Shown: positions 1-64,000 of the stretch, one piece after another | How positions within the stretch are numbered: position 1 is the first letter of the stretch | How the letters are laid out: each line of letters opens with the position of its first letter | From: the human T2T-CHM13v2.0 reference genome, Homo sapiens | Assembly (NCBI RefSeq): GCF_009914755.1 | Contig: NC_060946.1 | Strand: one strand, 5' to 3' | Length of the DNA: 64,000 nt | Made by a program: the position numbers and the translations under genes | Notes under the pieces: model-generated | What the model saw: only the letters and a program-made list of their open reading frames with translations | Told to the model about the DNA's origin: nothing | Databases searched by the model: none

Positions 1-119
1 AGACAACACACACACACACATCACATAGACCCACACAATATACATATACACACCATGCCAGACAACACACACACCCCATGCCACACAGACATCACACAAT
101 GCACACACCATGCCACACA
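1..119. repeat. Degenerate (CA)n-rich low-complexity tract
   Basis: Runs of cacacac interrupted by at/ag/cat; runs off the left edge of the window. Confidence 0.85.
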
Positions 120-3100
120 GACTCCTGCTCACCTGTGACCTGTCCTAGCCCCTCAGGACCCACCTCTGCCCTCTCCACCTCTCCCCTGGTGCTGGCGTCC
201 CATGGTGGTAACAATGCACGACCCTGTGCCCAGCCCCGCCCCTCCAGCACTGTCCTTCCTGGTCAGCAGCAACACCACGTGTCTCTTGGTTCAGACCCTC
301 GAGTTGTCCTCGTCCTCAGTGTGCCCCTCCAACATCCAATTCCTCTGTGGCTCCTGCCTGCACTACCTCCAAAATACTGCCTTGTGTCCCCCCACTGCCT
401 GGGGCACAGTGATGGCCTCCCCCCGGGCCTCCCTGCCTCCATTCCTGCTGGTTGGCTGCTGTGAGCTGTGTGGTAGTGGCCTCTCACCAAAACCCCCACC
501 TGACCAAGTCCCCGTGCTTCGCTGGCTCCATGTTTCCCTTAAACGAACGGAACCACTCTCCCATCTCGACAACCCTGCAGACTGGAGTCCCGAAGCTCCC
601 TCCCTCTTGGATGCTGTCAACGGTGAGATGTCCCAGGGATTGAATCATGGCTTTGGGGAGGACGTCAGCGGCACTCCAGTAAGCGTACACACTGATCGGG
701 GGACACATCTGGGCTTGAGGCCCTGAAGGGTGACAAGGACATGTCCCTTAGAAACAAGTGACAACAGTATTGGTCAGAGTCCAGGCAGGGACACAGCAGC
801 CATGGCTTCATGGAATAGGGCATTTATGATAAGGACTTGAGTTTCCACACTTGTAGGAGGAGCTGGGCAGTGAAGGTCCAGAAGGGACCGTGGAGGCTCA
901 GAGAAGGGACGCTCCGCAGTGCTGGGCAGGGAGAGAGCGGGGCCAGCTCGCATGGAGGCTGAAGCCAGGCCCATCCTGCCTCCAAGAGATCACAGGGAGG
1001 GTCACAGGGTCTGCCAGCCTAGGGTAGGTGGTCGGGAAGGAGAGCCAGACACAGATGGAAAACCCAAGGACACTGGGAGCCCTGGGACACCCCTGCAGCT
1101 GTGCTTCTCTGGCTCTGCCCAGTGAGACCACCAGCACCAGTGACAGCCGCTTCCGCCTCCCACGTCTCAGACAGCTCAAGCCAGCTCACCGGGAAGCAGA
1201 TCCTGGGATACAACGAGCCCAGAGCAACCAGGCTGGCAACAGAACCACCTAGCACAGTATCTCCTCCTTCTTGTCTGGCTAGAGAAGCTGTGAGTAAGCC
1301 CTGAGCAACCTCAAATGAGGGGTAAGTGAAGGAGGCACGCTTGGCAGGGACCTCTTTCCACACACAGAGTGGACAGAGACAAGAAAAGAGGATAGACTTT
1401 GGGGGTTCTTCCTAGGAGCGGAGTACGGAGCTAGGCCCTCCCCACATCCCCTCTGATTTCATCCCCTTGCCAGGTGGAGCTCATTTGCTCTCTGTGCCTA
1501 CATCCACATGGCAGCCCAGAGAGGTGATGCAACTTGCCCAAGGACACACAGCTGGGCAGCACGGAGTCCGGTCCAAGCCCAGCCCAGGCGGCCCCAGAGC
1601 CCATTGTTCCTGCCTGCCCCCAGCTGCAGCACCCAGCGATTCCTGAAGCCGTAGGTCCCAGCACACAGGGTGTGACAGACTCAATCCCAGAGCTCACGGC
1701 TGAAGGGGTCAGGTGACAAGTCCCCCTCTCCCCCAGCACCCTCTGGGACCCCTTAGAAGCTACAGGAAGTCCGAGCTGGACGGTGCTTAGGAGGAGCAGG
1801 GAGCGAGCATCCTCCAGCCCACGGGCAAGCCTCGGTTTCCATCATTGTCACGGGAGCCGAAATGCCCGTGTTGGGAGACGTCTGCAGTTCCAACAAGCAT
1901 CTATTCTTGGAAGCAGGTATTTTAGCAGTTAAGACCAGGGGTGAAATACTGGGTGAAATAAAGTAGAATCCATAGTCCTCCCTGACCCAGGACAAAGGAA
2001 ATAAATTCCTTATCCACTTGCCCCACCCTGCAGTGCCTGATCTGGGAGCTGGGCCCATTAAGGGTCACTGAACTAAATTGGTTTTTGGGAACATTACTGC
2101 CACCGGCCCAACCACACTCCTCTCTGTAGGATCTCGCGTCTTCCACATTACTCTTGCTGCAGCTCAGAGGGTGATTAAGTGGAATTCCTGTCAAATCAAC
2201 ATAAAGGAGCAGCCTCTGAGCTGGAGGCGTATTCACGAGCCCCCAGATTCACCTGGGCCTTTGTGGAAGCGTCTTTTTGTTAATTACTCACGCAAGCTGG
2301 CATCTTTGTTTGCACAGTAGTTGCTGCGTTAAGGCATTTTAATTAAGATTCCAAACTAAAGATTCCAAACTGGCTGGGTGGAGCCACGCGGGTCTCTTCC
2401 GGGGCAGGATTATAGGAGCCACCTCCCAGGAGGGGGCTTGTAAGATGCCCGCTGCAGGCAGCACGTCCCCAGAAACAGGTGTGCCATGTTGCCTGTTAGG
2501 AGCTTGGGCTCCTAATGGGAGCTGTTTCCTTTCTCCTGACAGCTGCACCCTGGGCCCAGAGACACAAAATCTCCATCTAAACTCCAAATAGCTGTGTTAG
2601 GTCTAGTTCATTCTAGAAGTGCCTCTTCAAAATGACTTTTCCAAAACCTTCCCTAAGGAATATTCACCCTTTGGCTGAAGACATTGATTTTTCCAAGCAA
2701 AGCCAGGGCAGGGTCAGAATGGATTTTCTACACATCACTGGACAGAGTTCCTTAAGGGCAGGGGCCTGGCCTTTTTTGTCTTTCTGTTCCCAGAACTTAA
2801 CACGCGGCATGGCCTACGGCCAGCCTTCAATAAATGCTTGCTGAATAAATGAGTAAATTAATCTTGTCTGGGCTGCATCCATACAATGAACACGGATTGT
2901 TCCAGAGAAAGAAAAGCAGGACAGGGCTGGAAGCTTTGCAAAGAGGATGCCTAAGACGTTTCCTTGGGGGGACTAAAGACCCAGATGTGTGGCACGGAGG
3001 TCAGATCAGTCTTTCGGCCTCCTCATCTGCTTTCTTTGCCTGGGGAAGGGCCAGGAGCTGCAAAGGGCTGATGAATTGGCCTCCCAGGACCACCTTGCCT

Positions 3101-3194
3101 CTTGTCCTGGCTATCATCGCCCTGGGTGCCTGTCTGTGGGTGTCCCTGGAAACATTAGGTTGCTGTTTTCCTGTGCACATAAGAAACACATTGG

Positions 3195-3480
3195 CTGTAA
3201 TCCCAGAACTCTGGGAGGCCAAGGCAGGCGGATTGCCTGGGCTTAGGAGTTCAGGACCAGCCTGGGCAACGTGGCAAAACTCTGTCTCTACTAAAAATAC
3301 AGAAAGTTAGCTGGGTGTGGTGACACAGGTCTGTAGTCCCAGCTACTCAGGAGGCTAATTCAAGAGAATTGCTTGAACCCCGGAGGTGGAGGTTGCAGTG
3401 AGCTGAGATCGCACCACGGCACTCCAGCCTGGGCAACAGAACAAGACTGTCTCCAAAAAGAAAAAAAAGAAAAGAAAAAA
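3195..3480 (+). mobile_element. Alu, slightly 5'-truncated, with TSD aagaaacacattggct
   Basis: Alu consensus from ctgtaatcccag to the A-rich tail; identical 16-bp flanks at 3181-3196 and ~3479-3494. Confidence 0.92.
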
Positions 3481-4288
3481 GAAACACATTGGCTTCCCAC
3501 AGTAGTGTTCACAGACCACTGGAGCAAGTGAGATTATGTGAGGAGATAAATACACTAGCATTTGAACACTTATGCACAGGGGCAAGCTGGTCAACATTTA
3601 ACAACCTGTTCTCCAGAGGGAGAAAACTCTGATTTGTAGCACGTGCTGTCAATTTCCCGAGCGTAAATACTGGTGCTGTCACTGAATCAAAGACAGGAAG
3701 AGATACAAGTAGTCACCACTTAATAAATTTCCACCATACAGACACAACAGATGCAAATAACCTTGCCAGCACAGATGATAGGTAAATGTAGCAAAAGAAC
3801 TAAGAAGTGATACATTTTGAGTATGTATTACCTCTGTTCAATACAATGTATTTAATTGCATGTTTATATAATTTGCAATAGTGGCTGTGTTTAACAACAG
3901 GCTCCCAAAATTCCTACAGCTTGAACTCTCTTGAGTCAGTGTGATGCAGCCCCATCTCATACTGGATATGTTTACTTGTTTTAATGCAAATTAGGAAAAA
4001 TACAACTCTTAAATCAGCGATGATATTGCTTAGAGCAAATCTGAGTTTTCTACAAATTTGACTTGATTTCAAGTCAGTTAAAAATGTATTAAGTAAACAG
4101 AATGAGGGATGTACACAGACAAGAACACCAAGGAACTGAAACGTGGGGGATAAATGTTGCTTCATGAAAATGGCTTCAAACCTCAACTGTCCTGGGGGTG
4201 GAGTAAAATAAATGGGCAACTCACGAGAGGAAATACAGTTAACAAATGAAAGTGGTTTATCTCAAAAACCATCAAAGAAATGCAAACA

Positions 4289-4590
4289 GGCTGGACGCGG
4301 TGCCTCACGCCTGTAGTTCTAGCACTTTGGGAGGCCGAGGCAGGTGGATTGCTTGAGGTCAGGAGTTCGGAGACCAGCCTGGCTGACACAGTGAACCTCC
4401 CCCACCACCCACCCTGTCTCCACTAAAAATACAAAAATTAGCCAGGCGTGGTGGTGGGCGCCTGTAATGCCAGCTACTCGGGAAGCCAAGAAAGGAGAAT
4501 CACTTGAACCTGGGAGGCAGAGAGAGGCTGTAGTGAGCCAAGATCACACCACTGCACTCCAGCCTGGGCGACAGAATGAGACTCCATCTC
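4289..4590 (+). mobile_element. AluS-type, poly(A) tail essentially lost; TSD aagaaatgcaaac
   Basis: Full dimeric Alu body with a C-rich insertion near 4397-4413; the TSD follows ccatctc directly. Confidence 0.9.
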
Positions 4591-7539
4591 AAGAAATGCA
4601 AACTGTATAGAAATGGGGGCACCCCATACTGGAGAGGGTGCCCCGAATCCAGTGCCCTCAAAAGCTGCCTCACTCCACCAGCCCTTTGGGAATGAGGCTG
4701 GTGCTGAAATCGAGACCCATAAAACTGTCACCCCCTTGGACTCAGGAATCTCCCTGCCTGGCATCTATCCAGAGGAAATCATTCCAGAAAAGGAAAGGCC
4801 ACAAACTCACAAAGGTGTCTGCTGTTTTCTGGAGTATGTCTCCTCCTCCTGCCCCCAGGAGAGCTGGGATTGGTGTTGTCATCGTATTACTAAAAAGATT
4901 ACATGCAGTATAAATGCCCCGCTGTAGGGAAATGACTGCATGAATCCCACACATGGAATCCGGACAACTCGGTGGCCGCTGAAATGGTATTTAGAAAGGT
5001 CAGGTAAAATCGCAGGGTCATCGCTGATTCAATAGGAGAATAAAATCAAGGCACATCATTAGAGACGCGCAAAAGCAGGTGTGCATTAGAAGGGAGAAAA
5101 ACGCAAAGCAGTCGTAGCTGCGTGTGAGTGGGATCCGTAGCGGCTTTTCTTTTCCTATTTTTTACTCTTCAAATAATGGTCGCAACAATCATCACAGTTA
5201 GCATTTCCTGAGGCATCTGCCACAGGCCGGGCTCTGTTCCAGTCCTTACAATCATCTCACAACCTAAAGGCTACTTGTGTCCATTGTACTGATGGGAACA
5301 CTGAGACTCAGGAGAGCTACTGGCTTACCTGCAGTTGCCCACTGGCCCGTAGACAGGGTCTGAACTCAGCTCTGATTCGAAGACTACGCAGCTCACCCCT
5401 CTGCGGGTTTGCTAGAGTAGAGTACAGCTAGGAGGTGTTCGACGTAAACTCATGAAAACTAAGCGTGGGTGTTGTGTTTTTACCTTCTGTTCCGCCGGGC
5501 CCTCCTCTTGTGGGGAGTGGTTTGCAGAGGGAGGTGGGGAGCCACCAGGTGGAAGAGATGAGTACACCTGCCGCCTCTGGAAAGATTCAAGGCTGCGAAA
5601 GACCTTCACAAATGGTGCAGGGGAAAAGACAAACCCCGAGAGCAAAACCAACCATGCACCCCAACAAAGACTGGCACCCTCACCTCGTTTAAACCCCTGC
5701 CTGGTAGCCCACGAAGGGGCCAATGGCAGATCAGAAGCCAGGCTGAGTTTCAGGAGGCTCCTGGACCCAGACCAGGACTTGTTTCACTGACACCTGCGGG
5801 CCAGATCTCAGGTGCTTTCGGGGACCCCCGAGGTTCTGCCCTGGGGATGGGTGAGACCTGCCTTGCACAGAGAACCCACAACCATAGGGCAGCTATGCAC
5901 CCAGCATAGAGTGGCATCATCTCAGGTTTAGCTCTCACAGGGAGAGAAGTAAAGGCAGAGAAGTTGCTCTTCCCAGTAGAAGGATGTCGGCTTTGGAGTT
6001 CACCAGACCTTAGTTCCAATTCCAGCTCAGCTGCTGTGCGTTTCCCAGGAATCTCTCTCCGAGCCTCGGTGTCTCCTTCATAAAATGAGGCTCGGGATGG
6101 CCAAGCTGCAGTGCAGCTGGGGAGGCTAAATGGCACAATTTGTTACAGCTGCTTAGCTCAGTGAGCCCTCAACAAATGGGAGCTACTGTTACTAACGGTA
6201 CTAATGCAGTTCATTGATCGGACACTGTCTAGGTGCCTTCTGTGCACAAGGCACTGGGCAGGAAGATTCATTCATGCAACATGGATGTACTGAGCACCTA
6301 CTATGTGCCAGGCACTGTTCTATATGCTGGGGTCACAGCTGAGCACAAGAAACACCAATCCCAACTCTCTTGGGGTTTCCATCCAGCAGAGGAGACAGGC
6401 ACAAAGCCACAAAGCAAACGTTATGTCAGGCGGCGACGCACGTGACAAGGCAGCTGAAGGAGGACAAAGGGAGAGTGACGGGAGTAGGTGGCTGCTTCTA
6501 TTTTGTAAACCTTGGTCAGAGAAGGCCCCTTTGATCGGGTGACCCTGAGCAGGGGCTGTGGAAGGGAGGCATGAGCCCTGCTGGTATCCCGGAGGGGAAA
6601 GGTCTGGTTGGAGGAACAGCAGCGGGGCTGGTGCGGCTGCAGCCAAGTGCCAGTGTCGGGAGATGAGGACAGAGGGACAGTGGGGTGGGGTGGGGTCAGA
6701 TCATGTTGTTGGCCAAGGAAAGCATTTTGATTCCTAAGTGCAAAGGAGACCATCGGCACGTCTTGACTTAATGTTTTTAAAAGATCACCCTGCCACTGTC
6801 GGGGACACAGGCTGGCATCAGGGAGACATGCGGAGGCGGCTGCCTCCATCCTGGCCAAAGACGACGGACAAGGAGGGCTGGTCTCAGTGGAGGGGTGGGT
6901 GCGGATGGATTCTGGCTTCATTTTCAAGGTATTGCTGATGGAACACGTGAAACAGGAAAGAAAGAGAGGAGCCAATGAGATGGTAGGAGGCAGCGGGGAC
7001 GTGGATGTGCCAGTCTCCCACGTCTATGGGGTATCCAAGAGCTGCTCTTGAGGACTCAGGCTCTGCAATGAACAGCTAGTCTGGATTCAAGGGAGAGAGA
7101 CCAGGGGAGAAAGACTGGGAGGTGGACAGGATTGGAGCTGTGGGTCTGGGTGGGGGTCCCCAGGGGGTGGGTGGAGATGAGAGAGAAGTTAAAGGGAAGA
7201 GCCCTGGTCTCTAAGATCAGGGAGATGAGGATGGAGCCGCAAAGAGGAGCAAGAAGGGCGGCCGTGAGGGGCCAGGAGCCTGTGGGGCAGAGGACCCAGG
7301 GCTCCCCAGTTCCCCTCAGCCCCTCCCTCCTCCGAGGCTCTGCCTATGCTGCCCTCTCTGCCGGGATGACCTTTCCCCACTTTGGTGAACTCCTAGCTAC
7401 TCATCCACTGAAACTCTTTGTGTTGGCTCCTCCTCCCCTGGCTGACCAGTGCTTAGTCCAGTGGACCGTGAATCCTGGGACAGCAGAGCACTGTCTTCAA
7501 CAGAGCCGTGAACAGCGGGGAAGGCTCACGGACGTGACG

Positions 7540-8030
7540 CCGGAGAGCATCCTTCAAAACCTACCAAATGCTTCTTGCCACAACTGAGTAATTCTGAAGT
7601 CCTATCCGTGGCCTAAATGGCCCCTTATGTTCTGCCCCTGCCAACCTCTTCATTTCCTACACTTCTTCTGCTAATGCACTCTGCCTAACGCTGCCTTTCT
7701 TGCTGTTCTCCAAATACACCCAGCGTGTTTTCAACTCATGCCCTTTTTACATTTCACTCCCTCCACCTGAGTGAACCATGAAACTATGTGAGTAAAGAGC
7801 ATATTCAGGTCTCTGCTTAAATTGCCTCTCGTTAGAGAGATCTCCCTGGATCGCTTCATTTTCTCCCCGACATTTAACACTACTTGAAATTTTATTGTTA
7901 TTACAAAAGCATTTTATTTTCTTTGTCTCCCCAGGCAGACCGTAAGCTCTGTTCACCAATGTATCACCAGTGGCTAGTACAGTCCCTGGTATATGATACA
8001 AACTCAAACCCTATGTGCTAAATAAATGGT
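7540..8030. mobile_element. Ancient L2-like fragment
   Basis: Typical decayed L2 motifs (ctttcttgctgttctccaaa, ctctgcttaaattgcctctc, agtggctagtacagtccctgg); boundaries approximate. Confidence 0.55.
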
Positions 8031-11000
8031 AGCAGGAATTAGCATAAAATAAAACTGAAAATGGCTAATGCTACACAAATGGCTAATGCTACACATTATA
8101 ACTAAAACATGAAGTTTGCTTTAGATGTAAGAACTGACTTGAGAACCTCTTCCTTTTGATTTCAAAGAACACAAAAAAATTTGACCCAGGAAAAATTAGA
8201 CCTGGTAGAAACAACACCAAGTAACATTGTAGAAGCCTAAAACCACACAGAATAAAATCTGTAACTAATAATGATGGAAGAAGCAAATCTTGACAATAAT
8301 CAAGATTTGTAATAACTAATCTATGTGAATGAGACCTGGTAGATATAACTATAGAGAGAAAAAAACCACTAGCAGGAGCTGAAATCCACAGACTTTAAGA
8401 CAAACAAAAACAACCCAAAATTTCTTTGTGAAAGTTAATAATCTTAATAAATTAAAAATCAAAATAGAAGTACTTAGAATTTACTTCTACTTCATATAAA
8501 ATTAATTTAAAAATTAAGCTTATTTAAGCAATACTTAGAAGTAATTTACTTCTACTTCATATGAAATTAATTTAAAATTAAGCTTATTTAATAGTGTCCA
8601 CTGGAAAATACTTTCCCAATAAAAGTTATTCAATATTATAATAATTCTGATTCAAATCTGGATTCCCAAACATGCCAGCTAACATTCTGGAGAGGAAAAC
8701 ACCCATCAGAACAAAATGGCATATTCAAAATTAGAGTCAAAAAATATTCACTTCAATTAATACAGAGCATGAGAAAACTAGCTTTTTGGCTGCTAGATCA
8801 CATTGTTGACAACTGCTATTTCCAAGTTTTGTCTTTTTTCCCCCAATCCCTGCCATGTAGCCATGGCTCCTGTACAGTTGAGTATTTAATCAAACACAGA
8901 ACTGAAAAAATCATCCCTTTCAGATCTTACATGGTTGGTTGTTGAATACTTCTGTAATCCTAAAACTTGTTTGTCTTTCTCAGCGGCCTTCTAATACTCT
9001 CTCATGCTTTGCTGCATTCTGAAGGTGACAAAGGTCTTTATGACCATGTCATCTCAAACTGTGAAATAAACTGGTCACAACTGTGACACTTTTGGCAGGT
9101 GGTTTCACACCCCCACACCTTCCTTTTTCCTAACCATCTTCCAGTTTAGAATGAATGTGTGCCACGGTGTGTTCTGGCCATAGAGACATAGTCAGAAATC
9201 TGCTAGATGGGGCCTTTGGGGAAGACACTGCTAACCTGACAGAAAAGGACAATCAGCTGACATATCTCCTTGCCTTTTTCCTCCTTAGTCCTTTTCCCTT
9301 GTTCCTATCTGGATGGCAGATGAGATATGATGGCAGATGGAGGCATGATGAGAAAAACAACACGGTAAAAGCAACACTCTAAGAATCTTCCATTTTAAGA
9401 AATGGAGAAAAGTAGGGTTGCTGATGGCATCACAGAGTTGTCGGCTGCCAACCTCCAGACTCTATGCTACATGAAAACATAAATCTCTATTTCTCTTAGC
9501 TACTGTTAGTTAGATTTTCATTGCTTACATCCATAAGCAGTCTTAACGGATAAACTATCAGCTAATCTTCATGCATAGCTACTACATTTTTGTGGTCTCT
9601 ACCCAAACTTTTCAAGGCTCTGTTGATGAACCCAATTATCAAGTCTGAGGCAGCACTAGATAAATTATCAATTAGAAAAGCACATTTTAAGTCATGCAAA
9701 ATAAAACAATGCTAATACAACTTTTCTACTTCACCTTTGTTCAATACACATTTTAAGGAGTGAGTCAGAAGAGAAGCAGAATCATTCCACTGGTTTGTTA
9801 TATTGAACTCATCCCTGGCATTATAGATCTAATAAGTAAGTCTTTAGTGTATATCTCCACCCACATCTTAACCTGTAGGCTTCGAACAGTTGTAAGAAAA
9901 TGCTTAGCAACATAAATAATGAGACTGTAAAAATGTGAACAGAAAGGAGAGATGATATCAGTGATATTTGTAAGCGCTATGGCAGTGAGGGTGGATAGAA
10001 TTCAGCTTGTGTGATAGATTAAAGAAAACAGGATGAGAAGGCTAGTTTTCAATAGGAAGAAAAGACATCGCTGGGTTCAACGTGTGACATTGGATGAGTC
10101 AGTGTGATATCCACAAAGAAATGTCAGGTTTAAAGGTCAAAAGAGACCTTTCTGAGCCACATTTGCCTCAGTTCACACCTGCTGTGTTTTGTTTTTCATT
10201 GCACTAGTTTCCAGATAGCATTACTGTAGACACACACAAATATAAGAATACATACGCACATATACTTTGATGAGCCTTCTATTTCTCATTCCACATGTCC
10301 CCAGCTCTTATTTAAACCTTAATTAAAATCCCTTCTAAAAATCTTATTCACTAACAAAGATGCAGGAAAGTACATGTTTTTATGTACACGTACATAAAGT
10401 TTTTATTGCATCTAAGTAACTGTCTCTTATGCGATATTGACAAGACATAAATGCTTTCAATATTAAATCCATGTAAATATCCTGCAAAAATATATTAAAA
10501 CTAGAAATGAGATTTTCAGTATTCTTTTTGTAGCGATTGGCAGATTTTAATATTCAAGAAAAATTAATTTCATCATACACATTAAAAATATAGGAAATTT
10601 CATGCAGACATGAAGCTTCCAATTCAGCTTTTATGGCAACTTTTAGAATGACAGTTACATATAAATACAGTATATTTTACAGTTAACAAACTTCATAATT
10701 TTATATTGAGATTCATACAGCTTCTCCTTATATTGTACACATTCCCCACCTTGCTCACTGATTAGCGTACCCTGTATCTGCACTGCTTCAGAATACGGAA
10801 ATTAAAGAAAAAAACCCACAAGAACAATGGACTATCTCCTCCCATTTCACAAAGTATATGAAAATGTTTGTGTATACAGCTAATTTAAGAAAAACATTTT
10901 AAACTTTAAGGCTTACATACTTTAGTAGCTAGGACTAAAATTAATACAAAATTAAAGAAATCCTCCAGGGATACTTCTATTACTGACTGATAACCACATT

Positions 11001-12235
11001 TTCAAGTTTAGAATGTATTAACTGCAAAAGCTGTAAGAAAAAAAGTGAGGCAAATTTGTATAGAACATTTAAAAAACAATATTCATGATATGAGGGATAA
11101 ATTAACAAATGAAGTAACCGATTTCAGAATTAACTAAAACATGTGCTACAATTTAGAAATGTAACATTATTAAAGAAAACCTGATAGAAAAAGATTAATT
11201 AATAAAGCCAACCCACCAGTGTCAACGTGTTTTTGCCTGTGAGAAAAACAAAGATCATTTCTTTTGATACAAGTTGTAAAAAAGTGAATGTTAGTCAGTG
11301 AATAAAAAGCACATCTAAGCCATTCAGAAAACATCATGCATTCCTTTCTGTTCAATTGATTTCTTAAAAATACGTAGTTTGCAAGTTTTTTTCTTTAAAA
11401 ACAATAATTTGAGTCTTTTCTTCCTTGCCACTAAATTCAAGCATTCATGTAAATAAGAATTCCCACCAAATGAACATCTGCTAAGTAATGAGGGACATGA
11501 AAAAGAGAAATCTTAAAAAAATAAAAACAAACACAAAAACAGGTTACAGACTTCCCAGTTTTGACATGTCAAATTAACTGCATCAAACTCTCTATTGCAT
11601 AATGAGAGTAAAGGGCACAAAAGTCCCATCACTGTACACAGAAAAGGTCCCCCCAACTAGTAAGATGCCAAATAGGGTAGTGAGTCCCCAGCCTAAGTGA
11701 CAACAAAGGTCTAAAGATTTACAAGTAAGTTTTCCTGTTAAAACATGACATTTATGCGACCAGCATGTTACTGAGATTAAATCCGTCTAATTTAAATTGC
11801 CACAGAGGTTATTTAAAGCAATCACAATCATCTGTGAAAATATTCAACAAGAGTTCTTCCTTTTCTCCAAGAAAAGGCTAAAACATTAGTCATCTCTACT
11901 TTCCAAGCTACTGGAAACAGAATAACATACATTAAAAAATACAAAGGAAAACTCCCTCCAATACAGATCTGCTAGAGGTAGAAATTTAAAGCAGGATATA
12001 CTGTTTAAGCTCCATCTATCAGGGAACAAAATTGGTATTAATCTGAAATTACATGATGGCTGCGGCTTACAATACTGAAGACACAGACCATAGGCAGCAA
12101 TTTATCCCTGAATTTCATAATCAATATTGCCAACATTAATACCATTATGACAGTTTTTCCTAGTACATAATTGTTTTAATGAAAAAAGTGCTTGCTTTCA
12201 TAATCCAGATAATCTAAAGAAAAGATATTATTGTC

Positions 12236-13798
<1,563 letters not shown>

Positions 13799-14414
13799 TG
13801 AACTCATAACTATAAAATTACCCACAAAAAAAAAATCAATGCCTATTAAAAAACGGTTCAATTTAAAGAACAGAATTCCAGTTCTCAGCTCCAACACTGA
13901 TCAGCTTCGACAAATCTGTTCCCCTCTCTGGACCTTGTTTTTTGGATACTTCACATGGGGATAATAACAGCATTGATGGCTGGGTTGTGGTGAGAATTAA
14001 GGAAGAGAGTCTGCATAGTAAATCCTCCATAAACATGGGCTTCTGTGACTTAGGGTGAGCTCCTGGAGGACAGGGAGGTGTCCCGTTTTTTCCAGGACAC
14101 CTCCAGGGCCCCACCCCAGGACTTCGCTCTGTGCCAGACACGCAGTAGAAACACAGATTGCTGAAGGAACTGAGTCTCCATTTCTGTGGCTACTGGCCAA
14201 AGACCCAGAGAGCCAAGGCAGGCTTCCAGAATGCCCTCCCCACCCAGGCCAACTCTCCTGTGTGTATCCATCTCATTTCCTGGGTAGGTGAGGGCAGAGC
14301 AGCAGCCCAGGCCTGGCCTTCTGTGCTGAGTCTGGTGGGGGCCAGCAGCAGCTGCTCCTCCAGGGGAGTGCCTCCCAGTGGAGGCCAGGAAGGAGGGGAG
14401 AGCTGGGGGTGGTG

Positions 14415-16160
<1,746 letters not shown>

Positions 16161-17340
16161 AAACTTAATACTGCCCCCATTGTAAAGATGGATACGCGGA
16201 AGTGCCACGCAGTTTAAAAATTCATGTACACATACAGTTAGGCTCCAAAGCTCACTCAACCATCCTGCAAAAGTCTGCTAACACTACGCCCAGTCACTGA
16301 TGCACTTGGTATGGTAGCTCATGGCCCCCTTAGAGCTTAGAACCTGGGTTTCATGTCCTCATCTACAGCTATATAATTTAACAATTTTCCTCTGAATTTG
16401 TTGGCTTCTACCCCTATATATCTCAAATTGTATTAATATTACTCAATCTTAAAGGAGACTGTGATGCCTTTAGTCTGTAGAAACATTAATCTGTAAACAA
16501 ATGACTACATGAGGTTAACGGTATTCAAATTTTTTCTATATGCTTTAAAACACTAAGGCTATGTATTGAGAAACACACCTAAGAAACTGCAACCGATCTA
16601 CTCTGGACAAAAATTTAGACACGTCTTCAAAATAAGCTATATAGTGGTACTTAGGCATATTTTTACACATATCAACAGTATTTTACATATTCATGACCTT
16701 AAAAATAATTTTAAAAGTGTAAAAATTATAGACCTTATATATTTGTTGGCTTGAAAAAAATGATACAATATATATTGTTTCCTTAAAGCAGTCAATACAA
16801 TGCATAAATTTCTAGAGAAATCAGTAAAAAAAAAAAAAGTTCATAACAAAGGTAGTAACATTAGGAATAAAAGAGGGCTCAACACTGCAGGTTCTTAAAG
16901 GCAAAAGTTAGTGAAGCATTGTTTTTGGTTGTGAATCTTGCCCTAAAAACATTATAATTCCACATGATCCTCCCCTTCCTTTTCCTGTTGCAAAGATGTG
17001 ATGAACCAAATTTGCTTATGCAGATGACAATACTCTCAGAAAATGGTGGCAGAGAAATAAAATGAAGGGAATATGGTTCTCTTAATGATCTCATACACTG
17101 GAACTTATTACCTCCATGCCTCTTGCCTATCTCCAGACTAATATGGGAGAGAGAGAAAATGGCTGTTTGCAACCAATATTTTATTTGACGCTTCATTTTT
17201 TGATTCCCCAAATAACTACTTACAACGAATTAACAGGATATGAAAGCACAGCTACTCAAGAATCTAAATAATTATCCAACTGATTTTTTCCTCATCTCTA
17301 AAACAATAACGGACCGATCATTTTTAAAATACAACACACT

Positions 17341-17616
17341 GGGCCGGCGAGGTGGCTCACGCCTGTAATCCAAGCACTCTGAGAGGCTGAGATGGGAAGA
17401 TCACAAGGTCAGGAGTTCGATACCAGCCTGGCCAACATGGCGAAACCCCATCTCTACTAAAAATACAAAAATTAGCCGGGCACAGCAGTATTCGCTTGTA
17501 ATCCCAGCTACTCAAGAGGCTGAGGCAGGAGAATTGCTTGAACCTGGGAGACAGAGGTTGCAATGAGCAGAGATCACCACTGCACTCCAGCCTGGGCAAC
17601 AGAGCAAGATTCCGTC
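17341..17616 (+). mobile_element. Alu whose tail is replaced by a G-rich tract
   Basis: Alu body ends ...gcaagattccgtc and runs straight into G-runs. Confidence 0.9.
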
Positions 17617-17704
17617 GGGGCGGGGGTGGGGGGCGTGGGGGGAGGGTGGGGGGGGTAGGGGGAGGGTGGGGGGGTGGGGGGAGGGTGGGGGGGTGGGCGG
17701 GTGG
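17617..17704 (+). repeat. G-rich simple repeat with strong G-quadruplex potential
   Basis: More than 10 runs of G3-G8 separated by 1-3 nt. Confidence 0.9.
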
Positions 17705-17983
17705 AATACAATGACAAGTCGTCTATTTTTAACTCAGTTTTGGACTGTTGTTTGTTAAGGCCATTGCTTGTGATAAAGAAAACAAAGGGAGGAGGAGGAG
17801 AAACAAGAAAGGACACAAGAAATAGAAGCAGCAGCATAAGAAAATGAACAGGAACAAGAAAATGATGACAAGCAGAAGAAAAACCAGGCTGGAAAAAAAG
17901 AAAAAGAACAGGTAAGAGAATCAAGGAGACCTATTATACATTTTGTCCCCTTCCTGATTCATGAAATTTAAAAAAGTCCAAGA

Positions 17984-18350
17984 AAATGTGGCACATATGC
18001 ACCATGGAATACTACACAGCCATAAAAAATGATGAGTTCATGTCCTTTGTAAGGACATGGATGAAGCTGGAAACCATCATTCTCAGCAAACTATCACAAG
18101 GACAAAAAACCAAACATCGTTATGTTCTCACTCATAGGTGGGAATTGAACAATGAGAACACTTGCACACAGGAAGGGGGACATCACATACCAGGGCCTGT
18201 TGTGGGATGGGGGGAGCGGGGAGGGATAGCATTAGGAGATATACCTAATGCAAATGACGAGTTAATGGGTGCAGCACACCAACATGGCACATGGATACAT
18301 ATGTAACAAACATGCACGTTGTGCTCATGTACCCCAGAAATTAAAAAAAA
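17984..18350 (+). mobile_element. Short 3'-end L1PA insertion with TSD aaaaagtccaaga
   Basis: L1 ORF2 end and 3'UTR (atgtggcacatat...aacatgcacgttgtgc) with poly(A); TSD at 17971-17983 and 18351-18363. Confidence 0.94.
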
Positions 18351-19494
18351 AAAAAGTCCAAGACTACCCTGACAAAAAACCAAGCAAAATGATACACAAA
18401 TAGTCACCCCCCAAACTTCTGTTAATAACATAATGGTGCCACTCACACCTGACTCAGGTGCCAGCAGGAGGAGGGCGCCCTCCAGATTCTGCAGGAGATG
18501 CGGGGAAGACTCCTCCTTCCCCTGGCTGCACCTCCACTGCTGTCACAGAGGCCCACAGCTTCCTACCCACCCCAGGCCAGGCAGGGCTGCCCCCCAACGC
18601 TCCGACCTGCCTTCCCGGCCCCCAAACTTGCTGCTGCTGCTGCCACAACTAGCACCGATGCTAATACAACTACTACTGCTGTCACCCTCAACGCACAGGC
18701 CCACCCTACAAGGCTCCTAACACCTGACCACTGCACTGCCTGTGCCCTGGCGGCAGCCAGCCGCCATCCTACCGCTCTGGTGCTCTTCAGTTTTCATTGC
18801 CGCCCTCCTACCACTCCAGCGCTGAGTCTTTAGTCTCCATGGCCGCCACCAACCACAGCGAGGCGAGCGGTGGTGCCACAAGCTCCAGCCTCCAGCAGGC
18901 GGCTCCTCCTCCTGGCATGAAACAACTGGGCAGGCAAAGCCAAGAAAGCCTAGAACAGGATGCAGAGAGTGGTAGCGTTAGAGCCTCACCTTGGCATGCT
19001 GGCCACTGGATGGCAGAGGCCGGTTTCAGCGAAGGCACTCACGCCCACCCTCCAAAGTCCAGCCTCTCCTTTTGGCCCAAGTTGGCCAGGAACTAGGGCC
19101 TGGAGTGGGGACTGGAGACACCACAGTGCCCGGGCTTCCTACTCTACTAGAACCGCTGGGCCCACCCTGGCTGCGTTCCTCGGGAAGCAGGAGCAGCAAA
19201 AACTGAACCCCAGCCAGCCCTCCCAACCCTAGTGCTGGTTCCCGTTCCTGACGCCTCCACCCACGGGGCCCTATCACCCCGTAGTGTCAGCTACTGCGTG
19301 CCCGGGGGTCCCAGGCAGTTTCCGCAACACATAGAGGGCGCGGGCCTGGGAACCACGGCTGGTCTAGGTGACGGATTGTGCTCAGGATCCCCGCGGAAAC
19401 GCTGTGCATCCGCCGCGCTCCAGCAGGAGGAGATGGCCCTCTAGAGTCTGGAGTCCGGGGAGACGAGGACCGCTCCTCTGACCACCCGTCACTG

Positions 19495-20760
19495 ACACCA
19501 CCAGCACCAGGGGGGCAGCGCAGCCCCCAACAGCACCCCTAACCCGCCGCCGGCAGTGTAGCCCCCAGATAGCGCCTCCAACACCTCACCCCCAACCACC
19601 GGCAGTGTAGCATCCAATGGCGACCCCAACCTGCCCTTGCTTCGGACACTGCAGCACCCAATGGCGCCCAGAACCCGCCCCCTGCCGCGAGCAGTGCAGC
19701 CCGGGATAGCGCCCCCAATCCGCTCCCTGCCGTACACAGTGTAGCCACGAATAGTGCCCCCAACCAGACCCCTGCTGGGGGCAGTAATGCCCTGATATGG
19801 CACCCAAACCGCCCCCCAACTGCGGGAAGTGCAACCCCGGATAGTGCCCCAACCTGCTCCCCACTGGGAGCAGCAACCCAGGGAGACGCCCCAACTCACT
19901 CCCTGCCTCCGGCAGTACAGCCACAGATAGCGCACCCAACCCACCCCCTGCGCGGGCAAGGTAGCCCCCGATAGCGCACCCAACCCGCCCCGCCGGAACC
20001 AATGTGGCCCCAGGTAGCACACCCACCAGCTCCCTGGCACGCAGTACAGACCTCTGATAGCACCCAACCCGCCCCCTCCCAAAACGGGCAGTGGATACGT
20101 CCCTCAATAGCGCCCCCAACCAGCCTCCCACCCCCTCTACACGGGCAGTCTGGCCCCCAGTAGCACTCCCAATAAATCCTGCTATCTCTGTCTCAGTGTA
20201 GGCCCCAGAAAGCGCCCTCAACACCCCCCTCCCTGCTGCCAACAGTGTAGCACCCTGTAATGAGCCTAACCCGTCCCCCACCACAGCACTGCAGCCCCAG
20301 ATAGTGCTGCCAACCTGCTCCCTGCTGTGGGCAGTGCAGCTATGGATAATGCCCCCAGCCAGCTTCTAGACGCAGGCAATGATGCCCTGGATATAACACG
20401 TCCCGCCCACCGCAGGCAGAGTAGCACCCGATAGCGCCCCCAACCCGTGCCTGACAAGGGCAATGCAACACCCGATAGTTCTTCCAACTCGCCCGCCGGC
20501 CACGGCCACTGCATCCCCAGATAGTGCCCCCAGAACTCCCCACTGCCGCTAGCAGTACAGCTTGGGATAGTGCTCCAACCCACCCCCAGCCACAGGCAGC
20601 GCACACCCGATAGCACCCCCAACCCACTCCCCTCTGTGGGCAGTGAGGCCCCAGATACCACATCCAACCAGCCTCCTAACACGGGCAGTAACGCCCTGGA
20701 TAGGGCCTCCAACCCACCCCACCACGCCACGCCACAGGCAGTACGGCCTGGGATGGCGAA
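19495..20760. repeat. Degenerate C-rich minisatellite, ~43-46 bp unit, roughly 28 copies
   Basis: Recurring unit close to GGCAGTGCAGCCCCGGATAGCGCCCCCAACCCGCCCCCTGCCGC; strong C skew on the + strand; CpG-rich. Confidence 0.92.
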
Positions 20761-20794
20761 CTTTTCCCACCACCATTTTACCATTCTGGCTGCG

Positions 20795-21300
20795 CTCTAG
20801 TCTCCCTGGCCCGCACCAACGGCAGCAGCGAGGTGAGCCACGGCAGGCTCCAGCCTCCACTGTGCTAATGAAGTTGCTCCTCCTCCTTTTCCTCTAAGCT
20901 TCCAGACTCCAGTGTGCTCAGGAAGTGACTCGTTTTCTTTTTCCTCTAAGCCAGTACTAACCAGCTACACAAGCTGACGCAGGAGAGCTTGGAATGACAA
21001 AACTCCCCCCACTTGGCATCGTTTATATATGAGAATTTATGCAAATGAAGTTCCTGGGCTACATGTTCTGATTGGATGAGGAAAACCTCTAGGCCTACTC
21101 TGATTGGACTTTGTTATCATGTTCTGATTGGTTGTCCTAAGACTTGCTCTCATCCAATCAGAACATGCAAATAAAGCCCAATCAGAGTAGATCTAGAGGT
21201 TTTTCTTCTCATCCAATCAGAATATGTAGTCCAAGAACCTCATTTGCATAACCTCGGTAAGGGGAAGTCTCAGTTCCAGGCTCTTCTAGGCTATGTTCTC
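20795..21300. repeat. REP522-like element including its central palindrome
   Basis: gcgaggtgagcc...gctccagcctcca segment followed by an inverted repeat ttatgcaaat...ctgattgg / ccaatcag...atttgcataa; this matches my recollection of the palindromic REP522 repeat. Confidence 0.65.
21031..21255. promoter_or_regulatory. Symmetric CCAAT-box/octamer cluster; candidate distal (possibly bidirectional) promoter of RFPL3
   Basis: ATTGG at 21071, 21103, 21127; CCAAT at 21154, 21178, 21213; octamers ATGCAAAT at 21039 and 21165, ATTTGCAT at 21242. The motifs are seen directly; the promoter role is inferred. Confidence 0.55.
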
Positions 21301-21578
21301 TGTCTCCACACCTTCCTCTCAGACAGCAGCTGGAGCCCCAGAACCTGGGAGCCTCACAGAGAAAGTCCTGATGTGGGACCTGGTTTTCCACCCGAGACCC
21401 AGGATCCAATAAAGAAGTGTTTCCATAAATGATGCATCCTCCAAAGAAGGCCAGTGACTTTCTGTGCCAAGTACCTGACAGAATTGCCATTTCCTAGAGC
21501 TGCCAGGCAGCCCTAGGTGCACAGGTCACCTGTGCATGTGTCAGAGACCAAATCCCATCAATATTGAGGCCTTGGTTA

Positions 21579-21761
<183 letters not shown>

Positions 21762-22492
21762 TCAACACTGAGAAAACCAACTCTCCTTGAGCAAATGCTT
21801 TGCATATTCTCATAGAAATAAGGGAACACCTATTACCCTCCTTGCACTGCTTCCTGCACAGCTCGGATACTACCTTTCACAAGCATCCTGAGCCACCTGC
21901 TGGCCTTTTGTGTGTGTTTCCTTCCTGGCTTCCTCCCATTTTTTTTTCCATCTCTGAACCTGCTGTAAGGTGAAGAATTGAGGCGGGCCCCAGATGTAAG
22001 ACCTCATGAATTTGACGATGCAACAGTGTCCTGGACAGCCTGGCTCTCAGGGCTGGGGAGCTGGGCAGAGAGAAAAGAGGGCATTCCAGGGGCCAGGGAG
22101 CTCCAGGCCCAGAGTAGGATTTCAAGGCTAAAGAAACAGAGGCTGTGGGTGGGTAGAGGGTCTTGACTAGGGTAGGGACAGAGGGTGCGTCTTAAGGCTC
22201 AGCTAGGGACAGCTTCATCCAGGAAGTAGTCAGCAATTGGGGGCCAAGCTGCAAGGAGGAAGAGGTGGGGAGAGAGAATGGAGAGAGAGGTGTTCAGTGA
22301 TCAAATGCCTGGCCTGGCCTGTTTCCTCAGGAGACACCCCTGGGAGTCTGGGAGCCTCTCCCCCGGGCTGCTATCCAACAGGGTGCAAGTAATCCCCCCT
22401 TACACACACTAAGAACCCAGGGTGAGTGTCAAATTATATGTTAGCTAAGAAATGAAGAGAGGGAGCAGGATTTCTGGTTGACGGTGAGGATA

Positions 22493-22923
22493 TTTATTAA
22501 GGGTTTACTGGTACAAGGAGAGGGGCTGGATGATTTGGGGTGGGAGGGGATCTCTGTTCTGGGATCCTGCAGCTCCAGGCCCCCATGGGTGGGGTGAGGG
22601 TCAGGGACCTAAGAACATTCTTCAGGGGCCACTGTCTTCTCCACAGTGCTCTCTTGTGTGTGACCTTACAGCTGTAGCTGCTGCAGGACCTCCACTGGTC
22701 GGGTGTCAGGCTCAGGTCGCTTCTGGCTGTGTGCTTGTTGCTCTGTTTGGAGGTCTTGGTGACTTCCGTACCCTGGGTGACAGGGGTGCTGTTTGCCTTC
22801 CAGGCCACCGTCACAGCTCCCGGGTAGAAGCCACTCATGAGACACAGCAGTGTGGCCTTTTGGCTTGGAGCTCCTCAGAGGAGGACGGGAACAGAGTGAC
22901 CAAGGGGGTGGCCTTGGGCTGGC
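22493..22923 (-). pseudogene. IGLCOR22-2: Immunoglobulin lambda constant-region orphon pseudogene (unprocessed C exon plus 3'UTR)
   Basis: Minus strand: acceptor cccacag, then [21 protein letters not shown] / frameshift / [22 protein letters not shown]...SYSCKVTH / frameshift / [13 protein letters not shown] with TAG at 22609-22611; AATAAA at 22493-22498. The symbol is assigned from recalled position next to RFPL3. Confidence 0.9.
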
Positions 22924-23182
22924 CTGTGGGTGGGCGAGCGGCAGGAGGTCAGAATCCTGTTGTGTACCTGGGAGCCCCCTGACCTCAGTGTATGAAGAGG
23001 GGTCAGGCCCCCTCAGTGCCAGTGTAGGACCCCTCAGACATGGTCCACAGTGTCTCAGAAGGGTGTGACATGAGGTTCCTAAAACAACTCTCTGTCATTC
23101 AGGGAACCTCCGAGCCTGTCCCCTGCCCACCAGTGGTGGCAGTTAATTTGGTATTCATTTCCAAGGCTGGAGAAGGATGTAA

Positions 23183-23707
<525 letters not shown>

Positions 23708-23975
23708 TAATTCTTATGTTCATCAATCAGTCTCTTGCTGGGGTTCCCCTAGGAGGTGGTGAAATGACCCCAGCTCGCTGTTCCTCACATGGGTGCTGCC
23801 ACGTCACTGGCTCAGGCTCAGCTGCTGGGTCACCAGGAGAATGGACCCTTCCTCCACCTCAGCTCAGAGCACAGTGATGATTCGTGACTTTCCCAATAGA
23901 ACTTCAAATCTCTGAGGACGGGGGGTGGGGGGATGTGCTTGAGTGTTTGTACTCATGGTCTTGTTCTCGGAGTGA

Positions 23976-24539
<564 letters not shown>

Positions 24540-26049
24540 TGATGTCAAAAACAAAAACAAACAAAAACCCGATGTCTATGTCATGGGTTAGACAAGGGAT
24601 TCTCTAAACTTAGTGTGCTCAGATTACCTGGGGATCTTGTTAAAATGCAGATGCTGAACTGGGAAGTCTCAGGATTGATCCCGCTGGCTTGGGGACTTTG
24701 CTGAGTAGCAAAAACATAGAGCAACTGAATTTGAATTTCTCTCTAGCAAAGGTTCCCATGAATCTGACATTAAGATGGGCCTGGTATTTCTAATGCACAG
24801 TGAATATTGGCACCCATTGTACCAAACAACCTCACCCCAGGGTTGAGAAGAGTTGGGAATGGAGCACCTATGGTGTTTGTTTCTGTGAGTGGGGAGAGTT
24901 GCAGATATTGGTCTCCTCATCCATGCGCCATGGGCTCCAACAGTGGTCCTGGCTACAGAAAATACTATCACTCTCCATAACTCTGGGGAAAAGGGACATT
25001 TAAATGAAAAGGTTATGGTCAGCCTGGGCAAAGAATTACAACTATAAATGGTGGTGGGCCCCTATAATGTCCCTGACACTGGTAGCTTCTGCCCTGACAC
25101 CCATGATCTCTACTCATCCATCTACCCATACCTGACTGTCTCTCTGCTGAACTATGGAGGACAGAGATTCACCCTGTCCAAGTCATGTTTGGAACCCTCT
25201 TCCTCCTTCCTTGTCCATGTCCATTCCCTAATTCACCATTAAATAGCAATCAATCCCTAGTCTTGACTAGGGTAGTCTTACTGTGATCTATAAAATCTAT
25301 ATTAGTGATCATATCAGTTTTTTGACTTGAAGGATAATATATTTTGTAGATTTTTTTTTTTCAGAATGTTCTGGACAATTAATTTTCTCTAGGCCAGATC
25401 ACACTGCCTCCTCCATGAGAATTGGCGGCTTCACCTGTCAGTCACATACCCAATGCCTTAAATTATTGACCTTTGTATTTTCTGCCCTTATTCTCTACAA
25501 TCAGTCAGTTATGACAGACAACTTTCAAATACCTTTCTCTTGGCTCCAAAATTTACCATTGTTTTGCTTAAGGTCTCACCTTCCATGTAGGATAGAAAAC
25601 ATTCTTTCATCTAAAAGGTCCCCCTCCTCCACCTGGCCTTAGAGCCTCCTAATGTCCAGGACCAGCATCTCTGTCATCACATTGTCAGCTGCAGAGATAC
25701 CCTATCTGCTGTCAGAACTGTGCACAATTAATTTGTTTACAAACATGGAAAACAAAAGCCTGGAATCATGCTCTATATACTGAATTGGAGCAATAAAATG
25801 TGGAAGCAGAAACATATTTAATATTGACCACTTGCATTGTCTTAATTATCATTTATTTGTTCACACATCAAGGTGGTAGAAAGGGGGGCATGGTGTCTGC
25901 CTTCAGAGACCCTCCACTCTAAATGAAGAAAAGTTCAGTGAAGCAAACACGTGACGTAAAGTAAAATAAGAATTGCTACTGTGAATAAGAGTCACGTATT
26001 GCCACAAAGCATACCTATGAAAATTTGAAATAGGGAAGTTTCCTTATGA

Positions 26050-26763
<714 letters not shown>

Positions 26764-27073
26764 GCCGCCACTGCAAAAAAAAACAGGGTCAGAAAATTAC
26801 TTGGGTGGGTAGACTTAGGAATTTTCTACTTGGTAAAAGCATTATACAGTCATAGGAGAAAGATATGGGACATTTCTATAATCTATATTCTAATTTGATT
26901 CGATTATTGAGTCATAAGTATTAATTATTGCCACCATCCAACTCATTGAGTCTTATGGTTCACATCTTGTTTCCTATAGAAATGTTCTGTATTCTCGGAT
27001 CAATTTCCAAATGCTTTACTTTTTCATTTCTGTAAGTTCAAATCAATGTTTAAATTATAGAAGTTATGAGGTA

Positions 27074-27079
27074 AATAAA
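27074..27079 (+). terminator. RFPL3: Probable RFPL3 polyadenylation signal
   Basis: First AATAAA downstream of the stop codon, ~310 nt away. Confidence 0.7.
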
Positions 27080-27158
27080 CATTTGGATATCACCTAATGC
27101 ATCATGTGATTTTCTAAATGATAGGAGTGCAATAGATTTTATTCATAGTAAAAACATG

Positions 27159-27197
27159 AGTGTGTGTGTATGTGTGTGCGTGTGTGGGTGTGTGTGT
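27159..27197. repeat. Imperfect (TG)n microsatellite
   Basis: gtgtgtgtgtatgtgtgtgcgtgtgtgggtgtgtgtg. Confidence 0.85.
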
Positions 27198-27439
27198 ATT
27201 TGAACGGAGAGCTGGATAAATGCCTATGTCCTATCCAGAACTGAAAAGTTATCGCCATCATTGCTCAGTGTGGGTAACATTTTCCTGGATGTGTGTTCCT
27301 GCATTAATGAAAATTCCCCCCAATTAGTTATTGCAATTATTAATTGTAATTGCAATAAAATTAATAAATTCATTTTATTAATTTATTAAATTAATAAATT
27401 AATTAATAATTAAATCTTTATGCAGAGATTAATAAATAT

Positions 27440-28620
27440 GCAGGCTAACAAAGCAAAAAAAGATAACACACATTACTAATATCAGAAATAAAAGAGGGGC
27501 CATATCTACCAAACTGTTGGTCATTAAAAGGATAATCAAGGACTATTATGAATGACTCTATTCCCACAGTTTGATAACTAGGTGAAATGTATCAATTCCT
27601 TGAGAGACATAATCTTCTCAAGGTCACACTAGGAACACAGACAATCTGAACAAGCCTCTGCCTATTAAGTGAATTAACATTAAGAACATTCCAAAAAAGA
27701 CAACACCAGAACCAAATGATTTCTCTTACGAAATCCACCAAATTCTTACAAATCCCAACATATTTTCACAATATAATCCGAAAATTGCGCTCTTAGGTAC
27801 GTACTCAGTTGAGATGAAAAGTTACGTCCACACAAAGCCTGCACAGGAATGTTTACAGCAGCTTTATCTATAACCACCCAAACTAGAAGCGAGCAAGATG
27901 TTTAAGAGGTGAATGAAAAAACAACCATCTATAAAACACAATATTATTCTGTGATTTAAAGGAGTTCTCCATCAAAGCATAGAAAAGACAATGGCATGTA
28001 TCAGAAAGACTGTGGGGGCATGCATTCATGTGGATGAGACCACACAGGCAGCAGAGCAGGGTGACTTTAAGTATATTGATGAGTGAAGTAAGTTCAGCTG
28101 AAAAAGCTACATAATATTGGGCTGGTGCAAAAGTAATTGTGGTTTTTGCCAGTTGAAGAATGGAAAAACCGCAATTACTTTGCACCAATCTAATATATGA
28201 CTCCAACTGTATGACATTCTGGAAAAGGCAAAACAAAGGGGATGGTAAAAATACCAATAGTTGGCAAGGTTTCTGGAGAAAGAGGACAGAGATTCATAAG
28301 TAAAGAAGAGGGAATTTTTGGAGCGGTGAGAGTATTCCTTACGAGATCGAAATGGTAAACATAACAGTAAATATTTCAAAATTCATAGAAATGTGTAACA
28401 GGAAAAAGAACACTATGAGAATGACAGACTTTAGGTACTAATGTATCAATATTTGCCCATTACTTTTAGCAAATATAACACAGTAATGTAAGATATGAAT
28501 ATTAGGTGGAATTATAAGGTAGGGTGAGAGAACAGAATGATGTGGGAACTTTGTGTATTACATGCTAGATTTTTATGTCAATCTAAAACTCCCTTGGTTA
28601 AACATTCAGTTTTAAAATTA
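27440..28620 (+). mobile_element. Old L1M (L1MC-like) fragments
   Basis: Decayed L1 ORF2 and 3' motifs (atcagaaataaaagagggg, aaaaggataatcaagg, ctggaaaaggcaaaac). Confidence 0.7.
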
Positions 28621-30486
28621 TAGCTCCACTGTTTCAGGGAGATCACAATAATGTTCAACAATTGAGTAACGTCTAGAGATTAGTTTGAAAGATTGTCTTA
28701 CTATTAAATGTGAATCAAAATTGACTTTTAAATGTATATTTAATTTTGTGATTTCAGCAATACCTCTTGATTAGGCAAATAAAAATCTTGGCACATTTAA
28801 ACATATGGCTTAACCTCCTCTATAGCTTCTTCTAACATATGGGACACTGAATACAATCCACAATTGTTATTCTTAAATCAACTTAATAAATTTCCACGGT
28901 ACCTTCATGTGAGTGCACCCGGTGGTTTGCCCAGAGTCCAGGTTGTGTCATGTGCCTCTTGGTGTAGACGCTATATCTTCTTAAAATTTCTATCAGAGAA
29001 GAGCCTGGTTAATCTTTTTGCAATGCAGAGAACTAATGACATGTTACTGACAGAAGACCAGAGGGAGAATTGTGATAATTGGTTCTAACTTCTGATCCCA
29101 TTGTTTACTGGCTTCCAAGCAGAGCCATCTGAATCAAAGTTAGGTCTCAGGAAGATCGTGGAGTTCAGTGAGCACTTTATACATGGATTAGAAAGACTGC
29201 GTGGGCGATGGCTTCACATAGGTGAGACGATACAGAAAGGCAGAGGGCTGGTGTAGTGAGGGACCTGGACCCCAATCCCACTAGAGCCACGTAGACCTGG
29301 GAAGGTCATGTAATCCCTCGGCCCTCAGATCTCTGCGCTGTCATGTTAAACTTTTCATAGGGCCTACTTATTAATCTCACAGTATGGGGCTAGAAAAATC
29401 ACTAAATGCAGGAGAATATTAAGAAAGAGAATCAGAACTTCAGTAGTGATGTGTAAGGGTTTACTAAATGCCAGAAGGAATAAGCCGGAGACTTAGTAGT
29501 GGCTGAACACAGAGAGGCTGCTTGGGTGGCTCCAGGCCAGTGGAGGGTGGTTCCCTGTTCATCTTTTACGTGGGTGTGATGCCTTACAACTTCTGGAGGA
29601 CATCTCCTATTATCTCCGGGACTCCCCACATCAGCCCGGCAGGGTGGGCACAGGAGGGGCTGAGTATCACTTAGAGATGGTGAGAGATTTGCAGAATCCC
29701 ATTCTAATGAGTGAAGGATCTGGGGGTTGGAATAAATTTGGTACCCTAGAGACAGAGATTCCTGAACAACTGAGACCTCTATATCGTGCCCTGGACCACT
29801 GATCAAAGGGACCCTTTCACTCTCTTTCTCCAATACTTTTATTCCCAAGGTGTGTGGAAAGACAGAGTTCGTGCTCGGGAAGAGTCGCCTGAGATGAAGA
29901 CAGGTCCCTAATTATAAAGCATTCTTTTCCTCTGCCTTTCAAATCTTCCACCCCAAGTATGACACAGTTTCCTTTAAAGGATGTCACCTGTGGGACCTTG
30001 GGAAGCACAAATGCGTGGCCTTCCTCCCCCACTCCCTTCACCCTGTCAGCTGCCTCTCAGTAACTGTTTCCTCCAGTGATCACAGTGAGCGACCAGTGTC
30101 TGCCTGTCTCCAAGACTGCTCAGGCCTTAGAACAATGCAAAACATCTATCACAAGATGCTTCTGCAAGTAACAACTTCTCTCCCACTTATCAAACCTGAA
30201 TAAGTAGCTAATGCGAATTAACTGAAAAAGAGGCCATCTGGGCTGGTGCTTTGGTGGTTTAATGAATTTAGTCTGCCACCCCCACTTTCTCCTTGACTGC
30301 TGATCTGAGCCACCTGGAAAAAGGTGTGGCTAAGAATGGGCAGCAGGTGCACCAGCAGGGAGTGTACACCTTATCAGCTCATTCTTTCCCCATCAAAGAT
30401 CACTTTCTATTTTACAAACTCCACATCCATTTCTTGACCTTGCCGTGGCAGGGGACAGTCCTATCTCCTGTCAGAAAGACCCCTCC

Positions 30487-30853
<367 letters not shown>

Positions 30854-31819
30854 TCACTCTGATCCCCCTTTCCCTCTGACTCCAGATGTCCCTTCCATTA
30901 ACCCAATGGCTCTGCCTCTTCTCCCAATCCTTCACCAGTGAAAATGCCACTGATTCTCTCTCGTGAGCCCTCTGAAAGTCTTCTCATAAAATACCACTCT
31001 TCATCCTATTTTTTTAAGTCCACCTCTAGATCACTAACATTTGTTTTCAGATTTTGGGTTCCACATTCAGAGGAATGTTTCTGTCCTTCCACTTTCCAGT
31101 CAAGTCTATTATTGCAGGAGTGGAATCAAGATTCTCCTAAAATGATAAAGCACTATGGCTGTGTTTGCTGTGTATTCTCTGGAAGTGTGTGCCCAGGATT
31201 GCCAGTCTTTATTATTTGGTAGAAATAAAAGTAAGTCACATGGTCCTGATATTTACATTTTGAGTTTTAAAAATTTTTATATTGTTTTCATCAAAACTCA
31301 CTTTAGATATTAATATGTTCATCTTGGTATTTTCTTCTAAATGCTATAAACCTGTGTTTCCCATTATTTGTTTCTCTTAGTGAGCTATATCCTTCTGTGA
31401 ACCCCTGCTTGCTCTCAGAGGGATCCTAAATACAGAAATGGAGATTTGCATTACTGTTTGGAAAGATCTCATTTTCCGTTCTCAGAGCCTCCTATGTGCC
31501 TTAGAGACCACCGTGTCCCTGCTTTAACCCTATGTAATAGAAACAAATAAGATCTTTATTCTCAGAAAATTCAACAGTCTTCAGAGGAACCCACATTCTT
31601 ACACAACTCTGTCATCCAGGTCTCAGGCAAAGCCCTCATAACTTGGCAAAATTTAAGGTATCACAACTTTACAAGCTTCTATTTGTTATTATAAAGATGT
31701 GCCCACTTTTAGTAGAGATTTTAGCAACAGTTGCCTAGTTAATAAAACATAGAAAGTTCTAGAAGAAAGCACATAAAGAACATACTATGTAAAATTTGAC
31801 CTAAAAATGACCAATCTCA

Positions 31820-32440
31820 CAGGGACACACAGAGCTGAACAACACACACGGGGCTATCGGATGGGGGACGGTGGGAGGAGGGAGGATCAGGAAAAATAAC
31901 TAATGGGCGCTAGGCTTAAAACCCAGGTGACAAGATAATCTGCACAAGAAATCCCCATGACACAAGTTGACCTATGTAACAAACCTGCACATGCACCCCT
32001 GAACTTAACAGTTAAAAAAACTGGTGGGACAAAATGAGATACCATTTCACACCAGTCAGAACGGCTATTACTAAAAAGTCAAAAAACAGCAGATACTGGC
32101 AAAGTTGCAGAGAAAAGGGAGCACTTATATACTCTTAGAGACTGTGTAAATTAGTTCAACCATTGTGGAAAGTAGTGTGGTGATTCCTCAAAGAGCTAAA
32201 AACAGAAATGTCATTCAACCCAGCCATCCCATTACTGGTTATATGCCCAAAGAAATATAAATCATTGTACCCTAAAGACATCCACACATATGTTCACAGC
32301 AGCACTATTCATAATAGCAAAGACCCAAATGCCCATCAATGACATACTGGATAAAGAAAATGTGGTACATATACACCATGGAATACTATGCAGCCATAAA
32401 AGAGAATGAGATGATGTCCTTTGCAGGAACATGGATGGAG

Positions 32441-32444
<4 letters not shown>
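31820..32444 (+). mobile_element. Two L1P fragments (3'UTR end 31820-32020; ORF2 end 32030-32444)
   Basis: aacaaacctgcacatgcacccctgaactta; aatgagataccatttcacaccagtcagaa...ggaacatggatggagctgg. Confidence 0.85.
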
Positions 32445-32832
<388 letters not shown>

Positions 32833-33834
32833 CTAACCTCACCACGGTCTTATGGATTCAATTAACCTGTTCAATTCTTTTTTGTGTTTACTCCATCAAC
32901 TTCCTGTGTAACTGCACTCCACAAGGCACATAACCACACTCCACAAGGCACATAAAACCACTGAAGAGAGGAGGCAAATGAGGTCTTTTATCCTCCCCTT
33001 CAATTGTCTTACAAAGCTCATGCCTGAGTTTAGAGCATAAGTCATCAGTTTAGTCATAAGTCTTATAACTTCCCAAATGAATGCTTTAACTGCAGCTACA
33101 GTACATATCATGTGTTGAGTAGCACTTCTCATGTGCTTTTAAGCAACTCTTTCAATATTGAGAGACAAGATTCAATACTAGGGAAATATTCTATGGTATT
33201 ACATCATTAATTTTATGTTACAGAGACCATATATTGAAAATGTATAAATAATGAAGTCCAGTCTTACTTTCAATACTGTGTGTAAGTTCATTGAGTGTGC
33301 AGACCCCTTAAGCTTGCACTCACCTGTGTGTTAGACACACATTCACAAACACATCACACAGACCTACACATAGACACCTTCTGCCTTGGTGCACACAAAT
33401 CCACCCCACCTAAAGTGAATATGCCTGTTTCCAGGGATTGCACATAGGTGACAAGAGTTTGTCACCTGAAAAACCAGTTTTAGTTCACCCCAAATTCTCG
33501 TTCTTTCCAGGTGTCTTGGATCATGGAGATGGTCTAGATGAAAGTCAGCAATTAAGTTCCACATTTCTTATACATACACTTTTTTTTTTTACACCTGGTG
33601 AATGATTCCAGAATACATACCATTTACTGTGTTCCTTGGGGTCACCTGCAATTAGAAGAAAGAAAACACTCTGAGGATGAGATCATACTGTGGGCTGTTT
33701 GCACAGGTCTTTCGTTCTCTTAGGGGCTCTTGGTAACCAAGATGGGAAAGAATGTTTAAGTCTAAAGCCCCAACATCTAGAGTAGAGTTCATCTGTAGAA
33801 AGCACAATAGCTTTTGTTGAAAAGTATCTTTGTT

Positions 33835-34145
<311 letters not shown>

Positions 34146-35304
34146 TCAAGACCATTTTGAAGTAGCAGTTACAAAATACTTAATCTAAAGTGGAAAGCTT
34201 GTTGCAGAGGAAAGTGTCCCCTAACATGCTGTGTGTGACCCAGCCCTGCCAATTCCAGATGTCCTCTTCAATCAGGTGTCAGTGGGTGGGGTGCACCCCT
34301 CCATCCCCAAGGAAACATCATCTAACACCTACAACGCACCTGATCATTTTTCTCTATCTGATATCAATTGAAAAATGAAATAACCAAGAAAATTACACAC
34401 ATGTTAGGCAAAGACAGGCTACTTTACCTTGGTAACAGAGAAGGGGTCCTCACTTGCCCACTCTTTGGAATCCACCTTCCATTGATCTTCTGGGGGAACT
34501 GAAAGGACACAACATGACTGTCAGTTCATTGGTGGTGACATGAACAAAGGGCTAGAACTTATGGATGTGGTTGGTTAACAAGCATGAATTGAGCTTCTCC
34601 TGGGCCATCCTCTTCTATGGACCAAGGAAGGCAGAGAGACGGGCAGAAAGGAAATGAGAAATAGAGCCTTTGTCTTTCCAGGTAATAGCAGATGAAAGCG
34701 ACACGAAATACTCAAACTTCAAATGAGCAACTACTAAAATGCATGCTAGAATTCAACCACAGAGTCCTGTCACTCCCTCAGCCCATTTTAAAGTCCAGCA
34801 GAACTGCCACTGACTCCTTGATATCGACCAACTCCCTTTCAACCTCCACAGACCCCCATCTGCTGCTGTAACATTTAACATCTGGGGTATAGGATTCAGC
34901 CCCTGTTTATGTGTAAATTTTTATTGAGGAACTAAATTCAATATCAGGTACCAGGGCTAATTATATTTACTCAATTCTTTGTTATAAATCAATTATTAAA
35001 AACTGGAAAATACTGAAATACATGTTAAAATATCCACTGTAAATCAAAGATCTTCCTTTTAGTCTTCCCTTCCTATCCCTTGTGTTTGCAATCATTGCAT
35101 GAGGGGGCCTAGTTTCAGCCAGGTCTAGTTCACCTAGCCATATGAGGTCTAGTTTCAGCCCAAGCTACCCACAGTGAAGGAAGGCAGAGTGAGGAGATGA
35201 CCCCATGTGAGCACCGAGGCTCTTTAACCCAGCTGTACAGGAGAGTTGCCACAAGGGTGACACCTGAGGCTAATTGTGAAGTGGTATCCTGTGTTCTGTG
35301 ATTC

Positions 35305-35495
35305 TTGTGCCTTAGCCACCTGAGTAGCTGGAATTACAGGTGTGCACCACCACGCCCAGCTAATTTTGCATTTTTAGTAGAGATGGGGTTTCTCCATGTT
35401 GGTCAGGCTGGTCTTGAACTCCTGACCTCAGGTGATCTGCCTGCCTCGGCCTCCCAAAGTGCTGGGATTACAGGCATGAGCCACCGCGCCCAGCT
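35305..35495 (-). mobile_element. Partial Alu
   Basis: Reverse-complement left monomer plus part of the right. Confidence 0.88.
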
Positions 35496-36097
35496 GCCTT
35501 ATTTATTCTTAACACATGTAAGTGCCTCTAACTTTCGATTGTTTCCAAGTCATGGAACGAACAACCTCCTTAGAAAGAACTCTGAAGGATAGGTCAGGAG
35601 AACTAAGTCACACAATCCATCAGAAACAGTATTAACAGTTTTTCAAAGTTACACTTTATATGCAAACTTGTACAATTATCATCTTATTATTTTTAAATGT
35701 ATCTTTACATATATGTATGTGACCTACGTGTTTCCTGGTGTGAGTAAATCTGTATGTTCTTGGTTAATAGTGTTTACCGATTCATTTCACTTCTCTATCT
35801 TTGTATGTTGAAATATGAACTACTCTCTGGATGAGAAAAAATGATTACACTTGATTATATTTACCTTTGGAAAGGTAAGTGGTTTGGGTGATTGACTATA
35901 ATTGTTATCTCTATCATTTTGGATAAACCCCAATCATAAAAATAAGTGTGTTTTGTTTCACACACTGACACATAGACAATACACATTCTTACTTCTTTTC
36001 AAAAAGTTAATATGTGAATATAAATGACATATTCCAAATTTACTAAACTGAATACACATTTCATGAAAAAGGAGAGAGGAAAGACATACTAAAAACA

Positions 36098-36446
<349 letters not shown>

Positions 36447-37106
36447 TTAAAAGCCTCAAAGACATCTGCATCATTCTAGCTTTGCTCCTAATTTTTAAAA
36501 TTAATGATTTTAATAGGTTCTTAATTAGGTAAAAACTGCATTAAAACATACTTTGCCATATTTTTCCCAGAAGGATACCTAATTGGGTGGTTTGAGGGGT
36601 GCCAGATGTAACAGGAAATAAGACATGTCTTTTAAATAAAGGAAAAGCTCAAAGGCATCCTGCTTGATACTAGAATCAAATATATAAATTGAGGAATAAA
36701 ACATAACCGGGAAACACATTTATAACTGCATATGAAAAATACAGAGGAGAATTTTTTAATAAAATATATTTTTAAATATTAACTAGTACATTTGAGAGGA
36801 CAGCATTCAACAGGCCAATGTGAACATACCTTTAATGCAGGAACTCAGGTTCCCCATAAGAAAGACCAGAATCTGTGAAAATGACAGCAAGCATGTTCAA
36901 CCTGCTATGAACTTTGAAAAACTCAGCACAGACAGTGGCAGTTAGGACCGAGGGCAAGATATACCCAATCACATAACCATGGTGATAGGAGCATCATCAA
37001 CGTCTCAGGGTAAAGTCACAATGTGTATTGTGAGGTCCGCTTTCTGCTGCACCAACAAGAGTGCTTTCACACGCACAGGAGGGTCATTAAAGATTAGGCC
37101 TTTTAC

Positions 37107-37425
<319 letters not shown>

Positions 37426-38082
37426 TTAAAAAAAAAAACAACAAAACCCAAGCTCATTAATTACTATTCTGTGCTTATTAAAATAAGTTTTAGGAGGAGA
37501 AATTGTGTACCCCAAAATACACTCAATGGCAAGAATTTCAAACTGAGCAGGGGCAAAACCGATATGTTAGTAACAACCAGAAGTTCCATTCTCGATTCGA
37601 AATTCCATTGCCAAATATTTCTACCATTCCTGAGTCATCTAATATTTCTAGAACCAATAAGCAAACTGTTCAGAATTAAAGACAGCATAAATGGATATTG
37701 TTATAAAAGTCATGTTTCTTAAAAAGTGACATTTTTTAAAGTCACATTTTAAAAGTCATATTTCCCTAAAAAGTCATATTTCTACCATTCCTGAGTGATC
37801 TAATGTTTCTAGAAGCAATAAACTGTTCAGAATTAGAAAAAAGTGTTACTTGATATTATAAAAATCATATTTCTCTCACAATATAATTATGAAACTTATT
37901 TTTCCACTTACCTCTATATATTACTATGCACTTATTTATCTCCCAAACTTTGTGAATTCACAGAGGAATTTGTCTACCATTGTGTATGTAAACGGCTGGC
38001 CATTCACTGAGTATTTAAAGGAAAAAAAAATCACTATATTTTCACCAGTGCATCTTCTCGGTGGGGTGAACACTTTGGGTGA

Positions 38083-38376
<294 letters not shown>

Positions 38377-39684
38377 TAATACATATAATTAAAGTGTTTC
38401 TGAATGCAGAATTTTAGATAACTTTCAAAATGTATAACTACGTGTGTATTCTGGCTGATACATAACACCCAATTGCAAATACTTTTATGATATGCCCAAG
38501 AAAACAAGCTGTTGAAAGTGACCTGCCCTAAAATAAATAGAACAAATGAAAATTTTAGGGTTAAGATGAGAGAGTTGCTATGTTTCAAAGAGAATAGGTA
38601 CCCTTCATGATATAAATATTACAGTACAAATGTCTATCATTGCTAAGTACAAATTTCTAGAACAAATAAATAGGTCACAAATGATGTATACAATCTGCAT
38701 TAATATAGATGATGCTATATTTTGTCCAGTGATTATAAAACAGAGGGTGTAATGGGGTAGGTGCTGAAAGAATAGGTCATTCTGTGTTGTTATAAACAGA
38801 AAATTTCAATGGCTTCCAGATTGAACAAATATATGTATATACACAAATTATACACACACACACACGATACTATAGTTATATGTGTATGTGTTTGTATACT
38901 CAGAAATGCAGCAAACTAAAAAAAAACTTTAACAATCCCCACAGATTCATGCTTCTGAATGCTCAAATGGAGGAGAAAATTTAAAAAGAAGTGGAAAATA
39001 TAGTGAGAAAATCTACTCATCCTATTGGAGGAGCTGATATCTTTTTTAAGTTTAGAGAGGCAGGCTTAAATAAGTAAATGTTTAGGATTTGAAATTTAAT
39101 TGTACAAGTATTTTTTTCGTTGAATTTCCTCCCAACTTTGTAAAATCATCAGATCAAAAACACATCATTTGATTAGGGTGCAGTTTTATAGTACCTAACA
39201 ATCAAGATTTTGGAAAAAAAAAAAAGTTGATGATGGTGAATTTTGATAAATTCTAACATTGTCCTAGTTGAAAGAGGTAAATATGTTTTTATATGTGCTA
39301 AGAATTGTCTAATTTAAGAGTACAATGATGTTGTTATGACTGTTGATAAATTTCAATCGTTTTTGAAATTATAACTAAAAGAATGTTTTTATTTGGCTAT
39401 TATTCCAGTTGATTTCAACAATGCTAAGTGAAATACATGTATCAGAACAAAATCATGATGATGTCACAAATGTTAACTATCTAATAGCTACTGTAGGTCA
39501 GACTTTTTTTTAATTTGAGTCTAATTTGTTTCTTCCATCTTAAAACTCTCTAACATGAATTAAAGGGCTAAAAAGATGTACTGATTAGACATTTTTGATT
39601 AAAGGTTTGGTAAACTAAACAGTACTTTCATCTAGCATTAGGAATATTGAAAGCAAGAAAATGGATTATTTAGTAACTATGTAA

Positions 39685-39950
<266 letters not shown>

Positions 39951-40309
39951 AGAAATGTTAGTGTAGAAAGGTAATATATTCCAAAAGAATCTGTTTTTCT
40001 TAATGAAGAGTATCCACACAGACACTCATAGCAAAAAAAATTATAAGATGCATCAGAGATAAATAAAATAAAGTGTAGTCTTCCTAGAGCTGGATTTAGT
40101 TTCTGGTTTGATTTATTTTAACGACAGACATAAGAGATCACTTCGTAATGAAGTACAATTTCACACTATAGAAACAGAGTAAAAATATCTTTTTGAAGAA
40201 AATGCCAAATCTACCTTTAATCTCAAGGAAATAGGATCGCTCAAATAGATCTGTTAGCATGTTACATATTAATAGACAACCTGCTGTGTAAATTACTTAA
40301 AAGCCATCT

Positions 40310-40832
40310 TTTGCAAAAATTTTCTCCCATTCTGTAGGTTGCCTGTTCACTCTGATTATCGTTTCCTTTGCTGTGCAGAAGCTCTTTAGTTTAATTAGAT
40401 CCCATTTGTCAATTTTGGCTTTTGTTGCCATTGCTTTTGGTGTTTTACTCATGAAGTCTTTGGCCATGCCTACGTCCTGAATGGTATTGAGTTCATGTCC
40501 TTTGCAGGGACATGGATGAAGCTGGAAACCATCATTCTTAGAAAACTAACACAGAAACAGAAAACCAAACACCACATGTTCTCACTCATAAGTGGGAGTT
40601 GAACAATGAGAACACATGGACACAGGGAGGGGAACATCACACACTGGGGCCTGACGGGGGTTGGGGGCTAGGGGAGGGATAACATTAAGAGAAATACCTA
40701 ATGTAGATGATGGGTTGATGGGTGCAGCAAACCACCATGGCACGTGTATACCTATGTAACAAACCTGCACGTTCTGCACATGTATCCCAGAACTTAAAGT
40801 ATAATAAAAAAATAAATAAAAATTTAAAAAAT
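40310..40832 (+). mobile_element. 5'-inverted (twin-primed) L1PA insertion
   Basis: Antisense ORF2 piece 40310-40489 joined to a sense 3' end 40488-40832; TSD taaaagccat(c/a)ttt on both sides. Confidence 0.88.
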
Positions 40833-42503
40833 GGTTAAAAAGCCATATTTTAAAAGGTTTTTAAAATTCACAACATACTCCATTTTTGATATAACTTCTA
40901 ATATTTCTTCTCTGTGGTAGAAATTTGTTCCTGAGAAATAAGAGGCCAAGGATATTACAATAGCACAAAAAGTTTACATAAATGTGTTAACATTTTAAAG
41001 GCAACTATATATGAATAACATTAAAACATTGTTAAAAATTAGAATGAATAATAAAATCATCAAGTTTATACTTAATAAGATCAAATATATTGCTTATATA
41101 ATTTTAAAAGTAGTGCAGAATGTTTATTATTCTAGTCTCACTAAAAATGATAAACTTCAAACATATCTATAGGAAAATAATTACAAAACTCAGCAAGTAA
41201 TATGGGAGATAATTTGAAGAAATGTTGAAATAGTTTCTTACATAAAGACACTAGGTATTTCTTTCATAAAGGACACTAGGTAAAAGTTCCAGCAATGAGT
41301 AGGGAGGTGATCTAGGTACATTTTATTATTGATTATTGATACAGGTTTTCTCTTGAGAAAGTGCACAGTTGGGCTCTTCTCTCTCTCTCCTCTCTCTCTC
41401 TCTCTGCAAGACAGTTAACAACAATAAAACCCACCTGGTCAACCCATCGACAACACTCAGCTTTATCCCTATCCCTCTCTCACCGTTCCTCTAGGGACAC
41501 AGTTACCCTGTGGTTTCTCCTGGGTTCTTTCTCCTTCCTCCTCCAGATCCCTGGGATCAGCCATCAACCCTCCTGATACCCCCTCTCCTGTTTGGCTGCC
41601 TTCAGGCTCTTTGTTGAACCTGACACCAAAGGATGTCTTTTTAAACTGTCAGTTTCATCTATTCTGCCTCCAGTTCACAACCCGAAACAATCCCAGATAA
41701 TGAATCAAACCAAACCCCTCACTGACACACAAGGACCTCTACAGTCTGGATTCAAATGTCCTTACCTGACTTGACACTTACACTTCACTTGTTCAATCTT
41801 CTCATCAATGATGTATTCTGTCATCCCCTCAGCATATCATTGCATTGAAAATGTCTCTTTTTTTTTTCCAAAGCCCTATCTTTCCAAAGCTAGTAATGTG
41901 TGAGTATTTGTTCCAGAGCAGGACCCCACAGCCCAGTGAGACCCAAGTCACAATCACCTCTTTCCCTGGCCTCTGTGGAAGGAGCTGCCCAGGACTTTGC
42001 TCCCAGAGCCCTCTGCAGCCTCCCCGCAGCCTCCTTTCATTGGGTGGGGGTGATATTTTGCCCATGTCCTTCTAGTAATGCAAGAAAAACGTATTGAAAA
42101 ATGCTGTCTTTCTTTTAGTATCAGCAACTTGGGCCATGGCCCAGGGCGTGGCCATAGATACTTCTAGACTGACACTCACTAGGCTCTCAGGCCGACACCA
42201 CTCACATGACTTCTACTGAGGGAATGCAGTCTGGCGAGAGAGCAGCAGGAGACACTGTGGATCTCAGGGTCTGTGCAGTGGGCAGCCACAACTGTGCCAA
42301 CCCCCTCCTACCCCACAAATTCCGCAGGGCTGGGTGATGGAGCCTGCACTCACTGAGGCTGACCTGGAAGCTGTGCCCTCCCTGGGTGTGGTTCCAGCAC
42401 CCACTTCTTCCCAGGTCTGGCCTGTCGGACTTCCCCTGTCCACCAGCCCCTAGGACTTGAATAAATACATGGGGTAAAGTAGAGGCAGGCAATGTGGGGA
42501 CAC

Positions 42504-42560
42504 ATTGGCATCTGTAACTCCTCCTCTGTGAGGTCAGTGGAAGGGATAAGAGAGGCCTGG
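42504..42560 (+). promoter_or_regulatory. Degenerate Ig V-lambda promoter
   Basis: ATTGGCAT (octamer ATTTGCAT with one mismatch) at 42504-42511 and a gataagagagg TATA-like box ~60 bp upstream of the leader ATG. Confidence 0.6.
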
Positions 42561-42604
42561 AGCAGCCCACTCCAGCTCTGAACCTCAGAAGGGCTGTGTC
42601 CACC

Positions 42605-43129
42605 ATGGCTCCTGTCCTCCTGCTGCTCCTCTCTCACTTCCCAGGTAGGGACAGGCCTCCCACGTCCAGGGCAGGTCCCCCAGGCTTCAGCAGTCCCCTC
42701 TGGCTCAGATCTTCCAGCAACTTCATGCTGGTAAGTGAGCCAGCAGCCATATCCACCTGTGTCTGCAGGTTCCCTCTCCCAGCCTGTGCTGACTCAGCCG
42801 CCCTCCCTCTCTGCATCTCTGGAAGCACCAGCCGCACTTCCCTGCACCCTGAGCACTGGCGTCCATGCTGATTTCTATTGGATATACTGGTACCAGCATA
42901 AGCCAGGGAGCCCTCCCTGGTATCTCCTGAGCCACTACCAAAATGTACTTCATGACCAGGGCTCCAGGGTCCCGAGCTGCTCCTCTGGATTGATGGAAGG
43001 CTGGTCCAATAAAGGGCTTTTGCTCATATCTAAGCTCCAGTCTGAGGACGAGGCTGACTAATTACTGTGTGATTGAGCACAGCAGTCCTTCGCACACTGA
43101 CACACAGGTGGGGAGGTGGGATAAAACCT
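42605..43129 (+). pseudogene. IGLVIVOR22-2: Immunoglobulin lambda variable orphon pseudogene (clan IV, IGLV5-like): leader exon, V exon, defective RSS
   Basis: Leader 42605-42644 (MAPVLLLLLSHFP, G|gtagg). V exon from 42769: SLSQPVLTQPPSLSAS...CTLSTG...WYQHKPGSPP...LQSEDEAD, then a +1 insertion giving TAA before YYC. RSS is cacactg / 21 bp / ataaaacct. The V identity is firm; the symbol is from recalled location. Confidence 0.85.
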
Positions 43130-44399
43130 CAGCCTGCTCAGAGTCTTGTTCTCTGACAATGTTTAGATATTAAAATAACTCACATATACAAACTTCACAG
43201 GAAAGCACTTTCTGGCTCAAAAAATACTCTCTTCTCAATTCTCCATAGAATGTTTCTGAAGTCTCAGGAATGCTGAAAACAAAAACAAAAACCTCCTGAT
43301 ACACTGCGGTGTTGCCCGGTTATCTAGATGAGCAAAACTCAGAGCCTGTGGAGTTGACTTTTTTATTATTATTATTTTTTGGAAGAAGAGAAATGAGCCT
43401 TTCCTAGTTTTCTTTTCGGCCAGAGGCCGGAGACCATTCAAGCAGGTAGACAGTCGCTACAGCATGGACTACTGTCTTTGAGGGATCAGAGCAGAAACCT
43501 CCTTGTCCCTCTCCAGTCACCTCCCTCCAACCCCGATCATCTGTGCTTGGGGCTGCCTGAGGCTCCCCGTGACCCAGGGATGAGGCACTAAGGTGTGAAA
43601 TGAGTGAGGACACAGGTCCCAGGGGAGTTCCAGCGAAGATGTGGCCAGAGTCACTCACAGGTAGGTACCTGCACCTTCAGTGTTCATGTCAGGAGGTTGG
43701 GGGTATGGATGGGGGGAAATGAGGGCCTGAGGCCAGCAAACCTCTCTGTGGAGCGTGAGAGGGTGAAGGCGAGGCTCCACCATTGCTGGAAAAACACCAT
43801 GCCTGCTCTGGGGAAGTTGGGGGATGTTGATTTCATGGATGTGACTTTCTAGCTGATCCCACTCAGGACCACAGGGACCCCCATGGGTGATTTTCTCAGA
43901 GACCACAGAAACTATCTTGTGTTTTCTCCTCTCATACCTTACCATTGGAGCTTTTCAACAGTCCAGGTGGCGGGGAGGGTTGTGGGACATCAGGGAGTAG
44001 GAACTCCGCAACCTGTGCATGCAGAATTCCCCTTGTAAAGCTCTTGTTGTGCCCCAGACCCCGAGGTCACCTTCTCCTGCACAAGGGGCAGTAGAGACAT
44101 TGGGAGTTACCATGGCAACTGGTGCCATGGACTCTGAGGCAGAGCCACTGTGTTTGTCACCTAGGACAGGGAGGATGGACCTTCAGAGATTTGAGCCTCA
44201 TTATCCAGATGCAGGTTTGTCAATAGAAACCCTCTGTCCACCTCTGGACTCCAGCATTATGGGTAAGGCTGATTGTCTCTGTCACATAGCTGAACACAGC
44301 CTCATAAACAGAAAGAGCTCCTGATCCATGGAAAAATGGATAAAAATGTTGTCCCTCTCATCTTACCAGAATGTACGTTGGGCCAAATAGTGGCCATGG

Positions 44400-45150
44400 C
44401 ACTAGCTGTGTAGGTGGCAGCTGCAGAGCCAGGGGCAGTGGATGGGCCAGGGGGATATGGCAGGGTGGGTGCTTGTGGGGTCAAGGTAGAAGTGGTGAGT
44501 AATGGCCCCCCAAGGTTGAATGTGTTTTGGTGCCTGGGGCTGGCTGGCCTCCAGGAGGCTGGGGCTGGACTGGAGCTGGAGGTGGCAGGCCTCCAAACTG
44601 GAAACAGTGGTCAAAGGTGGGGATCTGTGCTGCTGCCCCACAGGGGCCCCAGATATGGGCTAAGCAGTGGCTCCAGGGTTAGTGGAAAGTTTCAAATTTG
44701 GGGTGGGGCCACAGAACCCCAGTGCAGGAAGGTGGTAGTGTCCTTGGCTGAGGCTGTGCTGCCACCTAGGGATGTGGGAAGGGTCTGGAAAGATGGAAAG
44801 TAGTTCCCACTGGAGCCAGCAGGAGGCCCTAGAATGAGAGGCTAGGAAAGGGGAGTGGTGTCCGTGGGGGTGACAATGGTGTCCACTGGGGAGCCAGTCC
44901 TGCAGATGTGCTGGCTGAGGGCCTGGAACTGGCTGCACATGCAGCGAATGGCTGACCAGGGAGAGAGGGGCCTTAGGATCCATGAGGAGAGAGAGGCCCT
45001 GAGTGAAGAAGACAGGAGAATGCATACACATTTTTGTTGGGGTTGACTACTTCATTATGGGGGTGCTGGGAGACATGAGGAAGGCTGAACTGGCACCTGC
45101 TGCAGCTGTGGCTAAGGCCGTGGGGCAGGCCTCAGATGTCTTGAGCAGCC
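44400..45150 (-). pseudogene. Decayed POM121-like (nucleoporin C-terminal FG-region) coding relic
   Basis: Colinear frameshifted peptides S*PLILGPPAGSS, PGATA*PISGPPVGQ, PTFDHCFQFGGLPPPAP and PKHIQPWGAITH resemble POM121 SQPFLFGAPQAS, PGANPQPAFGAAEGQ, PSFGSSFTFG..APA and PTPIHPIFGGATH. Low complexity limits certainty. Confidence 0.5.
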
Positions 45151-45238
45151 ACCAGCCTGGGTCAGTGCCCTCTCTTCCTCTCTTTGAAGAGCTAGACTTG
45201 TATCCTTGCTGCCTCACCCATGAGCATCTCTGTTCCTG

Positions 45239-45437
45239 GTTTCCTCTCCGAGTATGCACTGACTCACTCACCTCCCTATCTTTATCTCTGAGAACTTCGA
45301 GACTTGCCTGTGCTCTGAGCAGTGGCTTTAATGTTGATGACTTTGTGACCATGTGGTATCAGCAGAAGCCAGGGAATCTTCTCTGGGTTCAACTGTACTC
45401 CTCAAGTCCACTGTGGGGATTAGAAATCCAGGGGCTT
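45239..45437 (+). pseudogene. Second, truncated IGLV5-like V-exon relic
   Basis: FLSEYALTHS / frameshift / [35 protein letters not shown] keeps the first Ig cysteine and the WYQQKPG motif; cut off by an Alu. Confidence 0.8.
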
Positions 45438-45756
<319 letters not shown>

Positions 45757-46374
45757 TTACATATTCCCAAGCAAATGAGCTGCATCTTCTTTACTGTATT
45801 TTACAATTTAGTACCACAATTTTAGGCCTCAATCTTCTCTTCACATCACTGGTATTTTAAATTTGGCAATAAATATGAAATTCCTTTTGACTTACAGACT
45901 CATTATATTATTACTTTGAAAACGCATTAATTTCTTAGGAAGGTTTTGAGCCTCTATCTTTTTTTGAGTTAATATTTAAATTCTCTGCTTATTTTAATAG
46001 CCTGTACTAAGTGAAAATAGTATTTATGCAAGTAAACAAATCACTATAGGTGTTCAAGACTTTAATTTTAAATTTTGTCATCATTGAGGTTTAAATTTTT
46101 TACCTGCTGTCCACTTAAAATGTATATTAACAGCTTGTGACGTAAAATAGTTTTAAGTATGATATACGATGCACCTGCATATAAATGAAGATGGCGTGCA
46201 CAAAGACACTTTGCTATGGGAACTGTACTGGAAGATTTATGAAAGCATGTGAAATTGCACCTAAAATTGTGCTATTAGTGACTATAAGCAGCAATGCTAA
46301 ATTTATTGTACTTGATGAATGAATGTATTTAGTCTAGTGACAATTACTTTGGTTTAAATGTGTAAATGTCTTGA

Positions 46375-46832
<458 letters not shown>

Positions 46833-47746
46833 AGTGTGGATTTCTAGAGAGGGGGAATTCTTCTCCACACTTGTTGGGGAAGTAAACTAATACATACACT
46901 ACGGAAACAATGTGAGGCTTCCTCAAAACATTAAAACTACAATGACCATTTCCGCTAGCAATTGTACTGCTAGGTATACATTCAACCCACATGAAATTGG
47001 TACATGGAAGAGAGAGGTGGTGGACTGCAGCACTATTCACAGCAGTCAGGGAAATGAATCAACCTACCGTCCATATGCAGATGAAAAAATAAACTCCCAT
47101 GTGTGTACACAAAGGACGACTCTTCAGCCAGGAAAATTGGATGACATCACCTCATGGGGAGCCCTGTGGTTGTACCTGGAGGATGTGATGGTAAATGAAA
47201 TGAGCCAGGCAGAGAAAGACAAACCTTGTATTATCTCACTCATACAGAATCTAAAAAAAAAAACTTGATCTCAAAGACCTAGAGAGTGTAACAGCGGTTA
47301 CTAGAGCTTGGGGGAAGAAGGGAGGATGATAAGGGATTGGAAATAGGTGCATAAAAAATTACCACTAAAGTATGCAAATATAAATATGTGGGACTAGGTA
47401 AAACTTTAGGATTTCTACAGAGCAAAGGAAACAATGAACCAAGAGTCAAGGCACCCTAAAAACTGAGAGAGAATTTTGGAGAAAATTCTATCTCTGAAAA
47501 GGATTCTCATCTAACATGTACAACAAACTGACACGACTAAGGTGAAATAAACAGTATCAACAACAAAATGAAAAACCCCTGCAACCTCAAATACCCAATC
47601 CTAAAGGACCTGAATAGACCCTGTCTGAAAAGGAGACATGAAATTGACACAAATGAAAAGTTTCTCACAATCACTAATTCTCACAAAAACATAAATCAAA
47701 ATCACACTCAGTTACTATTTTATTTCACTAAAAATGCATATTACCA

Positions 47747-48136
<390 letters not shown>

Positions 48137-48365
48137 TTAAATCACTCTACACACTGTGAAAAACAGTTGGAAGTTCCTCAAAACACTAAATACAACTACC
48201 GTTTCAGCTAGCAGTCCTACCACTGGGTATACCTTTAAAGCAAGTGAAATCCTCATGTTCAAAAGAGGTATCTGCCTTCCCATGGTGACTGAAACACTAG
48301 TCACGACAGCCAAGGTACAGAATAAACCTATCTGTCCATCCTCAGGTGAAGGGATAAAGAAAATG

Positions 48366-48367
<2 letters not shown>

Positions 48368-48401
<34 letters not shown>

Positions 48402-48472
48402 ATATATATATATATGTATATATATATGTGTGTATATATATATATATATGTATATATGTATATATATATATA
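48368..48472. repeat. Compound (TG)n(TA)n microsatellite
   Basis: About 15 TG units followed by interrupted TA runs. Confidence 0.95.
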
Positions 48473-48737
48473 ATGAAATACTCTTCAGCCATAACACTCC
48501 AGGAAATCCTATCACCTCTGCAGCCAGGTGGAGAAAGCTGGAAGACATTAGGTAAACTATGAAATGACCCTGGTTGGAGAGAGATCTACACTGCATGATC
48601 TCAGGCATGCAGGATCCAAAAAATTTATCTCCTAGAAGCAGAAAGTTCAATAGCGGTTACCAGAGGCTGGGAAGAGGAGGAGGCCTAGGCAAGGAATGGT
48701 GAGCCGAACGCTCCCCACTCCAAATGTATTTACTTGT

Positions 48738-49018
48738 TTAGAGACAGAGTCTTGCTTTGACATCCAGACTGGAATGCAGCGGTGCCATCATGGCTCACTG
48801 CAGCACCCACCTCCCAGGCTCAAGTGGTTCTTCTGTCCTAGCCTCCCAACTGGGACCACAGAAATATGCGAACATTTTCAGCTAATATATATTTTTTTAA
48901 TTTGTAGGGACAGGGGCTCCCTATTTTGCCCATGTTGCTCTCAAACTCCTGGGCTCAGGCAATCCTCTCACCTTGACCTCCCAAAGTGCTGAGATTCTAG
49001 GCTTTAGCCACCATGCCT
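48738..49018 (-). mobile_element. Diverged AluJ-type
   Basis: Reverse-complement Alu, heavily decayed. Confidence 0.85.
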
Positions 49019-49019
49019 G

Positions 49020-49355
49020 ATCGTATGTTTACATGTTGAAATTCTAACCCTCAATCTCATGGTATCAGGAGGTGGGAGGTAATGAGGTCCTGAGGGTGGA
49101 GCCCGCATGAATGGGATTGCTGGCTTATTAAAAGGAACCCCAGAGAGCTCTCTTCCCCCTCTCTCTGCCAGGCGAAGACACAACCTGAAGTCTGCAGTCT
49201 GCCACACAGAAGACAGTCCTCACCAGGGCCCAACCAGGCTGGCACCCTGATATCCGACTTCCAGCCTCCAGAACTGGGAGAAATACAATTCTGTCTGCCC
49301 TGGGGATGAGCTCCCCAGGCTATGGCTCTTTGCTCTAACAGCCTGAACTAGCATA
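49020..49355 (+). mobile_element. ERVL-MaLR LTR (MLT1A/MST-like)
   Basis: gagggtggagccc..atgaatgggatt, gacttccagcctccagaactgggagaaata. Confidence 0.8.
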
Positions 49356-50356
49356 GAAGTGCTATCCCATCATCTGGGTTGTATTCTATTCAGAAAGGCG
49401 TCACTAACCCCTCAGTGCTGTGATCCTTGCGGACGCTGCCCACCATAGGCTGAGATGAGGCACAGGGTCTGGTTCTAAATAGAATCAGAAGGCACTGGAA
49501 AGTGCAATGTCAGAGGACGATGAGGGCTGAATTTCATATAATCTCAGCCTCTACTGGTGCGCATGGAAAACGAGGCCCAGAGCAAAAATGCCTTTCTCGA
49601 GATCACACTGTGGACCCCAAGCCCATTGGAGTTGTATTCCATGCTACCTCTCACCCCTCACTTCTTCTTGAAATTCTTCCATCTCTAAGCGTGTGCAGTA
49701 TCTACAGGGGACACCAAACAATGAGTTTTATAAGATTTATCTCAAAGACACCTGATGAGTTCACCAGGAAGGAGATGCTAGCAAAACCCCATTGTGCATG
49801 TTGCAGGGCTGGGGAGGCCCCAAAACACCAGAAAACTTCTCTAGGGTCACAGAACTGGTAAGATCAAGGAGGTTTGGCCCAGCACTGTCTCCTCACACCT
49901 AGGGCCTTAGTTGCCTCCAGGTCTTCCCAGGGTGACGAGGGGGCACTTTTTTTGCATAATTTGGAACAGGTAAGAAGTTGGTAGGAACAGGTAAGAATAG
50001 GGGGTTGGTGAGTGGTCAGAAGCCCAGTGGGGCCTTTGAGTAGGTCTTATGGACGGAAGGAGCATAGGGGATTGGACCTGGAAGAAGTGAGTCTCCTCTC
50101 AGATCCTGGGCCTTGTGATGGGCTTTCTCCCACCCTGGAGTCTTCCGGCATTTTCCCCCTGCCAAGGGTTGAAATGGCCTTAGCTGTTTCTCCAGACTCC
50201 CTTTGATGTTAAAGGATGAAATCCAATTATATTCCTTTAAGTTAAAGCATTCTTCTAAAGCATCTTGTCCTGTGCACTGTCTCTAAAATGAGGAGGGGAC
50301 GAGGCCTCCCCAGGCCCTTTCCCTCCATATCAGAAGTGGAGCTTCAGGTGGCCTAG

Positions 50357-50695
<339 letters not shown>

Positions 50696-50826
50696 AGGAA
50701 GGTGCTCAGCTCTGACCCAGGTGCTGCTGCACTGCCATTTGACATCCAAAAGCCCGCGTCTCCTCATCTCTACCATGAGGATGATTTTTGAGGACTCACT
50801 GGGATGATGCTCTTGTAGGCTACTAA

Positions 50827-51194
<368 letters not shown>

Positions 51195-51370
51195 CTATTC
51201 TCCACTCTTATGTCAAATTTTAAAGTCTAGAACCTTTTCCACCATGGGAACCCATGTCCTCCACATCCACAAGTCTCCAAAGGGTTGGGGATTCCTTGTG
51301 TGAGCTCCAGATCCCAATCCTCTGGTGGTTCATGGTGTTGTCAATGACATGTCTCTCCTTGTCACCCCAG

Positions 51371-51546
51371 TATGAAAATGAGGAGACTTACAGGGTGCGA
51401 ACATTCCAGATAGGTACAGGGGAGAAACTGGTGAAGGCCCTGGTTCCAGCCTTTCTGGGTAGAACCATCTCCTCCTATGCCACCTGTTTGGGCCCCTCCT
51501 GGGACTTTATCACCGTGCCAGACTTCATGGAGGAACTGTTTACCAG
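51371..51546 (+). pseudogene. RALGDS/RGL-family RasGEF N-terminal (REM) exon, open frame, canonical splice sites
   Basis: ccccag|YENEETYRVRTFQIGTGEKLVKALVPAFLGRTISSYATCLGPSWDFITVPDFMEELFT-AG|gtgaat versus RALGDS YENE...CKVRTVKAGTLEKLVEHLVPAFQGSDLSYVTIFLCTYRAFTTTQQVLDLLFKR. Confidence 0.85.
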
Positions 51547-52151
51547 GTGAATGTCCATCCCCTCCAACTCACAGTGGTGACTGTCTCCGACTAGCTGTGT
51601 CTTGAGGATGTCACCGAAGCCCTCTGAGCCTGTTTGCTCCTTTGTAAAGCAGTGAGATGAACCTCATAGGGTTCTTATGGGAACTAAATGGCCTAAGGCA
51701 TGGCAAGCAGGTCCCAAGTGCCTGGCTCTGTGAAAAGGCTGCTGAGCATGCTATAGTTCACATTTATTATCTTTCCCTTCAATGGAGCTCTGGGCATGCT
51801 GTCTCAATGGCCCATATCCCTGTTTGGAAAAGCACACAGAAAGCAAATCTGTTTTTGCATTTGTAAAGGATGTCTGTGATTCTTTCTAACTGGTCTTTGT
51901 CCTTGACAGAGAAAGAACAGGGGTCCCTTGGGTCCTGAAGGAGGGGCCCCAGGCTCACTCAGGTATCTGTAGAGGTTCTGGTTGAGGTTCATTCATTCAA
52001 CAGATATATATGAAAAATGTAATTTATGCAGTCACTTTTCCAGTGGCTTGGCATAATTTAGTAAAGAAAGCAGATGACAATACCTGGGCCTCAATTCTAC
52101 TTGAAGTGTCAGATACTTCCAGTAGAGCGCATAAGCAGGTCATATCCACAG

Positions 52152-52250
52152 AATGTTAGATGTGACAGCCTCATGGCCTCCTCTAGGTATGGTGGCATCT
52201 TCCCAGGTTCTGGGACTAGGATGACATAGCCCAGGAACAAGTATAAACTG
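52152..52250 (+). pseudogene. Next RALGDS-like exon, disrupted
   Basis: ccacag|..RCDSLMASSRYGGIFPGS / frameshift / D*DDIAQEQV* versus RALGDS RCDALTASSRYGCILPYSDEDGGPQDQLK. Confidence 0.8.
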
Positions 52251-52834
52251 GGTGGATTTAGGGTTCTGAAGGGTCTTTTGACTTCCAAACATACGTGGAG
52301 GAAATATGTGGACTGTAGCTGGGAAGAGACTGAAAAAACCCTGGGTCTCATCTCTCTTATGATTCCCATGAGAAAGTTGAGATCTAGGGACTTTCCCTAC
52401 AAAAGGAAAGGAGAGTTGTAGATGGCACCTTAGGTCCCCAGTAAAATATAGGGGAGGCTATGGCCAGGGCCGACCCCCAAGAGAACCATTCCCAGCACAG
52501 GGGTTTCCTATCTCTGCCTGTCCTCCATGCCACATCTGCCTCTCCCAACCCAAGCACCAAGTGGCCCAGAGCTGGAGTTTTGATGGGCAACCTGCTCACA
52601 CATCTGCCTGGAGCTGCAGTTGTGAGTGCCCAGGTGCTCAGCACTGTGTGCCAGGGCCTTTGGGAAGAGAATGTCAGTAGGAAGCCGGGGCCCGCAAGGG
52701 TCTGTATAGCCCTGCTGCATGGCCAGGTCTGCCCCTATCAAGACAGCACAGATGGCTGGGGCTGGAGTGGGGCTGTCCTCTACACAGGAAGCAACAAGCC
52801 AGGGGCCCAGAACCACAATAAAAAGCCCCGCAAG

Positions 52835-53195
<361 letters not shown>

Positions 53196-53510
53196 TCACC
53201 AGCACCACCACCTACCTCCATTTTGTTCACCCGGCCCCATGGATACAAAAACTCTGCCGTGTATTTAGAATAAGAAAGGTAGTAAAGCTATGAAGACTTT
53301 GTCTTTTGGGCCGCTATTCCTTAAACCTCCCCATACTCCCTCTTCAATGTGTTCCACTATCCATTCATCTAACAGCCTGATTACAACTCCCTGGGTGCTC
53401 TCCAAGTAAGAGGGGTATTTAGGGTTTTGCTGAGTGCAGGGGTGATGCCTAAATGGGTGGATGAATGGACAAACTGACAAAGCAACAGACGAAAGGAAAC
53501 ATTCCAAAAC

Positions 53511-53516
53511 CTTATT
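53511..53516 (-). terminator. RTCB: Candidate non-canonical RTCB poly(A) signal AATAAG
   Basis: Minus-strand AATAAG ~390 nt after the stop, followed by a U/GU-rich tract; I saw no AATAAA in between. Confidence 0.5.
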
Positions 53517-53907
53517 GAACAGAACTTTCTTCATGACACCTCTCGGAATGTAAACAGAGCTTGGTGTGAAGAAGATCAATCTGATGGCTAAAGATCAGTA
53601 TGACTGCGTAAGGCAGTTTGACATCTACCCATCCCTAACAGATTTTCCTAAAACTCTGTGGAACAACCAAGGAGAAGGCATATTCCTCCCTTTCCAAAGG
53701 TGGGCAATGTGCCTCTTCCTGGAAGGTTATTTTACAAGCACGGGCCCCTGAAAGCAGCAGCCTCCCCATCAGCCATTTTGGCGTGAGCAGTTACAGCTGC
53801 ACACTTTGCAACTTGTCCCGCCTTGAGTCTGATGTCAGAAGAGCATGTCAGTCCACTTCCACTTCAGAGAGGGTTGGTGGTGTCAGGCAGCCCTGCTGTC
53901 CAAGGTT

Positions 53908-54015
53908 CTATCCTTTGATCACAGCAATTGGTCTCAGTTTAATGGCTTTCTTGCTGATTCCAGCATCATGGCAGGTATTTACCACATCTGTCACATTCTT
54001 ATAGGACTCAGGAGC
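53908..54015 (-). CDS. RTCB: RNA 2',3'-cyclic phosphate and 5'-OH ligase, last coding exon
   Basis: cag|[35 protein letters not shown]; TAG at 53908-53910. Confidence 0.97.
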
Positions 54016-55309
54016 CTGCAGGAGAGGAATTTAAACATTGTACAAGTCCACTGAAAACACAGTCTTTACAAGCACCAAACTTCACTTGTGATGAAATAAA
54101 TGCACACTAAAATAATACAGAGAGTTTTTTTTTGCCTATGAAATTAGCAAAAATTTAAAAAAGAAGTAAGCCTGATGTTGGTCAGTGCTGATTTCCAAAA
54201 CACTTTCACCTTTTTTTTTTTCTGTATTTTTCAAAATGTCTTTAAAGAACATGTATTACTTGTATAACTAGGAAATGTAGTAAATGTAAGTAAATAAAAC
54301 ACACACCAGAACCTGATTGGAAGAAACGGCACCCAACCATCATATGTTAGTGATAATTATCTCTTGATGGTAGAATTACTGGCAATTTTAATTTTCTTCC
54401 TTTATATATTTCTGCAGTTATCAAAATTTCTGGAATGAACATGTAGTACCTTCACAGTAAGTTATAAAATTCATATATGTATAAAACAAAGTAAAACTGT
54501 GTGCACATGTATATGTGGGTATCTATGTGTACCTACACTCACAGACAATTTCTGTGACTTTCCAGCAACATTCCCACCATTCCATCCTACCCACACAGCC
54601 TTGCCACCATTAGCACTAATCTCATCACACACTCACTTTATCTTCATTCCTGTCAATACAAGCTTAGGCCATCCATGCTGATTCCCGTACGGTTCTGTAC
54701 ATAATATCCTTTTCTATCCCATCTCCCATTCCCTTCCAGTTTCTGAAACTTTCCCACTGTGGCCTCTGGAACTCCTTCCAGAAGGAGCAAAATCCCCTCC
54801 CTCCCTTCTTCTTTGAATGTTCCCTTCACCTTCTTGTTTTACTGAAACACGGATCTTTCCCGAGGATACCACTTTCATCTCCAACTTTCTGAATGGTGAC
54901 TGCTGTTTTCCCCAAATCAGGTCATGCCATTGGTCCCAGAAGTGGGACAGGTGTGCTCCTGGCTTTCATGGTTGTTTCTATTCTCCCGTTCTCCCTAGGC
55001 ACTCCTAGTTTTGAATCTTGCAGTCATTACATCGTACCACAAACTACCTTTGGCTGTAGTTATCTGTGGGAGCCTGAATCACTCCCCAGTACTACTTGGC
55101 GATTTCTAGCTCCTGGCAATCAGATGAAATTCCACTGGGCCAATGACTGTCTCTCCCCTAGATGAATATTTCATACCTTTTCTCAGATCCCACTCTCACT
55201 TGCTGACCTTACTATGTAATACACTGAAAAAAATAGAAGCAGCCAGAATATTCATAAACATGCTAACTTTATCTTCCCCACATATCTGTATCTATACCTT
55301 CTCTCCTTT

Positions 55310-55526
55310 TATTTTTTTACTCTGTCACCCAAGGTTGAGTCCAGTGGCACAATCATAGCTCACTGAGACTACAGGCATGTGCCACTGTGCCTAATTTTTT
55401 TTATTTTTGTAGAGATGGGGTCTTGCTTTGTAGCTCAGGCTGGTCTCAAACTCCTGGCTTTAAGCGATACTCTCACCTCAGCCTCCCGAAAGTGCTGGGA
55501 TTACAGGTGTGAGCCACTGTGCTCAG
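55310..55526 (-). mobile_element. Internally deleted AluJ-type
   Basis: Reverse-complement Alu fragments. Confidence 0.8.
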
Positions 55527-55529
55527 CTT

Positions 55530-56240
55530 CTTCTCTCCTTTTATAAAGGATGAATTATCTGTGCTCCTAGCAAAGACCAACCCCATCCACTTGTACATCA
55601 GACTCTATCTCCTCTCATCTATTCAAGGACACTTCTCCAGCAATTTCCTCCCTCTTTTCTGCATCATTAATTTCTCTTGTAGATTCTTCTCATCAACATG
55701 CAAACACATTTGTCAGATCACGTCACTATTCTGCTCAAAATCCTCCAAGGTTTTTTCATTTTAATCAGAGTAAAAGCAAAAGTCCAAGTGCTCTGGCGCC
55801 CCCTACCTCTCTGACCTCATCTCCCTCTGGCTTGCTCTTGTCATGCCTGGCCTCCTTGCTGTTTCTTGAACACTCCTTCATAACCTCAGCTCACAGATTT
55901 TGCGCTTGCTGTTCTCTCTGCCTCGAAAGCTCACCTCCAGATGCCCAGGTAGCCTGTTTCCTCTCTCTCTTCAGGTCTTTGCTCTACTGTCACCTCACTG
56001 AAGTCTTCTCCGACCACCTGCTTAAAACTGTACCCCTTCCCACCTTTCCTTACCACCTTTCCCTGCTTTTTATTTCATAGAACTTGCATGGTCATTAACA
56101 CACTGTATGTTTTATTATTTGGAAAGCTCCACAACGAAGGGACTCATGTTTCTTTTGTTCACTGCAGTATCTCTAGCATATAGAACAGTACCTAACTATA
56201 GCGGATGGTTAGTACGTGTTAGCTGAGTAAGTGAATCAAA
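55530..56240. mobile_element. Ancient L2-like fragments
   Basis: tcagatcacgtcactattctgctcaaaatcctccaagg, tttcttttgttcactgcagtatctctagc. Confidence 0.65.
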
Positions 56241-56326
56241 TAATCACGTGTTGCAGGTGAAAAAACAAAACAAAACCAAAAAACCAAAAATCCAAATTTT
56301 AACTGTAATTATTTCTGGCTGATTGA

Positions 56327-56663
<337 letters not shown>

Positions 56664-56784
56664 AGTATATTCCAAATCTTTTAAATTAACCATGTATTCT
56701 TAAGATCAGGGGAAAAATGAATTGTTATTAAAAAAAATAAGTCTTTGTCATACTCTGACTCAGTAATTCCACTTTTTTTCCTTA

Positions 56785-57090
<306 letters not shown>

Positions 57091-57311
57091 TAATTTATAG
57101 TAGCAAAAATTTGGAAGCTACTTAAATGTCCACTACAGGCAGAAAGTAAGGTACTCAGCTGGTGGAATATTCAGCAATGATTTTAAAAAGTGACACAAAC
57201 AATTTTATAATAATGTGCAAAATTTTAAAAATAACTACAGAATGTTTCTTAACTATAATTAAGACTAGCTTTAAAAAAAGCATTTAGGAAAAAACTATGA
57301 CAATAAGTAAA

Positions 57312-57655
<344 letters not shown>

Positions 57656-58155
57656 TGAGTTTTTGGATGACTGTTTTTCTTTTCTCTTAAATCATTAAGG
57701 AATTATATTGCTTTTAATTTAAATATGTACATATATGTAAACATATATACAGAATTTAAACAAAATCTGTTCTCCTGTGAATCAAATAAAACTTTCTCCA
57801 AACATTTATGCCTTCCTTTTTCAAATTTGCTTTCAAATTGAAACCTAAGTATACAATTGTGCAAAAGCAAGAGTCAGCTCAAACTACTCTTGAAAAGCTT
57901 AATATGTAGATGGAGACTATAAATGAACAGTAAAAATCATTCTTAAGGACTTGGCTTGTAATTTTAACCAAAAGAAATGAAAACATAAAACTGAAATAAG
58001 CTAAACCAAGGAAGATAAGCCAAAATTGAGGTCATAAAAAAAAATAACCCAAACAATTTCTGTTAGTAACACCCTAAATTGCTGTCTCTGTAGACTGGAA
58101 CAAATTACAAATGGGGAACAATAAATATTCATGTATTTATCAAAATTTCACTTAC

Positions 58156-58275
58156 CTCTTCCATAACCAGTTTGGGTGAGGCAACACGGATCGCAATTCC
58201 CATATCTGCCAATTTGTCTAAGACATCCTGGAAATCTAAATTACGTCGAGATTTTGCTCGGGACAATGCACGGCC
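58156..58275 (-). CDS. RTCB: RTCB penultimate coding exon
   Basis: tag|[40 protein letters not shown]|gtaagt; 120 nt. Confidence 0.97.
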
Positions 58276-58409
58276 CTAGAATGGGAAAGGAATGAACTTT
58301 ACTTTAAACCCTAAGATGATAAGCCCTTTCCCTGATTTTCTCTCACACTAAAAAGGAGCTTAAAAAAACATCTTTTTTACTTTATCGAATTGGTAACAGG
58401 CCTTTTAAA

Positions 58410-58636
58410 CCTCATCATATCCTTTTAGATTTTGGACCGGAGAATTCTTTGTTGGGAGGCTGTCCTATGCAGGGTATTCAGCAGCGCAGCGCAGTGTATT
58501 CAGCAGCATCCCTCGCCTCTAAGACCCACTAAATGCCAATAGCAACTCCCACTAAACCATGACAATAAAAAAAGCCTCCAGAAATTGTCAATGTCCCCAT
58601 GGCGGTAGGGGGATCTCCTTTGTTGAAAACTACTGG
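58410..58636. mobile_element. MER20-like hAT DNA transposon fossil
   Basis: ttttggaccggagaattctttgttgggaggctgtcct...cagcagcatccct...gttgaaaactactg. Confidence 0.65.
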
Positions 58637-58793
58637 GTTAAAATTAGGAGTTGGGAGGCAGCTAGAAATGAGAAACAATCAGAAAAAAAAGTAGGATTAA
58701 ATACATTTGTGAAGGTCTGTCCTAGGAGAAGGTACTCTAGACAGTTTCTCTTTCCCATTTCAACACTGGCTCAACACTCTGGATGGCTTAGAA

Positions 58794-59335
58794 AAGGGGC
58801 CGGCAAACTACGGTGTATGGGCCAAATATGGCCCACCACCTGCTTTTTAAAATAAACTATTTTGTTTTTTGAGAAAGGGTCTCCCTCTGTCACCCAGACT
58901 GGAGTGAAGTGACATAATCATAGCTCACTGCAGCCTTAATCTCCTGGGCTCAAGCAATCCTCCTGCCTTAGCCTCCTGAGTAGCTATGACTACAGGTGTG
59001 CCACCACACCTGGCTAATTTAAAAAGTTTTTGTGGAGACGGTGTCTTGCTAATGTTGCCCAGTCTAGTCTTGAATTCCCGGCTTCAAGTGCTCCTCCTGC
59101 CCTGGCCTCCCAAAGTGCTGTAATTACAAGTGTGAGCAACCATGCCTGGCCTAAAATAGTTCTATTAGAACACAGCATTGCCCATTTACACAGTACTTAA
59201 GGTTGCTTCTGCACTGAAATGGCATAGCTGAATAGCTGGTACACAGACCATCTGGTCCCAAAAGCCTAAAATATTTACGGTCTGGCCCTTTATGGGAAGA
59301 GTTTCCTGACCCCTGGGCTTAGAAGATGAGAGGCA
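58794..59335. mobile_element. MER58-like hAT DNA transposon fossil split by an antisense AluJ (58860-59151)
   Basis: aggggccggcaaactac...gggccaaat; aagcctaaaatatttac..tctggcccttta...ctgacccctg. Confidence 0.75.
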
Positions 59336-59807
59336 GTGTTTTGAAATGGGTGTGTGTGTAGACTGTACATGGGCTCTAATTTGCAAATAGGGCCTATCCT
59401 TCCAATCTTGCGTGGACCTACACAATAGGAAGGGGCAAATTAAACAAATGAGCAGGTCCAGTCAGTCGCTGAGATCAACTGTGATATTTGCATCAGTTAA
59501 AGTTCTATCACTTATAAACCAGACAGTAAGCTCAGCTAGTGTGACAATTTCCCAGTCTGGATTTTCTGGACTTGCAGAGATAAGAAACGGTCCCTAACCC
59601 TACCAGATCTCACTGAGGCAGAGATACTAGGTGACCCCAGTCAGTTCACTAAATAGTATACATTATGGGGAACAATTTGAAGTACAAGACATGATAGGCC
59701 CAAGTCTCAACTCTGTTAATGTTCAATCAGCTACATTTACCAGTCAAAATGGAAAACCATAGCTAAACTGAAGAGAGCATTTCTAAGGAAGTTTCTGTTT
59801 TCCTTAC

Positions 59808-59918
59808 CGCTCCATGACAGGTTGTTCCAAAGGTCTCAGTCATGCCCTGTTCAGTGCCAGTAAGAACATAACTACAGGTTCCCATGGTGCCACCAATGAG
59901 CACTGGCTGTCCAGTGAG
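59808..59918 (-). CDS. RTCB: RTCB coding exon carrying the guanylylated catalytic His (H428)
   Basis: cag|[37 protein letters not shown]|gtaagg; 111 nt. Confidence 0.97.
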
Positions 59919-60029
59919 CTGAGGATGCACATAAATCAAACATGTTAAAATTCAGAAAAACATAGGCTTTTTATGCATAAAATTTAAATTTTCTCTTGCA
60001 CTGTAGGATTGTAGGAGAAACCCAGACTT

Positions 60030-60327
<298 letters not shown>

Positions 60328-60942
60328 GGAGAAACCCAGACTTCTAAACGCGCGGCTAGTAAACTATATTAAGATAGTACTTTGATTCTTTGATAAATCG
60401 GAGGGGAAGGAAGAGGACGAGAGTGAAAATCTGAGGACCAGTAAAAATGCAGAAGAGTCAAAATAAGAGCAAAGCAAAATCCAAAAGTGTAGAGAAGTGT
60501 TGCTAGAACCACCATCCTGAGCAAGGTGCTTGTCTTCTCTGTTTTGGGTTTCTCATCTGTAAAAGGAGCAAGCAGACTATGGGGTCTTTCGAACTCCACC
60601 ACAGCCAGACACCAAGAGGACAGGAGGAATGAAACAGACTGAGTTTACTCTGTCTTCTGTAACTGAGTTACTCCTGTCTTCCACTAATTCAAAGGCCTCA
60701 ATTCACGGTAGTGGAGTAAAATACACTTCCTGCAGCACTTGCTATAGCACACGGCACCACCGCAAGCACAAATGATGGGGGAAGGAGTTACTGCTTCAGA
60801 GAAGATTGGGAATCACTGTTCTCATGAGTGACAGAGTATTTTCTTTTCACAATTGCTGCTTTTCGTTTTAAATGTAATTCACATTTGCAACAATCTAAAT
60901 CATGCCCCCAGTGCTTAAAACTACAAACGTAGCGCTACGTAC

Positions 60943-61131
60943 TTGGTAATCAACAGCAATGAGGGGATGGTGAGGAGGGAAAGCGCGGGTGGATCCCTTC
61001 CTGTGTACTAACAGTGTCCGTTCCTTTCCGTCCACCACATGCTGCTCCACTTTGGCAATGTTGTGAGAAACATCATAGATCACATGTAGGTCCAAGTCAT
61101 CAGGGGTTGTGTTGAAGACCTTGGCGAAAGC
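60943..61131 (-). CDS. RTCB: RTCB coding exon (metal ligand H353, HRKGSTRA motif)
   Basis: tag|[63 protein letters not shown]|gtacgt; 189 nt. Confidence 0.97.
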
Positions 61132-61600
61132 CTAGGAGAAAACACAGAAGATAAAAGCAGCCAGAACTTCAGGACTTATGTTCAGCTCTTCGTGACTCAT
61201 CTCACTGGTTTCAGGTAGTCTGTTCTGAAGGGAGTAAAAGATTTAAAAGTTCAAAAGTAGCCGTAAGATTATCTTCACGTAAAGGACAAAAGCTGTCCTT
61301 TAGACCACACAGGAAATGCCACCACATCATTTTCATCTTTAGTTGAAAAGCTGCTGGGCAACTTTTGATCCCACCTTTCAAAATTGCTTCTTCTCAGCCT
61401 TCTGAATCTTAGTCAGTGGCACTTCTATTCTCTATGCTGTTCAAGACAAATTCTAGGAATAATTTTGATTCTCTGCTCTCATTTCTCATGCCTGATACTC
61501 TGATGATTTAGTTTAAGACAACACCAAAACCTTGGACACTTCTCTGGTATTTTGAAAGTTAACTATGTGAATTTCCAAAACCAAACACCATAGGCTTTGA

Positions 61601-61915
<315 letters not shown>

Positions 61916-61989
61916 TGGACTGCACTATGTTTTAAAGCACTTAACATCATCATGAATGACTCGGAACAGAAGAGCAACTTCTACTGTAC

Positions 61990-62165
61990 CTGACGGGTTA
62001 AGAAGGTCATGGAAGAGCGGTTGACCCAGGCATAGTTCCCAGCAGCTGCCATTCCCTTCAGATAGTCTTGACCCTCTGGGGAAGCGATTCGAGCACAAGC
62101 CAACTGCCGATCATTGACTATAATCTTGTCTCTCTTCATGGCCTTCTCCATAGCTACCAGCGCAT
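61990..62165 (-). CDS. RTCB: RTCB coding exon
   Basis: cag|(D)[58 protein letters not shown]|gtacag; 176 nt, phase-compatible with its neighbours. Confidence 0.97.
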
Positions 62166-62740
62166 CTGGAACAAGAGCCACAAAGTCCAAACCAGTTAGC
62201 TTTCCCTTAAATGAACAGTTCAGATTTACTGCAGAAAGGTAGGCTACATTCAAATTCATTCCACAAAAAAACCCAATGAAAGCCAACTTTCCCTTTAATG
62301 TGTTTCTGAGTTCATCTATTTGCTCAGTCAAGACGTACTTGAGAATCTTTCAGAGTGCAGTGACAGTTTGGGGGACACAAAGTCAACATTTGCCCTCTAG
62401 GAACTTGAAAGAGAATGGGATGTGTAAACAAATAGCCACAAGATGGTCTTCATTACTCCTTTCTCAATATGTGAATGCATGGGAATAGTAGTAGCAAAAT
62501 ACATTTTGTTGCCTTCATGATTAATCAAATCCATGACAAAATGCAGAGAAGTACTCAGGGGAATGTTCTGAAACACTAGTTGACACTTCGTATATCTGCT
62601 AGGTTAAATAGTCTAGAGGGTCAGGCTGGCACAAATTATTAAATTCTCACACAATAAAATGGACTAGAGGCTGATCTGTAACATGGAATTTTAAGCTTAT
62701 AACAATTTCCAGGCATCTATATACCTTTTCATTGATTCGC

Positions 62741-63139
62741 TGTTGGAGGCCGAAAGAATGAGGGTCGTGAACAACTCAGTATACCACTGGAGGCTATGAG
62801 TAAACAGCAAACTGTTCTTATGAATGCAAGATGCTGGCAAGCTGACAACTGCGTCTGTTGCCCAGAAGGAATGCTGAGGGCAGCCACGCCCCAGGCACAA
62901 GTGTTTCTTGTGACAGGCACATGTGAAGCCTGTTAGCAATAATATGAACCTGGGATCAATCAAGCAGCTGACCAATAGTTACCTCCTCCTCCCTGCTCTT
63001 TCTACCCAATAAATACAAAGGGCTGTGGAAGCTCACTAGAAGCAAGAAGCCCCTGACTCCTTCTTTAAAAGTTTCTTTTGTTTTTTGTTTTCATTTCTGC
63101 GTTCATCCCGCTTCATTCAGTCCTGTAGTAACCGTCACA
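62741..63139 (+). mobile_element. Solo ERVK-class LTR (LTR3-like, HML-6), antisense within an RTCB intron
   Basis: TG...CA termini (tgttggaggccgaaagaatgagggtcg...gtcaca); 6-bp flanks attcgc/attcat; the family name is from memory. Confidence 0.75.
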
Positions 63140-63856
63140 ATTCATACATTATTTCACACACCCTCCAAGCTATCCAAAAGGACCTATCCAATATTTCGCT
63201 GCTTCCTGCTTTTGTTCATGCTGCCTTTGTCACCAGTCTTTGTGTGTAATTGTCCAAACTGTGAGATCCAGCTCAACACTGGGTCCATGAAGCCATCTCC
63301 AAAATCTTTTTCCTAAATGTGTTTTGTTTGACTCTCCTATATAATTAATTGCTACCTTTTAATATTTATTTTTTCTTTTAAATGGACATGACCTTTACTT
63401 CATGAGACAATTTGAGTGCAAAGTATCTGCCTCTTTCATCAGCAAATCCACCATCACATCTAATGTTGCAGAGCAGGTATATGATACATAATCTGCCAAA
63501 TGAAAGCCTATTTCATAAATTCCACTCTTTACACATTTCTTGCTCTTTCTTGGCCAGATAGTAACTCATAAGAGTAAACATAACAATAACTGCAACTAAC
63601 ATTTATTGAGTGTTTACTAATGTCAAACATTAAGTGCTTTACATATATTATTAACTTTCCATGATAATTCTATATGAAATAACTATTATACTCATTTTTT
63701 TAGACAAGAAAGTTATGGCCCAGTGAATTTGTCCAAGTTATTTAATTGTTGAGGACTCAGGATAAAACCCATGCAGTATATTTCAGAGTTTTCGCTCTTA
63801 AATTTCTATCTGGTTGCCCATAAAATGTACATTTTAGCACAAAGTCTAGAATATAC

Positions 63857-64000
63857 CTGTGGCTACTTGGTGGCCCAAGCCTCTGCTTCCACTGTGGATC
63901 ATCACACACACCTGTCCCTTATGGTCGATGCCCATTTTTTTAGCAGCATACTCATTGAAAATCTCATCCACAACCTGGATTTCTGCATAATGGTTGCCTG
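63857..64000 (-). CDS. RTCB: RTCB coding exon (partial; GNHYAE with H227 and HSGSRG with H259), continues beyond the window
   Basis: [48 protein letters not shown]|gtatat. Confidence 0.97.

What the first reader, a model, noticed from the sequence alone, without database searches (positions are those of the whole stretch)
21031..21260. ~220-bp palindrome built from six CCAAT boxes and three octamers
Seen: the left arm 21037-21131 pairs with the right arm 21154-21251 at roughly 85% by eye, with a ~22-nt loop. Three ATTGG face three CCAAT in CCAATCAG context, and perfect octamers cap both ends. A splice donor (CG|gtaagg) follows at 21256/21257. Established: CCAATCAG is an optimal NF-Y site, ATGCAAAT binds POU factors, and REP522 is a palindromic repeat. 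Inference: a portable, symmetric NF-Y/OCT promoter module able to drive RFPL3 rightwards and a transcript leftwards, and able to form a cruciform or long RNA hairpin.
Basis: partly seen in the sequence, partly recalled or inferred. Interest (0 to 1): 0.7.

Follow-up and report, generated by a model that had tools for sequence, protein, structure and literature searches.

The report
REP522 repeat's two-faced promoter hairpin
This palindrome is the centre of a known human repeat (REP522, at least 44 copies), built as two back-to-back promoter-like units; in this copy the right unit has lost its TATA box, so it likely drives only a leftward transcript rather than RFPL3.

Summary
The palindrome is real: arms 21037-21134 and 21151-21251, 87 of 101 columns complementary, fold z = -17; six CCAATCAG and three octamers as stated. 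It is not unique. At least 44 loci carry it (79-89% identical), and published RepeatMasker coordinates place it inside a REP522 element; the miR-5701 sequence lies in paralogous copies. BAGE-type reading frames lie 1.65-1.93 kb outward of palindromes (19 of 21). Here only the left unit is whole, and annotated SLC5A4 alternative 5' ends (21011, 20992) bracket its predicted start. The right unit lost its TATA box (about 17 nt) and then about 3 kb; the noted splice donor is a deletion junction upstream of any rightward start, and RFPL3's annotated upstream start (20820) lies on the other side. Arms are no more alike within copies (83.8%) than between copies (83.4%), so the hairpin is not being maintained. 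Known repeat with known cancer-activated promoters; the back-to-back anatomy was not found in print. Binding and activity untested.

The parts
21037..21134 (-). Left arm of the palindrome: 3 CCAAT boxes (21127, 21103, 21071) and octamer (21039-21046), reading leftwards
21135..21150 (.). Asymmetric 16-nt loop, shared by the family and usable as a family tag
21151..21251 (+). Right arm: 3 CCAAT boxes (21154, 21178, 21213), octamer 21242-21249; extra octamer at 21165 found only in this copy
21022..21029 (-).
20991..20997 (-). Inr-like site (A at 20995); annotated SLC5A4 alternative 5' ends at 21011 and 20992
   Evidence: hub annotation
20782..21011 (-). Annotated alternative first exon of SLC5A4 transcripts, ending at a GT donor at 20781; homologous sequence lies outward of 20 of 23 left arms and 13 of 23 right arms (the window's own left arm included)
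   Evidence: hub annotation
21252..21288 (+). Damaged right core promoter: about 17 nt with the TATA box missing, creating the donor-like junction at 21256/21257; Inr-like site 21270-21276
21286..21288 (.). Breakpoint of a roughly 3-kb deletion of the rest of the right arm relative to paralogue L032; taken as the end of the REP522 annotation
21111..21129 (+). Paralogue of the miR-5701 mature sequence (3 mismatches in 19)
19467..21288 (.). Main REP522 fragment (hg19 chr22:32749518-32751339, mapped to about +/-200 nt), including the GC-rich ~45-bp unit array at 19510-20740
18799..18956 (-). Small REP522 fragment (hg19 chr22:32748850-32749007), coinciding with annotated alternative exons 18773/18812-18949; 76% like part of the inner exon over 70 nt
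20820..20832 (+). Annotated 13-nt upstream first exon of RFPL3; lies left of the palindrome and reads into it, so the hairpin falls in that isoform's intron 1
   Evidence: hub annotation

Best explanation
The palindrome is the centre of a REP522 repeat copy, in which two promoter-like units (three CCAAT boxes, octamer, TATA box, Inr-like site) sit back to back, likely acting as an NF-Y/Oct-1/TBP promoter that in this copy would fire mainly leftwards. Shown: the anatomy, the copy family, the loss of the right TATA box and of about 3 kb of the right arm. Inferred: one unit arose by short tandem duplication, was mirrored by an old fold-back inversion (very roughly 40 million years ago, from about 9% divergence and a recalled neutral rate), and was spread with its flanks by segmental duplication. 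Inferred: copies are mostly quiet and open in germ line, early embryo and tumours. Here the intact left unit likely starts the annotated alternative SLC5A4 transcripts. The hairpin is likely a by-product that decays almost neutrally.
For: Family: 40 loci plus 4 more; 64 loop-motif matches against 1 in the control. REP522 rows on hg19 chr22 match the three 22q12 clusters in size and spacing, offsets 67.9-68.2 kb. miR-5701, said to overlap REP522, matches exactly inside two chr15 palindrome copies. TATA at both ends in 8 of 23 copies, in 29 of 46 arms. Spacing relative to the octamer: H2B CCAAT -33/-31, TATA +17/+16; window left arm -29, +17. The exact CCAAT-octamer-TATA pattern has 26 matches at 25 places genome-wide, control 0: 12 REP522 arms, 4 at histone-cluster positions (2 shown to be H2B), 9 others. 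Annotated 5' ends 21011 and 20992 bracket the -30 position. Deletions. Literature: REP522 enriched among cancer-activated CAGE promoters (PMC4896275 meeting abstract), up at the 8-cell stage (PMC6545021), BAGE locus REP522 under H3K9me3 in liver (PMC3560060).
Against: No binding, CAGE or reporter data for this copy were seen. The SLC5A4 alternative models may be predicted and their 5' ends imprecise; neither end is at -30 (18 and 37 nt from the TATA start). Motif constraint is weak: the octamer is perfect in only 16 of 46 arms and changes as fast as its neighbours (p = 0.63); CCAAT columns change less than spacers (p = 0.02) but not once CpG-context columns are dropped (p = 0.26); TATA p = 0.02 without that control. 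H3K9me3 at this copy is low (log2 fold 0-1.0 in 21 lines), so 'silenced' is only weakly shown here. The family-level expression reports do not say which part of REP522 starts the RNA. The central CCAAT block changes 2-4 times less than the outer parts, which near-neutral decay explains only if CpG content and my ascertainment account for it.
Confidence: 0.6

Rival explanations
1. The element is still bidirectional here: the right half works as a TATA-less CCAAT/Inr promoter and feeds RFPL3 or a lncRNA.
For: Right CCAAT boxes and octamer are intact; an Inr-like site at 21270-21276 puts the nearest CCAAT at about -59, a usual NF-Y position (recalled).
Against: No annotated plus-strand start right of the palindrome before 23798; the family exon and donor on that side are deleted; the 21257 donor is upstream of the Inr-like site; RFPL3's upstream start is at 20820.
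Confidence: 0.15
2. The copy is an inert fossil; annotated 5' ends come from leaky transcription of the neighbouring GC-rich array, and the motifs do nothing.
For: Weak or no motif constraint and no arm homogenisation; the array beside it is 65% GC with CpG o/e 0.49; an annotated start at 20820 has no link to the motifs.
Against: Two annotated 5' ends sit just downstream of an intact TATA box in H2B-like geometry, and the exon ends at a proper donor; the family is reported to hold active promoters.
Confidence: 0.15
3. The functional product is the RNA hairpin (miR-5701-like small RNA, or dsRNA for ADAR) made from RFPL3 intron 1 or the opposite strand.
For: 90 predicted pairs, longest uninterrupted helix 28; paralogues carry miR-5701; the hairpin lies inside an annotated RFPL3 intron.
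Against: Arm identity within copies 83.8% against 83.4% across copies; shared derived changes 18 against 14.6 +/- 2.7 in permutations, p = 0.15; no Rfam match reaches a gathering score; this copy differs from miR-5701 at 3 of 19 sites; the preprint calls such repeat-derived miRNAs putative.
Confidence: 0.06
4. The palindrome is a MITE-like DNA transposon that moved on its own.
For: Short, AT-rich, multi-copy near-perfect inverted repeat.
Against: Copies share kilobases of flank and the symmetry continues outward through exon, array and outer segment; no stand-alone copy among the loci examined. Target-site duplications were not searched for.
Confidence: 0.04

Closest known systems
REP522 (RepeatMasker Satellite/telo; ~1.8 kb, largely palindromic, unclassified)
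   Same: Published hg19 REP522 coordinates map over this locus and its two 22q12 paralogues; palindromic; multi-copy.
   Different: This copy is a left half plus centre; right TATA and about 3 kb of right arm are gone. The Dfam/Repbase consensus itself was not available.
Human replication-dependent histone H2B promoter (CCAAT, octamer, TATA) in divergent H2A/H2B pairs
   Same: Order and spacing of CCAAT, octamer and TATA within 4 nt; same exact-pattern class genome-wide.
   Different: No histone coding remnant (best tblastn E 0.07); no hit of the arm profile in two H2A/H2B promoters; histone pairs are not palindromic; three CCAAT boxes at 24- and 33-nt spacing.
BAGE family (cancer/testis) 5' region
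   Same: 19 of 21 Pfam BAGE hits lie 1.65-1.93 kb outward of a palindrome copy on the outward strand.
   Different: No BAGE hit at this locus at E <= 1; whether BAGE mRNAs start at the palindrome was not tested.
hsa-miR-5701 hairpin (15q11.2)
   Same: Mature sequence lies in the same position of paralogous palindromes.
   Different: 3 of 19 bases differ here; no processing evidence seen.

Membership tests
REP522 | Annotated as REP522 by RepeatMasker at this locus | tested here: met
   PMC8524813 supplementary file 2 rows chr22:32748850-32749007 and 32749518-32751339 (hg19); mapped by anchoring the right end on the deletion breakpoint and checked against two paralogous clusters, offsets within about 220 nt. 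No formal lift-over.
REP522 | Largely palindromic, about 1.8 kb or more | tested here: met
   Fragment length 1821 nt; paralogues L031 and L032 keep inverted arms at 73-75% identity; description from PMC4896275.
REP522 | Interspersed multi-copy family | tested here: met
   At least 44 loci by BLAST (only 40 of 66 and 40 of 64 candidates were scored); 139 REP522 rows in the supplement.
REP522 | Alignment to the Dfam/Repbase consensus | not testable with these tools
   No repeat library on hand.
Histone H2B-type promoter | CCAAT about 30 nt before an octamer, TATA 16-17 nt after its start | tested here: met
   Left arm -29/+17 against -33/+17 and -31/+16. Not met for the right arm of this copy.
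Histone H2B-type promoter | Histone coding sequence downstream, or homology to H2B promoters beyond the motifs | tested here: not met
   (two H2A/H2B loci and canonical H2A/H2B proteins only; variant histones not tried)
Histone H2B-type promoter | NF-Y and Oct-1 binding, S-phase activation | not testable with these tools
   Needs ChIP and reporter data.
MITE / non-autonomous DNA transposon | Element bounded by its inverted repeats, in unrelated flanks | tested here: not met
   Shared flanks over kilobases.
MITE / non-autonomous DNA transposon | Target-site duplications | not tested
   Not searched, since the element has no free ends at the palindrome.
miRNA hairpin (miR-5701) | Same mature sequence and precise Drosha/Dicer products | tested here: inconclusive
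   16 of 19 identical; no Rfam match at gathering score; processing not testable.

The most novel reading that the evidence does not exclude
The REP522 centre is a two-faced, H2B-like NF-Y/Oct/TATA promoter carried by segmental duplications to dozens of loci, where it seeds new germ-line, 8-cell and cancer transcripts (BAGE-type genes, alternative SLC5A4 starts); which arm fires at each locus can be read off from which arm kept its TATA box and octamer.
Probability: 0.35. Interest if true: 0.6.

Novelty: already known. Interest (0 to 1): 0.3.

Why it matters
REP522 is reported as strongly enriched among cancer-activated promoters and as switched on at the 8-cell stage, yet it is filed as an unclassified satellite. 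The anatomy found here gives a concrete mechanism and a per-locus prediction (arms with TATA and octamer fire, damaged arms do not) that existing CAGE and NF-Y/Oct ChIP data can test. For this locus it corrects the reading: the intact unit points at SLC5A4, not RFPL3. The element itself is known and this copy is a damaged one.

Tried and rejected
Derivation from a histone gene: no coding remnant, no profile hit in two H2A/H2B promoters. Concerted evolution of arms: not significant over 23 copies; single copies (L012 with 4 and L024 with 3 shared changes) may show local conversion; L041 was dropped as a partial palindrome. DUX4-type motifs (recalled consensus): none between 20700 and 21500. Rfam: 9 matches at E <= 1, none at gathering score, generic hairpins. 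Known protein domains outward of right arms: 0 of 82 frames over a Pfam cut-off. A look-alike module at G000:C12:81.76 Mb proved unrelated. A loose paired-CCAAT pattern (156 places) was too unspecific for counting copies. An apparent loop inversion in alignment A1 came from my orienting some loci wrongly and was dropped; orients them by the loop. The bacterial promoter scan is irrelevant. Kaczkowski 2016, Horie 2017 and a recalled RFPL evolution paper are not held, so what they say about REP522 start sites was not seen. Fourteen further copies could not be fetched, so statistics rest on 23 copies picked by similarity to the window, which favours apparent conservation. Earlier scan findings were not available.

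Full report
Observation. Folding gives z = -17.3 as DNA and -18.9 as RNA, with 0 of 200 shuffles as stable. Six CCAATCAG and three octamers are present. The boxes are not independent: two units in an arm match at 18 of 19 bases, and the third octamer occurs in 1 of 46 arms examined.

It is a repeat. A genome search found 40 loci at 79-89% identity apart from the self match (40 of 66 candidates scored), and a second query added 4. A 21-base loop motif matches 64 places against 1 in the control, a few probably by chance. The palindrome is the centre of a larger mirror: exon-like segment, ~45-bp GC-rich array and outer segments follow on both sides in the 22q12 paralogues L031 and L032, whose outer arms are 73-75% alike. 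In the window the right side stops at 21286-21288, where the sequence jumps about 3 kb relative to L032.

It is REP522. Supplementary file 2 of PMC8524813 (rows seen through searches; methods passages say hg19 RepeatMasker) lists three REP522 clusters on chr22 at 32.52, 32.60 and 32.75 Mb. Anchoring the last on the breakpoint maps it to window 18799-18956 and 19467-21288; the other two give offsets within about 220 nt and matching lengths. In the L032 cluster one 3.5-kb REP522 row spans both arrays and the palindrome. Independently, bioRxiv 2021.12.09.471935 (one passage) places miR-5701 in REP522; its sequence (PMC8677043 supplement) matches exactly at two chr15 places inside palindrome copies, and at 16 of 19 bases at window 21111.

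Anatomy of an arm. Aligning 46 arms from 23 copies shows CCAAT, CCAAT, CCAAT (24 and 33 nt apart), octamer 29 nt on, TATATAAA 16 nt on, and an Inr-like site about 31 nt on. Two H2A/H2B gene pairs fetched from the same genome have CCAAT at -33/-31 and TATA at +17/+16 from the octamer; the window's left arm has -29 and +17. The exact three-motif pattern has 26 matches at 25 places genome-wide, none in the control: 12 REP522 arms, 4 at histone-cluster positions (2 shown to be H2B, 2 not fetched), 9 others. This is likeness of layout only: no histone coding remnant and no profile hit in the histone promoters. PMC1794435 (passages and Table 1) lists CCAAT, Oct-1 and TATA among human histone promoter motifs.

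This copy. The left unit is whole: TATA at 21029-21022 on the minus strand, Inr-like A at 20995. The hub annotation gives SLC5A4 alternative 5' ends at 21011 and 20992, bracketing the -30 position, with an exon ending at a GT donor at 20781 and further exons at 18773/18812-18949. The right unit lacks about 17 nt including TATA; both 22q12 paralogues also lack TATA on this arm. RFPL3's annotated upstream exon (20820-20832) starts left of the palindrome and reads through it.

Selection. Arms within a copy are 83.8% alike and across copies 83.4%; shared derived changes 18 against 14.6 +/- 2.7 (p = 0.15). The hairpin is therefore not being kept. CCAAT boxes are intact in 17-23 of 23 arms per position, TATA in 29 of 46, octamer in 16 of 46. 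CCAAT and TATA columns change less than neighbours (p about 0.02 each), but the CCAAT signal vanishes without CpG-context columns (p = 0.26) and the octamer shows none. The central block does change 2-4 times less than the outer parts; lower CpG content (0 CpG in the window's palindrome) and my choice of copies may explain this, but selection is not excluded.

Function of the family. PMC4896275 (meeting abstract passage): REP522 strongly enriched among the most cancer-activated CAGE promoters. PMC6545021 (passages): up at the 8-cell stage. PMC3560060 (passage): the BAGE locus holds a large REP522 region under H3K9me3 in human liver. PMC3757347 (passages): BAGE is silent in normal tissue and expressed in tumours and male germ cells. 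PMC6925957 (passages) and PMC11353194 (passages) report tumour expression; 10.1101/189753 (passage) reports enrichment in lncRNA exons; PMC9365560 (passages) places miR-5701 at 15q11.2; PMC4240582 (passage) gives the class name. Here, 19 of 21 Pfam BAGE hits lie 1.65-1.93 kb outward of a palindrome; none is at this locus. The values I take to be H3K9me3 log2 fold at this copy are low: mean 0.42 in 13 normal and 0.13 in 8 cancer lines by my grouping (p = 0.02).

Mechanism. Most likely (0.6): a back-to-back promoter unit made by an old inversion, copied by segmental duplication, decaying almost neutrally, active mostly where repression lifts; here firing leftwards. Binding and activity are inferred, not shown. 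Rivals: still bidirectional through a TATA-less right half (0.15), inert (0.15), hairpin RNA as product (0.06), MITE (0.04).

Novelty. The element, its palindromic nature, its miRNA annotation and its cancer-activated promoters are known. The back-to-back CCAAT-octamer-TATA anatomy was not found in 10 library searches (only 14 papers hold the word REP522), but two key papers are not held, and the original REP522 description, which I recall as linked to octamer-bearing immunoglobulin probes, was not seen. Interest 0.3.

Noticed in passing
window 19510-20740: Degenerate array of about 20 GC-rich ~45-bp units (65% GC, CpG o/e 0.49), part of REP522, not among the longest masked stretches listed for NCBI's file.
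   Followed up: partly
window 17617-17701: G-rich tract of 19-20-bp units (3.8 copies), G-quadruplex-like.
   Followed up: no
window 20849-20951: Two-copy 52-bp tandem duplication inside the annotated alternative SLC5A4 first exon.
   Followed up: no
window 17983-18350: Masked fragment with a poly(A)-like end, recalled as an L1 3' end, absent at this place in paralogue L031.
   Followed up: partly
L031:917-7305: The inverted duplication around the palindrome extends beyond REP522 into flanking DNA, a mirror of at least 6 kb.
   Followed up: partly
L012 and L024 palindrome arms: 4 and 3 derived changes shared by both arms of one copy, possible local arm-to-arm conversion.
   Followed up: partly
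L059:490-580: AT-rich site with a CCAATCAG and three octamers within about 60 nt, unrelated to REP522.
   Followed up: partly
G000:C21:10712698 and G000:C5:181843414: Two BAGE-domain hits with no palindrome found nearby in my lists.
   Followed up: no
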